DNA of 64,000 bases from Planctomycetota bacterium. GTDB taxonomy: Bacteria; Planctomycetota; MHYJ01; WSZJ01. Below the pieces are notes generated by a model. It was not told where the DNA came from, did no database searches, and saw nothing but the letters and a program-made list of their open reading frames with translations. A program made the translations under genes and the position numbers. The stretch covers positions 256,001 through 320,000 of the forward strand of contig JBBTCT010000022.1 in the NCBI GenBank assembly GCA_038060895.1. Direction: 5' to 3'. This document shows positions 1 through 64,000 of this stretch, one piece after another; positions within the stretch are counted from its first letter, which is position 1, and each line of letters begins with the position of its first letter.

Positions 1-853
1 CGTCCAGCCTCACGCCTCGACGCACATGTCGGGAGGTTCCGACGCGATCAAGCTCGACGAGCTCGCCGCGCCTACGGACGTCACGACGCTGAATGTCTCC
101 ACTTCGGCTCACGGGCTGACGCCGAAGCTCCCGAACGATGCGACCAAATACCTCGACGGGACTGGCGCGTTCAGCGTCCCTGCGGGAAGCGGCGGCTCCG
201 GCTCGTACCTCGGGACCACCGTGAAGACTTCCGGCACGACGTTCACGACCGGAGCCTCCACCAACACGATCCGTGTACGCCTTCAGGCCGGCGGCGGTGG
301 AGGCGGCGGCGCTGCGTCGAATCTATTCAGCCCCGCCGGCGGCGGTGGCGCGGGCGGATACGCGGAAAAGACATTCGCCGTGAGCCCCTCGACCGCCTAC
401 ACCTGCGCGATCGGCGCCGCAGGAGCCGGGGGCTCGGCAGGAAACAACAACGGCTCGGCCGGAGGGAACTCCACTTTCGCAGTCGGCGGAACGACCGTCA
501 CAGCTTTCGGCGGCAATGGCGGAATCGGAACTGCCGGCGGAAGCGGCTCATCCGCGATCTTCGTTCTGGGGGGCGCTGCCGCATCCGTCTCCACGAGCGC
601 CGACCTGAACGCAAGCGGCTCGCCGGGAGGGTTCGGGACAGGAAGTGGCGGCATTGGTGGTAGCGGCGCCTCGGGAGCCGGAGGTTCGTGCCTCTTCGGC
701 GCCGGCGGAAACAGCCTCAATACCCAGAGCGGCGGCGCCGCGGGCGTCGGTTACGGCGCGGGCGGAAGCGGCGGCTGTTCGCTTTCCAGCGGCGGAAACG
801 TTGCCGGCGGCGCAGGACTCGCCGGGGTGATCGTCGTCGAGGAGTTCTCGTAG
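1..853 (+). CDS. Glycine-rich phage tail-fibre/structural-like protein, 5' partial
   Basis: Frame is open from the window edge (..PHASTHMSGGSDAI). Gly-rich C-terminal domain GGGGGGG..GGGGAGGY..G.GG..G.VIVEEF is typical of phage tail-associated proteins. Confidence 0.6.
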   Translation, partial: VQPHASTHMSGGSDAIKLDELAAPTDVTTLNVSTSAHGLTPKLPNDATKYLDGTGAFSVPAGSGGSGSYLGTTVKTSGTTFTTGASTNTIRVRLQAGGGGGGGAASNLFSPAGGGGAGGYAEKTFAVSPSTAYTCAIGAAGAGGSAGNNNGSAGGNSTFAVGGTTVTAFGGNGGIGTAGGSGSSAIFVLGGAAASVSTSADLNASGSPGGFGTGSGGIGGSGASGAGGSCLFGAGGNSLNTQSGGAAGVGYGAGGSGGCSLSSGGNVAGGAGLAGVIVVEEFS

Positions 854-874
854 CAAGATCGAGGAGATGAAGTC

Positions 875-1315
875 GTGAGCGGAAACGGCTGTTCCTTCTG
901 GGCCCAGAACGTCTCCCCGGAGACGAGCTGGCCGATTTCCTCCGAAGCGCCGGCGGGGATGGACGGAATGTCCTGGTCGAGCGAGTGCGTCTGGGACGCG
1001 ATGTCCTTCCCGCAGGGAGTCCTGCAGGTCTCCGCGCCCGTCGAGATCCGGAACCCAAACAACACCGTGATCTTCTCCATCGTGATCATCGGCCAGAGCA
1101 GCGGGTCTCCTCAGCTCGCCATCGTATTCTCCGGCGCCAATTGTCCGGAGGGTCCCTACACCACGCTGAGCGGGCCGACCAACATCACGACCTTGGGCCT
1201 GCAGTTCCTAGGCGCCGTGACCGGAATCAGGTTCCCCTACGTCCGGGCAGAAGTCATGTCGTCGAACGGGAGTGCGGTGGCGGGGAGCGGGTGCTTTTGT
1301 GTCTCGGAAGCCTAA
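875..1315 (+). CDS. Small beta-rich hypothetical protein, possibly virion-associated
   Basis: 146-aa ORF with GAGGAG RBS right after the Gly-rich gene; beta-sandwich-like pattern ending in FPYVRAEV. Confidence 0.5.
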   Translation: MSGNGCSFWAQNVSPETSWPISSEAPAGMDGMSWSSECVWDAMSFPQGVLQVSAPVEIRNPNNTVIFSIVIIGQSSGSPQLAIVFSGANCPEGPYTTLSGPTNITTLGLQFLGAVTGIRFPYVRAEVMSSNGSAVAGSGCFCVSEA

Positions 1316-1473
1316 AGCCAGCGTTCGCTCGACAAACCAACCGTCCAAAGCGCCATCGGTGTAGCACATAACGAGAAGAGGTTTCGCGCGACTGTCTCTC
1401 ATCAAAGTCAAGTCAGAGCTCTCCAGCGCCTGACGGGTCTTCGAGTCGATTTTCCCTAGAGAAGGAGGTACCG

Positions 1474-1956
1474 ATGCCAGATCCAGAGATTGTGTCAATT
1501 GACGAAATCTTGCGTGCTAATGAGCTAAGGGATCCGCTGACCGGGGTCAGAACCGGCGGCACCGTGCTACACCCTGGCACTGGCGTGAAACTTCGGAAAG
1601 ATCGGCCTTCAGGATCCATTGGAATCAACTTGGACACAGGTCAATTGGAGATGCATGACTGGGGGCCGACCGTTGCTGGGCCCAGTACTGATTTCTCAAA
1701 GTTACCTGAACGAATCCGACTCTTTGGGGGAGAAACTGGCGACGGGCCCAGGGTGGGTCGTGACCCAAAGGAGTCTGAGGACCGTGGCGTGGAGATGCTG
1801 CTTCCGGAAGGCGTGAGAAAATTCGTCGCAGGAGATGCGCTGAAGGCAGGTATTGTCTCCATTTCCTTCGAGTTCGGAGGACCTTGGGGCCTTACCGTCA
1901 CGTTTGGAAGGCCGCCTGAGCCGGCTGGGGTCAGACGGAAGGACCTGGAGAAGTGA
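1474..1956 (+). CDS. Hypothetical protein (lower-GC accessory region)
   Basis: Strong AAGGAGGT RBS before ATG; 160 aa; no motif recognised. Confidence 0.55.
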   Translation: MPDPEIVSIDEILRANELRDPLTGVRTGGTVLHPGTGVKLRKDRPSGSIGINLDTGQLEMHDWGPTVAGPSTDFSKLPERIRLFGGETGDGPRVGRDPKESEDRGVEMLLPEGVRKFVAGDALKAGIVSISFEFGGPWGLTVTFGRPPEPAGVRRKDLEK

Positions 1957-2060
1957 CGCAATGCGAAACACGATCCATTTCTCGAAGTCGAGGACTGTCT
2001 GGGATGGGATGACTTCCCAGGAGCTAACCGCGCCTCCGTCGAAATCTCAGGAGCACGTCA

Positions 2061-3209
2061 ATGCGAACAGAAGCTTCTAGCGAACTGACTCATTCGTCAA
2101 GGTGGTGTCATCCAGTTACATTTGCACTTGCCTTGTTTCTTGGATGCGCCGCGGGTCAGGGCACCAACGAATCGAAGCCAGAAGAACCCAGGATTCACAA
2201 TTCGGTGGAATTGAGGGACTCGCAAGGGAGGATCCGGCTCTCGATCTGTCTGGATCAAGATGAGTGTCCTCAAATCATGCTATTTGATCCCGCCGGACAC
2301 CCTCGCTCGCGAATTGGACTAAGTTCGGAATTCGAACCCGTAATTCGTATGACGGGTTCGAACGGCGAGGATGCGGTTTCGCTTGGTTTGCGCGAGGATT
2401 CCCCCCAACTCCGGCTGGAGTGTGGCGAGGGACGAAGTGGTATTCGGATCCAGGCTGAAGCAACGCGAGGACCGGAGTTGACGTTGTCGGATGGCGATGG
2501 TTTGGAGCGCGCCCGACTGGCAATTGATCGTGGCGCCCCACAACTTTCGATGTTGGACCCTGGACTCAAGCCTCGCCTGTACCTTGGAACCGAGGTCTCG
2601 ACACCGGATAATTACGGACTCCGCGTCACCTCAGACGACGGCCTTTCCCGCGCGGAGGTTGGCACGACAAAAAACTCGCCGGCGTTCATCCTCGTTTCTG
2701 GAGGCGCTGGCGAATGGTCAGCGCTTGCAATGAGCCGTGGCGGGCACCCGCTGCTAAGCTTTGTCGATTCGACCGACATCGAACGAATTCGAGTCAGCTT
2801 GACGCCTCAACAGGAGTCCGAAGTAGCGCTTTGTAGCGCCGAAGGTCAGATTTCCGTTCTGGCAAGATGTCCGAAGTCGGGTTTCGGGTTGGTCAACTTG
2901 TCCGATGGCGATTCACCGACAGCCGTGTTTCTGGGGAAAGGTTCGTCCGGTGATGTCTTGGCCGGGATCGTTGATGCGGCGGGGTGTAGACGAGCGAGCT
3001 TGTCGCTAACCCCGGAGGACCGAGCTTACGCCTCCGTACAGGATTCGACCGCCTCCTCAGCCTTTCTGACGAACGATGGCAAAGGACTTTGCAAACTCGA
3101 GCTGAATCGAAAGGGAAAGACCAGACTGCTCGCGGGTTTTGACAAGACTGATACAGCATCCTTCATGTCGCTTGATTCGGAGGAAATCGAAACTTGGCGA
3201 TCAAAGTAG
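2061..3209 (+). CDS. Putative lipoprotein with repeated L-x-D-x-x-G-x-x-R beta-hairpin units
   Basis: Hydrophobic N-terminal stretch ending LFLGC; repeats LRDSQGRIR, LFDPAGHPR, LSDGDGLER, IVDAAGCRR. Confidence 0.6.
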   Translation: MRTEASSELTHSSRWCHPVTFALALFLGCAAGQGTNESKPEEPRIHNSVELRDSQGRIRLSICLDQDECPQIMLFDPAGHPRSRIGLSSEFEPVIRMTGSNGEDAVSLGLREDSPQLRLECGEGRSGIRIQAEATRGPELTLSDGDGLERARLAIDRGAPQLSMLDPGLKPRLYLGTEVSTPDNYGLRVTSDDGLSRAEVGTTKNSPAFILVSGGAGEWSALAMSRGGHPLLSFVDSTDIERIRVSLTPQQESEVALCSAEGQISVLARCPKSGFGLVNLSDGDSPTAVFLGKGSSGDVLAGIVDAAGCRRASLSLTPEDRAYASVQDSTASSAFLTNDGKGLCKLELNRKGKTRLLAGFDKTDTASFMSLDSEEIETWRSK

Positions 3210-3503
3210 ACTGCGGGGCTGCCATTCTTCTACAGACAGGCTTCAGTAGATGCGGTCGGGCGTCTCGATGGGGTTGAGACGTCGGGTGTAGACGGTTTCG
3301 CGACGTTGTAGACGTCGTAGGGCGACTCTTCCGTTCGGACGGAGCCCAACACCTGGGCTTGCGGGACACCCCGAACCTCCGAACGCAAATCGCTTCGTCC
3401 ACATCCAATTTCCCCAGGAGTCTCATGCCCGCCTTGCTCCGCCTCCCCCGCCAATGCTAAAGTCGCCCTTCCGGGTAACCCAGGGCCCGGTTGAGGGCCT
3501 CTC

Positions 3504-4025
3504 ATGGACGCAACGAAACCGGAAGTCGCCGCTCCAGCACCGCCCGCGCCGCTGGCCGACCCGCGCGTGGACAAGCTCCTTGAAAAGATCGGGATCCTTG
3601 AGCAGCTTTTCGTGAAGCGCATCAAGGACGACCAGGCGCACGCGGCGGCGTACAACACGCTGTACCAGGACATGTCGAAGTACCGGGACGACGCGTTCCG
3701 GGGGGCGCAGAAGTCGCTTCTCAAGGGTCTAGTGCTCATTTACGACACGATGAAGCGGTCCATTTCGGGGATCGGGGACGGGACGGTGCGCGAGATGGTG
3801 AACCTGCACGTCGAGGAACTGCTCGAGCTGCTTCATCGCCACGACGTCGAGCGGATGCCGGACACGCTGGGAAAATTCGACCGGAACGTGCAGCAGGCGC
3901 TGGGGACGGAGCCGGCGGCGACGGCGGAAGAAGATCAGACTGTTGCGCGAGTGGTGCGTGACGGGTTCAAATGGGGGACTCAGGTGTTGAGGCCGCAGGA
4001 AGTAGTGATTAAGGTAAAAAAGTAG
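3504..4025 (+). CDS. grpE: GrpE-family nucleotide exchange factor
   Basis: N-terminal coiled coil, GKFD...QQA, VARVVRDGF and LRPQEVVI motifs; directly upstream of hsp70. Confidence 0.85.
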   Translation: MDATKPEVAAPAPPAPLADPRVDKLLEKIGILEQLFVKRIKDDQAHAAAYNTLYQDMSKYRDDAFRGAQKSLLKGLVLIYDTMKRSISGIGDGTVREMVNLHVEELLELLHRHDVERMPDTLGKFDRNVQQALGTEPAATAEEDQTVARVVRDGFKWGTQVLRPQEVVIKVKK

Positions 4026-4088
4026 TAGGGAGCAGGGGGTAGTGGGTAGTTGGTAGGAAAGGCAAAGACTCTTAACAGGAGACCGTCC

Positions 4089-5678
4089 ATGGCCGACCAG
4101 AAGACGCCGATGACGTGCGGGATTGACCTGGGCACGACGAACAGCGCCATCGCGTTCATCGACGAGCACGGCAAGGCGCAGGTGATCCAGAACACGGACA
4201 ACGAGCGGATCACGCCCTCGGTCGTGCTGTTCGAGGAGAAGGAAGTCATCGTCGGCAAGATCGCCAAGAACTCGGCGGTGGCAGCGCCGGACCGGGTAGT
4301 GCAGTTCGTGAAGCGGCACATCGGCGAAGAGGGCTGGGTGAAGACGTACTTCGGGACGGAGTACACGCCCGAGACGATCAGCGCGCTGATCCTGAAGCGC
4401 ATCGTGCAGGACGCCGAGAAGGTGAGCGGCGGCAAAGTTGGGAGCGTGGTGATCACGGTTCCGGCGTACTTCAACGAAGTCGAGCGCAAGGCGACGCAGG
4501 ACGCGGGGACGATCGCGGGCCTGAACGTCGTCTCCATCCTCAATGAGCCGACGGCCGCGGCGCTGGCTTACGGGCTGGACCGGCTGGGCGAGAAGAAGCG
4601 CGTCCTGGTCTACGACCTGGGCGGCGGGACGTTCGACGTGACGATCATCGAGATCGACGGCACGAAGATCGACGTGCTGGCGACGGACGGCGAGCGGCGG
4701 CTGGGCGGCATCGACTGGGACGACGAGATCATCAACATGGTCTCCGAGAAGTTCCAGGCGGAGCACGGGATCGACCCGCGCAACGACCTCGAAGCGTGCC
4801 AGGACCTGCGCAACAAGGCGGAAGACGCGAAGATCAGCCTGTCGAAGCTCGAAAAGGTGCGCATCCTCTGCCAGTGCCAGGGCAAGACGACCAAGGTCGA
4901 ACTGACGCGCGAAGATTTCGAGAAGATCACCAAGGGCCTGCTCGACCAGACCGAGACGTACCTCGGGGTCGTGCTCCAGAAGGCGAAGCTCGCCTGGAAG
5001 GACATCGGCACCGTCCTGCTCGTCGGCGGCATGACCCGCATGCCCGCCGTGCAGGGCATGATCCAGCGTGTCACGGGTCTTAAACCCGAAACCGGCATCA
5101 ACCCCGACGAATGCGTCGCGATGGGCGCCGCCTACTACAACGCCGTCCTCGCCCTCCAGGCCAAGCCGTCCGAGGAGCCCGAGCTGGCGCTTCAGGGCGA
5201 AGCGCTGAAGGAGTCGATCGACGAGGAAGTCATGATCCTGCTGCAGGGCGTCGAGGTCACGAACGTGAACTCGCACTCGCTGGGCATCGTGGGCATCCAC
5301 AAGAAGACCGGCAAGCTGGTCGCGTACAAGATGATCCCGAAGAACACGCCGATCCCGGCCGACATCACAAAGCCGTTCGGGACGGAGAAGGAAAACCAGG
5401 TCAGCGTGCAGATCAAGATCGTCGAGGGCGAAGGCGAGACCCCCGAGGATTGCACGGAGATCGGGATGTGCGAGATCAAGGACCTCCCGAAGGGCCACCC
5501 CGCGGGCTCGATCATCGACGTGACCTACTCGTACAGCGTCGACGGCCGACTGCAAGTCACAGGCAAGGACCGCCTGTCCGGCAAGGAGGCCAGGGTCGAG
5601 ATCGTCCGCGCGAGCGGTATGGATGACAAAGAGATCAAGGAGGCGAAGAAGGACGTGGTTGAGATGGAAGTAGGCTAA
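4089..5678 (+). CDS. Hsp70 (DnaK-like) chaperone, short form lacking most of the lid
   Basis: GIDLGTTNS, TVPAYF, NEPTAAALAYG, VYDLGGGTFDV, LVGGMTRMP; ends at about 529 aa. Confidence 0.92.
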   Translation: MADQKTPMTCGIDLGTTNSAIAFIDEHGKAQVIQNTDNERITPSVVLFEEKEVIVGKIAKNSAVAAPDRVVQFVKRHIGEEGWVKTYFGTEYTPETISALILKRIVQDAEKVSGGKVGSVVITVPAYFNEVERKATQDAGTIAGLNVVSILNEPTAAALAYGLDRLGEKKRVLVYDLGGGTFDVTIIEIDGTKIDVLATDGERRLGGIDWDDEIINMVSEKFQAEHGIDPRNDLEACQDLRNKAEDAKISLSKLEKVRILCQCQGKTTKVELTREDFEKITKGLLDQTETYLGVVLQKAKLAWKDIGTVLLVGGMTRMPAVQGMIQRVTGLKPETGINPDECVAMGAAYYNAVLALQAKPSEEPELALQGEALKESIDEEVMILLQGVEVTNVNSHSLGIVGIHKKTGKLVAYKMIPKNTPIPADITKPFGTEKENQVSVQIKIVEGEGETPEDCTEIGMCEIKDLPKGHPAGSIIDVTYSYSVDGRLQVTGKDRLSGKEARVEIVRASGMDDKEIKEAKKDVVEMEVG

Positions 5679-5846
5679 GGACAGGCTGGCATAGGCTGGC
5701 GGAGGCTGCGGAGGCTGGCGGAGGCTTTGGCGCAAAGGGAGGCAACCCCCTATGAGTAAGCGCCGACGCAATCGCCAGCCCCGATTCAGCCGACGCCTTT
5801 AGCCTTCGCCAGCCTCCGCCAGCCTCTGCCAGCCTCCGCCAGCCTC
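5672..5846. repeat. Inverted arrays of a 10-bp tandem repeat (AGGCTGGCGG ... CCGCCAGCCT)
   Basis: About 5 imperfect copies at 5672-5726 and about 5 reverse-complement copies at 5800-5846, around a ~70-bp spacer. Confidence 0.85.
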
Positions 5847-5856
5847 TTCACTACCC

Positions 5857-7071
5857 ATGCCTGAAAACCGCTTCCACGAACTTCTGGGCCTCCCAGAAGA
5901 GGTCTCCGACCCGGACTATTACCAGCTCCTGGGCGTGCCACGCTCCGAGAATGACGCCGCCGCAATCGAGGCGTGCTTCAAGGAGAAGATGACGCATGTC
6001 CAGCACATCGAGAACCCGCGCCACAAGGAGTTTCTCGAGTTTCTCAAGGGGGAGCTGAAGCGCGCCCGGTCGATCCTGACCGACGAAGAGCGGCGCGGCG
6101 AGTACGACCGCGAGCTGGCGGAGGAGCGCGGCGACGAGCTTCGGAAGGTGCTGTCGCACATGCTCGTGGACGGGACGCTGAGCTCGATCGCCGAGGTGTC
6201 GGTCTTCCGCGAGGGTCACAATCTCGGGCTGAGCGGCGAGTTCGTGAAGCAGGTCGTGGACGAGGAGTTGAAGAAGGCGGGGGCGCGCCGCGTCTCGGTC
6301 GCGACGGGGACCAACGGGCACCAGACGCAGGTCCTCATGAACCAGAAGGCGCAGGAAGTCGCGCGCCAGATGCAGGAAGCCCGCATGGCGGCGCGCATCG
6401 CCGACACGCGCGCGAAGATCGCGGAGACGCACCAGAAGAAGGCCGAGGAGCAGGTGCAGGTCGTGCTGCAGAAGGCCCGCGTGGCCGAGGTCCAGAAGAA
6501 GCAGGCCGTCGAACTGGCGCAGGAAACCCGCGAACGCGCGCGGCAGGCCGAGATCCACAAGATGCGCGCCGAACAGAAGGTCCAGGCCGTCACGCAGAAG
6601 GCCCGCGAAGCCGAGACGCTCGCGCGCAAGGCGATTACCCGTGAGCACCTCGCCGCCGCCCGCCACAAGATGTCCGAACAGGAACGCAAGCAGCTCGAAG
6701 CCGGCATGAAGGAGGCGGAGACCCGCTTCCAGGCCTACGTCGAAGCCTCCAACGAAGAACTTGAGTCGGTCCGTGAGAAAGGCATGGCAGGGCGGCGCCT
6801 CACGATGTGCTACGCCCTCCTCAGCATGTCGCTCGTCGCCGGCGCCGCGCTGCCTAAATACGTGCCGGGCGCCGCTTCCGCCATCACGAAACTGCTCGAA
6901 CCCTATGTCTCCAGGGTCAGCGGCATTCCGCACGCGGCCCTGCCGCTCATCGCCATCGCAATCCTGCTCCCGACGCTTCATTGGCTGGCAGGGACGCGGG
7001 CCACCGGGTTCTTCGCGCCGCTGCTGGTTATCCTCGCGCTGGCCGTCGCGGCGGGCGTGCTGCGGGGATAG
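5857..7071 (+). CDS. J-domain-like protein (no HPD) with long coiled coil and C-terminal membrane anchor
   Basis: DYYQLLGV ... ARSILTDEERRGEYD flank the J fold but HPD is absent; A/E/Q/K coiled coil; 2-3 hydrophobic helices at the C-terminus. Confidence 0.75.
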   Translation: MPENRFHELLGLPEEVSDPDYYQLLGVPRSENDAAAIEACFKEKMTHVQHIENPRHKEFLEFLKGELKRARSILTDEERRGEYDRELAEERGDELRKVLSHMLVDGTLSSIAEVSVFREGHNLGLSGEFVKQVVDEELKKAGARRVSVATGTNGHQTQVLMNQKAQEVARQMQEARMAARIADTRAKIAETHQKKAEEQVQVVLQKARVAEVQKKQAVELAQETRERARQAEIHKMRAEQKVQAVTQKAREAETLARKAITREHLAAARHKMSEQERKQLEAGMKEAETRFQAYVEASNEELESVREKGMAGRRLTMCYALLSMSLVAGAALPKYVPGAASAITKLLEPYVSRVSGIPHAALPLIAIAILLPTLHWLAGTRATGFFAPLLVILALAVAAGVLRG

Positions 7072-7157
7072 TGGCTGTCGGGAACGGAATTGAATGTAGC
7101 CGCGCCCGGCGAAGGATTGCAGGATTCCGCCCCTTAACCCATTCAGGGGAAACCGCC

Positions 7158-7567
7158 ATGAAGTTCCGCAACGCTCTCCCGCTCCTCGCCTCGTTTGCCC
7201 TTCTCGCTGGCTGCGCCTCGAACGGCGAGGGCACCGCCGACACTTCCGGCAAACCCGGCGCCTTCCACGTCCGGGGCGACCAGGTTGAAGCCTGCGAGTG
7301 CGACTCAGTCTGCCCGTGCATCTTCGAAAAAGATGTCACCCACGAACAGTGCCAGGGCTGGCTCGCCCTCGCGATCCGGGAAGGCAGCTACGAGGGGACG
7401 GACCTCGCGGGCGTCACCTGCGCGATCGCCCTGCTGAAGACCGAGAAAAACCTGGGCAAGTCGATGGGCAAGTTGCGGACAGCAACACGCTCAGCGACGG
7501 CCCGGTGAAGTGGGATTTCAAGGGTCGCAACGGCGGGTACGGCGGCTTCGAATTCAAGAGCAAGTAG
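7158..7567 (+). pseudogene. DUF1326-like Cys-rich lipoprotein with internal deletion/frameshift
   Basis: Lipobox LLAGC and EACECDSVCPC in one frame; the family-like C-terminus (WDFKGRNG) is in another frame after ~7473; the middle is missing. Confidence 0.65.
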
Positions 7568-7576
7568 CAGAGTCCC

Positions 7577-7607
7577 GGGAGCCCGGCGAAAACGCCGGGC
7601 TCCCTTT
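7577..7607 (+). terminator. Intrinsic terminator
   Basis: GGGAGCCCGGCG-AAAA-CGCCGGGCTCCC, a perfect 12-bp stem, followed by TTTGT. Confidence 0.75.
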
Positions 7608-7631
7608 GTCTACGGACCACCCGGAGGTCCC

Positions 7632-7898
7632 ATGCCCCTCTACGACTCCGTCCTCCAGCTCATCGGCCGCACGCCGCTTGTCCGCCTCGCGCGCGTCGGC
7701 GCGGGATGCCCGGCGCGCGTCTGCGGCGTCGGAACAGGCGGCACACTGACCGGCGCCGGGCGCTTCCTCAAGGAGCGCAAGCCGGCGCTTCGCGTCGTCC
7801 TGGCCGACCCGGTGGGGTCGACGCTGTCCGGCGGGGCTTCGGGGACCTACTTGCAGGGGCAATCGGCGACCCAAGACCCGAATCCGCATCGTCCTTAA
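7632..7898 (+). pseudogene. Cysteine synthase (CysK/CysM-like) remnant
   Basis: IGRTPLVRL is joined directly to CGVGTGGTLTG..FLKE..VVLADP; the PLP-lysine segment (NPxGSVKDR) and the C-terminus are absent. Confidence 0.8.
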
Positions 7899-7910
7899 CG
7901 AAGAGTCGCT

Positions 7911-7947
7911 AGAATCCCACCCCCTTCAGGGGGTAGGGGGTAGTAAA
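7911..7947 (+). mobile_element. IS200/IS605-type right-end hairpin remnant
   Basis: AGAATCCCACCCCC-TTCA-GGGGGTAGGGGGTAGTAAA resembles the IS605 right-end pattern GAATCCC..TTCAGG..GG..GTCAA; no tnpA/tnpB nearby. Confidence 0.45.
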
Positions 7948-8017
7948 GGCCCTGCGTAGCCGGTTTTTCCTACCCACTACCTCCTGCCACTGCCGTCCCC
8001 GCTTCCAGGAACCCACG

Positions 8018-8977
8018 ATGAGTCCCAAAGACGATTCGGAACGCAATACGTTCCGCCGCATCCACAGCGACCTCGTCGATGATTTCGACGAAGAGCTCGA
8101 GCTGGAATCCGAGGACTACGAGCCCGGGGACATTCCGGCGAAGGGGATTTCCGACGCCGAGCGCGTCCTGCGCCGCCGTTATTTCAAGGAGCTCTTCCGG
8201 CTCCAGTCCGACCTGATCAAGATGCAGGACTGGATCGTGCACAAGGGGCTGAAGCTGGTGATTCTCTTTGAAGGGCGCGACGCGGCCGGCAAGGGAGGGC
8301 TGATCAAGCGGATCACGCAGCGCCTGAACCCGCGCGCCCTTCGCGTCGCGGCCCTGCCGGCGCCGACGGACCGGCAGCGGTCGCAGTGGTACTTCCAGCG
8401 CTACGTGGAACACCTGCCGGCGGCGGGCGAAATGGTGCTCTTCGACCGCAGCTGGTACAACCGCGCCGGCGTGGAAAAAGTGATGGGGTTCTGCACGGCG
8501 GCGGAGCTCGAGGAGTTCTACCGGTCGGTGCCGGAATTCGAAAAGATGCTCGTGCGGTCGGGGATCCAGCTCATCAAGTACTGGTTCTCGATCAGCGACG
8601 AAGAGCAGGAGTTCCGGTTCATGTGCCGGACGATGGACCCGATGAAGCAGTGGAAGCTCTCCAAGATGGACCTCGAGTCGCGCCGGCGGTGGGAGGACTA
8701 CACGAAGGCGAAGGAGATGATGCTCGAGCGCACGCACATCCCGGAGGCGCCCTGGTGGGTGGTGATGGCCAACGACAAGAAGCGCGCGCGGCTGAACTGC
8801 ATCCACCACCTGTTGAGCCAGGTGAAGTTCCAGGAAGTGCCGCACACGCCGCTGACGCTGCCGAAGAGGGAGCACCGGGAGGACTACCACCGGAATCCGG
8901 TGCCGAAGAGCATGATCGTCCCGGACGTTTACGGAGAACCCGGAAGTCCTTCGGGTCAGGCTCCGACGGCCGAATGA
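8018..8977 (+). CDS. ppk2: Polyphosphate kinase 2
   Basis: FEGRDAAGKGG, WYFQRY, FDRSWYNRAGVE, WKLS motifs. Confidence 0.95.
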   Translation: MSPKDDSERNTFRRIHSDLVDDFDEELELESEDYEPGDIPAKGISDAERVLRRRYFKELFRLQSDLIKMQDWIVHKGLKLVILFEGRDAAGKGGLIKRITQRLNPRALRVAALPAPTDRQRSQWYFQRYVEHLPAAGEMVLFDRSWYNRAGVEKVMGFCTAAELEEFYRSVPEFEKMLVRSGIQLIKYWFSISDEEQEFRFMCRTMDPMKQWKLSKMDLESRRRWEDYTKAKEMMLERTHIPEAPWWVVMANDKKRARLNCIHHLLSQVKFQEVPHTPLTLPKREHREDYHRNPVPKSMIVPDVYGEPGSPSGQAPTAE

Positions 8978-10827
8978 CTCGCGCTGCCGCTCCCGGAGTT
9001 CTCCTCCTGCTGGCCACCTTCGCCTCCGCCCAGACGACGACGGTCCGCGACGCGGACGGGTTCCGGCAGGCGGTGAGGACGGCGAAGCCGGGCGCGAAGA
9101 TCCTCCTTGCGGCAGGGGAGTACGGCGGAGGTTTTTATTTCGAGAACGTGAAGGGCGAATCCGGGAAGCCTGTGACCATCGCCGCCGCGGACCCCGCGCA
9201 CCCGCCCGAGTTCACCGGCGGCGCTTCCGCGATGCACTTCACGGACGCCTGCCACCTCGAGCTGCGCGACGTCACGGTGAAAGGCTCAACCGCCAACGGC
9301 CTCAACTTCGACGACGGCGGCACGTTCGACACGACGTCGCACCACCTAGTCCTCCGCGGGATCAGGGTCACCGACGTCGGCGCGAGAGGCAACGAGGACG
9401 GACTGAAGATGTCGGGCATCCAGGATTTCCGCGTCGAAGACTGCTCGTTCGAGCGCTGGGGCGCGAACGGATCGGGGATCGACATGGTCGGGTGCGTGCG
9501 GGGCGTGATCGAAAATTGCCGCTTCAGCCACCCGGGAGGCTCCAACGGCGTGCAGATGAAGGGGGCCAGCGCCTCCGTATCGGTCCGCAGGTGCCGCTTC
9601 GAGGACGCCGGCTCGCGCGCGATCAACATCGGCGGCAGCACCGGCCTCCCGTTCTTCCGGCCGCCGCTCAAGGAGCCGCCGTTTGCGGAAGCGCGGGACA
9701 TCACGGTCGAAGGAAACACGTTCACGGGGTCGGACTGCCCGGTGGCGTTCGTCGGCGTGGACGGCGCCGTGGTCCGCTACAACACGATCTACCGCCCGCG
9801 GCGCTGGGCGATGCGCATCCTGCAGGAGACGACGGCGGACGGATTCGTGCCGTGCCGCAACGGCGAGTTCAGCCGGAACATCGTAGTTTTCCGGAGCGAC
9901 GCGTGGTCGGAGGGCGGGGTCAATGCAGGCTCCGGGACGGAGCCGTCGAGCTTCAAGTTCGAGGGAAACGCCTGGTTCTGCCTCGACGCCCCGGCGCGGT
10001 CGAAACCCAAACTGCCGGCGGAAGAGATCAAGGGGTTGTACGGGACCGACCCGATGTTCGAGGATCCTGAGAAGGGTGACTTGCGCGTGAGGGCGGCGAG
10101 CCCCATCCGCGACGCGGGGGCTGAGGCGCTTCAGGACTCGCCGGTCGTCTGGCTCGACGATGCGAAAACGGTGAAGATGGAATTCCGCCGCATCAAGGCC
10201 GGGAAGTTCACGATGGGTGCGAAGGAAGGCGCGGACGAAAAGCGGCTGCCGCATTCGGTGACGCTGACGCGGGATTTCCTGATGCAGACCACAGAGGTGA
10301 CGCAGGCGCAGTTCGAGGCGCTGATGGGGTCGAATCCGTCGAAATCGAAAGGCAAGGACCTGCCCGTGGAGCACGTGACGTGGGATGAGTGCCAGGAATT
10401 CGTCGAGAAGCTGAACGTACGCCTCGCAGGATGGGTCGCAAGCCTTCCGACCGAGGCGGAGTGGGAATACGCCTGTGGCGCGGGGTCTGCCGGGAGATGG
10501 GGCAGCGGGAACGACGCGAAACAGCTCCTCGATTACGCCTGGCTCGAGCCGAACTCGGGCGGCAAGACGCACCCGGTCGCGCAGAAGAAGCCGAACGCCT
10601 GGGGACTCCACGACATGCACGGCAACGCGTGGGAGTGGTGCGCCGACTGGTACGGCCCCTTCCGCGGCGACGAAATCGACCCCAAAGGCCCCGAAACCGG
10701 CGTCGCACGCTGCCTGCGCGGCGGGAGCTGGACCAGCCTCGCTACCCACGCGCGGTCGGCCCACAGCCTGTGGTGCGCGCCGGACTACCGAATGGAAGAA
10801 GCGGGGTTCCGGGTGCTCCTCAAATAG
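8974..10827 (+). CDS. Secreted right-handed beta-helix protein fused to an FGE-sulfatase (SUMF1) domain
   Basis: ATGA overlap with ppk2; signal peptide; parallel beta-helix repeats; C-terminal TEVTQAQF, LPTEAEWEYAC, NAWGLHDMHGNAWEWC, RGGSW, GFR. Confidence 0.85.
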   Translation: MTRAAAPGVLLLLATFASAQTTTVRDADGFRQAVRTAKPGAKILLAAGEYGGGFYFENVKGESGKPVTIAAADPAHPPEFTGGASAMHFTDACHLELRDVTVKGSTANGLNFDDGGTFDTTSHHLVLRGIRVTDVGARGNEDGLKMSGIQDFRVEDCSFERWGANGSGIDMVGCVRGVIENCRFSHPGGSNGVQMKGASASVSVRRCRFEDAGSRAINIGGSTGLPFFRPPLKEPPFAEARDITVEGNTFTGSDCPVAFVGVDGAVVRYNTIYRPRRWAMRILQETTADGFVPCRNGEFSRNIVVFRSDAWSEGGVNAGSGTEPSSFKFEGNAWFCLDAPARSKPKLPAEEIKGLYGTDPMFEDPEKGDLRVRAASPIRDAGAEALQDSPVVWLDDAKTVKMEFRRIKAGKFTMGAKEGADEKRLPHSVTLTRDFLMQTTEVTQAQFEALMGSNPSKSKGKDLPVEHVTWDECQEFVEKLNVRLAGWVASLPTEAEWEYACGAGSAGRWGSGNDAKQLLDYAWLEPNSGGKTHPVAQKKPNAWGLHDMHGNAWEWCADWYGPFRGDEIDPKGPETGVARCLRGGSWTSLATHARSAHSLWCAPDYRMEEAGFRVLLK

Positions 10828-11126
10828 ACATCATTTCTCCGGTGACCACTCCACCGGCGTTTTCACCGCTTCCTTGATCGCGTCCCACTCCTTCGGCGTC
10901 ATGTTCATGCGCTCGGCGCGGCTTGTCGTTTCGCGAATTTGGCAAAGCCGTCCGCCGGCATGATCGAGTTAGACGGAGTGCATCCCGATGAAGAGATCCT
11001 CGCCCAGGCCGCGCTCGCCGGCGAAGGCAAGGGTGCGTGCCTTGAAGGCGCGCTCAAGTTCCTTGGCGGAAAATGAACCGGGCATGACGTCCCGCAGCGA
11101 ATGAGCCGTGCTACGATCCGCCCGCG

Positions 11127-11963
11127 ATGACCATGCTGCGCGTCATGACGTACAACATCCTCGAGGGCGCGAACGACCGCCTCGACGTGGTCGCCTCGGT
11201 CGTGCGCGCGGCGGACCCGGACGTGCTCGGCGTCACCGAGGCGAACGGGTTCGAGGACCCGAAGCGGCTGAAGGAAGTCGAGAAGGCGTTCGGGATGAAG
11301 GGTGTCGTGGGGCATGCGAAGAGCGGTTTCCACGTCGCAATTTTCACGAAGCCGGCGTGGACCGTCGAGGCCAGCGGGTCCGAGTTCTACCCGTTTTTTC
11401 ACGCGGCGCTCTGGGCGAAGCTGCGGTTCGACAAGGACCGCCACTTCACCGCCGTCGTCGCCCACCTCAATCCGTTCAGCCCGGATGAGCGCCTCGCGGA
11501 AGTCCGGGCCCTGTGCCGTCACGCGGCGCCCAAGGAGCGCGCCGTCCTGATGGGAGACTTCAACTGCATGGCTCCCGGAGACGAGATCGACCAGAGCGTC
11601 CTCGAACTCCCGCGCAACATCCTGGCGCGCTTCATCAAGGAGGCCGGCGACCCCGTCGAGTTCGACCGCCGCGAGATCGCGCTCGCCGAGTGGGCGGGGT
11701 TCGTGGACGTTTACCGGAAAATGGTCCCGAAGAAACCGGGGTGGACGCTCATGACGACGCGGTTCGGCGCGGCGCTCCGGTCGCGAATGCGCATCGACTA
11801 CATGCTGGCGACTCCGGGGATGTCGAAGCGCGCGACTTCGTCGGAGGTCATCGAGACGAACGAGTCGCGGCGCGCGAGCGACCACTACCCGCTGATGGCG
11901 ACGTTCGACATGCGCGGGATGGGGACGGGGAAGTCGGAAAAGTGGATACCGCTTGAAAAGTAG
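11127..11963 (+). CDS. Endonuclease/exonuclease/phosphatase family protein
   Basis: TYNI, TE, GDFN, RIDY, SDHYP motifs. Confidence 0.9.
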   Translation: MTMLRVMTYNILEGANDRLDVVASVVRAADPDVLGVTEANGFEDPKRLKEVEKAFGMKGVVGHAKSGFHVAIFTKPAWTVEASGSEFYPFFHAALWAKLRFDKDRHFTAVVAHLNPFSPDERLAEVRALCRHAAPKERAVLMGDFNCMAPGDEIDQSVLELPRNILARFIKEAGDPVEFDRREIALAEWAGFVDVYRKMVPKKPGWTLMTTRFGAALRSRMRIDYMLATPGMSKRATSSEVIETNESRRASDHYPLMATFDMRGMGTGKSEKWIPLEK

Positions 11964-11996
11964 AGGCTTGCCATCCTGGAGGAAAGGCGGTAGCCC

Positions 11997-14108
11997 ATGA
12001 GACTTCATGGAACATTCACGGCGCTCGCGCTCATCGCCTTCGTCGCCGGCTGCGGGGGAAGCGCCGACCATGCCGACCCGGGGGAAACGGACTTGAGCGC
12101 GGACCCGCATCTCTGGCTTGAAGACGTCTACGGCGAGAAAGCGCTCGATTGGGTGCGCGCGCAGAACGCCGTGAGCCAGAAGGAGCTCGAGGCGCTGCCG
12201 GAATTCGAGCCGACGCGGAAGCGGCTTCTGGCGATCTACGATTCGCGGGAGCGGATTCCGCACGTGGGGAAGCGGGGGAAGTGGTTCTACAACTTCTGGC
12301 GCGATGCGAAGAACGTGCGCGGCGTGTGGCGGCGGACGACGCTGGACGAGTACCGCAAGGCGGCGCCGGCGTGGGAGACGGTGATCGACGTCGACCAGCT
12401 CGCGGCCGCGGAGAACGAGAATTGGGTCTGGCAGGGGACGCACTTCCTCGAGCCGGGTTGGGAGCGCTGCATGGTCCAGCTCTCGCGCGGCGGGCTGGAC
12501 GCGAGCGTGTGGCGCGAGTTTGACGTCGTGAAGAAGGAATTCGTGGCTGGCGGGTTCGCGGTGCCGGAGGCGAAGAGCTGGGTCGCGTGGCGCGACATCG
12601 ACACGATCTACGTCGGGACCGATTTCGGCCCGGGGTCAATGACGACATCCGGGTACACGCGCATCGGCAAGGAGTGGAAGCGCGGGACGCCGCTGGCGGA
12701 GGCGCGGACGGTCTTTGAGGGGACGGTGGACGACGTCAACGCGGACATCACGGTCATCCACGATCACGGCCGCACGTACGAGCTGGCGTCGCGCTCGCCG
12801 ACGTTTTTCACGGACGAGATGTTCGTGCGCCGGGGGGACGAGTTCGTGCGCATCGAGAAGCCGGCTGACACCCGACTCCGCTTCTTCGGCGACGCGGCGC
12901 TGTTCGAGCCGCGCACGGACTGGACCGTCGGCGGGAAGACGTGGCCCGCCGGCACGCTCCTTTCGACGGACTTCGACTCCTGGATGAGGGGCGAACGCAA
13001 CCTCGTCCCCGTCTTCGAGCCCACGGCGCGCGCTTCGCTGAGCAGCATCCATTCGACGAAGAGCTGCCTGATCCTGAACATCCTCGAGAATGTCCGCAGC
13101 CGCCCCGTTCTTCTGCACCTTGAAAAGGGAGCCTGGAAACGCACGCCCCTCGAGGTGCCGGAGATCGGCGTCGTGGGCGCGCACGGCGTTGACCCGGACG
13201 AGAACGACGACTACTTCCTGGACGTGACCAGCTTCCTCACGCCGTCCAGCCTGTGGATGGGGACCGTCGGGAAACCGGGGCGCGAAAAGTTGAAGAGTCT
13301 CCCGGAGTATTTCGAGGCCGACGGTCTCGAGATCCAGCAGTTCGAGGTCAAGTCGAAGGACGGCACGCGCGTCCCGTACTTCCAGGTCAGCCGCAAGGGC
13401 CTCGCGCTCGACGGCTCGAATCCCACCCTTCTCTACGGCTACGGCGGCTTCGAAATCTCCATGCTCCCTTCCTACAACTCCGGCCTCGGAGCCTCCTGGC
13501 TCGAGCGCGGCGGCGTCTACGTCCTTTCCAACATCCGCGGCGGCGGCGAGTTCGGCCCCGCGTGGCACAACGCCGTGCGAAAGGAGAACCGGCAGCTCGC
13601 CTACGACGACTTCATCGCGATCGCCGAGGACCTCATCGCGCGCAAGGTCTCATCCCCGCGCCACCTCGGCATCTCAGGCCGCTCGAACGGCGGCCTCCTC
13701 ATGGGCGCCATTCTCACCCAGCGCCCGGAACTCTTCCGCGCCGTCGTCTGCGGGAATCCGCTTCTCGACATGAAGCGTTACCACAAGCTGCTGGCCGGCG
13801 CGAGCTGGATGGACGAGTACGGCGACCCCGACAAGCCGGAGGAGTGGGCGTACATTTCGAAGTTCTCGCCGTACCAGAACCTGCGCAAGGAGCGGACGTA
13901 CCCGCGCGTGCTGTTCACGACGTCGACGAGGGACGACCGCGTCCACCCCGGCCACGCGAGGAAGATGTTCGCGCGCATGCAGGAGCAGGGCCATGACGCC
14001 CTCTACTACGAGAACATCGAGGGAGGGCACGGGTCGGCGGCGAACAACAAGCAGTCGGCCTTCATGGAAGCGCTGGCGTATGCGTTCCTGTGGAAGGAGC
14101 TGAAGTGA
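11997..14108 (+). CDS. Prolyl oligopeptidase (S9A), lipoprotein
   Basis: Lipobox FVAGC; DPHLWLE; GYGGF; NIRGGGEFG; catalytic GRSNGG, DDRVHP, GGH. Confidence 0.93.
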   Translation: MRLHGTFTALALIAFVAGCGGSADHADPGETDLSADPHLWLEDVYGEKALDWVRAQNAVSQKELEALPEFEPTRKRLLAIYDSRERIPHVGKRGKWFYNFWRDAKNVRGVWRRTTLDEYRKAAPAWETVIDVDQLAAAENENWVWQGTHFLEPGWERCMVQLSRGGLDASVWREFDVVKKEFVAGGFAVPEAKSWVAWRDIDTIYVGTDFGPGSMTTSGYTRIGKEWKRGTPLAEARTVFEGTVDDVNADITVIHDHGRTYELASRSPTFFTDEMFVRRGDEFVRIEKPADTRLRFFGDAALFEPRTDWTVGGKTWPAGTLLSTDFDSWMRGERNLVPVFEPTARASLSSIHSTKSCLILNILENVRSRPVLLHLEKGAWKRTPLEVPEIGVVGAHGVDPDENDDYFLDVTSFLTPSSLWMGTVGKPGREKLKSLPEYFEADGLEIQQFEVKSKDGTRVPYFQVSRKGLALDGSNPTLLYGYGGFEISMLPSYNSGLGASWLERGGVYVLSNIRGGGEFGPAWHNAVRKENRQLAYDDFIAIAEDLIARKVSSPRHLGISGRSNGGLLMGAILTQRPELFRAVVCGNPLLDMKRYHKLLAGASWMDEYGDPDKPEEWAYISKFSPYQNLRKERTYPRVLFTTSTRDDRVHPGHARKMFARMQEQGHDALYYENIEGGHGSAANNKQSAFMEALAYAFLWKELK

Positions 14109-14127
14109 ATCGAGGCTGGTTGCAGCA

Positions 14128-14440
14128 GTGAGCACGAAGCCACAATTTCCATGTCCGTGTTGTGGATACGTCGTGTTTTTCGAGCGTCCGGGTAACTACG
14201 AAATTTGCCCGATCTGTTTCTGGGAAGACGACCTCGTTCAACTTCGTGACCCGCGGTTTCCAGGGGGCGCCAACAAATCCAGCCTGGTGGATGCGCAGCA
14301 GAACTGCATTTTGGAAGGTGCCATGGAATCCCGATTCAAGGGGAATGTCCGCAAGCCGCGACCTACCGACGAACAGGATCCGCATTGGCGGCCGGTCAAC
14401 CTCGAGAAGGACAACCTGGAGCAGTGCCTGCCTGAAGGGG
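14128..14440 (+). pseudogene. CPCC-type cysteine-rich protein, C-terminus lost and no stop of its own (end approximate)
   Basis: CPCCG..EICPICFWEDD..GANKSSL motif; the frame runs through non-coding-looking sequence into the next gene. Confidence 0.55.
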
Positions 14441-14541
14441 TCTTCCCTGCCCGAGCTTCCGATTCGCCGGCGCGAGATTTCAGGTGTTCGACTGCCCCCG
14501 CCGCGGCATCATGCCTGCAACCTCTCAGCCGGAGAATTGCC

Positions 14542-15261
14542 ATGCGCGTTTGCCTCGTTCTCGCCTTCGTCGGCATCGCCGCTTCCCTCGCTGCCGCCCA
14601 GGACTCGAAGCCCGACGTCTCCGAAAACGCCTGGCTCGACTACGACGTCGCTTCGCTCAAGAACGGCGAGTGGGTGAAACTGAAACTCGACCGCGACGGG
14701 GAGAAGCCTCTGGAGTACCGGCTGTCGTGCGTGGGGCTGGAAGCGGAGGTGGTCTGGATCGAGGAGGACCGGACGACGGTGGAGTCGTTCCCGGGGACGG
14801 TGATCCTGTGCTCGGTGGGGTTGAAGGACCGGAAGGTGAAGCGCGCGTTCTGGGGGAAGCCGGGTGAGAAGGGCCGGGAGCTGAACCTGACGCGGCGGAT
14901 TTTGCCGGATCCGGGCAACGACGCGGCGAAGGGGACTGCGGAAGTGACCGCGGGCAAGGTGACGATCAAGGGAAAGGAGCACGTCACCGAGAAAATCGAA
15001 ATCAAGGTGGAGATCGAGGGGTTCGGCGCGCCGATCAAGACGAAGCAGGTGATCGTCCTTGCAGCCGAGATCCCATTCCCGCTGGCGATGGACGAGAAGG
15101 GCAACTGCCGCGCGAGCATTTCGGAGGGGAAGATCGAATGGAAGGGGAAGCCGACGTGGAAGGGCGGGGTGGTGACGCTTCAATTTGAGGGCGGAACGAA
15201 GTCGACGCTGTCGCTTGTGGACTGGGGGGCGGACGCGAAGGCGACGTTGTTCAAGCCCTAG
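14542..15261 (+). CDS. Secreted beta-rich hypothetical protein
   Basis: GGAG RBS, signal peptide MRVCLVLAFVGIAASLAAA, host-like codon usage. Confidence 0.75.
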   Translation: MRVCLVLAFVGIAASLAAAQDSKPDVSENAWLDYDVASLKNGEWVKLKLDRDGEKPLEYRLSCVGLEAEVVWIEEDRTTVESFPGTVILCSVGLKDRKVKRAFWGKPGEKGRELNLTRRILPDPGNDAAKGTAEVTAGKVTIKGKEHVTEKIEIKVEIEGFGAPIKTKQVIVLAAEIPFPLAMDEKGNCRASISEGKIEWKGKPTWKGGVVTLQFEGGTKSTLSLVDWGADAKATLFKP

Positions 15262-16085
15262 CGCCCGAGCCTCTCGGAAGCATCCCACTCTTCTTCATTT
15301 TCCAGACCTGTCCTGTAGTCCGGATTCTCGACGAAGTGGCCGAGGTCCTGGTCCCAGAAGAACACCTTCCGGCAGGGGAACTCGGAAACCGGATCCCGGC
15401 GGATGATGCCTTCCTCACCTTCAATTGTGTCACCGTCGTCTTCTCCCTTGTCGACGACGGTTCCCGTGAGATCGAGGTCGTCGTACCCGTCGAGGTCGAT
15501 GTCGCGATAGCAGGGAGACAGCAGGCCCCCCTTGTAGGTGTACCGGTCGTCATGGTCGTCCACGGCGCGCGTCTCGAGGAGCAGCACCAGCTTCCGGCCG
15601 CGCAACTCGTACAGGTACAAGCCTCCGTTGCCCATGTGCGTCTGGCCGAAAACCTCGAACACCGGATTGGGGATTCCGTGCAGCGCCAGGGCCCGCATCT
15701 CCCGGACCGATTGCTCCCCGGGCTGGTTTTCGCACTCCGCCTGCCAGACAATGGCATCCTCCTCAACCCCGTACACCGTCATGAATCCCCACCACTGGCC
15801 TTCGTAGTCGCAAATGGCGCCGAGCAGATCGGGGTGCCCGGCGACCGGGACTGAAGTGATCGCGCGGAGTTCGGCCGACTCGTGTTTCAGGTTCCATGCG
15901 GCGATCGCGGCGTTGAAGCGGCCTGAATCGTCTCCCTCAGGGTCCTCCAGGCGGGGAGAGATTCCGGCCTCATCGGCGGATTTGCGCGACGAGAGCCGCC
16001 GGCATCCGGCGAGCAGAAGAGCGATCGCGACTGAGATCGTAAGGACTCTGATGGGGCACCTCGGGCTGTGAGCGACGCGCGGCAC
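15258..16085 (-). CDS. Hypothetical lipoprotein (start uncertain)
   Basis: LLAGC lipobox; DIDLDGYDDL Ca-binding-like motif. Confidence 0.7.
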   Translation of the reverse strand: MPRVAHSPRCPIRVLTISVAIALLLAGCRRLSSRKSADEAGISPRLEDPEGDDSGRFNAAIAAWNLKHESAELRAITSVPVAGHPDLLGAICDYEGQWWGFMTVYGVEEDAIVWQAECENQPGEQSVREMRALALHGIPNPVFEVFGQTHMGNGGLYLYELRGRKLVLLLETRAVDDHDDRYTYKGGLLSPCYRDIDLDGYDDLDLTGTVVDKGEDDGDTIEGEEGIIRRDPVSEFPCRKVFFWDQDLGHFVENPDYRTGLENEEEWDASERLGR

Positions 16086-16117
16086 TGCTATCGGCGCGCC
16101 GCCGACCCGGGCCGCAC

Positions 16118-16579
16118 TTACTCTTTACCGCCGCAGCACTTCTTGTACTTCTTGCCGCTCCCGCAAGGGCACGGATCGTTGCGGCCGAGAGGCGCGCCCG
16201 CATTCTTGAAAGGCGTTCCCTCGGGTTTCGCCTGCTTTTCGAACGCCGCGGTGAGCGCGCCGGCGTAGGTGGCGAGCTGGCGGCCGCCGTAGAGGCGACC
16301 CTCGGATTCCAGGAATTCGAGGAAGGCGCCGACGAGGTGGGGGACGGAGGCGCGCGCTTCGGGTGGAAGGGCAAGCCGGGCGAGGCCGGTGAGGAGGCCG
16401 TTTCTGACGGAGAGTTCGTCGAGATCGCCGGGAGAAACGGAGGCGCACGCCGTTTCCATGAAGGCCATGAGGAGCGGGGCGGCGTCCAGATCGGGGCGTG
16501 CGCGGAAGGGGCGGAAGGGAGTGGACTCGAGGAAGTCAGCGATCCAGGCTTCGACGCTGTCGCGTTCGAACGTTTCCAT
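16118..16579 (-). CDS. SEC-C motif protein
   Basis: C-terminal [18 protein letters not shown]. Confidence 0.9.
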
Positions 16580-16873
16580 GGGCAAAGCATCGTACGCGCG
16601 GGGCTGCTGTCGCGCGAGTGGCAGGGGGAATAGTCGCCGGAACGCTCAGCCGAGATCGTATAAAATAAGTACTCTGCGCTGCTTAATGATATGCGTGGCT
16701 GGAGTCTGACGCACAGCGAATTTCAACGGGATTATGCACTTGACAAACTTAAAATCCATGAACGAAACTCGTACAGGCATCATGGTTTGCGTCGATTATG
16801 GCCCCGCGATTAAACGAATAAGAAAATCGCCAGAGTCCCGTTTCAGGACGCGATTTTGGCCCGCGACGAGGAT

Positions 16874-17002
16874 TCAGGACTTACGGCGAGGTTTCCCGGC
16901 CTTCTTAGCCCGCTTCAGGGGGGGTGTAGCGAGGGCCTTCCGGATCATGGCGTCGAAGTCCACGCGGGTCACTTCTCGGTGGCTCTCTGGCTTGGGTTTC
17001 AT
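16874..17002 (-). CDS. 42-aa basic peptide inside the IS
   Basis: AAGGAG RBS; MKPKPESHREVTRVDFDAMIRKALATPPLKRAKKAGKPRRKS; too short for the ORF track. Confidence 0.6.
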   Translation of the reverse strand: MKPKPESHREVTRVDFDAMIRKALATPPLKRAKKAGKPRRKS

Positions 17003-17049
17003 CTATCTATCTCCTTGGGGGTTATCAGGCTGATTCCCCTAGAAAGTAT

Positions 17050-17078
17050 TTGACAGCGTCTGCGGCGCAGCTTAGGAT
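17050..17078 (+). promoter_or_regulatory. Sigma70-type promoter for the wHTH-tRNA-tRNA unit
   Basis: TTGACA-17 bp-TAGGAT; ATG lies 7 nt after the -10, implying a leaderless mRNA. Confidence 0.75.
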
Positions 17079-17085
17079 TTCCCAG

Positions 17086-17475
17086 ATGCGAAGGAACAAC
17101 AAGATCGTGAGCCTTGGAGAGGAAATCGCGGCGAAGCGCCGGGAGCTGGCGGCGCTTGAGGCCGAACTTGACATCGAAGTCAGGCGGTATAGCGGTGGTC
17201 ATGCGAAGGCTCCACAAGCGGTGGTGACACCGCCTAGACCTGCGGACCCTGAAGAGGTCCTTCTGAGTGATGCCATCATCGCTGGCAAGGTGGTGCCTCT
17301 CTTGGACAGGGAGCCGGATCGGGTGTTCACCGTGGATGATATCACAAGATTGACCGGAGTGCCGCGCCACCTTCTGGTGATGTCTATCGGGCGCATGGTG
17401 CGCTGGCACAAGGTCCACAAAGTGGAAGCTGGCAAGTACAAGGCATCCACGGTTAAGAAAGCGATGGAGGGATAA
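17086..17475 (+). CDS. Passenger protein: N-terminal coiled coil plus putative C-terminal winged helix
   Basis: EEIAAKRRELAALEAEL coil, Pro-rich linker, then VFTVDDITRLTGVPRHLLVMSIGRMVRWHKVHKVEAGKY (helix-turn-helix plus wing pattern). Confidence 0.65.
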   Translation: MRRNNKIVSLGEEIAAKRRELAALEAELDIEVRRYSGGHAKAPQAVVTPPRPADPEEVLLSDAIIAGKVVPLLDREPDRVFTVDDITRLTGVPRHLLVMSIGRMVRWHKVHKVEAGKYKASTVKKAMEG

Positions 17476-17504
17476 AGAAAAACCCTCGGTCGTTGGCCGA
17501 GGGT
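17474..17504 (-). terminator. Minus-strand intrinsic terminator between the wHTH gene and the tRNAs
   Basis: ACCCTCGGTC-GTT-GGCCGAGGGT hairpin preceded by AAAGAAAAA, so the U-tract exists only on the minus strand. Confidence 0.65.
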
Positions 17505-17515
17505 GTACGTCGGTT

Positions 17516-17607
17516 GGAGAGGTGTCCGAGTGGCTTATGGTGCTGGTTTCCAAAACCAGTGAACGGTGGTGACACACCGTCCGAGGGTTCGACTCCCTCC
17601 CTCTCCG
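17516..17607 (+). tRNA. tRNA with Ser-type body and CCA (Trp) anticodon
   Basis: GGAGAGG/CCTCTCC acceptor, G73, G15:C48, CTGGT-TTCCAAA-ACCAG anticodon arm, long variable arm ACGGTG/CACCGT, GAGGG-TTCGACT-CCCTC T arm; 3' CCA not encoded. Confidence 0.92.
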
Positions 17608-17625
17608 TTTTGCTGTTCTGAGGCT

Positions 17626-17720
17626 GGCCGGGTGGCGGAACTGGTTTACGCGCCCGACTTGGAATCGGGTGGTTGTCTCTTGACGGGGGCACCATGCGGG
17701 TTCGAATCCCGTCCCGGTCA
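17626..17720 (+). tRNA. tRNA with Leu-type body and UGG (Pro) anticodon
   Basis: GGCCGGG/CCCGGTC acceptor, A73, D arm GCG-GAACTGGTTTA-CGC with A15:U48, CCCGA-CTTGGAA-TCGGG anticodon arm, ~26-nt variable arm, GCGGG-TTCGAAT-CCCGT T arm; 3' CCA not encoded. Confidence 0.92.
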
Positions 17721-17780
17721 GTCTCATTTTTGAAAGATCGAAGCGCCTTTGCGAAGTGCTTGAGGCTGGCGCGTGTCAAA

Positions 17781-17809
17781 AGAATACAACAAGACTGGGT
17801 GCGTGTCAA
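17781..17809 (-). promoter_or_regulatory. Sigma70-type promoter antisense to the tRNA pair
   Basis: Minus strand TTGACA (17809-17804), 17 bp, TATTCT (17786-17781), pointing into the tRNA genes. Confidence 0.7.
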
Positions 17810-17841
17810 CTTGCGAAATTGACGCACCGCGCCAACTCTGA

Positions 17842-18795
17842 CTAGCGCTTCACATCCCGCTTTGGCGCTTCCAGAGTGAGGCGTTTTCCTTCGGTGCGCT
17901 GGATCGCGTCGAGCATCTTCGCCCCGTCTGACTTCTTCCGGTTGTTGAACGTCCAGAGGTAGGAATCGAGGTACTTCGGAAGGTAGTCATGCCCAACGCC
18001 GTGGAAGATGCCCACGATGGAAGTCTTGAAGTTGGCGAAGAGGCCCTCAACGCCGTTCGTCGTGACGTCCCCACGGGCGTACTCTTCGATGGAGTGGTTG
18101 ACGGTTTCATGCTTCACCATCATCCGCCCTGGCGTGACGTACAGCTTGGATTCGTCTGAGTGAAGCACCGTCCGCTTGGGATCAACGTTCTTCATTACGA
18201 AGCGGCGGATGTCCCGCGCGTTGGCCTTGGGCGCTGGCTTGACGACGGCACGCGCGGACCCTCCACGCTGAACCAGCGCCAGCACGGTTGACTTCTTCAC
18301 GGCCTTGCCACGGCGCGATCCGCGCCCCTTGTGGCCGAAGTAGGTTTCGTCCGCTTCGATGATCCCGGCGAGTGGTGACTTGTCGGAGTTCTGGAGAGCG
18401 TGGCGCACCCGATGGCAGAGAAACCACGCGGTGCGATAACTGCCGAGTTCAAGGTGCCGCTGGATTGCCAGCGCCGAGATTCCTGTCTTGCTGGACGAAA
18501 TGAGGTAGAAGGCCAGCAGCCACTTGTTGAGCGGGATGTGGCTGTCCTCGAAGATCGTGCCAACGGTGCAAGTGAACTGCTTCCGGCACGCCACGCAGAA
18601 CAGCAGCCCCTTGCGAATCTTCTTCTCCGCGTCTGGCTTGAGCCGGGCGACCTTCTCGCGTTCGGTGCAGCCACAGTGCGGGCAAACGGGGCCAGAGGGC
18701 CAGCGCACCGCTTCGATGTAGTTACGCGCGGCGTCCTCGTCTGGGAAGAGAGAGAAGATGTTCGTCAGGCTCACGGCATCGGGCGTCGGGATCAT
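17842..18795 (-). CDS. IS1595-family (ISXO2-like) DDE transposase
   Basis: Zn ribbon CPHCG..CVAC, GTIFEDSHIPL, IEADETYFG, LHSDE, VNHS, TNGVEG..FK, YLDSY. Confidence 0.95.
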   Translation of the reverse strand: MIPTPDAVSLTNIFSLFPDEDAARNYIEAVRWPSGPVCPHCGCTEREKVARLKPDAEKKIRKGLLFCVACRKQFTCTVGTIFEDSHIPLNKWLLAFYLISSSKTGISALAIQRHLELGSYRTAWFLCHRVRHALQNSDKSPLAGIIEADETYFGHKGRGSRRGKAVKKSTVLALVQRGGSARAVVKPAPKANARDIRRFVMKNVDPKRTVLHSDESKLYVTPGRMMVKHETVNHSIEEYARGDVTTNGVEGLFANFKTSIVGIFHGVGHDYLPKYLDSYLWTFNNRKKSDGAKMLDAIQRTEGKRLTLEAPKRDVKR

Positions 18796-18820
18796 GGGCG
18801 TCTCCTTTGAGTACGCCTAA

Positions 18821-18849
18821 AAGATACTAGATCATGCTTGTTTTGTCAA
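18821..18849 (-). promoter_or_regulatory. Transposase promoter with -35 inside the TIR
   Basis: Minus strand TTGACA-17 bp-TATCTT, then AAGGAG RBS and ATG at 18795. Confidence 0.75.
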
Positions 18850-18923
18850 GTGCATAATCCCGATTTCAAGCTTAACATTATGATATTAAATAAGTTATGA
18901 CACATTGTCTGCAACGGTTCATT

Positions 18924-18939
18924 CGGCACGTGCGTTGCA
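18924..18939 (+). promoter_or_regulatory. Putative sigma54 -24/-12 promoter
   Basis: CGGCACGTGCGTTGCA (GG-N10-GC) preceded by an AT-rich IHF-like tract, upstream of the ORF at 19022. Confidence 0.55.
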
Positions 18940-19021
18940 ATTCAATCTTGACGCGACCTGATCAACGAACGGTTGCGGCCTTCACTTCCCAAACAACAAC
19001 TCACCGATCGGAGAACGACCC

Positions 19022-19561
19022 ATGAGCAACACATTGGACACAACCATCCGGGTTCAGTGGTCCCCGGCCCCCGGCTCCCCCGAAGCCCTTTCTTCCAACC
19101 GCCGTCTCTCGAAGCTCGCCGCTGCGGCGCTTCACTGCGCCTGGCTGTCCTACATCGCGGCGCTCTTCCTTCCTGCCGCTGTCTACACACCCGGCTACCT
19201 GTGCCTGCTCGGGTCGGCCGTTTCGGTGGTGGTTCTCTGCCTGGGCTCGGTCTCCGCGCTCGTTCCCGCGCTTCTGTTCATCCCGAACCTGGCGATGCTC
19301 CTGAGCCCGATGGTCCTGGCGCGGTCCGTGCGTCGCGGCCGCATGATGCAGGTCCTGAGCGGGCTCAGCGTGGCCGGCGCCATCCTGACCGTTTCGTGCG
19401 GCGCGCTGATCTGCTCCCAGGGGCTCGACACCGGCGGCTGCGGCGGCACGGGCGGACGGAACTCCGATCCGGAGATCGGGTTCTTCATGTGGGTCGTGTC
19501 GGCGGTCTTCCTCGCGGCCGGCACGGTCCTCGCCCGCCGGTCGGAAGGCGCCGCGAAGTAA
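19022..19561 (+). CDS. Hypothetical multi-pass membrane protein
   Basis: GGAG RBS; 4-5 hydrophobic segments. Confidence 0.7.
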   Translation: MSNTLDTTIRVQWSPAPGSPEALSSNRRLSKLAAAALHCAWLSYIAALFLPAAVYTPGYLCLLGSAVSVVVLCLGSVSALVPALLFIPNLAMLLSPMVLARSVRRGRMMQVLSGLSVAGAILTVSCGALICSQGLDTGGCGGTGGRNSDPEIGFFMWVVSAVFLAAGTVLARRSEGAAK

Positions 19562-19653
19562 GTCCGGTCTCCTCTCTGCCGAACGGGCCGCGCGATCCCC
19601 ACGGATCCGCGGCCCGTCGCGTTTCCGGCATTCTTCGGGGACAATGCCCCGGA

Positions 19654-20013
19654 ATGGACCAGCTGAACACCGTGCGCGTTCACCTCCTCGAACTTCATCG
19701 CCTCCTCCTCGCCGTCGAGCGCGAGGACTACGAACGCGTCCACGGCCGCGTGACGGGCGCCACCTTCCTGAACGTGCTGACCTCCGACCCGGCGTTCGCA
19801 TGGCTGCGGCCCCTCACGTCGCTGATCCTCACGCTGGACGAGATGCTGGAAGCGGAACTCACCGAGGCCGACCGGGTGGACGGCATCACGCGCATCCGCG
19901 CTTTCCTGGCCCCCGACGAAAACGGGAACGAGTTCCAGAGGAGGTACGCCGACGCGCTTCAGCAGAGCCCGCACGTTCTACTCGCGCACGGGGTGGTGAT
20001 GAAGGCGCTGTAG
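19654..20013 (+). CDS. Hypothetical helical protein
   Basis: MDQLNTVRVHLLELHRLLL..YERVHG..DPAFAWLRPL; strong codon bias; C-terminal part of track ORF 18973..20013. Confidence 0.75.
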   Translation: MDQLNTVRVHLLELHRLLLAVEREDYERVHGRVTGATFLNVLTSDPAFAWLRPLTSLILTLDEMLEAELTEADRVDGITRIRAFLAPDENGNEFQRRYADALQQSPHVLLAHGVVMKAL

Positions 20014-20044
20014 ACCGCCGCCGGGCGCTCCCCCGGCTCACTGT

Positions 20045-20072
20045 AATAGACAATAAAACCATTATGTCTATT
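20045..20072. promoter_or_regulatory. Palindromic operator/promoter of the TA operon
   Basis: AATAGACA-N12-TGTCTATT inverted repeat overlapping TAGACA/TATTCT promoter-like hexamers. Confidence 0.6.
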
Positions 20073-20111
20073 CTGGGCATTATGGTAATTTCCGTCCAGG
20101 AGGTTTCACCC

Positions 20112-20462
20112 ATGACGACAAGTTCCCTGCCGACGCCGACGGGCGAATCCGTTCCCATGACCAGCTTCCCGGCCTCTGCGCTCAAGAACTCCGCTGCGGA
20201 TGTCCTGGAGATGGTCCTGACCTCCGGCGCCGTTGTCATCACCCGACACGGCAAGGAGAAGGCCGTGATCCTGTCCGTCGAAGCCTACCGGCGACTCGTG
20301 GCTTCCCGCCGCGACGACCTGGACGTTCTACGCGCAAAATTCGGCGGGCTGCTAGCCAGAATGCAGACTCCCGCTGCGCGAAAGGGCGCACGGGCCGCCT
20401 TCGACGCTTCGCCGGATGAAATGGGCAAAGCAGCCGTAAAGGCGGCGCGCCGCCGTGGCTGA
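20112..20462 (+). CDS. Phd/YefM-family antitoxin
   Basis: ASALKNSAADVLE..AVVITRHGKEKAVILSVEAY. Confidence 0.85.
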   Translation: MTTSSLPTPTGESVPMTSFPASALKNSAADVLEMVLTSGAVVITRHGKEKAVILSVEAYRRLVASRRDDLDVLRAKFGGLLARMQTPAARKGARAAFDASPDEMGKAAVKAARRRG

Positions 20463-21102
20463 CCGCCGCGCCGTCATCACCGTGCTCGCCGGCACGAATG
20501 GCGCCGGCAAGAGCAGCATTGCAGGAGCCACGATTCGTTCGCGCCAGGCGGACTACTACAACCCTGACGAAGCGGCGCGCGCTCACAAGGAAGCGCATCC
20601 GGAGGCGACTGCCGAAGAAGCGAACGCCGCTGCGTGGGAATTCGGCCGCCGCATGCTCGAAGAGGCCGCTCGTGAGCGGAAGAACTTCGCCTTTGAAACG
20701 ACACTGGGCGGCAACACGATCATGTTTCTTCTTGAGAATGCAGCGAATTCCGGTTTGGACGTGCGGATCTGGTACACCGGACTTGCTTCAGTCGAGTTGC
20801 ACCTCAAACGCGTCCGGCAACGGGTCCGCCTGGGAGGTCACGACATTCCCGAGGAAATGATCCGGCGCCGCTATGAGAACGGGCCCCGGAACCTGATCCG
20901 CCTCATGCCGAAGCTCGCCTCGCTGCGCGTCTACGACAACAGTGCCGCAGGGGATCCCGCCGCGGGAGTGGCTCCGAAACCAGTTCTTGTTCTGCAGATG
21001 GAAAAGGGCCGAATTGCCGGGCCGAAGGATCTGTCCCGGACTTCCGAATGGGCGAAATCGATCGTCGCGCGGGCCATGGAACTTCACTCGGCGCCCAGGT
21101 AG
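20455..21102 (+). CDS. Zeta-toxin-like P-loop protein
   Basis: [39 protein letters not shown]; overlaps the antitoxin gene. Confidence 0.85.
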
Positions 21103-21163
21103 CGACCCCGCTCGGATCGGCATTGTGCTATCCTCCCGCCCCCTCATTTCCGGAACCACCTTG

Positions 21164-22687
21164 ATGCGTTTCGCAGACCTGCACCTGATCGAGCCTCTTC
21201 TCCGCGCCGTGCACGACGAAGGCTATGTCACGCCCACCCCCATCCAGGAAATGTCGATCCCGCACGTGCTGGAAGGGAAGGACCTGCTCGGCTGCGCCCA
21301 GACCGGCACCGGCAAGACGGCGGCCTTCGCACTTCCGATCCTCCAGCGCCTCCACGCCCAGCCCATCCCGAACCCGCGATACGTGCGCGTGCTGGTGCTC
21401 GCGCCCACGCGCGAGCTGGCGACCCAGATCGGCGATTCGTTCCGGACCTACGGGAAACACCTCGGCTTCCGGCACGTCACCATCTACGGCGGCGTCGGCC
21501 AGAACCCGCAGGCACAGGCGCTTCACCGCGGCGTCGACATCGTCGTCGCCACCCCCGGCCGGCTGCTCGACCTGATGCAGCAGGGGTATGCGAAGCTGAA
21601 CCGGGTGGAAGTGCTGGTGCTCGACGAAGCGGACCGGATGCTGGACATGGGGTTCATCCACGACGTGAAGCGGATCATCGCGGCGATCCCGAAGAAGCGG
21701 CAGACGCTTTTTTACAGCGCGACGCTGCCGCGCGAGATCCAGTCGCTGGCGCACGACATCCTGTCGAGCCCGGTTCGCGTCGAGGTCACGCCCGCGGCGA
21801 CGACGGTCGAGAAAATCGCACAGTCGGTGTGCTTCGTGGACAAGGGAAACAAGTTCACGGTCCTTCAGGGGCTTCTGCGCGACACGAAAATTCAGCGCGC
21901 CCTCATTTTCACGCGCACGAAGCACGGCGCGAACAAGCTCGCCAAGCAGCTCAACCAGGTCGGCGTCCGATCCGACGCCATCCATGGGAACAAGGCGCAG
22001 ACGGCGCGCGAGCGCGCGCTGGCGGACTTCGGGCGAGGCAAGATCCGGGTCCTGGTCGCCACCGACATCGCCGCGCGCGGGATCGACGTCGAGGGCATCA
22101 CGCACGTCTTCAACTACGACCTCCCCAACGTCCCCGACAGCTACGTGCACCGCATCGGGCGCACCGCGCGAGCGGGGGCTTCCGGCGAAGCGATTTCATT
22201 CTGCTCCCCCGAGGAGCGCGGCGAGCTGTCCGACATCGAGCGGCTGATCCGGATGACGCTTCCGACGCGGCCGGGACAGCCGGAACGGCCCGCGGCGGGG
22301 CGGCCGGGCGGCCAATCGGCCGGGCGGGCAGGCGGGCGCAGCTTCGGCTCCTCAGGGCAGATGGGCGGCTCCTCGAATCGCTTCAATCGCCCGGGACAGG
22401 GACATGGAGGCCACGCGCACCGCTCGCAGGGCGCGAAGCCGGCCGGTCACGGCCACTCCGGGTCCCACGGCCACCACACTTCCGGCGGTCACGCCGCTTC
22501 CCACGTCCAGGCAGCCTCCCACGGCTCAACTCCCGCGCACCCGGCTCCGCACTCCCACGCCGCGCCTCACTCGCACGGAGCTCCGCGATCCGCCGGCGGT
22601 TCGCATCAGCACGGCGGCGCGCCGGCTCACGGCCAGGGCCGCTTCGCGGGAAAACTCCGGGGACGGCATCCCCGGAAGGGGCGTTAG
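21164..22687 (+). CDS. rhlE: DEAD-box RNA helicase (RhlE-like) with Gly/His-rich tail
   Basis: [46 protein letters not shown]. Confidence 0.9.
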
Positions 22688-22772
22688 CCGGAGTTCGTCC
22701 AGGGAGATCGAACCCGCGGCTCAGCGGTTCGTTGAAGGGGAGGACGCCCGGACGGGCGGCCCAACCCTTCTC

Positions 22773-24233
22773 ATGAGAACACTTCTCAGCCCCTGTCTTG
22801 CCGCGCTTGCGACGGCGGCCTGCTTCGCGATGAACGCGAGCGCCGAAGAGCCCGCTTCCGCCGATGTGTTCATCGAAACGGCCGACGGAACGATGATCGC
22901 GGGCACCTTGCCCTCGGACCTGGCGTTTGTGCTCGCGCGACCGGACGGAGAAACGAAAATCGCCGCGGGTGCGGTGCGCCGGCTGGCGGTGTCGAGCCTT
23001 CGGGAAGCGGAAGCGCTGGAGCTGGAGGCTTCGGTCAAGGGGATCGGAGTGCGGTGGAAGAGCGAGGAATTCGAGGAGCGCGAAGCGGCGACGAAGGAAG
23101 CGTTGAAGCTGCCGGCGGCGGCGGCGGCGTTCCTGTCGCGATTGAGAGCGGACCCGGACGCGGAGGTGGGCGCGCGGGCGCGCGAGGTGCTGGAAGAGAT
23201 CCAGGCGCGCGGAGACCCGGGCGATGCGCGCGACCAGGTATTTGCGGACGGCAAGATCCTGCGGGGCTGGCTGAAGCTCGAGACGTTCACGCTCACGACG
23301 ATGCTGGGGCCGGCCAAGATTTCACTGGCGGACGTGCGCACGCTGCGCCGGGTGGAAGAGCCGGAGCGCCTGCCGCGCGCGACACAGGAGGACGAATGGC
23401 CACCGCCGCCGCCGGACCGGCCCGCGCCGCCGCCGGCGAACGGTTCTATTCAGGTCGCGATGCTTCTGCGAAACGGCTGGCGGCTCGTGGGCGAGTTGGC
23501 GCCGGAGGCTCTTTCTCTCGAAGGAGAGAACGGCGACCTGGTGGCGATGGAGAACCTCGTCCGGCTCGAACGGGCGAAGGACGATCGCAAGTTCTTCCGG
23601 GTGATCCGAAAGGGAAAACCTTCGGTCAGCGCGACGCTGGCGGCAGATGAGGTCGCTCTCGATGCGCTCGTCGGGCGCTGGGCCGTGCCCGCCGACGACA
23701 TCGAGTGGATTGAGTTCGGGCCGCTTCGGCGCAACTCGGGAGCCCTCGTTCAACTCATTGCCGACTTCACCGCGGCGAAGGCCGCCGGCGAAAAACGGCT
23801 GGAGTCGAAGTTCTGGGTCCACATCCGCGACCAGCGTGCCAACCCGTGGGACAGCGCGGGAAAGGTGGGAATGACCTGGTCGCTTCTCGACGTCCAGGGC
23901 GACGCCTGCCTGGTCGGCGTGCACGCGAAGAGCAACGCCTACCAGGGCGATACGTCCGTGGAGGAAGAGCTTCCGATCCTCGCGATCCGCAAAGGGAAGT
24001 TCGCGCCGCCGGAGGGGCTGGACGTCTCGAACGCGTACCGGGGCTGGGCCTCGGGCGAGATCCGGCTGACGCGGCCGGTGCGCGGGACGGCGATGACTTC
24101 GCTGGAAGCGGCGAACAAGCTGGTCGTGGAGGAGTTCGGGGACGGCTGGCGGATGGCGCAGTTCCACGATACGAACAGGACGGGATGGCACTGGTGGGCC
24201 TACTGGGTGGATCCGACCGGGAAAGAGAAGTAG
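22773..24233 (+). CDS. Secreted multidomain hypothetical protein
   Basis: Signal peptide, HEAT-like segment (EREAATKEAL..DPDAEVGARA), Pro linker, Trp-rich C-terminal domain. Confidence 0.7.
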   Translation: MRTLLSPCLAALATAACFAMNASAEEPASADVFIETADGTMIAGTLPSDLAFVLARPDGETKIAAGAVRRLAVSSLREAEALELEASVKGIGVRWKSEEFEEREAATKEALKLPAAAAAFLSRLRADPDAEVGARAREVLEEIQARGDPGDARDQVFADGKILRGWLKLETFTLTTMLGPAKISLADVRTLRRVEEPERLPRATQEDEWPPPPPDRPAPPPANGSIQVAMLLRNGWRLVGELAPEALSLEGENGDLVAMENLVRLERAKDDRKFFRVIRKGKPSVSATLAADEVALDALVGRWAVPADDIEWIEFGPLRRNSGALVQLIADFTAAKAAGEKRLESKFWVHIRDQRANPWDSAGKVGMTWSLLDVQGDACLVGVHAKSNAYQGDTSVEEELPILAIRKGKFAPPEGLDVSNAYRGWASGEIRLTRPVRGTAMTSLEAANKLVVEEFGDGWRMAQFHDTNRTGWHWWAYWVDPTGKEK

Positions 24234-24308
24234 GGAGGAGCGCTCGATCGCGGCCCTCTGTCCGCCGAACAAGCCGGAAAGGAGGTCCCTGCAACTACAC
24301 TCCGTTCC

Positions 24309-27300
24309 ATGAGCGGCGATTCGTCCCTGCAGAACCGCGCCCTTGCCGAGCTGGCCCGCGCCCGCGGGTGGGTGGAGGACGCGGCGCTCGACCGGGCGGT
24401 CTCGGAAGCGGCAGGCGCCGATCTTGGAAACCGGCTGCGGGACGCCGGGCTGATTTCGCAGGGGCAGCTCGAATCGCTTCGCGCCGCCCTCGGCGTGCCT
24501 CTTCAGCCGGGCTCTGATGCGACGGTGGTCCCGGGCGCGGTCGTCGGCGAGGCGTCTGCGGCAGACACCCAGGTCGGGCCTTACCGGATCCTGCGCGAAC
24601 TCGGCCGCGGTGGCATGGGGGTCGTCTACCGCGCGCTCGACCCGAAGCTCGGGCGCGAAGTCGCGCTCAAGGTGCTTCTCGGTGGCGGCATCGCTCCCGA
24701 GGACCAGGTCGAGCGCTTCCGCCGCGAAGCCGCCCTCCTCGCGCGGCTCGGCCGCCATCCGCATCTCGTCGCGGTGCACGACGCGGGGCGCGACGGGGAT
24801 TCGCTGTACTTCACGATGGACCTCGTCGCCGGGAGGTCGCTGCAAAAGCGCCTCGATGACGAAGGCGCTCTTCCTCCCCTCGAAGCCGCGCGCATCGCCG
24901 CGGAGGCCGCTTCGGCCCTGGCGTTCGTGCATGCTGCGGGGGCGGTGCACCGCGACGTGAAGCCCGCGAACGTCCTGCTCGACGCGGAAGGCCGCGCGTA
25001 TCTCACGGATTTCGGGCTGGCGCGGGCGGGGGATTCCGGGCTGACGCTGACGGGGGACGTCTTCGGGACGCCCGCGTTCATGCCGCCGGAACAGGCGGCG
25101 GGGATGGGGAAGTCCGCGACCGCCGCGGCGGACGTCTATTCGTTGGGCGCGACGCTGTACCAGGCGATGACCGGCGCGGCGCCTTTCGCGGGCGAAAGCG
25201 CGGCCGAGATTCTGCGGCAGGTCGTGAGCGAAGAGCCGCAGGCGCCGCGCTCGGTGCGCGCGGCGATCCCCGTCGATCTCGAAGTCATCTGCCTGAAGGC
25301 GATGCGCAAGGAACCTCACCGCCGGTACGGATCGGCTGCGGACATGGAAGCGGACCTGCGGCATTTCATCGCGGGAGAGTCGATCCAGGCGCGCCCGGCC
25401 GGCGCGGCCGAGAGGGCGGCGGGCTGGGCGCGCCGCCATCGCGGCCCCGTCGCGGCGGGAGCGGTGGCGCTTCTGCTCATCGCCGCAGCAGGCGGCGCCG
25501 CCGGCTGGAAGGCGATCACCCAGGCGCGCTCGGACCGCTCGCGGCAGGAAAACGAATCGCGGGCGCGCGCGGAAGCGGCGCCGCTTCTGGCCGAAGGAAG
25601 TTCCCTGATCCGGCAGTCCGACGAGGCCTGGAGGGCGGGCGATCCCTCCCTCCGCGCCGCGATCGCCGCGCGCGCGATCGCGCCGCTTCGCCGCGCCGCC
25701 GGCCTTCTCCCCGGAGACGGCGACATCGCCTGCGAACTCGGCCGCGCGCTCCGGAGGTCCGGGCATCGCGGTGAAGCGCTGGCCGCGCTCGAGCGCGCGC
25801 AGCGGCTGAGCCCCCGGAACTCGCTGGCGTGGTACGAACACGGGGCGACGCTGATGGACCAGCTCGAAGACCAGCGCGGGCGGATCCTGCGCACGGTCAT
25901 TCCCCGCGGAACCTTCAGCATGGAGCAGGACAGCAAAGTTCGCCCCGTCATGGAAGTGTCGCTGGATGAGACGGCCTCGCCCGCCGCGGAGTCGCTGAAA
26001 GCCCGCGCGGCCCAGGATTTCCGCGCGCTGGTCGATCTCGAGCCGGCCGGCGAACGCTCGGCCTACGGGCGGGGGATCCTGCACTTCTTCGAGAAGCGAT
26101 ACGAGGACGGGCTCCGCGAGCTCGACGCCGCGCTGGCCGAGAATCCGTATTTCTTCGAAGCGCGCGAGGCCCGTGCGCAGCTGCTCGACCTCTGGACGAA
26201 GGACCCGCTTCGCGCCCTCGAAGACCGCCGCACGCTCGCAGCGCAGCTTCCGCTCAACCTGCTCGCGCGCCTCGGATACGCCATGTCGCTGGCGGCGGTG
26301 GGGCGCAAGGAGGAAGCGCTCGCCGCGGCCCGCGGCATCGCCGCCGGGTGGCCGGACGACCTCGTCAGTCAGTTCAACGCGGGCGTGATCTGCCTCGCGT
26401 GCGACGACCGCGACAGCGCGAGCCGCTGCGCCGTCCGCGTGCTCGAGCTGGCGGACACGCAGGAAGAGCTGGAGGCCGGCGTCGAGCTCTCGGTCAATTC
26501 CTGCCTTCTCGTGCACGACGTCGCGGCCGCCGACGAAGCCCTGGAGCGCTTCGCGTCGCGCATCGACCCCGATTTCGCCCACCTCTTGCGCGCCATGGTC
26601 CGCCGCGAACAGGGGCGCCACGCCGAGGCCTCCCGCGAACTCCGGGCGATTTCACCGGATGACCCCTACTACCTCATCTGCTCCGACATGCGCGGCTGGG
26701 TCGAGTGGACCTGCGGCAACCTCGACCTCGCCGACAAGGCCTCCTTCGACGGCGCCCGGCGCTTCAGCGAAGGCGGCAGCTTCTGGGTCCGCGGCCTCAT
26801 CCTCATGGACCTCGGCCGCTACCCCGAGGCCGTCGAAAACCTCGACGCAGCCTGCCGCATCACGCCGGACTTCAACGCCTACATCATTCACCTCTCCGGC
26901 GCCCGCTTCCTCAATCGCGACCTCCCCGGCGCTGTCGAAGCGCTGGCGCAGGCGATCGCGACGACGCCCATGCCCGAGTCGGCGCGCAAGACCGCCGACA
27001 GTTACGTCGCCAACCTCCGCAAGCAGGCGGAAGCGGCAAAAACGCCCGCGCAGGAGGGCGCGCTCGTGCAGGGCGTCGCGGGTGCGCTGGCCTTTCTGGG
27101 GGCGCAGGTCGAGGCCCGCTCGGCGACCCGGCAGGCGATCGACATCGGCCTCGCCGGCCTCTGGTACCTGCTCCAGCAATTCTACTTCGACCGAGGGATG
27201 CACAAGGAATCGTCGACGGCCGGCGAAGCGCACCTGAGGATCCAGCGCAACGGGGCGGTCTTGTACAAGCTGGCGCGCTCAAAAGCTTCCGAGGGGAAGA

Positions 27301-27437
27301 CAAAGTCGGCGCTGAAGGCGCTCGCGGAGGCGTTCGAGAAAGGCTTCGACGACGGAAAGCGGCTGGACTCGGAAAAGGCGTTTGACGGAGTGAGGGAGTC
27401 GGGGGATTTCATTGAGCTTCGGAAGCGGTGCCGGTGA
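24309..27437 (+). CDS. Membrane Ser/Thr kinase with TPR repeats
   Basis: GRGGMGVVY, VALK, HRDVKPAN, DFG, PPEQ; one TM helix; TPR region. Confidence 0.92.
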   Translation: MSGDSSLQNRALAELARARGWVEDAALDRAVSEAAGADLGNRLRDAGLISQGQLESLRAALGVPLQPGSDATVVPGAVVGEASAADTQVGPYRILRELGRGGMGVVYRALDPKLGREVALKVLLGGGIAPEDQVERFRREAALLARLGRHPHLVAVHDAGRDGDSLYFTMDLVAGRSLQKRLDDEGALPPLEAARIAAEAASALAFVHAAGAVHRDVKPANVLLDAEGRAYLTDFGLARAGDSGLTLTGDVFGTPAFMPPEQAAGMGKSATAAADVYSLGATLYQAMTGAAPFAGESAAEILRQVVSEEPQAPRSVRAAIPVDLEVICLKAMRKEPHRRYGSAADMEADLRHFIAGESIQARPAGAAERAAGWARRHRGPVAAGAVALLLIAAAGGAAGWKAITQARSDRSRQENESRARAEAAPLLAEGSSLIRQSDEAWRAGDPSLRAAIAARAIAPLRRAAGLLPGDGDIACELGRALRRSGHRGEALAALERAQRLSPRNSLAWYEHGATLMDQLEDQRGRILRTVIPRGTFSMEQDSKVRPVMEVSLDETASPAAESLKARAAQDFRALVDLEPAGERSAYGRGILHFFEKRYEDGLRELDAALAENPYFFEAREARAQLLDLWTKDPLRALEDRRTLAAQLPLNLLARLGYAMSLAAVGRKEEALAAARGIAAGWPDDLVSQFNAGVICLACDDRDSASRCAVRVLELADTQEELEAGVELSVNSCLLVHDVAAADEALERFASRIDPDFAHLLRAMVRREQGRHAEASRELRAISPDDPYYLICSDMRGWVEWTCGNLDLADKASFDGARRFSEGGSFWVRGLILMDLGRYPEAVENLDAACRITPDFNAYIIHLSGARFLNRDLPGAVEALAQAIATTPMPESARKTADSYVANLRKQAEAAKTPAQEGALVQGVAGALAFLGAQVEARSATRQAIDIGLAGLWYLLQQFYFDRGMHKESSTAGEAHLRIQRNGAVLYKLARSKASEGKTKSALKALAEAFEKGFDDGKRLDSEKAFDGVRESGDFIELRKRCR

Positions 27438-27452
27438 TCCGACGCACGACCA

Positions 27453-28058
27453 TCAACAATTCTCGTACTTCCAGTTCCGCGACTTTCCTTTCGTCAGCCA
27501 CTCCAGCGTCGTCGCGAGGCGGCGCTGGCGCGTCGCCTCCTGTTTCGCTTCCGTGATCCACTCGATGTACTCGCGCCGGTGGCTCGGCGGAAAGGCCTCG
27601 AACGTCGCGCGCGCCTTCGCGTTTTTCTTGAGCGCCGCGGCGAGATCCGCCGGCACCTTCGCCTCAGGCTTCTTCGTGCGTGGCCGCGACATCGGCGACT
27701 TCGCACCGGAGAGGTTCAGCTCGACGGCCTGCCGCACGTAGTCCGCGATCACTCCGTCCGGCGGAAGCTGCGACACGTCCGTGTACCGAGACCCCATCAT
27801 CCCGTCGTGCCTGCCGAGAATCCCCGCCGGGTCCTTCATCTGCTTCTCGCGCCAGAACCCGAACGTCGCGTGCGCCTTGAACGCCGCCATCCCGCAGACC
27901 ATTCCGTACTTCTCGAAGCTCGGCACACCCCACTTGATTTTCTCCTCGATCCCGGGGCACCCCGTGCGCACCGCCGCGCGGACGCGCTTCAGGATCGGCT
28001 GCGCGAACGGCGCGGCCTTCGCGATGTACGCATCGACTTTCTTCGAGTCGTCGGGCAT
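27453..28058 (-). CDS. DUF1801/YdeI-OmdA family protein
   Basis: VDAYIAKA, IKWGVP, VPADLAAAL, REYIEWITEAK..TRQRRL. Confidence 0.88.
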   Translation of the reverse strand: MPDDSKKVDAYIAKAAPFAQPILKRVRAAVRTGCPGIEEKIKWGVPSFEKYGMVCGMAAFKAHATFGFWREKQMKDPAGILGRHDGMMGSRYTDVSQLPPDGVIADYVRQAVELNLSGAKSPMSRPRTKKPEAKVPADLAAALKKNAKARATFEAFPPSHRREYIEWITEAKQEATRQRRLATTLEWLTKGKSRNWKYENC

Positions 28059-28145
28059 GGCGGGACCTCTTGCAGGAGAAGCGCCGATGTTGCGGAAGGC
28101 CGCCCGGCGAGTCAAGCCGCGCGCACCGCGTATAATGCGCACCCC

Positions 28146-28607
28146 TTGCGACTCTTCCTCGCCACCGGCTGCGGCCTCGGCCGATTCCCCTTCGGCGGAT
28201 CGATCGCGTCGCTTGCCTCCTGCTTCTTCGCCGTCGTCGTCGCCGAATCGACGTTCCCTGACCGGCTCGAGTGGGCGGTGCTCGCCGTCCTTGCGTCGCT
28301 CGTGTGCCTTGCGACAGCCGGAGAAGCGGAGCGGGTGCTCGGGAGGAAGGACCCGCTGGAAGTCGTCGCCGACGAATTCGCGGGGATGTGGCTGGCGTTT
28401 GCAATCGCGCCGCCGGGGCGGAATCTCGCACTGGTCTTCGTGGTGTTCGGACTATTCCGACTCTTCGACGGCGTAAAGCCGTTCGGGCTGAAGAAGCTCC
28501 AGGCGGCACCGGGCGCAGTGGGGATCCTGATTGACGACCTGGTGGCAGGTGCCATAGCAGGAGCCGGCACCCTCGGCCTGTCCGCCGCGTTACCGGGAGT
28601 CCTTTAG
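28146..28607 (+). CDS. pgpA: Phosphatidylglycerophosphatase A (start uncertain)
   Basis: KDPLEVVADEFAG, FRLFDGVKP, GILIDDLVAG. Confidence 0.85.
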   Translation: MRLFLATGCGLGRFPFGGSIASLASCFFAVVVAESTFPDRLEWAVLAVLASLVCLATAGEAERVLGRKDPLEVVADEFAGMWLAFAIAPPGRNLALVFVVFGLFRLFDGVKPFGLKKLQAAPGAVGILIDDLVAGAIAGAGTLGLSAALPGVL

Positions 28608-28618
28608 CCGACCGCGGG

Positions 28619-29203
28619 CTACTTCGTGCCTGCCGGGGCCATCCAGGCACTTGGGTCGCCGTCGAGGAGGTCATCGGCGAGCGAGCCGGTCGGACTGTCG
28701 TACGTAAAGACGTCCACGCGGCCCTGGAAGAAGAGGACGTTGAGATCGTCCCCGTTGCCGTGATTCGGCTCGCCCGTCGCAGGATTGTCGTCGTCGCAGG
28801 CGATCGGCAGGTCCGGGGGCGCGCCGTCGTTGATGCCCGCGGTCGTCCACGTGTAGGTCACGCCGCCTTCAGGCGTGTAGGCGCCCGCGTCCACGATCGC
28901 GGCGTAGTGCGTCCCCGTGCCGCCCTTGCCGACTACGGCGCAGCGGAACAGATTGCCGTCGGTCGCCAGGTCGGGGCGCCAGAGCAACCCGAACCACGTC
29001 AGGGCGCCCGGCGTCGGGTAGGCCTTGAACTTTCCCTCGTACAGGGCGAAGTACACGCCGATCTGCTTGAGCGAGTTCTTGCAGTCCGTCTTGCGGCTCG
29101 ATTTGCGCGCCGCGGCCAGGGCAGGGAGGAGGAGCGCCGCCAGGATGCCGATGATGGCGATGACGACGAGCAGTTCGATGAGAGTGAAGCCTTTGCGTCG
29201 CAT
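28619..29203 (-). CDS. Prepilin-type N-terminal cleavage protein (DUF1559-like)
   Basis: [36 protein letters not shown]-terminal NH..NVLFFQG. Confidence 0.9.
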
Positions 29204-29408
29204 CAGACGTCTCCTGCTCCAAGAATAGCGTTTGTTCCCCACAAAGAGATGCCGGCATTCGTGAGGGGCTTTCACGGGGAAGCGGAATTCGTCCATCGGG
29301 GGAGGAGGGGCTATCGAATAGCCGCCACGACCTAACTTCCGGCTTACTTCAGCTCCGTCTGCGCGCTCTTTCCCCCACCCGTCCCGCTATCATGCATCTC
29401 CGACACCC

Positions 29409-30062
29409 GTGCCCACCTTCCCCAGCACCATCTGGCACGACCTCGACCGCGCCCGCAACGGCGAGGCCGCCGCGTGGACCGCCGTCGTCACCCGCTATCG
29501 CCCGGCGATTCACTCCTTTCTTCGAAGCGCCGGCAGATCGGAGGCCGACGCGGATGACATCGCGCAGGATGTCTTCCTCCAGATGGTCCGCAGCAGCCTC
29601 CTCGACGGCGCGCACCCCAGGCGCGGCAAGTTCCGGAGCCTCGTCCTCGCCGTGACGACCAACGTCATGCGCCACAAGCTCCGCGACGACCGCGCGGAAA
29701 AACGCGGCGGCGGCAGGAAGCCCGTCCCGCTCGAAGGGCAGGACGTCCCGGCGCCCGAGGAAGAAGAGCGCTTCGACCGCGAATGGGTCAAGCGCATGGT
29801 CGCCTCGGCGCTCGAAGAGCTGGCCCGGACACGGCCGCTCTATCACGAAGCGCTCCGGCTCTCCCTCGAGGACCGGACGCAGGCGCAGATCGCGCAGACG
29901 CTGGGAAAGTCGTCCGCCCAGGTGAACAACCACATCCATCGCGCGAAGAAGTGGGTCCGGCGGCGGTTGCGCGCGCTGGTGAGGGAGTCGTGCGCGGACG
30001 CGGTGACGTACCGGGAGGAGCTCGCCTACCTCGGGAAGTACCTGGACCTGGAGGGGGAATAG
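29409..30062 (+). CDS. ECF RNA polymerase sigma factor
   Basis: FPSTIW, ADDIAQDVF, GKFRSLV, AEKRGGG, FDREW and a region-4 HTH; resembles kinase-associated planctomycete ECFs. Confidence 0.85.
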   Translation: MPTFPSTIWHDLDRARNGEAAAWTAVVTRYRPAIHSFLRSAGRSEADADDIAQDVFLQMVRSSLLDGAHPRRGKFRSLVLAVTTNVMRHKLRDDRAEKRGGGRKPVPLEGQDVPAPEEEERFDREWVKRMVASALEELARTRPLYHEALRLSLEDRTQAQIAQTLGKSSAQVNNHIHRAKKWVRRRLRALVRESCADAVTYREELAYLGKYLDLEGE

Positions 30063-30064
30063 CC

Positions 30065-32632
30065 CTATTTCGCAGCTTCCACCGACCGCACCAGCCTGAA
30101 CCCGATGTCGCTGTCCACTTCTCTCTCCGGATCCCCATCCACGAACGTCGTCCGAAACTCGACCCAGTCCATGTCGCGCGACCCGCCGCCCCGCACCCCG
30201 CGCAGCCTCACCGACTTGTCCTGCCAGTTCGAGCACCACTCCTTCACATTCCCCGCCAGGTCCATGATCCCGTACGGGCACTCGTCCGCGGGATTCGACC
30301 CGACGGGAAGCGCCCCGAGTTCCACCGTCGGTCGCGACCGCCCGCCGTTCGTCCAGATCCAGTCGAACGTCGGTCCCCACGGAAACGCACGCCCGTCCGC
30401 GCCGCGGGCGATCGCTTCGCGCTCCCGCGTCGTCGGAAGCCGCCACGGGAGCCCGTCCCGCTGCGCCCGCCACGCGCAATACTTCCGCGCGTCCCAGTAC
30501 GACACTTTCACCATCGGCAGACGCAGACCTCCGTCCGGGTAACCCGGCTCCGCCGGCATCAGCCGCCCGTCCCGCATCTCCCAGCCGTCCGGCGGCGCCC
30601 GCTTCCGCAATTCCTCCGGGTCCCCCGCTGCCGCAAGCGCCGCGAGATACTCCGCGTACTCCGCACGCGTAACCTCGTACTTCCCGGCCACCAGGTCCCC
30701 CATCTCGCGAACCCGCCGCCTCTCGTCCGGACCCACGACGAATTTTCCGGCAGGCACGTGCACGAAGTCCGCACCGATCTCCGCTTCCGTCAGCAGCCGT
30801 ACCGTCGCGGCCACCTGCGGATACTTGCGCGTGATCGCGAACGGGAAGCGCGTGTCCCGGCGGCCCGGGAGCCGGAGGATCGCCAGGTACGAACCCGCCG
30901 GCAGCTTTTCCGGCGGCGCTTTCATCGGGCGCAGCACGAGTCGTGGATCCTCTCCCTGCTCGTACCGGAAGTACTCAACGGCAGCGCCCGGCGGGTCCGA
31001 GGTGATCACCACCGAGCCGCTCGCGCGGTCGCACTCTTCCGACCTCGGCTTGTCGTAGAGCTTCAGCAGACCTTTCGCTTCCGCCATCTTGAGTGCATCC
31101 CCGGCCCACTCCGCGCGCTTGAAAGCTCTCCAGTAATAGCCGGACAGGAATTCCCGGGGCGGCGCGTAGTCCGGGTCGGCCTGTACGGCGGACGAATAGA
31201 AGTGGACCACCTTTGTGCGTTCCTCGGAGAGTTCGCGCTCGAGCGTGGCGATCCGGGTTTCCATTCTCCAGAGCTCGTCGTGCTTGCCGGAGGGCGCGGT
31301 GGTGTCGAGCGAAGCGAACAGCGCGTCGCGTTCGACCTGAAGTGCCTTGAGCGAGGCGCCAATCTCCTTCACACGCGCGCGTGCCGCCTTTCCCTGCTCG
31401 GTGTTGCGCTCCGCGTTGTACCGCTTTGCTTCCCGACGCTTGAGCGCCAGCAGGTTCGAGTTCCGGTCGCTCTTCTCGAGATTCCAGAGCTGGCTGGCCA
31501 GCCACACGGCCTGCTCCGTGTCGCGTTCCGCCAGGACCTCCGCGTGTTTCGCTTCGACGTCGCTCCGGTGGCGGGCGGCATCGACGGCGAGCTTCACGCC
31601 GAGTCCTGCGAGTGCGAGCACCAGGGCGGCTCCCGCCGTCGCGGCCGCGACATGACGGCGCACCCAGAGTTCCGCCTTGCGCGCCGGCGAAGGCGGGCGC
31701 GCGAGCACGCGGCCTCCGTCGAGATGTCTGCGGAGGTCGTCGGCAAAGGAAGCGGCATCCGGGTATCGGCGCGCAGGATCTTTTTCGAGGGCGCGCAGGG
31801 CGACGAGCTCGAGGTCGCGCGGGACGCCGGGATTCAGCGCGTTCGGGGGAAGCGGATCTTCATACGCGACCCGCCGGATCACGTCGGCCGCGTTATCCCC
31901 CTGGTGCGGGGCGCGGCCGGTGAGGATGTGGTACAGGATCGCGCCGAGCGCGTAGACGTCGGTGCGGACCGAAAGGAGCCCCGACTGCCCGAGCGCCTGC
32001 TCGGGCGCCATGTACCACGGCGTCCCCAGCGTCGTCCCGCTCTGCGTCAGCGCCGTCTCGGAATCGATCTTCCGCGCAAGGCCGAAGTCCGCGACCTTCG
32101 GCACGCCGGCAGGCGTCAGCAGCAGATTTCCCGGCTTCAAATCGCGGTGAATGATCCCCGTCCCGTGCGCGTAATGCACCGCCCGGCTCACCGTTTCCAG
32201 GATCTCCGCCCCCTTGCGAATCTCCACGTCGTTCGCGCTCAGCGCTTCCGCCAGCGTCCTCCCGCGGATCAGCTCCATCACCAGGATCATTCGCCCTTCT
32301 TCCCAGCCCACGTCGTAAATCGTCACGATGTTCGGGTGCGTCAGCTTCGCCGCCATCTCCGCTTCACGCCGGAACCGGATCCCCATCTCCGCGTCCCCGC
32401 GGCTCTCCTCGCGCAGCACCTTGACCGCGACCTCGCGCTGCAGCTTCTTGTCGAACGCCGCGTAAACCACCGCCGTGCCGCCGCGCCCGAGCTCCTCGCG
32501 CATCTCAAACCGCGAAGCCGCCAGCGGCGGCGCCATCTGCACCGTCGCCACTTCCTTCATGGCGCTTCGCATCGCATCGTCGAGGGATTCGGGTTTCATG
32601 GTCGAGGTCCGGGAAGCGGCGGGCATTTTCAC
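30065..32632 (-). CDS. Ser/Thr kinase - coiled coil - PEGA-like - FGE-sulfatase domain protein
   Basis: HRDLKPGN, DFG, APEQ; TM helix; ITSDPPGA; YEVT, WRLPT, DLAGNVKEW, IGFRLVR. Confidence 0.9.
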   Translation of the reverse strand: MKMPAASRTSTMKPESLDDAMRSAMKEVATVQMAPPLAASRFEMREELGRGGTAVVYAAFDKKLQREVAVKVLREESRGDAEMGIRFRREAEMAAKLTHPNIVTIYDVGWEEGRMILVMELIRGRTLAEALSANDVEIRKGAEILETVSRAVHYAHGTGIIHRDLKPGNLLLTPAGVPKVADFGLARKIDSETALTQSGTTLGTPWYMAPEQALGQSGLLSVRTDVYALGAILYHILTGRAPHQGDNAADVIRRVAYEDPLPPNALNPGVPRDLELVALRALEKDPARRYPDAASFADDLRRHLDGGRVLARPPSPARKAELWVRRHVAAATAGAALVLALAGLGVKLAVDAARHRSDVEAKHAEVLAERDTEQAVWLASQLWNLEKSDRNSNLLALKRREAKRYNAERNTEQGKAARARVKEIGASLKALQVERDALFASLDTTAPSGKHDELWRMETRIATLERELSEERTKVVHFYSSAVQADPDYAPPREFLSGYYWRAFKRAEWAGDALKMAEAKGLLKLYDKPRSEECDRASGSVVITSDPPGAAVEYFRYEQGEDPRLVLRPMKAPPEKLPAGSYLAILRLPGRRDTRFPFAITRKYPQVAATVRLLTEAEIGADFVHVPAGKFVVGPDERRRVREMGDLVAGKYEVTRAEYAEYLAALAAAGDPEELRKRAPPDGWEMRDGRLMPAEPGYPDGGLRLPMVKVSYWDARKYCAWRAQRDGLPWRLPTTREREAIARGADGRAFPWGPTFDWIWTNGGRSRPTVELGALPVGSNPADECPYGIMDLAGNVKEWCSNWQDKSVRLRGVRGGGSRDMDWVEFRTTFVDGDPEREVDSDIGFRLVRSVEAAK

Positions 32633-32797
32633 ACAAAGAGATGCCCGGTGGCGTCCGGTTGTTTCACTTCATTCCAGGAATGACGGCATTTAAGGTTCGG
32701 TGAAGGTTCGGCCGCTTCTCGAATGGGCATCTCACGCTCGTTGCTTCGCGTCCCGCGATTCCCGTAGAATCCATGGGCTCACATGGGGGACCTCGCG

Positions 32798-33916
32798 ATG
32801 GGCGAACACACGCGCGATCGGGCTGGCGCCGACGCGGATTCACTGCGCGCGGAGAATCTGCGCCTCGAGACCCTGGTTCGCAAGCAGGAACTGGACTTCA
32901 AGACGCTCCTCGAGATGGCCAACGCGATCAACGAGCGGTCGCTGGATCCGCGCGGGATCGAGGCCTACCTCATCTACATCTGCAACGCTGTGCGCGGGCA
33001 GTTCGGGGTCACGAAGGCGCATGTGGTGCGGGAAGCGATGGACGGGGAAGCGCGGCGGTTCATCCTGATGGAGCGGGGGAAGACGGTGTTTGAGTGCGCG
33101 CGGGACGGGGAGTTCGCGAAGGCGATGGTGAAGGCGCGCGGGGCGGTGCCGCTCTCGGGGGATCCGGTGGCGAATCTGCCGGAGGCCGCGCAGCTCAAGG
33201 CGCTCGACCTCGAAACCGTGGCGCCGCTTCTGAGATTCGCCGAAGGAAAAGCCGAACTCAAGGGGGTGCTCGCGATCGGAAAGCGGCTCGTCAAGGCGCC
33301 TTTCGCGGCCGACGACCTCCAGATGTTTGGATTGCTGGGGAGCATCATCGCGATTTCGCTGCATAATGCGGAACTGCACCGGAAGGCGATCGTGGACACG
33401 CTGACGCAGGTGTACAGCCGGGGGCATTTCGACCTGGCGATGGAAGCGGAGATTTCCCGTGCGGAGCGGTACGGCGGACAGCATCATTCCGACGAGGTGC
33501 GGTTCGTGTCGCTGGTGATGATGGACATCGACCACTTCAAGAAGGTGAACGACACGCACGGCCACCTGGGCGGGGACGCGGTGTTGCGGGTGGTGGCGCG
33601 GGCGCTGAGGCAGACGGTGAGGAAATCGGACGTGGTGTCGCGGTACGGCGGCGAAGAGTTTGCGTTGATCGCGCCGGAGACGAACAAAGAGGAGGCGATC
33701 CGGATGGCGGAGCGGTTGCGGCTGAGGATCGCCGGGGAGAAGGCGGAGAGCGGCGGGAAGTCGCTGGCGGTCACCGCGAGCTTCGGGGTCGCGACGTACC
33801 CCAATGATGCGGGGGATCTGCGCGCGCTGGTGGCGGCCGCCGACAAGGCGCTGTACGCGGCCAAAGAGCGCGGGCGTAACCAGGTCGTCGCCGCTTCCGG
33901 CCGGGAGCACGCCTGA
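32798..33916 (+). CDS. GAF-GGDEF diguanylate cyclase
   Basis: DIDHFKKVNDTHGH, I-site RKSD, RYGGEEF, ADKALYAAK. Confidence 0.92.
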   Translation: MGEHTRDRAGADADSLRAENLRLETLVRKQELDFKTLLEMANAINERSLDPRGIEAYLIYICNAVRGQFGVTKAHVVREAMDGEARRFILMERGKTVFECARDGEFAKAMVKARGAVPLSGDPVANLPEAAQLKALDLETVAPLLRFAEGKAELKGVLAIGKRLVKAPFAADDLQMFGLLGSIIAISLHNAELHRKAIVDTLTQVYSRGHFDLAMEAEISRAERYGGQHHSDEVRFVSLVMMDIDHFKKVNDTHGHLGGDAVLRVVARALRQTVRKSDVVSRYGGEEFALIAPETNKEEAIRMAERLRLRIAGEKAESGGKSLAVTASFGVATYPNDAGDLRALVAAADKALYAAKERGRNQVVAASGREHA

Positions 33917-35793
33917 TGGAACGGCCCATGGGGGGAGCGCGCCGTCCGGCGCCGGGAGGCACCAGCGCCAAGATGGGCGGGACGGGACAGCACCGTGCGG
34001 TCCGACCCGCGCCGGGGCACACCCCCGCGGGAACGCCACCGCCGTCGGACACCAGCCACCTGAGACGGACGGACGGCGGGCACAGCGCCGGCCACGGCGG
34101 GGGACACGCCGCCGGCCCCGCGCGCTCTCCGGGGACCTCCAGCGGGTCGCTCGGCGGCATGGGCCTCGGCGCCAAGTTCGCGCTCTTCATCGCCCTCACC
34201 GTCGCCATCGCCAGCTCCTTCCTCGTCGTCGGCGGGTACTACTCCGTCGCGAAGGAAATGGACCAGGAGATCGACGAAGCGGGCGTTCGGCTGACGAAGC
34301 TCGCCGCGGCGACGGCGTGGCCGATCATCAAGAAGCACATGGACGCCGGCGATGACAACCCGCGCGAGAAGCTGCTCGAGAACCTCAACAACATGGTCAA
34401 GCTGGTCGATCCCACGAACCAGCCGGCCTACAAGAAGCTCGACGACGAGAACCGCAACAAGTGGCTGAAGGCCATCCTGGAATCCAGCGACATCGACCCT
34501 TACAGCCTCCTGACCAATTCGACGATGGAGCTCGAAACCCCCGAGATCATCAACATCATCATCCTCCTGCCGAACGGGCGGGATTACATCGCCTCCATGA
34601 AGCGAGACCCGATCACCCTTGGAAATCCGACGCCTCGCGCCAAGATCGGCGGCGTGGAGATCCAGGAGGGCATCTACTCCTCCGGCAACAACGTCCGGGT
34701 GCGGCTCTTCAAGAAGCCCGTCCTCGACCAGAACGGAACCGAGCGCGGCACCGTGCAGGTCTACCTGAAGGCCGCGAAGATCGACGCGGCGAAGTCGCAC
34801 ATCCTGACGGCCATGATGATCCCGCTGCTCTTCGCGATCGTCATCGGCGCCGGCATCGGCTTCTACCTGTCCACGATCGTGACCAAGCCGCTCAAGACGC
34901 TCATCAGCGACATCCAGATCGTGTCGCAGGGTGACCTCGAGCACGAGACGAAGGCGCGGTCCACCGACGAGATCGGGTACCTCGCGCGGACGTTCAACCT
35001 CATGACGAAGAGCCTCGCGGTGGCGCACACGGCGGAGCTGCAGACCAAGGCGATGGAGCACGAGTTGAGCATCGCCGTGGACATCCAGTCGAACCTGTTG
35101 CCTAAGCGCATCCCGAAGATCCCGAAGTTCGAGATCGGCGCGTACTACCGGCCGTCAAAGGAAGTCGGCGGCGACTACTACGACTTCATCCAGATCGACC
35201 AGAACCACCTGGGCGTGATCGTGGCCGACGTGTCGGGCAAGGGCATTCCCGGGTCGATGGTGATGACGATGGCGCGGTCGCTTATCCGGATGGAAGCGGA
35301 GCGAAATCTGTCCACGGCCGACACGCTGATCAAGACGAACCGCATCCTCGCGCGCGACATCCGCCGCGGAATGTTCGTGACGTGCCTCTACGCGCTCATC
35401 GACGTGCAGAAGAACTCGATGCTCGTCTCGAGCGCCGGGCACAACCCGATGGTGGTCTACCGCAAGGCGACCAACAAGTACGAGCTGATCAACCCCAACG
35501 GCATCGCCCTCGGTTTCGACAAGGGCCCGATCTTCGAGCGCACCATCAAGGAACAGTCGATCCCGTACGGCCCGGGCGACCGCTTCGTCCTCTACACCGA
35601 CGGCGTCGTCGAGGCCATGAGCCCCCGGAACGTCGAGTTCGGGGACGAACGTTTCTACAAGATGGTCCAGACCCTCGCCGACAAGGATTCGAACGTGTTC
35701 ATCAACACCATCGTGAAGGCGCTCGACGACCACCAGGGCGACGGGGAGCAGCACGACGACATCACGCTCGTTACGGTGAGGGTGCTGGGCTAG
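33916..35793 (+). CDS. Membrane HAMP-SpoIIE (PP2C) phosphatase, RsbU-like
   Basis: Two TM helices, HAMP (DEIGYLARTFN), VGGDYYD, ADVSGKG, YTDGVVE, HDDIT. Confidence 0.92.
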   Translation: MERPMGGARRPAPGGTSAKMGGTGQHRAVRPAPGHTPAGTPPPSDTSHLRRTDGGHSAGHGGGHAAGPARSPGTSSGSLGGMGLGAKFALFIALTVAIASSFLVVGGYYSVAKEMDQEIDEAGVRLTKLAAATAWPIIKKHMDAGDDNPREKLLENLNNMVKLVDPTNQPAYKKLDDENRNKWLKAILESSDIDPYSLLTNSTMELETPEIINIIILLPNGRDYIASMKRDPITLGNPTPRAKIGGVEIQEGIYSSGNNVRVRLFKKPVLDQNGTERGTVQVYLKAAKIDAAKSHILTAMMIPLLFAIVIGAGIGFYLSTIVTKPLKTLISDIQIVSQGDLEHETKARSTDEIGYLARTFNLMTKSLAVAHTAELQTKAMEHELSIAVDIQSNLLPKRIPKIPKFEIGAYYRPSKEVGGDYYDFIQIDQNHLGVIVADVSGKGIPGSMVMTMARSLIRMEAERNLSTADTLIKTNRILARDIRRGMFVTCLYALIDVQKNSMLVSSAGHNPMVVYRKATNKYELINPNGIALGFDKGPIFERTIKEQSIPYGPGDRFVLYTDGVVEAMSPRNVEFGDERFYKMVQTLADKDSNVFINTIVKALDDHQGDGEQHDDITLVTVRVLG

Positions 35794-35842
35794 GCGCGTC
35801 CTGAGGTTGGCGGCGTGAATTCAACACCTGGGAGAGCAGCGG

Positions 35843-36289
35843 ATGGGTGAAGTGCACGACCGGATCGTCATCACGAACGACACCAAGTTCCTCGGTTTCG
35901 TGCGCGAGTTCATGTCGCGCATGATCCGCCAGTCGTCGCTCTCCCGCGAGGACGAGAACAAGATCATCCTCGCGGTGGACGAAGCCGTCGCGAACATCAT
36001 CGAGCACGCGTACGAGAACCAGCGCGAGGGGACGATCGACGTCGAGTGCCTGGCCGACCCGGTGAAGTTCGTCGTGACGATCCGCGACTCCGGCCACCAG
36101 TTCAGCCCGGAAGCCATCGAGACGCCGAGCATCGAAGGGCACGTGAAGATGAAGAAGAAGAAGGGCCTGGGCATCTACCTGATGCGCCTCATCATGGACG
36201 AGGTGCGCTACACGTTCCGCGAGGGAATCCAGAACGAACTCGTGCTCGTCAAGTACATCGGGGGAAAGCCCAAGGCACCGCAGGCTTAG
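35843..36289 (+). CDS. Anti-sigma factor kinase (RsbW/SpoIIAB-like)
   Basis: LAVDEAVANIIEHAY, IRDSG, GLGIYLM. Confidence 0.9.
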   Translation: MGEVHDRIVITNDTKFLGFVREFMSRMIRQSSLSREDENKIILAVDEAVANIIEHAYENQREGTIDVECLADPVKFVVTIRDSGHQFSPEAIETPSIEGHVKMKKKKGLGIYLMRLIMDEVRYTFREGIQNELVLVKYIGGKPKAPQA

Positions 36290-36347
36290 TTCCGTTGAGT
36301 CAGCCGGGGAGGATCGCTAGAATCCCCGTCCAACATCGAGGAATCAG

Positions 36348-36695
36348 ATGGCCGAGTTCCACATCCAGACCAAGAAGCTGAACAACAACATCGTCTTCAT
36401 CGCGGTGCAGGGTTTTCTCGACGCCCACACCTTCGAGGAGATGGAGAAGACGATCAACGACCTCTTCGACGGCGGCACCTACCGCCTCGTGGTCGACCTC
36501 TCCAAGCTCGACTACATCTCCAGCGCCGGCGCGGGCGTCTTCATCGGCGCGATCGGCACCGCGCAGGAGAACGACGGGAACATCGTCCTCATGAAGCCGA
36601 GCCCGAACGTGAAGGAAGTCTTCGACCTGCTCGGCCTCAGCCAGATCTTTCCGTTCGCCAACGACGTCGACGGAGCTTCGAAACTGTTCGCGTAG
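36348..36695 (+). CDS. STAS anti-anti-sigma factor (RsbV-like)
   Basis: GFLDA, VDLSKLDYISSAG, VFDLLG. Confidence 0.92.
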   Translation: MAEFHIQTKKLNNNIVFIAVQGFLDAHTFEEMEKTINDLFDGGTYRLVVDLSKLDYISSAGAGVFIGAIGTAQENDGNIVLMKPSPNVKEVFDLLGLSQIFPFANDVDGASKLFA

Positions 36696-36771
36696 AGGGG
36701 CCGGGCCGGAATCAGAAATGAAGTCGCCCGGAGCGGAATCGCTCCGGGCGAAGTTGTTTTCGGGGACTCCG

Positions 36772-37323
36772 TCATTCGCCGCGGCGCGCCCAGTCGATGA
36801 CGCGCTTCCAGAATGGGTAGAACCACGGCTCGTCTCCGCTGCGGAACCTCCATCGCCAGGTTTCGTCGGTGGCGGAGCAGAAGACGCGGCCGCGGCCGGT
36901 TTTCCTCGTGACGAATAGCGGCATGCGCCGGTCTTCGGGGCCGCATTCCACAAGCGCCTGCGCGTCCGCCTTGCAGCGGGTCGCAAGAAGCCAATGGATT
37001 CCCGGGATGCCGTCGCTGCGGCGGTCTCTGTCCTCCCAGACTTCCGTGGAGGGCGCCGGATTGGCCGAAAACGAAGTGATCGAGCTCAGGATCCCGAAGT
37101 CGGTCAGCCTGTATGCGTAGACAGCGGGTGATTCGGGGAGCGGCGTGTCGATTTCCACCGGCAGGAGCGGCTGAAGGTCCTTCTCGTCCCAGAGACTCGG
37201 CATCGCCTGTTCGCCGGCGATCAGGATGAGGCCGCCGCCCTCTTCCGCGACCCACGTGACCAGATTCTGCCAGCACATCCAGGACGCCATGTCCGGAGTC
37301 CGCAGCGTCCAGGGATGCCGCAT
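36772..37323 (-). pseudogene. Fragment of a glutamine-amidotransferase-like domain seen in vWA-cluster membrane proteins
   Basis: WVAEEGGGLILIAG..LLPV..GRGRV..TDETWRWR..FYPFW; no credible start or N-terminal part. Confidence 0.5.
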
Positions 37324-37407
37324 CGCCGACCCTCCGTAAGTTCCTCTTCCTCGACGCCGCCGGACGGGGAGCTGTTCAGCGCGATCGGGTCCCGCGGGTT
37401 CTACGAC

Positions 37408-37950
37408 CTACTCGAAGATCTCCGCGACAGGCGCCAGGACGCCTTTCATGACGACCGACGTCGCCGATTCGCCGCGCTTGAACGCACCGTGTTCGTTCCA
37501 ACCCTTCTCGCTCCACACCAGTACCCGGACAGTCTCCGCCACGGGATCCACGATCCAGTACTCCGGGATCCGGAATTCGTGATACAGCTTCTTCTTCGTC
37601 ACGAGGTCGCGCTTGCGGCCCGATTTCGACAGGATTTCGATCGCGACGTCGGGCGGGCCTTCGAGACGCGGGTCGGCACGTTTCAGGGTCTCCGGAGTCA
37701 TGAAAACTATGTCCGCCTGAACGACGGTGTGGACCGAGAGGACCGTGTCAAAGGGGGATTGGACAGCCTGACCGATTCCCAGCTTCCTGGCCTGCAATTC
37801 GAGGAGCAGGAACAGGTTTCCACAGATTCGCTGATGACGGAGGCAGGGAGACGGGCTCACCAGGAACTCTCCATTGATGAGCTCGACGCGTTCCTCGTCG
37901 TAAGCCAGGTAGTCTTCGACGGTTTTCTTGATGGGGCGGAGCATGGACAT
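37408..37950 (-). CDS. Uma2 (DUF820) family putative endonuclease
   Basis: ELINGE..SP..HQ, QADI, PDVAIEILS, K..Y..IPEYWIVDP. Confidence 0.9.
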   Translation of the reverse strand: MSMLRPIKKTVEDYLAYDEERVELINGEFLVSPSPCLRHQRICGNLFLLLELQARKLGIGQAVQSPFDTVLSVHTVVQADIVFMTPETLKRADPRLEGPPDVAIEILSKSGRKRDLVTKKKLYHEFRIPEYWIVDPVAETVRVLVWSEKGWNEHGAFKRGESATSVVMKGVLAPVAEIFE

Positions 37951-38161
37951 GACCTCAGGATAAGGGACGAGCAGGGGCCGGAGAAGGCCGGCTGCGAAGT
38001 GTTGTGAGTGGTGTGTATGTTTGGGACTTGTAACATCAACTGCGATAACTGATACCACATATCTGGATCAAGTCAAGCCGCTTCATGGAAAAAATGTTCG
38101 TTTCTCCCGGGCGCCGGCCTCCCGGCCTGCCCCGGCCGCGCCGAAGTAGAATGCCCCGCCC

Positions 38162-39022
38162 ATGCTCTTCGACGACTCCTTCCTCCGCACACTCGAATCC
38201 CTCGTGCTGCTGGCGAAACGCCTCCGCACCGGCGAGCGCGCCGGCGAGCGCCCGTCGCCGCGCACCGGGGCCTCCGTCGAATTCCGCGACTATCGCTCGT
38301 ATGTCGAAGGCGACGATCTGCGCACCGTGGACTGGAACGTCTACGCGCGGCATGGGCAGCTCCACGTGAAGCAGTTCTCGGCGGAGCGCGATCTCCACGC
38401 ATGGGTGGCCGTCGACGTGTCGGAGTCGATGGGGTTTTTCGGGAAGCGCGACCAGGCGCTCGCGCTCGCGGCGGCGGTGGGGTACGTCGCGCTCGCGCGG
38501 GGGGACACGCTGTCGTGGGAAGCGTTCGGTGAGAAGAAACTGGCGGGCGGGGAAGGGCTGCGCGGTAAGGGCGCCGGGATCGGGTTCCTGCGCGCGCTCG
38601 AGGCCGCGCCGGCCGGCGGGAAGACCGACTTGCGCGCCGCCTCGCCGCCTCCCGGCGCGTCGCGCGGGCTCGCCGTCGTCGTCAGCGACTTCTGCGATAC
38701 CCGCTCGCGCGAAGCGCTGCACACGATGCGCCCGCGCGGCGGAAACGTCGTGGCGCTTCATGTGGTCGCGGACGAAGAGCTGAAGCCCGCGCTCGAGGGG
38801 CCGCTGCGGCTGGTGGACGCCGAAACGGGCCGCGAGGTGGACGTGGACGCAGACGAACGGACGCTCGCGCGCTATCGCGAAGCGCTCGTCGCGCGCTGGG
38901 ACGCGCTCGAGGCGTTCTGCGCCCGCGAAGGAATGCCGTACCGCCGCGTGCTTGCCCGGGCGCCGCTTCTGGACGCCGTCGCGGCGCTTCTCCGGCCGGG
39001 CGGCGCACTGGCACGCCGATGA
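38162..39022 (+). CDS. DUF58 family protein
   Basis: GASVEFRDYRSYVEGDDLRTVDWNVYAR, DVSESM, VSDF. Confidence 0.9.
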   Translation: MLFDDSFLRTLESLVLLAKRLRTGERAGERPSPRTGASVEFRDYRSYVEGDDLRTVDWNVYARHGQLHVKQFSAERDLHAWVAVDVSESMGFFGKRDQALALAAAVGYVALARGDTLSWEAFGEKKLAGGEGLRGKGAGIGFLRALEAAPAGGKTDLRAASPPPGASRGLAVVVSDFCDTRSREALHTMRPRGGNVVALHVVADEELKPALEGPLRLVDAETGREVDVDADERTLARYREALVARWDALEAFCAREGMPYRRVLARAPLLDAVAALLRPGGALARR

Positions 39023-40707
39023 GCTTCGACCGTCCGCTGTTTCTGTGGGCCTTCCTGGCGCTGGCGCCGGTGGTGGCGGCGTTCCTGATGAAGCGCCGCC
39101 GGATGCGGGTCGTGGTTTCCGACCTCGAGGCGTGGCTGGCGGCGGCGGAGGCGAAGCGGGCGAAGGCGGGGTGGCGGACGATCCGGGACGCGGGGTCGCT
39201 CGCGATGAATCTCGCGGCGTGCGCGGCGCTCGCGCTTGCCGCGGCGGGGCCGCGGCGCGCGGGGCCGCAGGGAACGGACTGGGCGCTGGTGTTCGACGTG
39301 TCGGCGTCGATGGGCGCCCGCGACGGCCGGTGGCGAAAGGCGATCGAGGGCGCAGACGCCTTCGCGCGCGCGCTGCCGTCCCGCGACCGCTTCCGCATCT
39401 ATCTTGCCGGAGAGTTCCCGCGCGCCGTCGGCGGCTGGCGCGGAGGCGGAGAAGCGCTTCCCGTGCTGCCGGTGCCTGAGGAACGGGCGGGGGATGTGGA
39501 CGGGGCGCTCGCGCTGGTGGCGCTGGATCCCGGGGCGAGGCCGGGGACACTTCGGACCGTCGTGTGGACCGACCGGGCCTGCGCGGCGGATTTCGCGCCG
39601 CGGTTGGGAAAAGCGGGGAACAACCTGGCCATCGAGGCGATCGAAGCCTCGCGAGAGTGGAACTCTGCGAAGGTGGAAGTCACGGCGCGAGTCGCGAACT
39701 ACGCTTCTGCCGCCGTTGGGACGATGGGCTGGGCCCGTTTCGGTTCCGGCGCGGACGACTTGATTCCCCTCGACGTGGGCGATCTCGCGACCGGAGAGTC
39801 GAAGGCGGTCTCCGCTTCAGTGCTCGCTCCCGCAGGAGGCATGCTGGAAGTCAACCTGACTCCCGGCGACGCTCTTGCGCTAGACGATTCCGGGTTCGCG
39901 GCCGTCCCCCCGCTCCGCCGCGCGCGGGTCCTCGTGGAGGCGCCGGAAGCGAAGTCGCCGTTCCTGTCGTCGGCGCTGGCGGTGCTGAGTCCGGCACTCG
40001 AGGAGGGGTCGGGGATCGTGGAGCCGGGGAAGGCGAAAGGTGCGGATGTTTTTATTTTCGACCGGTGCACGCCTTCCGCATTCCCGTGCCTTTCAATTGC
40101 TCTTCCGGAAGTTCGACCGGCCGTCGATGCCCCCGCCGTCACCTCCTGGGCCACCGACCATCCGATCCTCCGCGGCCTCGACCTCTCCCGCCTCCGGGTC
40201 GCCCGCGCCCGTCCGCTGCCGCGCGACCCTGGAGCCACCGTCCTCATCGACTCCGCCGCCGGCCCTCTGGCCGCCGCGTCCGCCGACCATGTCGTCCTCG
40301 CCTTCGCTCTCGAGGACTCCAATCTGCCGCTCCTGGCGGCCTTCCCGCTCTTTGTCCGCAATTGCGTGGAAGAGCTATCCCGCGAGAGGCCGCTTCCGCC
40401 CGCCCTGACCGGGGACTGGGTGACGCCGTTCGCGGGCTCGTACGAGGTGTGGGAGGCGGGCTCGACCTCACCTCATGCGGGAGCGTGGCGCGCCGGGAGG
40501 CCGGGCGTCGTGATCTTCAGACAGGGCGGCGTATCGCGGCCGCTGGCCGTGAACTTCTTCGACCCCGCGGAATCGGCGCTCGTCGATCCGCCGGCCGGCC
40601 GCGAACTTCCCGCGCCGGAGCGGGAGCCCTCGCCGCCGTGGGTATTCCTTGCCGCGGCCGCTGCCCTGCTGCTCGCGCTGGACTGGGCCCTGCCCGGCCG
40701 GCGCTGA
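39019..40707 (+). CDS. BatA/vWA domain membrane protein
   Basis: BatA-like N-terminus, MIDAS DVSASM..TD, HPILRGL, SNLPL..FP, C-terminal TM helix. Confidence 0.8.
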   Translation: MSFDRPLFLWAFLALAPVVAAFLMKRRRMRVVVSDLEAWLAAAEAKRAKAGWRTIRDAGSLAMNLAACAALALAAAGPRRAGPQGTDWALVFDVSASMGARDGRWRKAIEGADAFARALPSRDRFRIYLAGEFPRAVGGWRGGGEALPVLPVPEERAGDVDGALALVALDPGARPGTLRTVVWTDRACAADFAPRLGKAGNNLAIEAIEASREWNSAKVEVTARVANYASAAVGTMGWARFGSGADDLIPLDVGDLATGESKAVSASVLAPAGGMLEVNLTPGDALALDDSGFAAVPPLRRARVLVEAPEAKSPFLSSALAVLSPALEEGSGIVEPGKAKGADVFIFDRCTPSAFPCLSIALPEVRPAVDAPAVTSWATDHPILRGLDLSRLRVARARPLPRDPGATVLIDSAAGPLAAASADHVVLAFALEDSNLPLLAAFPLFVRNCVEELSRERPLPPALTGDWVTPFAGSYEVWEAGSTSPHAGAWRAGRPGVVIFRQGGVSRPLAVNFFDPAESALVDPPAGRELPAPEREPSPPWVFLAAAAALLLALDWALPGRR

Positions 40708-40739
40708 GCCGCCAGGTCCGGAGGTAAACGCGGATCGCG

Positions 40740-42224
<1,485 letters not shown>

Positions 42225-42291
42225 ATCCCTCCAAGACGGAATCCGGCGAAATTCTCTCAGAAAATTCCGGAATGTGATCCGGTTGAGGAGT

Positions 42292-43722
42292 TCATGCGCC
42301 GCCCCTGTGGAACGGCGAAACGCCGGCCTTTCGACACGCCTGGCGCATGATCCGCGTCACAGTCTTCAATTCCTGGACGTCGTTGATCTTCCGCAGGATG
42401 GCGGCTCCCTTGCGCCAGGTTTCGCGGGATTTCCCCGTTCTGCCCCGCGCGAGAAGGAGCAACGCGTATTCGCACAGGTGCGATCCCTCAAACTCCCGGT
42501 TCCCGACTGCGCGATGGAGCCCGAGGGCCTTCAGGTAGGTCTGCCCGGCCAGCCCCGCGCGCCCGGAGTCGCGATAGATGCCGGCCAGGTTCCCCAGCGA
42601 GATCCCCTCGCTTCGGATGTCCCCGACCTCCCGCACGGCCTCCAGCGCCTGATGGTGGAGGCGTTCGGCCTCCTCGAAGCGGCCCGTGAACTGGCGCATG
42701 GTCGCCAGGTTGACGAGAGACATCGCCTCGATGCGACGGTTGCCGACTTCGCGATGGATCGCGAGCGCCTGCTCGAGAGTCCGCCGGGCCTGCCTGGGGC
42801 GACCCGCGGCGGAATGGAGGTTGGCCAGGTTTCCGAGCAGGAAGGCCTCGCTGCTGCGGCTGCCGGCGCCGCGAACCAGGGACAGCGCCCGCTCGAACGA
42901 CCGTTCGGCCTTAGCCACCCGGTTGGTTGCCCGATAGACCGAGGCCAGGTTGCCGCGCGCAATCCCTTCGCCCAGTCGGTCGGAGACCTCGCCGTAGGCG
43001 GCGAGCGACCGCTCCAGGGTCCGCTCGGCCAGATCGAGGCGCCCCGTCATCCGGTAGATGTTCGCCAGGTCTCCCAGCACCGCGGCCTCTCCCCGGCGGT
43101 CGCAGGTGTCCCTGAGAATGACGAGCGCCTCCTTCATCATTCGCTCGGCCTCCACCAGGCGGCCGGTGTCCTGCCAGAGCTTGGCCAGGATTCCGAGCCC
43201 CCCCGCTTCCAGCCGCCTGTCTCGCGCCTCCCGCGCAAGCCGCCTCATTTCCAGGAAAAACTCTTCCGCTTCCCGCGACAGGCCTCTTGTGGAAGCGGCA
43301 ATGCCCGCGCGGTAGAGCGCCATGGCCCGGCTCGTGCCCGTGGAAATCCCGGCGAGCTGAAGCCAGAGATCCTGCGCCGCTTCGTGCCGGAATTGCCGCT
43401 GCGAGAACTCGGCCGCGCGTCTCAGGTACAGAAGAAGCGCCGCGGCGGCGCCGTTGTCCGGTGCCGGGTCGGTCGCGGACATCCGGACGTGCCAGGCCAG
43501 CTCGTGTGCAAACGGGTCGGTCGGGTGCGGCGCTGACGGAGCCGCATCCGAGACCACCAGCGGCGGGGACTCCGGCGGCCGCCCGCCCGCCAGATCCTCG
43601 ATGGCCGAGAACGCCACCGCGTGAAGCCGCGCGCGGTCGCCCGGGAGTTGCAGCTGATACGCCGCGTCCCGCAGGAGGGCGTGTCTGAAGAGGTACGCCA
43701 GTTCCCGAGAGGGGGTTGGCAT
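42292..43722 (-). CDS. TPR protein starting with the post-ATPase helical motif of STAND proteins
   Basis: YLFRHALLRDAAY..RARLH followed by ~40-aa LGNLA TPR repeats; no P-loop. Confidence 0.8.
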   Translation of the reverse strand: MPTPSRELAYLFRHALLRDAAYQLQLPGDRARLHAVAFSAIEDLAGGRPPESPPLVVSDAAPSAPHPTDPFAHELAWHVRMSATDPAPDNGAAAALLLYLRRAAEFSQRQFRHEAAQDLWLQLAGISTGTSRAMALYRAGIAASTRGLSREAEEFFLEMRRLAREARDRRLEAGGLGILAKLWQDTGRLVEAERMMKEALVILRDTCDRRGEAAVLGDLANIYRMTGRLDLAERTLERSLAAYGEVSDRLGEGIARGNLASVYRATNRVAKAERSFERALSLVRGAGSRSSEAFLLGNLANLHSAAGRPRQARRTLEQALAIHREVGNRRIEAMSLVNLATMRQFTGRFEEAERLHHQALEAVREVGDIRSEGISLGNLAGIYRDSGRAGLAGQTYLKALGLHRAVGNREFEGSHLCEYALLLLARGRTGKSRETWRKGAAILRKINDVQELKTVTRIMRQACRKAGVSPFHRGGA

Positions 43723-46700
43723 CAGGTCGCCGTCCAGTCGCGCAGCATCCGGGTGAACGGCCCGCGAAGTCCGACGGACCCTTTCATCTCTATCAGGTCG
43801 CAGGCTTCCCGGGCCGCCCGCAGGCCGCCCGGAAGGTCACCCGCGGCCGCCCGGATGCGGGCTTCCTGTTCGAGGAGGAAGAGGCGGTCGCGGAACGGAA
43901 ACCGCGCGGGGTCGAGATGCGAACCCGCAACGCGGATTCCCTCCAGCGCCGTTTCGATTCTCCCGGCCTCGGCGTCGAGCCGGGCCAGGAGGGCGAGAGC
44001 CAGCGCGCGCAGCCGGGGATGCGAGAACTCGCCGGCCAGGGCGAGCGCTTCCTCGGCGACCGGCCGGGCCTCCGAAGCGCCGGTCGCCGCCGCCTGCAGG
44101 ATCAGCGCTTCCGCCACGTCTGCCCGCTGCGTGATCCTGCGTGCCAGCACAGCTGCTTCCGCAGCGCGCGCGGCCGCCGCCGCTGCGTTTCCTTCTCGGG
44201 ACTCGAGGTCGGCGAGGATGAGCAACCCCGCGAGGGAAGCCGCGGGCGCTTCGACGCCCGCCAATTCGCGGTCCAGTTCGGCCAGCGAAGCGCGCGCGGC
44301 CGCGACCTCCCCGAGGGCCAGTTGCGCCTCCGCGATCCCTGCGCGGCTGTGCGCCGCTCCGGCGCGGTCTCCATGGGATGTCGCCCGCGCCAGCCCCTCG
44401 AGGCACAGTCGAAGCGCTTCGCCGAATTCTCCCTGCCGCGAACGGTGCCGGCCGAGATTGACGAAGCTCAGGACGAGGCCGTGGCGGTCGTCAATGGCCT
44501 CCATGAGAGCCATCGCCTCGGCGTATTCGCGCGCCGCATCCTCGAAGGCGCCGAGTTCAGCGTGGATGCTCGCGATGTTGCCGAGGGTGGATGCGGCGCC
44601 GGCGCCCGTGCCGAATTTCCGGCGCAAGGCGAGGGCCTCCTGGAGCGCCTCGAGGGATTCCTCCATTTGTCCCATGCGCTCGAGCACCGCCCCGATGTTG
44701 TTCAGGCAGATGGCGGCGCCCTCGAGGTAGCCCGTTTCCTTCTGCAACTCCAGCGACTCACGGAAATTCGCTATCGCGTCCGCAAGATGCCCGCGTTCGA
44801 AGGCGATCGTGCCGATGTTGAGCAGCGCCGCCGCCATGCCTGAGCGGTTTCCCGAAGCGCGGTGGTAGGCGCAGGCCCGGCGGGCCACCACCAGCCCTTC
44901 TTCCGCCCGTCCGAGCCGCAGAAGACAATAGGAAGCGCATTCCATGGCGCTGGCCGCGCGGGAGCGCAGCCCAAGGGACTCGAAGACCTCCTCCGCCTGG
45001 CGGTAAGACTGAAGCCCGGCCTCGAACGCGCCGCCTCTTCGCCTGACCCAGCCCGAGTCCATGGCGATGTCTCCCTTGAGTCTGCGGAGGATCACAGATG
45101 AGGGATCCGGGGGGATTCTCTGAAACTCGGACTGCGCTTCCTGGAGGCAGCCCTCGGCCGTCGCGATCTCACCGAGGCGGTGCCAGTCGTCGAAAAGCTC
45201 GAGCAGGGCGGAGACGCGCCAGTGACCCGGAGGCGCCGTCGCCACCGCCTGCTGCGCCGCCGAGAGGCTGCCGCGCAGGTCGCCTCTTCTGCTGAGAATC
45301 CTGGAGCGGACGATGAAAGCCCGCGGAATCTCGTCCCCCTGCGCGTCGAACCGGTCCGCCTCGGCCAGCGCTTCGTCGGTCCGCCCGAGCCCCAGCAGGG
45401 CCTGGGCCGTCGCCGACCGCGCCGCGAACCCGCCGCCAAGGCGCGCCGCCTCGCGACACTGGGGAAGCGACTCCTCCCACGACCCGTCGCGCTGCGCCTC
45501 CGAGGCCGCTTCCATCCACAGCCGCGCCGCCGCCTTCGCGTTTCCCGCCTCGTCGTGGTGTCGTGCGGCCAGCGCCTTGACGCGTCGCCCGCCGTCGGCG
45601 ACGCGCGATTCCAGGAGTGCTGCCGTGGCGGCGTGGAGCCGGGAGCGCTCCTTCTTTGTGACGAGCGAGTAAGCGGCGTCTCGAAGCAGCGCGTGCTTGA
45701 AGACCTGCTGCCGATCACCCGGGAGGAGCGAGGAGTCCTGCGGGAAGACCATCTCGCGCCGGCGAGCCTCCGACAGCGCGTTTCGGACTTCGCGCTGCAG
45801 CAGGCTTCCGAGGAAGTCTTCCCAGAAGGTCCGTCCCACGACGCTTGCGCCCTTCAGCGCCTCCTTGTGTCCGTCGGGAAGAGCGTCGAGACGCGACACG
45901 AGAAGTCCCTGGAGTCCCTCGGGGATTCGTGAAGCGTCCTGGGCGAGCCGGAGGGGGCTTCCCTGGACGAGGTGATTTTCGAGAAGGAAGCGGGAGAGCT
46001 CTTCGACGTAGTAGGGATTCCCGCCGGTGCGCTCGACGACGGTGAGCCTCAGTTCGTCGGACATGGGCGCGCCAAGGGCGGATTCAGCGAGGGCGAGGGC
46101 TGCCGTGGCGTCGAGGTCGCCGAGCGCGACGGCTTCGAAGTTCTTCGGCAGGGCCGCGCCCGGCCGTGCGGTCGCCAGGATGGCCACGCGCGAGGACTTG
46201 AGCCGGGCGGGGAGGACTTCCAGCAACCCGAGAGTGCCGGGATCCGCCCAGTGCAAGTCCTCGACGCAGACCAGGAGGGGCCGCCGTGAGGCGCGGGCCT
46301 TCAGCCAGCGCTCCCACGCGTGATGCGTTTCCGCCTGCCGTTGCGCCGGCTCGATGCCGGTCACGCGGGCGCCGGCTACGGAATAGCCGAGCCCGGTCAC
46401 CATCAGGTGCGCCCAGTTTTCGCAGTCCGTCGGGGCGGCGCCTTCCAGGTCGGCCACGATCCGCTTCACCAGGACATCCGCGTCGCGCATGTCGAAACCC
46501 GAGACGCCGAATTCCGTCCGAAGCATTTCCCCGAAGGCGAACATCGGGAGCCGGAATCCGTCCAGCGCCCGGCCGACAAGCACCTGCCAGTCGGGGCCGG
46601 TTTTCCGAAGGGAGCGCCGCAGCTCGGCGAGGAGGCGGCTTTTTCCGACTCCGGGCGCGCCTTCGACGATGGCGAACGCGGGCGCGCGGGCGACGAGCTC

Positions 46701-47285
46701 GCGGAGGCGGGCGATCTCGGCGTCGCGGCCAACCAGCGGAGCCGACAGATCCGGGACGAGCCGGATCTCGGTCCGGCCCGGAAGCAGGTCGAGGGCCTCG
46801 AAGGCCTCGACCGGCTCCCGGCGTCCCTTGACGTGAAGGGGCTCGAGCGCCCGGAACCGGGCCGCGCGAGGGGCGAGGCGCTCGACGGTTTTCGAGACGA
46901 GTACGGCGCCGGGATCGGCGGCGGCCATGAGCCGCTGTGCCACGTTGACGGGGTCGCCCATGACGGTTGCGCGGTCGCCGCCGACGCTTCCGTAGAGAAC
47001 TTCACCGGTGTTCAGGCCGACGCGCAGCGGAGGGTCGCCGCGCGCAATTTCGAGCGCGGCACGGCACCCGCGCACCGGGTCGTCCTCGTGCGCCACCGGC
47101 GCGCCGAAGACGGCCATGACGGTATCGCCGATGAACTTGTCGATGGCGCCTCCGTGGCGCTCGATGACCGCGCGCAGCCTCGAAAATAAAACATCGGTCG
47201 CGGTGATGCGCTCCGCTTCGGGAAGCTCCCCGAGCCCCGCGGCCTGCGCGAACAGCACCGTCACGACGCGGCGTTCCTCAGTCAC
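43722..47285 (-). CDS. Class III cyclase - AAA/STAND ATPase - TPR protein
   Basis: ERRVVTVLF, KFIGD, GDPVNVAQRL, VKGR; LVGRD, GAPGVGKSRL, EDLHWAD, GGNPYY, FKHALLRDAAY; TPR repeats. Confidence 0.9.
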   Translation of the reverse strand: MTEERRVVTVLFAQAAGLGELPEAERITATDVLFSRLRAVIERHGGAIDKFIGDTVMAVFGAPVAHEDDPVRGCRAALEIARGDPPLRVGLNTGEVLYGSVGGDRATVMGDPVNVAQRLMAAADPGAVLVSKTVERLAPRAARFRALEPLHVKGRREPVEAFEALDLLPGRTEIRLVPDLSAPLVGRDAEIARLRELVARAPAFAIVEGAPGVGKSRLLAELRRSLRKTGPDWQVLVGRALDGFRLPMFAFGEMLRTEFGVSGFDMRDADVLVKRIVADLEGAAPTDCENWAHLMVTGLGYSVAGARVTGIEPAQRQAETHHAWERWLKARASRRPLLVCVEDLHWADPGTLGLLEVLPARLKSSRVAILATARPGAALPKNFEAVALGDLDATAALALAESALGAPMSDELRLTVVERTGGNPYYVEELSRFLLENHLVQGSPLRLAQDASRIPEGLQGLLVSRLDALPDGHKEALKGASVVGRTFWEDFLGSLLQREVRNALSEARRREMVFPQDSSLLPGDRQQVFKHALLRDAAYSLVTKKERSRLHAATAALLESRVADGGRRVKALAARHHDEAGNAKAAARLWMEAASEAQRDGSWEESLPQCREAARLGGGFAARSATAQALLGLGRTDEALAEADRFDAQGDEIPRAFIVRSRILSRRGDLRGSLSAAQQAVATAPPGHWRVSALLELFDDWHRLGEIATAEGCLQEAQSEFQRIPPDPSSVILRRLKGDIAMDSGWVRRRGGAFEAGLQSYRQAEEVFESLGLRSRAASAMECASYCLLRLGRAEEGLVVARRACAYHRASGNRSGMAAALLNIGTIAFERGHLADAIANFRESLELQKETGYLEGAAICLNNIGAVLERMGQMEESLEALQEALALRRKFGTGAGAASTLGNIASIHAELGAFEDAAREYAEAMALMEAIDDRHGLVLSFVNLGRHRSRQGEFGEALRLCLEGLARATSHGDRAGAAHSRAGIAEAQLALGEVAAARASLAELDRELAGVEAPAASLAGLLILADLESREGNAAAAAARAAEAAVLARRITQRADVAEALILQAAATGASEARPVAEEALALAGEFSHPRLRALALALLARLDAEAGRIETALEGIRVAGSHLDPARFPFRDRLFLLEQEARIRAAAGDLPGGLRAAREACDLIEMKGSVGLRGPFTRMLRDWTAT

Positions 47286-47294
47286 GGCTGCAGT

Positions 47295-48332
47295 CTACTT
47301 CGACTTTTCCCACGCCTCTTTCGCCTTCGCCGCCCGCGAGCTTTCGGTCTTCACCGCTTCCTCCGCCCGGCGCAGTTCTTCACCACGCTTCGCAACCTCT
47401 TCCACGCCCCGCGCCTTTTCCGCATCAACAAGCCCGAGTCCCTGCCTTGTTTTTTCGATTTCGGCAGGATGCGACGCCAGGGCCGATTCCAACGCAACTA
47501 CCGCCTTCCTGGCTTTACCGAGGGCCGCTTCGGCTGCGGCGACCTTGCGCCTGGCGTCGCTGCTCCCGGAAGTCTTGCCGCCGCTTCCTTCACTCGCAAT
47601 CGAGGACTGCAGTTCCGTCTGGGCGGCATTGAGGTCCGTCTCGGCAGCGGCGACGACGTCCTTTGCTCCCGGCAGGGCCTCCTCGGCATCCTTGATCTCG
47701 CCCTCAAGGCGATCGATCTTTGTCAGATCCGCGCTCTTTTGTGCCTCCGTTCGGGCGACTCTTGCCTGCGCGGCCGCGAGCACGGTCTTCGCTTCGGTTC
47801 GGGCGGAAGAGAGGACTTCGACCTGCTTGAGGGACGAGCGCCAGGCATGTTCGAGGGGCTTGTACCAGCGACCGTCGAGCTTCAGGTACCCGCGCCCCGG
47901 ATAATAGGTGTCCGGGTTCTGCCAAACGCCGCTGACCAGGTGGTAATCCTGTCGTTCGAGTTCGTCCGAGGCGGCCTTGAGGGTGGGGTCGAGTTTCCAG
48001 GCTTCGAGGCAGTGCAGCACCGCCTCTCCGGCGAGGCCGCGGCTGCCGGCCCACACGCCCATTTCGGCCTGGGCGGCGGCGTTCTTCGAGTCGAGTCTGG
48101 CGAGGCGCTCCTTGTACTCTTGCGCGGGCGTGGACTTCTTCTCGATGGAGGCCACATCCTTGCGGTCGATCGTCAGGGCGCCGTTCTTCACCTTTATCTT
48201 CAGGACCTTTTCATCGTCCTGGATGATTTCCCCGTCGAGGACGCGCCCGTCCTTGAGCTTGATGACGTCAGCAAACGTCAAAGTCGGGAGCGCCAGGAGC
48301 AGGGATACCCGGCAGACGGAATTCCATGTCAT
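47295..48332 (-). CDS. Secreted coiled-coil hypothetical protein
   Basis: Signal peptide, ADVIKLKDGRVLDG, GYLKLDGRW, long coiled coil. Confidence 0.75.
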   Translation of the reverse strand: MTWNSVCRVSLLLALPTLTFADVIKLKDGRVLDGEIIQDDEKVLKIKVKNGALTIDRKDVASIEKKSTPAQEYKERLARLDSKNAAAQAEMGVWAGSRGLAGEAVLHCLEAWKLDPTLKAASDELERQDYHLVSGVWQNPDTYYPGRGYLKLDGRWYKPLEHAWRSSLKQVEVLSSARTEAKTVLAAAQARVARTEAQKSADLTKIDRLEGEIKDAEEALPGAKDVVAAAETDLNAAQTELQSSIASEGSGGKTSGSSDARRKVAAAEAALGKARKAVVALESALASHPAEIEKTRQGLGLVDAEKARGVEEVAKRGEELRRAEEAVKTESSRAAKAKEAWEKSK

Positions 48333-48481
48333 CAGATCCTCCTGCGGATAGTCGCAAGGGAGTCGATTCTACGCTCCGAAGGACCAGGAACCACGGGCGT
48401 GAATTCGCGGGAAATCCTGAAGCAGGTCCCAAGTCTTTCCCAGCCTGTGCTTTGCAATTCACAAATTTCTCAAAGTGCCGC

Positions 48482-48536
48482 TTGCATAGTGTCGATATAC
48501 ACAGTATCATGAAGCGCATCACGAGTGAAGTACACA
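48482..48536 (+). promoter_or_regulatory. lexA promoter with candidate operators
   Basis: TTGCAT-17 bp-TATCAT; GTGT-N6-ACAC palindrome in the spacer and a related site at 48523-48536. Confidence 0.6.
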
Positions 48537-48556
48537 CCCCCATTGACGAGGATGCG

Positions 48557-49168
48557 ATGCCCGAAGGACTGACGCCCAAGCAGCAGGAGATCTTCAACTT
48601 CCTCTGCCGCCACATTCGTGAGCACGGCTTTCCTCCGTCGTACGAGGAGATCGGGGAGCAGTTCGGGTTCGCTTCGCCGAACGCCGTGACGGGGCACCTC
48701 AAGGCGCTGGAACGCAAGGGCTTCATCCGCAGGAGCGAGAAGTCTCGCGCGCTCGAAATCACGGATCCGTCGTTCCGGCAGAGCGGCATCCCCATAATCG
48801 GGACGGTCGCGGCCGGCACTCCGATCCTGGCCATCGAGAACCGCGAGGGGACTCTCGCCATAGAGGAAATGTTCGGATCCTCGGGCGACCTGTTCGCGCT
48901 CCGCGTCCGCGGCGAGAGCATGGTCGGCGCCGGCATCAACCCAGGTGATTTCGTCGTCGTCCGGCCGATGCCCGTCGTCGAGTCCGGCCAGATCGGCGTC
49001 GCGTTCATTGACGGGGAGGCGACCGTGAAACGGATCTTCAAGGAGCCGGCCGGATGGAGGCTTCAGCCGGAAAACTCCGGCATGGAGCCGATCTGGGTCA
49101 GCAAGGACGATGCAACGTTCTGGATCGGCGGCAAAGTTGTCGGCGTCGTGCGCCGGATCCAGCTGTAA
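48557..49168 (+). CDS. lexA: LexA repressor
   Basis: LTPKQQEI, PPSYEEI, HLKALERKG, VAAG cleavage site, VRGESM, TVKR. Confidence 0.95.
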   Translation: MPEGLTPKQQEIFNFLCRHIREHGFPPSYEEIGEQFGFASPNAVTGHLKALERKGFIRRSEKSRALEITDPSFRQSGIPIIGTVAAGTPILAIENREGTLAIEEMFGSSGDLFALRVRGESMVGAGINPGDFVVVRPMPVVESGQIGVAFIDGEATVKRIFKEPAGWRLQPENSGMEPIWVSKDDATFWIGGKVVGVVRRIQL

Positions 49169-49228
49169 GTTCATCGATTGAAAGTTCGGTGTTTGTCAGG
49201 TGGTTAAGTAAACATCTACAGGTAGGGG

Positions 49229-49843
49229 ATGACTTCCATGCTTGCTACTAGAGGTTTGGCGGCGGCCTTCGGAAATGCTGGTCGCTTTCGCCGCACCGAT
49301 CACTCCTCCGTGCCCGTCGCCGATCAGCAGCACCTCGCCGAAATCGTCGCACGCCGTGCCGACGACGTCCGCACCGCATTCAACGAAGCTCCCACGATTC
49401 TGATCGAGGAGGCTGGAACCGCCTTTCTCGTCACCCGCGCAGATCCCGACGAAGTCTCCCTTCTCCTCCACGCCCTCCCGGGCGAAATCGAGATTGGAGT
49501 CGCCGAGGAGCCCACCTATCCACTCCTCTCCTCCGTCGCGTCTCTTCGCACCTCCGGCGCCCCCCGAGCGGCCGGAATCGTCTTCGACATCGCCAGGCCA
49601 GCCAGCATCCAGCTCTTCCGCCAGATGATCTCCCAGCCCTACGTTGACCTCGTCGTCCTCGACCCGGAATCCCGCTTTCTCGCCGCCTACCGGTTCGAGC
49701 TCACCCTCTTCACCCGGGCGCGGGCCCACCGCTCCCTCGACCAGGCCCGTCGGCACCTGGACTCCCTCGCCCTCGAAAAGCGTTCCTTCAGGATCGCCAT
49801 GGACGAACTCCAGGCGTACGTGGACCGGACCCTGACCGCGTGA
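49229..49843 (+). CDS. Hypothetical protein between lexA and recA
   Basis: 204-aa ORF with host codon bias, co-oriented with lexA and recA. Confidence 0.7.
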
Positions 49844-49913
49844 GCTCCCGCCCGGCCGTGTCGTTTGTGATCTTCCAACAACTCACCCAATCGTGACCCA
49901 CCCAGGAGGAATC

Positions 49914-50981
49914 GTGTCCAACAAGCCCGCCGTCAAACCCGTCAACAAGGACCTCATGAAGGAAGTCGAGCGCCAGAAGTCCCGCGCGCTCGAAGCCGTG
50001 GTCGCTGAAATCCAGAAGCGCTACGGCGCCGGCGCCGTCATGCGCCTCGGCTCCGACGACATCGTCCCGATCGAGGTGATCAACACCGGCGCCCTGTCGC
50101 TCGACCTCGCCCTCGGCATCGGCGGCGTCCCCCGCGGACGCGTCGTCGAAATCTTCGGCCCCGAGTCCGGCGGAAAAACCACCTTGTCGCTTCACATCAT
50201 CGCCAACGCCCAGGCGCACGGCGGCGTCGCCGCTTTCATCGACGCGGAACACGCCATTGACCCGGCTTACGCCGCCAAGCTCGGTGTGTGCACGGACCAG
50301 CTCCTCCTCTCCCAGCCCGACTCCGGCGAACAGGCCCTCGAAATTGCCGAAGCCCTCGTCAACTCCAACGCCGTGGACGTCGTCGTCGTTGACTCCGTTG
50401 CCGCCCTCGTCCCCCGGCAGGAACTCGAAGGCGAAATGGGCGACGCTTCCATGGGTCTCCAGGCTCGCCTCATGTCCCAGGCTCTCCGCAAACTGACCGC
50501 CTCGATCGCCCGATCCAAGACCTGCGTCATCTTCATCAACCAGATCCGCGAAAAGATCGGTGGCTACGGCAACCCCGAAACCACGACGGGTGGCCGCGCC
50601 CTCAAGTTCTACTCCTCCGTCCGCATCGAGGTCCGCCGCGTCACGTCCATCAAGAGCGGCGAGGAAACCGTGGGCAATCGCGTGAAAGCCACCGTGGTGA
50701 AAAACAAGTGCGCACCCCCCTTCCGCAAGACCGAGTTCGACATCATCTTCGGCCGCGGCATCGTCCACTCGCGCGACCTCCTCGACACCGCCGCTGAACT
50801 CAAGGTCGTCGACAAGTCCGGCACCTGGTTCACCTACGGCGACGTCCGCCTCGGCCAGGGCCGCGAAAATTCCGCAGCCTTCCTCGAAGCCAATCCCGAT
50901 GTCTTGGCGAAGCTCGAAGAAGCGACCCGGAAGATTGCCTGCCCCACCCCTGAACCTGAACCTGTCCGCGAAGCTTCCTAA
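49914..50981 (+). CDS. recA: Recombinase A
   Basis: [47 protein letters not shown]. Confidence 0.98.
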
Positions 50982-50994
50982 ACTGAGGAATCCC

Positions 50995-51051
50995 ATGCGC
51001 ACGCTCTGGCTCCTGATCCTCGTACCGGCCGCCCTCATCGCCGCAATCTAG
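50995..51051 (+). CDS. 18-aa hydrophobic peptide
   Basis: GAGG RBS, ATG 13 nt after the recA stop; MRTLWLLILVPAALIAAI. Confidence 0.4.
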   Translation: MRTLWLLILVPAALIAAI

Positions 51052-51059
51052 CCCTCTCC

Positions 51060-51118
51060 GCCCCGCCTTCGCCCACGCCTGCGCGCCTTCGGCGCTCCGG
51101 CGGGGCTTCGGCGGGCTT
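51060..51118. repeat. REP-like palindromic element
   Basis: CCCGCCTTCGCC ... GGCTTCGGCGGG imperfect hairpin with an inner GCGCC-TTC-GGCGC stem. Confidence 0.4.
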
Positions 51119-51209
51119 TGCCCGACGGCCCTCGCTTCTTCCCCGGGAGCGAGGGCCGGACTTTGGGCCAGGCCGCTCGGCACTCGCCGCTGGCCACTGC
51201 TTTTTTTTC

Positions 51210-52106
51210 GTGATTGAATGCGCCGCCCTTCCTCCAGGTGCGATGAAGGGATGGCCTTCTTTACGGGAAAGGGCGGGAACTTTGGGTCGTGTTGTGACTT
51301 GCGGCGGCCTCACCCTCGAGGGAACGAGCGTTTCCACGCTCGAGACCTGTATCGCGGTCCGCGAGCTCAACCTCTGTTTCGACATCGGCAAAGGCCCGCG
51401 CTACGCCGTCGGGATGGACCACGTCCTCCTCACCCACGCCCACCAGGACCACGCCGTGGGGATCGCGCTCCACATCGCCTCGCGAAAACTCCTCGATCTC
51501 CCGCCGCCACTGATTTACCTCCCTGAACAGATCGTGGAGGACATGCGGAACCTCATCTCCGCCTGGGAGCGCCTCGAGCGCAGGAAAACGAAGTACACGC
51601 TCATTGGCGTGCGCCCCGGAGTGCGCTACGACATGCGCAAAGGCCTCTTCTTCCGCACGTTCCCCACCGAGCACTCGCTTCCCAGCACCGGATTCCAGGT
51701 CTTCGAAGAGCGTCGGAAGCTGCGGCCGGAATACATCGGGCTCGACGGGCCTGCGATCGTCGAATTGAAAGAGCGCGGCGTCGAAATCACGGACCCCGTG
51801 GAAATCGCGGTCGTGACATTCATCGGTGACTCGACCATCACCCCCCTCGACCGCTTCCCCGAAATGCTCAAGAGCCAGGTCGTCATCATGGAGTGCACGT
51901 TCCTGGCGCCGGAGGACAGGCCGATGGCGAAAAAGAAGCGGCACACCCACCTCGCCGACATCATCGAGCGCGCTGACAAGTTCGCGGGGTGCGAGCACCT
52001 CGTCCTGTCGCACTTCAGCACGCGCTACACGCGCGAGGACGTGAACCGTGAGCTGGCGGCGGCACTGCCGGAGTCGCTGAAGGGAAAAACCAAGGTGCTG
52101 TACTAA
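51210..52106 (+). CDS. Metallo-beta-lactamase fold, short tRNase Z-like (true start probably near 51290)
   Basis: FDIG, THAHQDH, EH, IGDS, ECTF, HTH, SHFSTRY. Confidence 0.85.
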   Translation: MIECAALPPGAMKGWPSLRERAGTLGRVVTCGGLTLEGTSVSTLETCIAVRELNLCFDIGKGPRYAVGMDHVLLTHAHQDHAVGIALHIASRKLLDLPPPLIYLPEQIVEDMRNLISAWERLERRKTKYTLIGVRPGVRYDMRKGLFFRTFPTEHSLPSTGFQVFEERRKLRPEYIGLDGPAIVELKERGVEITDPVEIAVVTFIGDSTITPLDRFPEMLKSQVVIMECTFLAPEDRPMAKKKRHTHLADIIERADKFAGCEHLVLSHFSTRYTREDVNRELAAALPESLKGKTKVLY

Positions 52107-53245
52107 TACCTGAGCATCGCGCCGATCTTGCCGTGTTCCGCCAGCGCGCATCCCTCGGGCAGAATCCGGATCGCACCGCCCTGGTGAACCGTCTGGGCCA
52201 CCGCCTCGTCCACGACATCCGCCGCCTCGACAGTCGGCCCTGAGCACCGCGGGCAGGTCATCTCTTTTTCAAGCAGGATGGAGCACGCATCGCAGTGGCG
52301 GCCCGCGTGGGTAAAATCCTCGGTGACGAGAAGCGTCTGGACGCGGCGGTCGTTGAGAGCGCTGAGCGTGTTTTTGAGGCCGGTGACGGCGAGGCCACCG
52401 TTGGTGCGGGCGGCGCCGGCGAGGCGGCGCACGAGGTCGTCTCGGCGGTTCTTTTCCTCCGTCGTGACCAGCTCGACCGTCTTCGCGCGGACTTCCTCGC
52501 GCGTTGCCGCGCGGACGTCGATTCGGAAGCGACCCGCGACGCGCTCGGCGACGTAGGAGTGGAGGTGGCGTTCGAAGCCGTTGATTTCGTCGAGGTGGCC
52601 GCCGAGCACCAGGTATTCGAAAGGCGCGGACTGGAAGGCGTGAAGGAGACGGTCGGCGGCGTCCTGGTAGTGGTGATGGACCGCTTCGTCGTGGCGGTGC
52701 TCTACCCGACTGGTGTCCTTCCCCTGGAAGCCGCCCTTCTTGATGCGGCTGCCCGTGTCGTGAGTCACGTCGAAAAGATCCTGGATCTCCTCACCGTGAA
52801 CCGAGTAGGCGCGCGAGCGATGCTGATCGACGAGAATCGTAACCGCGTGCGGGGATTGGGCGAGAAGCGCCTGGAGCGGACGCAGGTAAGGTGTCGGGCC
52901 AACGAGAAGGGTGGCTTTGAAGCCGTGGGGAAGCGACCACTTCTGGAAGAAGTCCCTTCCGGCGCAGGAAAAGGCGGCGAGCCCGCGCTCGCCGGCGCGG
53001 GTGAAAGCGTGGCCTGAGAGGGAATCGTGAAGGCGCTCCAGATCGGACTCGACGGACTTGAGCTGGTCGTGGGTGAGGCCCGCGCTTTTCAGTTCGGAGA
53101 GGCGCTCACGGGTGAGGTCCTTGAGGAGCGTGAGGAGGGCTGGCTTGGAGAAGCGCTTCGGGTCCGTGTTGAGGTAAAGCGAAGAGACGAGGAGAGGCGC
53201 GGGGCTGAACCTGGAGAGGTCGGCGAGCTGGGCGGGATTCAGCAT
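52103..53245 (-). CDS. Bacterial aeRF1-like protein (baeRF10-type) with Zn ribbon
   Basis: SLYLN, PYLRPL, VDQHRSR, LVLGG, VQTLLV, CDAC..CPRC, IGAMLRY. Confidence 0.8.
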   Translation of the reverse strand: MLNPAQLADLSRFSPAPLLVSSLYLNTDPKRFSKPALLTLLKDLTRERLSELKSAGLTHDQLKSVESDLERLHDSLSGHAFTRAGERGLAAFSCAGRDFFQKWSLPHGFKATLLVGPTPYLRPLQALLAQSPHAVTILVDQHRSRAYSVHGEEIQDLFDVTHDTGSRIKKGGFQGKDTSRVEHRHDEAVHHHYQDAADRLLHAFQSAPFEYLVLGGHLDEINGFERHLHSYVAERVAGRFRIDVRAATREEVRAKTVELVTTEEKNRRDDLVRRLAGAARTNGGLAVTGLKNTLSALNDRRVQTLLVTEDFTHAGRHCDACSILLEKEMTCPRCSGPTVEAADVVDEAVAQTVHQGGAIRILPEGCALAEHGKIGAMLRY

Positions 53246-53404
53246 GAAGCGCTCCGACGAATGGGGTGGAGGGGAGCGGGCCGCGTGAGTGGGGGATTGT
53301 AGCGGGAGTGATGGGGAATTGAGTGATTTGGTTTGGTGAGGAGATTGAGTTATTTGCTTTTCGATTCGCCGGGCCCGTTCTCCATCCGCTAGAGTCACCG
53401 CGCC

Positions 53405-54040
53405 ATGGAACTGCGCGAGCGGATTGCGAAGATCGTCGGGGCGCTGAAGAAGGCGTACCCGGAGGCAAAGTGCAGCCTCGAGCACGAAGAACCGCTTCAG
53501 CTGCTCGTTGCGACGATCCTGTCGGCGCAATGCACGGATGAGCGGGTAAACAAGGTCACGCCGGCGCTGTTCCGCAAATTCCGCGACGCGCGGGCGTTCG
53601 CGGAATCGCCGCCCGGGGAGCTCGAGGGCGACATCCGGAGCACGGGGTTCTTCAACAACAAGGCGAAGTCGATTCGCGGCGCGTGCCGGCTGATCGTGGA
53701 GAAGCATGGCGGGAGGGTGCCGGAGACGATGGAAGAATTGCTGGAGTTGCCGGGGGTCGCGCGGAAGACGGCGAACGTCGTGCTGGGGAATGCATTCGGA
53801 AGGAACGAGGGTGTGGTGGTGGACACGCACGTCACGCGCTTGTCGCGACGGATGGGGCTGACGCGGCAGAAGACGCCGGAGAAGATTGAAGTGGCGCTGA
53901 TGAAGCTCGTGCCGCGCGAGGAGTGGGCGCTGTTCAGTCACCTGCTGATCCATCATGGGCGGGCGATTTGCGACGCGCGGAAACCGGAATGCGAAGAATG
54001 CGGAGTCGCAAAGTGGTGCCCGAGGGTGGGAGTGAAATGA
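53405..54040 (+). CDS. nth: Endonuclease III
   Basis: LSAQCTDERVN, LPGVARKTANVV, VDTHV, C-X6-C-X2-C-X5-C. Confidence 0.95.
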   Translation: MELRERIAKIVGALKKAYPEAKCSLEHEEPLQLLVATILSAQCTDERVNKVTPALFRKFRDARAFAESPPGELEGDIRSTGFFNNKAKSIRGACRLIVEKHGGRVPETMEELLELPGVARKTANVVLGNAFGRNEGVVVDTHVTRLSRRMGLTRQKTPEKIEVALMKLVPREEWALFSHLLIHHGRAICDARKPECEECGVAKWCPRVGVK

Positions 54041-54816
54041 GGTACCTGGCAGGTATTGAGGAAGTGAAGTCGAGCGGCGTGTTGGTAATCGACGCGCGCC
54101 GCGTGCCGGCCTACGACGTAGGGCACATTCCCCGGGCGGTGAAGCTCGACATCTTCGAGCACCATTGGCCGGACACTTCGCCGCGCGGCGTGAAGGCGTT
54201 CGTGTGGCAGATGCAGGAGGTGATGCGGCGCGTGGGAGTCACGAACTCGAAGCGCGTCGTGGCGTACGACGACGAGTCGGGGATGTTCGCGGCTCGGCTT
54301 GCCTGGGTGCTGGACTGGCTGGGGCATCAGGACGTGGCGATGTTGGACGGAGGGATGACAGCGTGGGTCAGGTCGGGCGGGGAGATTTCGAAGGGTGAGG
54401 TCGTCCCGAAACGGAGCGCCTGGGTCGCGAGGCCGGACGCTTCGAAGATGATCACCGCGTCGGCGATCAGGCGCGGGCTGAAGCGACTGACGGTCGTGGA
54501 CACGAGGACGCCCGAGGAGCACTGCGGGGCGCATGTGAGGGCGGCGCGAGGCGGGACTATTCCTGGGGCGATACCGGTGCACTACGTCGACAATCTGCGC
54601 GGCGGGAAATTCAAGCCGGTGGCGGAACTGCGCGCAATGTACAAGGCGGCGGGCGTCACGCCGGATCAGGACATCGTGCCGCTGTGCAACGGCGGGTACC
54701 GGTCGGCGCACACGTATTTTGCGTTGAGGATGTGCGGGTATTCGAAGGTGCGGAACTACTACGCGGCCTGGCAGGAGTGGGGGAATCTGCCGGGGATGCC
54801 GGTGGCCAAGAAGTGA
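54037..54816 (+). CDS. Two-domain rhodanese sulfurtransferase
   Basis: GHIPRA, LDGG..W, DTR, GTIPGA, active site LCNGGYRS, WQEW. Confidence 0.9.
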   Translation: MRYLAGIEEVKSSGVLVIDARRVPAYDVGHIPRAVKLDIFEHHWPDTSPRGVKAFVWQMQEVMRRVGVTNSKRVVAYDDESGMFAARLAWVLDWLGHQDVAMLDGGMTAWVRSGGEISKGEVVPKRSAWVARPDASKMITASAIRRGLKRLTVVDTRTPEEHCGAHVRAARGGTIPGAIPVHYVDNLRGGKFKPVAELRAMYKAAGVTPDQDIVPLCNGGYRSAHTYFALRMCGYSKVRNYYAAWQEWGNLPGMPVAKK

Positions 54817-54820
54817 GATA

Positions 54821-54858
54821 TTGACGGGCAGGGGAATGTTGACTAATATGGTCATGAT
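54821..54858 (+). promoter_or_regulatory. Promoter with overlapping Rrf2/IscR-like palindrome
   Basis: TTGACG-17 bp-TAATAT; TGAC-N7-GTCA (ATGTTGACTAATATGGTCATGAT) overlaps the -10. Confidence 0.55.
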
Positions 54859-54930
54859 TCGAGCGGGGCTCTTCCCCCACTCAACTCGCTCGCTTAACCT
54901 GTCTTAAGACTCCTACCCGAGGACCGCTTC

Positions 54931-56160
54931 ATGCCCGCCGGCTGGAAAGATCTTGTCGACTCCGCCCGCAAAGTCGTCCCCGAAATCACGGTCGCTGACC
55001 TGGATGCGAAGCGGCGGCGCGGCGAGCACTTCGTCCTCATGGACGTGCGCGAGGACGAAGAGCGCAAAGGCGGGTATATCCCCGGCGCCATCCACGTCTC
55101 GCGCGGGATGCTGGAGTTCAAGGTGACACAGGTCGTGCCCGACCTCGCGACGCCCGTCGTCGCCTACGACGCGGGCGGAAACCGTTCGCTGCTCGCAGGA
55201 AAAGTCCTGAAAGATCTCGGATACTCCTCCGTCGCCTCGCTTCAGGGCGGCTTCGGCGCGTACAAGGCCTCCGGCGCAAAGACCGCGAAGGAGCGCACCT
55301 GGACCGCGCAGCAACTCGAGCGCTACAGCCGGCACTTCATGCTCAAGGAAGTCGGCAAGGAAGGCCAGGCGCGGCTGCTGGATGCGAAGGTGCTGTGCCT
55401 CGGCGCGGGAGGGCTGGGATCGCCGATCGCGCTTTACCTCGCGGCGGCGGGAGTCGGGACGCTGGGGGTGGTCGACAGCGACGTGGTGGACCTCTCGAAC
55501 CTCCAGCGGCAGGTGCTTCACACGACCGACCGCATCGGCGTTTCGAAAGTCGAGAGCGCGGCGAAGACGATCAACGCGCTGAATCCCGACGTGAAGGTCG
55601 TGCCGCACGCGTACCGGCTGACGCCGGACAACGTGATGCAGGTCATGAAGGACTACGACCTGGTGGTGGACGGCGCCGACAACTTCGACACGCGCTACAT
55701 GCTCAACGACGCGGCTTTCTTCCTGAAGAAGCCGATTGTCCACGGGTCGATCTTCCAGTTCGAAGGGCAGGTCACGACGATCGCCCCGCACCTGGGCGGC
55801 CCCTGCTACCGCTGCATGTATCCCGAGCGCCCGCCGGCGGAATTCGCGCCCGGCTGAAACGAAGCCGGCGTCCTGGGCGTGCTCCCGGGAATCGTGGGAC
55901 TGGTGCAGGCGACCGAGGCCGTGAAGCTGCTCCTCAATATCGGGGAGCCTCTCATCGGGCGGCTGCTCATGTACGACTCGCTCGCCATGAAGTTCCGCGA
56001 GTTCAAGAGCCCGAGGGATCCCGGCTGCGCGCTCTGCGGGGCGAAGCCGACGATCCTGGAGCTGGAAAAGGCCCACGCGGAGGGCGGCGCGTGCGCGTTG
56101 CCGGCGGCGCGCGAGTTGCCGCATGCTCCGGCGGCGGCGCCGGTCGCTCAGCGCCGCTAG
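54931..56160 (+). CDS. moeB: Rhodanese-MoeB/ThiF adenylyltransferase, probable selenoprotein (in-frame UGA 55855-55857)
   Basis: RYSRH, GAGGLGS, SNLQRQ, DGADNF, CYRC; TGA sits where the conserved Cys of xCxEAGVLG lies; homology continues in frame to CALCG and a TAG at 56160. Confidence 0.85.
55871..55890 (+). promoter_or_regulatory. Candidate bacterial SECIS hairpin
   Basis: TCCTGGG-CGTGCT-CCCGGGA; the GU-containing loop starts 20 nt after the UGA. Confidence 0.5.
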
Positions 56161-56166
56161 ACGGCG

Positions 56167-56742
56167 CTACTTTGTCGTCCGCGAGGGCGCCGACTTCGGC
56201 GGAGCGGCGCTCCCGGCACGCACGAACTTCCCCAGCCCCGCAATCATGGCGACGACGATCGCCGCGGCGAGGATTGCGGCCACGAACAACACCCCCCGGT
56301 TCATCGGAGGCTCCGCTTCGGGTCCGGCCGCGGGTTCGGACGCGGGGCGCCGGGGCGTCGGCTTCGGCGTCGCCCCACGCATCGCCGGCGCAGCCGTTGG
56401 CCGGTCCGCCTCCGCAGGAGCCATCACGGTCCCTTCCCGGTCCGTCGGCAATCCCGGCACCGTGGTCGGGCGCTGCGCATCTCCATCCGCAAGCATGGCC
56501 AGCGAGCCGATAAAAGTCGCTGACTGACCCGCGCCTGCGGGCGTGGCCGCGGGGCGCACGATCGCCGCGGCGGCTTCGACGTGCGCCATTTCCGCGTCGT
56601 CCAGCCAACCGCGCTCGCGAATGATGTCAAGAAGCGGCTTTCCGGTCATGCGCGACGCTTCACGCGCCTGCCTCACCTGCTCGGGCGAGAGAAGATCATC
56701 GCGGCGGACGAGGGAAATGAGCTGGTCGTCGGAGAGGGGCAT
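56167..56742 (-). CDS. Membrane protein with T2SSE-N/MshEN-like N-terminus
   Basis: LLSPEQVRQARE..KPLLDIIRERGWL, disordered linker, one TM helix. Confidence 0.6.
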   Translation of the reverse strand: MPLSDDQLISLVRRDDLLSPEQVRQAREASRMTGKPLLDIIRERGWLDDAEMAHVEAAAAIVRPAATPAGAGQSATFIGSLAMLADGDAQRPTTVPGLPTDREGTVMAPAEADRPTAAPAMRGATPKPTPRRPASEPAAGPEAEPPMNRGVLFVAAILAAAIVVAMIAGLGKFVRAGSAAPPKSAPSRTTK

Positions 56743-56864
56743 GCGGTCACGACTCTAGCCGCGATTGGCCGCGGATTCACTATGCTGAAGAAATGCCCCG
56801 GGATTTCCCAGCGGGCGACCCTGGCTCCGCCGTGCGCGGCCGCCGCCGGACAGAAGCGGCCGGC

Positions 56865-57440
56865 TCAAGGCTTGAAGTACGCCGGCTCATTCTTCGGCTT
56901 CCACTTGATGTTGCAGCCCATGCTCGGCTTCTGCTCCTGCACCGGGCGGCCGGCGATCGCCGCTTCCAGCGCAGTGCGCAGGTCCGCGCCGGTCACGGGC
57001 TTCTCCGTCCCCGGGCGGCTGTCGTCCATCTGCCCGCGATAGACGAGCTTTTTTGCACCGTCGAACACGAAGAAGTCCGGCGTGCACGCCGCGCCGTAGG
57101 ATTTTGCCACATCCTGCGATTCGTCGAAGAGATACGGAAATACATATCCCGCATCCTGGGACTCCTCGAGCATCCGCTCCGGCGCGTCGTCCGGATGCGT
57201 GACCGTGTCGTTCGAGTTGATTCCGAAAACGGAGATGCCCTTCGCCGCGTATTCCCTCGTCAGCGCCGCGAACGGGTCGCGGATGTGCTTCACAAACGGG
57301 CAGTGATTGCAGATGAACGCCACCAGCACGGGTCCCTTCGCGTCCGCCAGCGCAAACTGCCTCCCGCGGCCGTCGGGGAGGCGGAACGGAGGTGCGGAAG
57401 CGCCGATTTCGAGCTTCATCGTGGACATCGTGCGGACCAT
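56865..57440 (-). CDS. Thioredoxin-like AhpC/TSA family protein
   Basis: FICNHCPFV, INSND, FPYLFDESQ, ACTPDFF, YRGQMDD, GCNIKW. Confidence 0.92.
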   Translation of the reverse strand: MVRTMSTMKLEIGASAPPFRLPDGRGRQFALADAKGPVLVAFICNHCPFVKHIRDPFAALTREYAAKGISVFGINSNDTVTHPDDAPERMLEESQDAGYVFPYLFDESQDVAKSYGAACTPDFFVFDGAKKLVYRGQMDDSRPGTEKPVTGADLRTALEAAIAGRPVQEQKPSMGCNIKWKPKNEPAYFKP

Positions 57441-57513
57441 GGACGGACTCCGTGGGCAGGAGAGGGGACCACGATAGACTGATGGGGGAAGAGCAACAAG
57501 GAAGGGGGGAAAC

Positions 57514-57963
57514 GTGTCCGACAGCTGGATCTTCCTGATCCCGGCGGATCCACAGGTTCTTCCGGAAAAGCACGCTGCCTGTCGGGCTGAGGAATTGCTT
57601 AACCAGATTGTTAAGCATCACGACGGGGTTGAGACCCGGTACTTCGCAGAAATGGAATTCTTCGATGCCGGAGCGAACTTCGAGACCGCCGCGTGCCCTC
57701 TTTGCCGCACGCCCATTGAGGACGACTGGCTCGCGGAGGCGGTTCATAAGGCCATCTGGCCCCGGTGTCAGTCACTTCAGGTCTTGCTTCCGTGCTGCGG
57801 GCAATCCGCGTCCCTGAATGATCTCGAGTACGACTTTCCGCAAGGCTTCGGCAAGTTCTCCCTTTCGGTAATGAACCCGGATTGCGAACTGTCGCGCGAT
57901 GAAATTGCATCGCTGGCCCGGGCACTGCGGGTCGCGGTTCGGATCATTCGTCGCCACCTGTGA
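57514..57963 (+). CDS. Hypothetical Cys-containing protein
   Basis: GTG start with purine-rich RBS; CPLC and PCCG..SLNDL motifs. Confidence 0.7.
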   Translation: MSDSWIFLIPADPQVLPEKHAACRAEELLNQIVKHHDGVETRYFAEMEFFDAGANFETAACPLCRTPIEDDWLAEAVHKAIWPRCQSLQVLLPCCGQSASLNDLEYDFPQGFGKFSLSVMNPDCELSRDEIASLARALRVAVRIIRRHL

Positions 57964-58000
57964 GCTTGGCCCCTCCTCCTCCGCGTTCTATCCTCTTCCC

Positions 58001-59029
58001 GTGAACGCCACGGAGCTGAAGTCGGAGGCCGCGCGGCTCGGATTCGAGCGCTGCGGCATTGCGCGGGCGCAGCGGCTCGCGGACGGCGAGAACCTGCGGG
58101 CATTTCTCGGGGAAGGGCGGCAGGGGACGATGGAGTGGCTGGCCGCGGACGCGGAGAGGCGGGCGGACGTGACGGTCGGGTTTCCGTGGGCTCGAAGCGT
58201 GGTTGTGGCGGCGCTCTCGTACAAGCCTGCGACGGAGGAAGCGCAACCGGCCGGCACCGGCCGCGTCGCCCGCTACGCGCGGGGCGACGACTATCACAAG
58301 GTGCTTCGGAAAAAGCTGCGCGTGCTCAGGGACGCGCTCGTGGCCTCTTCCCCCGGCTCGCACGCAGTGGCCGTGGTCGACACGTCGGCGATCATGGAAA
58401 AGCCCTGGGCTCGCGAAGCCGGCGTCGCGTGGATCGGGAAGCACACCAACGCCCTGGATCCGGGGCTTGGTTCGTATTTTTCACTGGGTGTCGTCCTGAC
58501 GAGCCTCGAGCTCGAGCCCGACGCGCCCGCCCCGGACCATTGCGGGTCTTGTACGCGCTGTCTCGAGGCGTGCCCGACGCAGGCCCTGACCGCGCCTTAC
58601 CAGATCGATGCGACCCGGTGCATCTCGTACCTGACGATCGAGCACGCGGGGCCGGTGGATCCTGCGCTTCGCAAGGGAATAGGCGACTGGGTGTTCGGCT
58701 GCGACCTGTGCCAGGAGGCGTGTCCCTGGAACCGTGAAGCGCCGGCGACGCGCGAGCCCGGGTTTGCGGCGCGGCCCTCGCTCGCGGCGCCACTGCTGGC
58801 GGACTGGCTGCGAATGACGGAGGCCGCGTGGACGACGCTGACCCGCGGCACTGCTCTCCGGCGCTCGAAACGGTCGATGCTCCGCCGGAACGCCGCGATC
58901 GCCATCGGAAATTCCGGCGACCCCGGCGCCGCGGCTCTGCTCGAGGAGGCCGCCGCCGATGCCGATCCGGTCGTTGCCGGTGCGGCGAGGGACGCCGCGA
59001 ATTCGCTGAAGGCCAGACCCCGCCCGTGA
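58001..59029 (+). CDS. queG: Epoxyqueuosine reductase
   Basis: ARYARGDDYH, VDTS, CGSCTRCLEACPT, CISYLTIE, GCDLCQEACPWN. Confidence 0.95.
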   Translation: MNATELKSEAARLGFERCGIARAQRLADGENLRAFLGEGRQGTMEWLAADAERRADVTVGFPWARSVVVAALSYKPATEEAQPAGTGRVARYARGDDYHKVLRKKLRVLRDALVASSPGSHAVAVVDTSAIMEKPWAREAGVAWIGKHTNALDPGLGSYFSLGVVLTSLELEPDAPAPDHCGSCTRCLEACPTQALTAPYQIDATRCISYLTIEHAGPVDPALRKGIGDWVFGCDLCQEACPWNREAPATREPGFAARPSLAAPLLADWLRMTEAAWTTLTRGTALRRSKRSMLRRNAAIAIGNSGDPGAAALLEEAAADADPVVAGAARDAANSLKARPRP

Positions 59030-59057
59030 CGATTCCGTATTACCGGAGAACCTGCTC

Positions 59058-59651
59058 ATGAAACCCTGGATCCCCACCGCCGCTTCGTTCGTGCTCCTGC
59101 TGGCCGCCTGCGTCAATCCGCCCGACCCCGACGCCGGCAGGACAGACCCGGCCCTCGCCTCGCCCGGGAAACTCGCGGGCGTGTCGAACTTCGCGAAGAT
59201 CTCAGCCGGCGTCTGGCGCGGCGCGCAGCCGACGGCCGAAGGCATGATCACTCTCAAGTCCATGGGCGTGAAGACGATCGTGAATCTACGGTCGCTTCAC
59301 ACGGACCGCGACGAGCTTCGCGGCCTCGGCCTCGACTACGCGCACCTGCCGAGCACGGCGCTCGTCCCCGACGAAGAGGTCGTCGTGCAGTTCCTCAAAA
59401 TCGCGACCGACCCGGCGCGGCGCCCGGTTTTCGTGCACTGCCAGCATGGAAGCGACCGCACCGGCGTGGTGATCGCCGCGTATCGAGTGGCCGTGCAGGG
59501 CTGGAGCATGGAGAAGGCGCGGCGCGAGCTGCCGATCTTTGATTTTCACGAGGTCTTCGTGCCCCTCGAGCGCTACCTGGACTCGTTCAACGCGGACCGG
59601 GTGCTGCAGAAGATGGAAACGGCTAAGGTCGAAGTCGTCAACGTCCCCTGA
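59058..59651 (+). CDS. Tyrosine/dual-specificity phosphatase lipoprotein
   Basis: LAAC lipobox, RGAQP, HCQHGSDRTG. Confidence 0.9.
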   Translation: MKPWIPTAASFVLLLAACVNPPDPDAGRTDPALASPGKLAGVSNFAKISAGVWRGAQPTAEGMITLKSMGVKTIVNLRSLHTDRDELRGLGLDYAHLPSTALVPDEEVVVQFLKIATDPARRPVFVHCQHGSDRTGVVIAAYRVAVQGWSMEKARRELPIFDFHEVFVPLERYLDSFNADRVLQKMETAKVEVVNVP

Positions 59652-59679
59652 GCCCTTCGACTCGCTTCGCTCGCTCAGG
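59648..59679. repeat. REP-like hairpin (CCCTTCGACTC..GCTCAGG type)
   Basis: CTGAGC-CCTTCGACTCGCTTCGCTC-GCTCAGG overlapping the stop codon. Confidence 0.4.
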
Positions 59680-59693
59680 ATGGTCGGGCAATG

Positions 59694-59725
59694 AAAAAGC
59701 CCCGGCTTTCGGCCGGGGCTTTGTT
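59694..59725. terminator. Bidirectional intrinsic terminator
   Basis: AAAAAGCCCCGGC-TTTCG-GCCGGGGCTTTGTT between convergent genes. Confidence 0.85.
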
Positions 59726-59741
59726 CACTTGCGACTCCCGC

Positions 59742-60341
59742 TTACACGCGCTTCCCGATCTCGTCCCAGTTCGCCACGCTCCACCACGCATCGACGTAGT
59801 CGGGGCGGCGGTTCTGGTACCGGAGGTAGTACGCGTGTTCCCACACGTCAACGCCGAACACCGGGTGCTTGCCGTCCATGAGCGGGTTGTCCTGGTTCGG
59901 CGTCGAAACGATTTCGTACTTCCCGTCGGCCGTCCGCGCCAGCCACGCCCAGCCGCTCCCGAACCGGCCCGTGCACGCTTCCTTGAACTTCGTCTTGAAC
60001 GTCGCGAAATCCGTCCAGCCGCTCTTGATCACGTCCGCCAGCTTGCCCTTCGGCTCGCCGCCCTTGCCCGGGCCCATCCAGGTCCAGAACATCGAGTGGT
60101 TCCAGTGCCCGCCGCCGTTGTTGCGCACCGCCCCGCGCACGCCTTCCGGCACCTTGGCGATGTTCCGGCACACGTCCTCCAGCGACCAGCCCGCCACGTC
60201 CGCCGCGCCCTCGAGGGCCTTGTTCAGGTTCGTGACGTAGGCGTTGTGGTGTTTGCCGTGGTGGATCTCCATCGTCATCTTGTCGATCGCCGCTTCCAGC
60301 GCGTCCGGCGCGTACGGCAGCTTGGGAAGTTCGTGGGCCAT
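59742..60341 (-). CDS. sodA: Mn/Fe superoxide dismutase
   Basis: [34 protein letters not shown]. Confidence 0.95.
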
Positions 60342-60467
60342 GGTTTCCTCCGTGAGTTCGTGATCAGGCGCCGCAGGCTGCGGCGTCGGGGCGGCGAATG
60401 TCGCGCGGGGGGGAAGAGGTGTCAAGGCATTCGCAAAGGAAGAGCTTTGCAATCCCACGGCAGCCTT

Positions 60468-61157
60468 TTACCCCTTGAGGTGCGATGGCAGGTCGGAGAT
60501 CTCGCGGACGCGGCGGCACTTTCGCTCGGAGTGGAGCCCCGCGGGGTCCATGAGCACCGCGTCCATTCCCGCTCCGCGGGCGCCGACGACGTCGATGTGG
60601 AACATGTCGCCCACGTAGAGCGAACGCTCGGCAGCAGCGCCCGATCGCTCGATTGCCATGTCGAAGATGCGGCGGTGCGGCTTTTCAACGCCGACCACGT
60701 GGGAATCGATGACGTAATCGAGATGTTTCGTCAGGCCCAGCTTCGTGAGCATGCCCTCGACGCTTCCGTCGGAGTTGGAGATCACCGCGAGGCGGTAGCC
60801 CAGGTCCTTGAGCTGAGTCAGCGTCTCGGCCACGGCGCGCCCGGGGCGGGACCAGAGCGTAAAGGTCTGGTTGACGGCGAAGAGGGCGCGGACGGCGTCC
60901 TGGACGCGGGCGCGGTCCTGCCAGCCGGCGGCAGAGAGGACGGTCCAGAAGTAGGTCAGCCAGCGCGTGCGATCTTCCGCCATGTCGAGCCTCGCCCAGT
61001 CGACGTGCAGGCGGGCGTGGGGCTCGGCTTGCTCCATGGCGCCGGGGTCGCCGTGAAAGGAGAACTCTTTCGCGAGGATGTCCGCGACGCGGTGGAAGTC
61101 GAGGTGGACGAGGGTGTTGCCGGCGTCGAGGAAGCTGTGGTTGGGGGCTGGTGGCAT
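60468..61157 (-). CDS. HAD-superfamily hydrolase
   Basis: LDAGNTL, ISN, EKP, VGD..DVVGA. Confidence 0.9.
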   Translation of the reverse strand: MPPAPNHSFLDAGNTLVHLDFHRVADILAKEFSFHGDPGAMEQAEPHARLHVDWARLDMAEDRTRWLTYFWTVLSAAGWQDRARVQDAVRALFAVNQTFTLWSRPGRAVAETLTQLKDLGYRLAVISNSDGSVEGMLTKLGLTKHLDYVIDSHVVGVEKPHRRIFDMAIERSGAAAERSLYVGDMFHIDVVGARGAGMDAVLMDPAGLHSERKCRRVREISDLPSHLKG

Positions 61158-61241
61158 GGGGGCGGCTTTCGTGGACGGCAAATCCCAACTCCAACCCCAA
61201 CTCCAATTCCCAACCACAATGCGGCGGGAGAGAGTCGGGGC

Positions 61242-62258
61242 CTACACTTCAAAAGGGTGGGGCGCGTTCTCCTCCGTGGTTCCGGCGGACGGCGGGGGAG
61301 AGGAAGGGCGGGCCTTGCGTCCCATCACCTTGCGCGCAGCCGCGACGATGTGCTTCCACGTCAGGCCGTACTTTTCGAGGAGCTGGTTCGGCGTGCCGCT
61401 CTCGGCGTACGTGTCGTCCACCGCGACCTGCTCGATCGGTGCCGGCGTCGTTGCGGCGAGGCACTGTGCGACCACGCTGCCCAGCCCGCCGAACTTCGAG
61501 TGCTCCTCGGCGACGACCAGCGCGCCGGTTTCCTTCGCGGCCCGCTCGATTGCTTCGCTGTCGAGCGGCTTCACGCAGTAGCTGTCGATGACCCGCGCGG
61601 TGATCCCGTCGTCCTTCAGCGCGTCGTGCGCCTTCAGCGCTTCCGCCACCATCAGGCCGTTGGCCACGATCGTCAGATCCTTGCCGTCCTCGAGCTGACT
61701 TGACTTGCCGAAAGGAAACTCGCCGCCGGTGTAGATGACGGGCACCTTCGGCCGGCCGGTGCGGATGTAGACGGGGCCCTTGTGGTCCGCCGCGCGCTTC
61801 ACAAGCTCCTTCGCCTGTACCGCATCACTCGGGACGCAGACGACGAAACCGGGAAGAGTGACCGCGAGCGCGACGTCCTCGATCGACTGCTGGCTCGGGC
61901 CGTCCTCGCCGATCGAGATGCCGCCGTGGCTGGAAACGACCTTCACGTTCTCCTGCGGATACGCCACCGCGATGCGCAGCTGGTCGTATCCCTTGTCGAT
62001 CAGGAAGCAGGCGAAGCTCGAACAGAACGGGATCTTGCCGCTGTGCGCGAGGCCGCCCGCGATGCCGACCATGTTGGCCTCGGCGATGCCGACGTTGAAG
62101 AAGCGGTCCGGGAATTCCTTCCCGAACTTCGTCGTGTACGTGCTCTTGGAGAGGTCGGCGTCGACGACGACGACGTTCGGGTTCGACTTGCCGAGCTCGA
62201 CCAGCGCCGCACCGTAGGCTTCGCGGGTGGCCGGGCCCATCGGGAGTTCGCGCACCAT
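61242..62258 (-). CDS. Transketolase C-terminal subunit
   Basis: ATREAYG, DADLSKST, GIAEANMV, GEDGPSQ, AEEH..GGLG. Confidence 0.93.
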   Translation of the reverse strand: MVRELPMGPATREAYGAALVELGKSNPNVVVVDADLSKSTYTTKFGKEFPDRFFNVGIAEANMVGIAGGLAHSGKIPFCSSFACFLIDKGYDQLRIAVAYPQENVKVVSSHGGISIGEDGPSQQSIEDVALAVTLPGFVVCVPSDAVQAKELVKRAADHKGPVYIRTGRPKVPVIYTGGEFPFGKSSQLEDGKDLTIVANGLMVAEALKAHDALKDDGITARVIDSYCVKPLDSEAIERAAKETGALVVAEEHSKFGGLGSVVAQCLAATTPAPIEQVAVDDTYAESGTPNQLLEKYGLTWKHIVAAARKVMGRKARPSSPPPSAGTTEENAPHPFEV

Positions 62259-62261
62259 GTT

Positions 62262-63080
62262 TTAAGCTCCAATTTCCGCAAGGGCCTTCGCGCACTCCTC
62301 TTTCGTCGGCGCCACGCCGTGCCACTTCGGGTCGTTCTCCATGAACGACACGCCCTTCCCCGTGATCGTGTGCGCCACGAGGCACGTCGGCCGGCCCTTC
62401 ACCTTCTTCGATTCCTCGAGCGACTCGACGACGAGCTGCATGTTGTGCCCGTCGATCTCCATCACGTTCCAGCCGAACGAGGAGAACTTCCCGCCAAGCG
62501 GGTCCATCGGCAGGATGTGCTTCACCATGTCGTCGAGCTGCTTCTTGTTGTAGTCCACGATCAGCGTCAGGTTGTCGAGCCCGTGCGCGCCGGCGTACAT
62601 CGCCGCTTCCCAGATCTGCCCCTCCTGGCACTCGCCGTCGCCCACCACCACCCACACGCGCGCGTCGGTCTTGTCGAGCTTGAGCGCGTGCGCGATGCCG
62701 ATGCCGATCGAGAGGCCGTTGCCGAGTGAGCCGGTGGAGGCTTCGAGGGCCGGCATGAAGCGGCGGTCGGGGTGGCCCTGGAGAGGCGAGCCGAGCTTGC
62801 GGAGCGTCGGGAGAATCGCGGCGTCGAAGTAACCGGCGTGCGCCATGCACGAATAGAGCGCGGGGCAGCCGTGGCCCTTGGAGAGGATAAAGCGGTCGCG
62901 CGCCGCCCACTGGGGATTCTTCGGGTCGTGGCGCATGACGCGGAACCACAGCGCCACCAGCAGGTCCGTTTCCGAGAGCGACCCGCCCGGGTGGCCCGAA
63001 CCGGCGGCGGTGATCATCTCGATGGAATCGCGGCGGACCTGCACCGCTTTCACCTTCAGTTCGTCGACTGTTAGGGGCAT
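62262..63080 (-). CDS. Transketolase N-terminal subunit
   Basis: SGHPGGSLS, DRFILSKGH, LQGHP, GDGE..EG, KWHG. Confidence 0.93.
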   Translation of the reverse strand: MPLTVDELKVKAVQVRRDSIEMITAAGSGHPGGSLSETDLLVALWFRVMRHDPKNPQWAARDRFILSKGHGCPALYSCMAHAGYFDAAILPTLRKLGSPLQGHPDRRFMPALEASTGSLGNGLSIGIGIAHALKLDKTDARVWVVVGDGECQEGQIWEAAMYAGAHGLDNLTLIVDYNKKQLDDMVKHILPMDPLGGKFSSFGWNVMEIDGHNMQLVVESLEESKKVKGRPTCLVAHTITGKGVSFMENDPKWHGVAPTKEECAKALAEIGA

Positions 63081-63238
63081 GTCAGGCCTCTGGAAGGGTG
63101 TTTTTGGTGGGCCGGGAAGCGGCGCATTGTAGCGGCGGGAGAAACGCGGGCAAGCGAAAGCGGGTCTCCGGGGCGATATGATTGAACTTCCGGGGTTCGG
63201 GTACGTCCAAACCGTCGCCTCCAGCTGAGAGAAAAACG

Positions 63239-64000
63239 ATGAAAGTGCTCGCGCCGGCGCTGCTGCTCCTGATCTCGATCGCTTCCCGTCCGTGTGCCGA
63301 AGAGCCGACGCTGGAGCAGCTGAAGGAAAAGCTGCAGAAGAGCTGGGAGCCCTGGAAAGGGTGCGAGCCGGGATCCTGGGTCCAGATGAAAACGTCGTCG
63401 ATCAACGCCACGAACCGCACGGAGACGGAGTACCGGCAAACGCTGGTGTCCCGCGACGAAACGGGAACCACGACGGAGATGCGGACCGTGAAGAGGTCGA
63501 AGGATTCCGAAGGCCGCGACGTCGTGGAGCTTGGCGAGCCCCAGACTTCCAGGATGCCCGTCGCAGCACAGGCCGGCGGCTATGAGGAGTTCAAGGATCT
63601 GCGGCATGAGGAGATCGTGGTCCTCGGTCGCAAGCTGGACTGCCGCGTCGTCGAGGCGACCTACGTGTACAAGTATCCGCAGCCCGTGAACGGGCAGACT
63701 GAGATCCGCACGAAGGTCACGATGTGGATCTCGCCAGAAATCCAGGAGATGGGCGGCATCGTGAAGACCGAGGCCGACACCGACAACAAGGTCGCGGGCA
63801 TGGGAATGGGAAGCTCGGACATGACGCTTCTCGAGACAGGGAAAGAAGTGAAGGTCGGCGACCGGACGGTGAAATGTTCCGTCTACCGCTACGGCAATTC
63901 CACGGGCAAGGAGGAAATGACAAGCAGCGGCGAGCTCTTCATGAGCTCCGAGATCCCGATGGGCTACGCGAAAATGAGGACTGTCATGAACTACAAGGCG
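63239..64000 (+). CDS. Secreted beta-rich hypothetical protein, 3' partial
   Basis: Open frame to the window end: MKVLAPALLLLISIASRPCAEE..PWKGCEPGSWV..EEIVVLGRKLDC..WISPEI; absent from the ORF track because it has no stop. Confidence 0.8.
   Translation, partial: MKVLAPALLLLISIASRPCAEEPTLEQLKEKLQKSWEPWKGCEPGSWVQMKTSSINATNRTETEYRQTLVSRDETGTTTEMRTVKRSKDSEGRDVVELGEPQTSRMPVAAQAGGYEEFKDLRHEEIVVLGRKLDCRVVEATYVYKYPQPVNGQTEIRTKVTMWISPEIQEMGGIVKTEADTDNKVAGMGMGSSDMTLLETGKEVKVGDRTVKCSVYRYGNSTGKEEMTSSGELFMSSEIPMGYAKMRTVMNYKA

Follow-up and report, generated by a model that had tools for sequence, protein, structure and literature searches.

An IS1595-family insertion sequence carrying a leucine-type tRNA gene with a proline anticodon, and its relatives in several bacterial phyla

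The window analysed here, a 64,000-nucleotide stretch of the contig JBBTCT010000022.1 of a Planctomycetota bacterium, carries at 17626-17720 on the forward strand a 95-nt class II tRNA gene of the leucine type whose anticodon, UGG, is that of proline. The gene is real and well-formed. ARAGORN places a tRNA (anticodon tgg) at 17625-17721, and the Rfam model RF00005 matches 17626-17720 over its full length (model positions 1-71; 55.5 bits, E 6.4e-11, gathering score 29). The Rfam alignment and the unconstrained minimum free energy fold (-42.1 kcal/mol), which is itself the cloverleaf, both give a 7/5 arrangement of acceptor and T stems. We note that an additional U:A pair proposed by ARAGORN would turn this into 8/5. 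The acceptor stem (GGCCGGG/CCCGGTC) contains G1:C72 and G2:U71 and is followed by the discriminator A73 at 17720; the core residues U8, A14, A15 (17640), G18G19 (17643-17644) and U48 (17695) are all in place, and the D arm consists of a 3-bp stem and an 11-nt loop. An anticodon stem of 5 bp (CCCGA/UCGGG) closes a loop of seven nucleotides at 17658-17664 (C32 U33 U34 G35 G36 A37 A38), the variable region of about 25 nt folds into a bulged hairpin of approximately 9 bp, and the T arm (GCGGG-UUCGAAU-CCCGU) has a canonical T loop. Sequence reading, Rfam and ARAGORN thus recovered every feature listed in a preliminary description of this DNA. Other long ARAGORN calls in the genome (C5 Gln, C33 Arg, C46 Pro-agg, C32 Trp and C22:398993 Ser) were set aside as probable false positives because they lack canonical T loops on reading.

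The mismatch between body and anticodon put forward in that description is genuine. The 19-position D-arm stretch agrees with that of the host tRNA-Leu(CAA) except at two positions and is unlike those of the tRNA-Ser, tRNA-Tyr and tRNA-Pro of the same genome, while the anticodon is UGG and no leucine anticodon (NAG or YAA) is present. The further proposal that the gene lies one change away from tRNA-Leu(UAG) holds for the anticodon triplet alone and fails for the gene as a whole: the host tRNA-Leu(UAG) differs in its stems, has G37 and a variable region of 13 nt, and agrees with tRNA(UGG) at only 58 of 95 positions, which argues that the latter did not arise from it in a single step. The variable region, about 13-15 nt long in the host tRNA-Leu, resembles in tRNA(UGG) that of the host tRNA-Ser. 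According to the review PMC9976931, the determinants recognized by Escherichia coli LeuRS are A73, A15:U48, G18G19 and a D-loop A after U20 ("A20a"), the last of which is described there as essential. The set A73, A15:U48 and G18G19 is present in tRNA(UGG), but the D-loop A, kept by at least 90% of the related tRNAs described below (alignment column 21), is replaced by a U. With tRNA-Pro the gene shares G35, G36 and A73, and it departs from it in G1:C72, A15:U48, A37 and its ~25-nt variable arm in place of a class I shape; the genuine tRNA-Pro genes of the host have C1:G72 and G37. A73 is common to leucine and proline tRNAs.

A second class II tRNA gene of discordant type lies 18 nt upstream on the same strand (17516-17607; ARAGORN 17515-17608, anticodon cca; RF00005 48.8 bits). 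This tRNA is of the serine type with a CCA (Trp) anticodon in the loop UUCCAAA, and it shares the first 9 and last 27 nt with the genome's own tRNA-Ser(GGA), which it matches at 73 of 92 positions overall. Its discriminator, G73, is one that serine and tryptophan tRNAs have in common. Directly upstream of the two tRNAs, and also on the forward strand, is a passenger ORF of 141 codons (17050-17475), perhaps 129 if translation starts at an internal methionine. The N-terminal part of its product is coiled-coil-like and, by eye, free of proline, and the C-terminal part is winged-helix-like: the only Pfam match is a weak one to MarR_2 (E 0.074, below the cut-off), and residues 67-141 may resemble Atlas structures near MarR/IclR-type helix-turn-helix proteins (TM 0.47-0.49), which we take as a lead only. 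Six related elements (L065, L054, L032, L023, L059, L253) have a small ORF at the equivalent place, two of them with sub-threshold HARE-HTH matches, but a BLASTP comparison of the small ORFs that precede the tRNAs returned nothing below E 0.38; this result and the sub-threshold nature of the Pfam helix-turn-helix matches speak against a conserved passenger protein. A hairpin of about 10 bp with a 2-nt bulge at 17798-17828, whose 5' arm repeats a motif at 17768-17779, lies between the tRNAs and the transposase gene that converges on them and may serve as a terminator or a binding site. A terminator-like hairpin is also found on the minus strand at 17504-17482, just past the tRNAs.

Both tRNA genes and the small ORF are cargo of a 2,136-bp insertion sequence of the IS1595 family that occupies 16727-18862. 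Its ends are perfect 21-nt terminal inverted repeats (16727-16747 on the forward and 18842-18862 on the minus strand; 21/21 matches), the left one with an inward-pointing TTGACA hexamer, and it is flanked by two copies of the 7-bp target-site duplication ATTTCAA (16720-16726 and 18863-18869). The 317-residue transposase is encoded on the minus strand at 17842-18795, convergent with the tRNAs and downstream of a promoter-like TTGACA-17-TATCTT at 18849-18821 that points at it; it matches DDE_Tnp_IS1595 (2.3e-29) and, at its N terminus, Zn_ribbon_IS1595 (5e-12), and D149, E150, D214 and E250 are invariant in an alignment with its relatives. A search for aminoacyl-tRNA synthetase domains found none in the element or its flanks. 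The limits of the element are confirmed by an empty site: in a public metagenomic DNA run (X3) belonging to another study than the one from which the genome probably comes, one contig joins 16719 to 18863 and skips 2,143 nt, with seven letters at the joint that fit both sides. These boundaries are exactly those predicted beforehand, the shorter side of the joint being 23 letters long, and other contigs of the same run carry the element, such that filled and empty sites are found in one run. The insertion is likewise missing at the syntenic site in all seven same-genus genomes. Target-site duplications in the IS1595 family are 8 bp long, as in the C9 copy and seven related elements (L021, L031, L032, L054, L059, L065 and L091), versus 7 bp here. 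A 12-nt inverted match between 17658-17669, inside tRNA(UGG), and 18859-18870 was considered as an internal end of the element and rejected: the distal half of the match consists of the right end and the target duplication just described, and matches of such length are common in the region. In one RNA library (X7), two contigs match the transposase gene but the tRNAs have none; since tRNAs are poorly captured in such libraries, the latter result is not proof of their silence.

The association of such tRNAs with this transposase lineage is recurrent. Leucine-like tRNAs with the loop CUUGGAA number 13 in 185,579 species genomes; seven of them adjoin a transposase 31-42% identical to that of the window and two more adjoin other DDE transposases. 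Counted against the association, three of the 13 loci (L024, L028, L030) and the locus of a same-genus homologue (G004) have no transposase nearby. From the transposase side, the best 80 of 574 relatives in other genomes were examined for tRNAs, taking at least 70 bits with our model R1 as the threshold for a leucine-like tRNA. Among these best 80, nine accompany a leucine-like tRNA with an NGG anticodon and two a class I UGG tRNA; the 11 leucine-like loci recovered comprise seven UGG and one each of CGG, GGG, UUA and UAA, the gene with the UAA anticodon lying outside the IS end. The preliminary description had named a UAG anticodon in homologues as an observation that would refute its reading; the relatives in other genomes have UGG (most of them), CGG or GGG, never UAG. 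Inverted repeats conforming to a single consensus enclose transposase and tRNA together in 11 elements (the window, C9/L171, L021, L023, L031, L032, L035, L054, L059, L065 and L091), whereas the same search by script and regular expression found one end only for L027, L042, L043, L078 and L087, and none for L025, L026, L047 and L050. A second insertion sequence in the same genome, 48% diverged, also carries a UGG tRNA. Judging by record titles, the hosts belong to the Planctomycetota, Acidobacteriota, Verrucomicrobiota, Gemmatimonadota, Chloroflexota, Pseudomonadota and other phyla.

The anticodons carried follow a common pattern. All those seen on leucine-like cargo (UGG, CGG and GGG, with UGA or UUA in L027, L065 and G004) correspond to a leucine anticodon changed at position 35, and the CCA of the neighbouring tRNA corresponds to the serine anticodon CGA changed at the same position. 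Elements with two tRNAs pair UGG with UGA, CGA, GCA or GUU, CGG with CGU, and UUA with UGC. Two of these second tRNAs, the CGU tRNA of L059 (Thr) and the GUU tRNA of L091 (Asn), are apparently cognate on reading and count against the suppressor role proposed below. The anticodon loops of the two window tRNAs (UUCCAAA and CUUGGAA) are complementary and could in principle kiss, which we treat as chance because the other two-tRNA elements pair different anticodons.

An alignment of 22 leucine-like tRNAs (20 NGG, one UUA and one UGA) bears on whether these genes are maintained. All 22 share T8, A14, A15 and G19, and conservation reaches 90% or more at G1, G18, U48, A73 and the A that follows U20 in the D loop; G1:C72 is found in 20 of the 22, while the window copy has G2:U71 versus the usual C2:G71 of the family. 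Paired cells amount to 97.7%, compared to 40-49% with partners slid; compensatory changes on both sides occur in 17 of 20 stem pairs, including all five of the anticodon stem, and none of 500 shuffles reaches the observed covariation values. On the evidence of this alignment, tRNA(UGG) is intact, with a cloverleaf that appears to be kept by selection.

The explanation that we consider best, at a probability of about one half, is that tRNA(UGG) is a transposon-borne missense suppressor that would be charged by LeuRS and would read CCR codons as leucine. The left inverted repeat, or the sequence close to it, would hold a promoter for an operon comprising the winged-helix-like protein, then tRNA(CCA), then tRNA(UGG), converging on a transposase gene that would itself be driven from the right inverted repeat. 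LeuRS would not read the anticodon and would depend on A73 and on the geometry of the D loop and Levitt pair; because the family keeps these features, charging with leucine is the expected outcome. The tRNA would then decode CCA and CCG as leucine at a low level, in competition with the host tRNA-Pro, and tRNA(CCA) would do likewise at UGG, replacing tryptophan with serine. Several observations count against this proposal. Replacing proline by leucine throughout the proteome would be expected to do harm, with no evident gain for the element; in the window copy the D-loop A is replaced by U and C2:G71 by G2:U71; and the conserved N34-G35-G36 would also be expected under selection for recognition by ProRS. 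Self-decoding, in which the transposase would need some of its proline codons to be read as leucine, was rejected: an alignment of 18 tRNA-linked and 71 other transposases has no column with proline in the first group and a conserved leucine in the second.

Anticodon-driven charging with proline, which would make tRNA(UGG) an extra, mobile tRNA-Pro(UGG) of unusual shape or, together with LeuRS, a source of ambiguous decoding, is in our judgement unlikely but has the most in its favor among the alternatives. The preliminary description had argued from G1:C72 that ProRS would not accept the tRNA. To its credit, the leucine-like family lacks C1:G72 and G15:C48, and mostly also G37, which are determinants for the E. 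coli ProRS; however, the host ProRS belongs to the archaeal/eukaryote-like family I (TIGR00408, 558 bits versus a cut-off of 437) and no enzyme of the E. coli type was found in the host genome (best score 74.9 bits versus a cut-off of 306.7). As reviewed in PMC9976931, anticodon recognition is kept in all types of ProRS, and dominates in the eukaryote/archaeal-like type, where acceptor recognition is weak. The host enzyme being of this anticodon-driven family, charging with proline or dual charging could occur. The retention of G35 and G36 with a variable position 34, and the similar situation of the neighbor, in which G73 is combined with the CCA anticodon, point the same way. Conversely, the family keeps G1:C72 and A15:U48 even in proteobacterial hosts (L023, L031 and L091), and the genuine tRNA-Pro of the planctomycete host differ from tRNA(UGG) at the first pair and at position 37; charging based on the anticodon leaves the UGA and UUA members of the family unexplained, and nothing would prevent LeuRS from charging the tRNA as well.

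Somewhat less probable still is that the tRNA-shaped RNAs do not decode at all but serve the element as RNase P or RNase Z sites or terminators between the convergent operons, as antisense RNAs against read-through from the transposase gene, or as decoys of anticodon-loop-binding factors. In most elements the tRNA and transposase genes converge, with 0-126 nt between the tRNA 3' end and the transposase stop codon, the minus-strand hairpin at 17504-17482 is terminator-like, the class I UGG copies of L035 and L043 have non-canonical T loops, and Mukai et al. describe irregular tRNAs that were charged yet unused in translation (PMC5389517). A processing signal, however, needs no conserved anticodon, covarying anticodon stem, U33, G18G19, Levitt pair or A73, and the orientation relative to the transposase varies, being tandem in L032, L047 and L091 and divergent in L031 and L087.

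The remaining alternatives are far weaker. The preliminary description had suggested that A37, replacing the m1G37 of tRNA-Pro, may favor +1 frameshifting, and the tRNA could accordingly be viewed as a frameshift suppressor at CCC-N or CCN; the review PMC9976931 indeed credits methylation of G37 in E. coli tRNA-Pro with suppressing frameshift errors. This suggestion found no support, and we regard such a role as very improbable: A37, present in the window copy, does not characterize the family, since G37 occurs in four of the 11 NGG tRNAs of the transposase-side set (L037, L047, L078 and L087) and in the G004 homologue; the anticodon loop has the normal seven nucleotides; and the split transposases of L023 and L032, both from long-read assemblies, need a -1 and not a +1 shift. 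Charging by SerRS is equally improbable. It would be favored by the ~9-bp variable arm, of tRNA-Ser length and longer than that of the host tRNA-Leu, and by G2:U71 in place of C2:G71, which in E. coli tRNA-Leu is an antideterminant against SerRS (PMC9976931), but the discriminator is A73 and not G73, the D arm is of the leucine type, and both a short variable arm and C2:G71 are usual in the family. Finally, a decaying or one-off mutant of the host tRNA-Leu(UAG), be it a pseudogene or a gene whose anticodon mutated recently and whose role is not under selection, would fit the single change from UAG to UGG, G2:U71, the unusual D-loop U and the over-long variable arm, but is hardly credible in view of the 58/95 match to that gene, of relatives that keep NGG and a covarying cloverleaf beside transposases 31-48% identical, and of the UGG tRNA in the second, 48%-diverged element of the same genome.

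Returning to missense suppression, a broader and more tentative interpretation, which we hold to be possible but doubtful, is that a deep lineage within the IS1595 family is a vehicle for position-35 variants of leucine- and serine-type tRNAs, which would read proline, serine and ochre codons as leucine and tryptophan codons as serine, and that its members act as "code-ambiguity cassettes". On arrival in a new host, promoters borne on the ends of the element would fire and bring about regulated statistical mistranslation or suppression, and the payoff to the element might be the rescue of second-codon-position mutations, stress or mutator states, or addiction. Natural tRNAs at odds with the codon table are rare, most of them being known as isolated cases; the mismatch described here spans many genomes and is not an accident, and a leucine-type body with a proline anticodon moves with one transposase lineage across many phyla. 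If charging with leucine is correct, insertion sequences can transfer missense suppression between species, with implications for how codon reassignment starts, for the tolerance of mistranslation and for the range of transposon cargo besides transposases; should the code-ambiguity reading also hold, it would offer a natural route for the horizontal spread of codon reassignment. For genetic-code engineers these genes may represent natural LeuRS-type scaffolds that tolerate foreign anticodons, and for annotators they are a warning that "tRNA-Pro" or "tRNA-Trp" assigned from the anticodon alone may be wrong.

Among known systems, those closest to this one include the allo-tRNAs and "polycistrons of irregular tRNAs" of acidobacterial and soil metagenomes (Mukai et al. 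2017, PMC5389517), some of which inserted serine at leucine codons in E. coli and which were suspected of being missense or nonsense suppressors tied to toxin-antitoxin systems or transposable elements. Like them, tRNA(UGG) is bacterial, has a long variable arm and an anticodon unfit for its body, and some of its kind occur in tandem; unlike it, allo-tRNAs have a 12-bp acceptor branch divided 8/4 or 9/3 between acceptor and T stems (7/5 here) and serine or alanine identity as opposed to a leucine-type body, and the main-text passages of PMC5389517 name no IS1595 element, inverted repeats or class with a leucine body and a proline anticodon. The tRNA-ProX/ProRSx pair of Streptomyces and its relatives (PMC11415595) is likewise built on a genome-encoded tRNA of hybrid identity that would mistranslate sense codons, but, as presented there, tRNA-ProX combines proline identity with a non-proline anticodon and has a dedicated synthetase, whereas tRNA(UGG) has the reverse combination and its element encodes no synthetase. 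The nematode nev-tRNAs (PMC4300185) are also class II and are charged with leucine, but carry Gly or Ile anticodons and are described as eukaryotic nuclear genes that are not transposon-borne. As for the vehicle, the element resembles the transporter insertion sequences of the IS1595 family, a concept that PMC3129680 takes from Siguier et al. 2009: both carry passengers, have inverted repeats at their ends, make target duplications of short length and encode a DDE transposase with a zinc ribbon at its N terminus. The passengers discussed in PMC3129680 are protein-coding, whereas those of the present element include tRNA genes. In the literature searched, subscription journals and supplements aside, no report was found of tRNA genes as cargo of insertion sequences, of a lasting association between such elements and a single class of anticodon, or of a bacterial tRNA with a leucine body and a proline anticodon. 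The frameshift-suppressor tRNAs sufA6 and sufB2 have an anticodon loop enlarged to eight nucleotides, in contrast to the seven of tRNA(UGG). The classical Leu- and Ser-inserting nonsense suppressors of E. coli also combine a changed anticodon with a synthetase that ignores it, but they are laboratory mutants of chromosomal genes, whereas tRNA(UGG) and its kind form a natural, mobile lineage found in multiple phyla.

Two adjoining long tRNAs are called by ARAGORN in the window, at 17515-17608 (anticodon cca) and 17625-17721 (tgg). The second of these, at 17626-17720 (+), is matched over its full length by the Rfam tRNA model (55.5 bits, E 6.4e-11; gathering score 29), and its cloverleaf is also its unconstrained minimum free energy fold (-42.1 kcal/mol). 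Read from the sequence, the acceptor stem is 7 bp long and includes G1:C72 and G2:U71; the discriminator is A73, and the core contains U8, A14, A15 and G18G19. The D stem has 3 bp, and an anticodon stem of 5 bp closes the 7-nt loop CUUGGAA (U34 G35 G36, A37). A variable region of ~25 nt forms a bulged hairpin of ~9 bp, position 48 is U48, and the T loop is the canonical UUCGAAU. All of the structural features listed in the preliminary description are present. Its D-arm stretch is close to that of the tRNA-Leu genes of the host and unlike that of the host tRNA-Ser, Tyr and Pro genes. The tRNA had further been described as one change away from tRNA-Leu(UAG). This is true of the anticodon triplet but not of the gene, which shares no more than 58-61 of its 95 positions with any host tRNA-Leu; the host tRNA-Leu(UAG) has G37 and a variable region of 13 nt. 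The neighboring tRNA, at 17516-17607 (+) (Rfam, 48.8 bits), has a Ser-type body, G73 and the loop UUCCAAA, giving a CCA (Trp) anticodon; it does not differ from the host tRNA-Ser(GGA) over the first 9 and the last 27 nt, and 73 of 92 positions are identical overall.

The host metagenome-assembled genome (86.5% complete; the window is G000:C22:256001-320000) encodes a ProRS 92-96% identical to those of Planctomycetia genomes, indicative of a planctomycete host. It carries five ordinary tRNA-Leu genes (UAA, CAA, CAG, GAG, UAG), ordinary tRNA-Pro genes (UGG, CGG, GGG) that have C1:G72 and G37, and one tRNA-Trp of the ordinary kind; the UGG tRNA of the window substitutes for none of them. Elsewhere in this genome, an array 57 kb to the left of the window (G000:C22:195134-199316; 35 calls in 4.2 kb) contains "Leu" tRNAs that are short (73-74 nt), one call with a 4-base anticodon, and Pro and Trp tRNA copies with odd loops. 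Two tRNA-SeC calls were also noted, one with a regular 8-bp acceptor and regular T loop (G000:C4:13533-13625) and a doubtful one (C1:472898-472990).

Both tRNAs of the window lie within a 2,136-bp insertion sequence of the IS1595 family, which also contains a 141-aa ORF, whose C-terminal part is winged-helix-like (a lead only), and a transposase ORF at 17842-18795 (-), 121 nt downstream of the UGG tRNA (DDE_Tnp_IS1595, 2.3e-29; zinc ribbon, 5e-12). A perfect 21-nt inverted repeat (16727-16747 and 18842-18862), flanked on both sides by ATTTCAA, delimits the element; each repeat holds an inward-pointing TTGACA, the right-end copy of which is flagged as promoter-like. The element is missing at the syntenic site in all seven same-genus genomes: G002 has 113 nt in place of window 16599-19645, and the flanks at 15261 and 19654 directly adjoin each other in G001, G003 and G004. 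Contigs from a DNA run of a separate study bear the element at 99-100% identity, and in one of them 16719 is followed directly by 18863, with 2,143 nt left out and 7 letters common to both sides. This joint matches the predicted ends and duplication exactly and, its shorter side being only 23 letters long, provides good, albeit not perfect, independent support for the element boundaries. In an RNA library, two contigs mapped to the transposase gene and none to either tRNA. A stretch of 12 nt covering the anticodon loop and 3' stem strand (17658-17669) matches the right IS end plus target duplication (18859-18870) at 11/12 positions in inverted orientation, which we judged to be due to chance; the element does insert into similar AT-rich sites. 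Nearby, a Phd/YefM antitoxin gene (1.7e-13) followed by a Zeta-toxin-family kinase gene (7.8e-11) at 20151-21102, 1.3 kb to the right of the IS, belongs to the backbone common to the window and its congeners, and a ~55-nt sequence at 16129-16189, with many 80-92% identical copies across the host genome and congeners, may be a small repeat or MITE-like element.

A search of one genome per species (185,579 species) with a pattern combining the Leu-type D loop, the CUUGGAA loop and a long variable arm returned 13 loci, assigned from their record titles to Terriglobia/Acidobacteriota, Gemmatimonadota, Krumholzibacteriia, Dehalococcoidales, Peribacteria and proteobacteria. A transposase 31-42% identical adjoins the tRNA in seven of them and IS240/IS1-type DDE transposases are found in two more; no transposase lies near the tRNA in L024, L028 and L030, and L033 stops near a contig edge. 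Viral contigs yielded two loci with the same pattern, one of them accompanied by the transposase. The reverse search, which we consider the unbiased test, started from an alignment of six transposases and retrieved 574 relatives, the best 80 of which were kept. Among these best 80 of 574, ARAGORN found tRNAs in 16 loci and the family covariance model (at least 70 bits) found 11 Leu-like tRNAs, two of them missed by ARAGORN: seven with UGG (L037, L042, L047, L050, L078, L087, L091) and one each with CGG (L059), GGG (L054), UUA (L065) and UAA (L103). The last, the sole cognate gene of the set, is a gene of the host located beyond the IS end. Counting the class I UGG tRNAs with odd T loops of L035 and L043, tRNAs combining an NGG anticodon with a non-Pro body thus occur in 11 of the best 80 of 574 loci; the chance expectation in these 438 kb is well below one tRNA-Leu, and that with a Leu anticodon. 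The tRNA-bearing elements are spread over a large part of the transposase tree rather than forming a single tight clade, and genomes with several IS1595 homologues have the tRNA only at the copy nearest the six aligned transposases. Within or next to the same kind of IS are Leu-like tRNAs with other anticodons, namely UGA (Ser; L027, 1965-2048 (-)) and UUA, which reads the stop codon UAA (L065, 3595-3678 (-)). In two long-read assemblies the tRNA-linked transposase consists of two overlapping ORFs with a -1 frame change (L023, 4315-5327 (-); L032, 1253-2214 (+)), which could stem from an indel introduced by sequencing, from decay or from programmed frameshifting.

The transposase and tRNA(s) lie between inverted repeats of a common consensus in L021, L023, L031, L032, L054, L059, L065, L091, L035 and L171, and 8-bp direct repeats flank L021, L031, L032, L054, L059, L065, L091 (two of these seven after a 1-nt end shift made by eye) and L171. 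The latter, a second IS1595-family element of the host genome (G000:C9:97500-102500, 1095-3162; 2,068 bp, 48%-diverged), displays the 8-bp duplication GTGAGAAA, one ORF without Pfam match and a class I-sized, Leu-like UGG tRNA with G1:C72, A73, A37 and the loop CUUGGAC. Upstream of the tRNAs, tRNA-bearing elements invariably have a small ORF in the same orientation; these ORFs share no detectable homology with one another, and two have sub-threshold HARE-HTH matches. That the tRNAs are cargo of the insertion sequence is nearly certain. Among the seven congeners, G004 carries at a different locus a 70% identical homologue of the UGG tRNA with G37 and a similarly long variable arm, located in tandem behind a Leu-like UUA tRNA of the ochre-suppressor type (L252/L253, G004:C96; L252 339-426 and 435-531) and preceded by a 152-aa ORF; within 3 kb of this tandem, neither an IS1595 transposase nor an end motif was found. 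The Ser-type/CCA pattern of the neighboring tRNA recurs at 28 loci in other genomes, with an IS1595-type transposase (27-30% identical) within ~1 kb in four of them (L144, L149, L157, L166). Separately, L142, L143, L162 and L163 are tRNA arrays with class II-shaped CCA tRNAs bearing G73 and an acceptor of the A1:U72 type, as found in tRNA-Trp; these may represent tRNA-Trp with an extended variable arm.

Aligning 22 Leu-like tRNAs (20 NGG, one UUA, one UGA) gives evidence of maintained tRNA structure. Stem cells are paired in 97.7% of cases as opposed to 40-49% with partners slid, and changes on both sides are seen in 17 of 20 pairs, including all five of the anticodon stem; these slid controls and the compensatory-pair count are decisive. 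None of 500 shuffles reached the observed values, a count that is not a probability since the sequences are related. Among unpaired positions, T8, G9, A14, A15 and G19 are invariant, and conservation reaches at least 90% at G18, the D-loop A following U20, U33, G35, A37, U48 and A73; G1:C72 is found in 20 of 22 rows. Because 13 of the 22 rows came from a pattern that prescribed the loop and some of the D loop, the fair sample for loop positions is the nine transposase-side rows. In the transposase-side set, position 34 is U, C or G, G35 and G36 are retained, and position 37 of the 11 NGG tRNAs is A in seven and G in four.

According to the tRNA identity review PMC9976931, E. coli LeuRS takes no account of anticodon or variable arm and relies on A73, A15:U48, G18G19, the D-loop "A20a" and D/T-loop contacts; E. 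coli ProRS requires G72, G35, G36, A73, G15:C48 and G37; and family I ProRS uses the anticodon as its main recognition element. The tRNA family retains the Leu determinants, has neither C1:G72 nor G15:C48 and mostly also lacks G37. Every Leu-like cargo anticodon seen is a Leu anticodon altered at position 35 (UAG to UGG, CAG to CGG, GAG to GGG, UAA to UGA or UUA), and the CCA of the Ser-type neighbor is Ser CGA altered at the same position. LeuRS would charge the UGG tRNA with leucine, and this tRNA would read CCA/CCG as Leu in competition with genuine tRNA-Pro; its Ser-type neighbor would read UGG as Ser. The simplest reading is that the tRNAs of the element are a mobile informational suppressor, to which we assign a probability of about 0.5. 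No columns with Pro in place of Leu were seen in the transposase alignment. The estimate is held down by three facts that make charging of the UGG tRNA with proline, or with both amino acids, a serious albeit unlikely rival: the UGG tRNA has U at the D-loop A position; the host ProRS belongs to family I (558 bits, above the cut-off of 437), described in PMC9976931 as the mainly anticodon-reliant type, with no E. coli-type ProRS found in the host genome by profile search; and the discriminators suit both candidate enzymes of each pair, A73 LeuRS and ProRS, G73 SerRS and TrpRS. A non-decoding role in the service of the element, suggested by the close, mostly convergent placement of the tRNAs relative to the transposase 3' end, is improbable and leaves the conserved anticodon, the covarying anticodon stem and the kept identity positions unexplained. 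The +1 frameshifting that A37 had been thought to favor finds no support, given the normal 7-nt loop and the four G37 among 11 NGG tRNAs.

In the titles, abstracts and selected passages of the openly readable literature searched, we found neither a tRNA-carrying insertion sequence nor a bacterial class of tRNAs combining a Leu body with a Pro anticodon. The nearest published cases are three. One is the nematode nev-tRNAs (PMC4300185). Another, tRNA-ProX/ProRSx (PMC11415595), follows the mirror logic to the suppressor proposed here and has its own dedicated synthetase. The third, the allo-tRNAs and "polycistrons of irregular tRNAs" of Mukai et al. 2017 (PMC5389517), have an 8/4 or 9/3 geometry and Ser identity, and a link of irregular tRNAs to toxin-antitoxin systems or transposable elements was suspected there. 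The IS1595 "transporter IS", as outlined in PMC3129680, carry passenger genes inside the IS, the same architecture as found here, where the passengers are tRNA genes. Two known kinds thus meet in the element: tRNAs of hybrid identity and IS elements that carry passengers.
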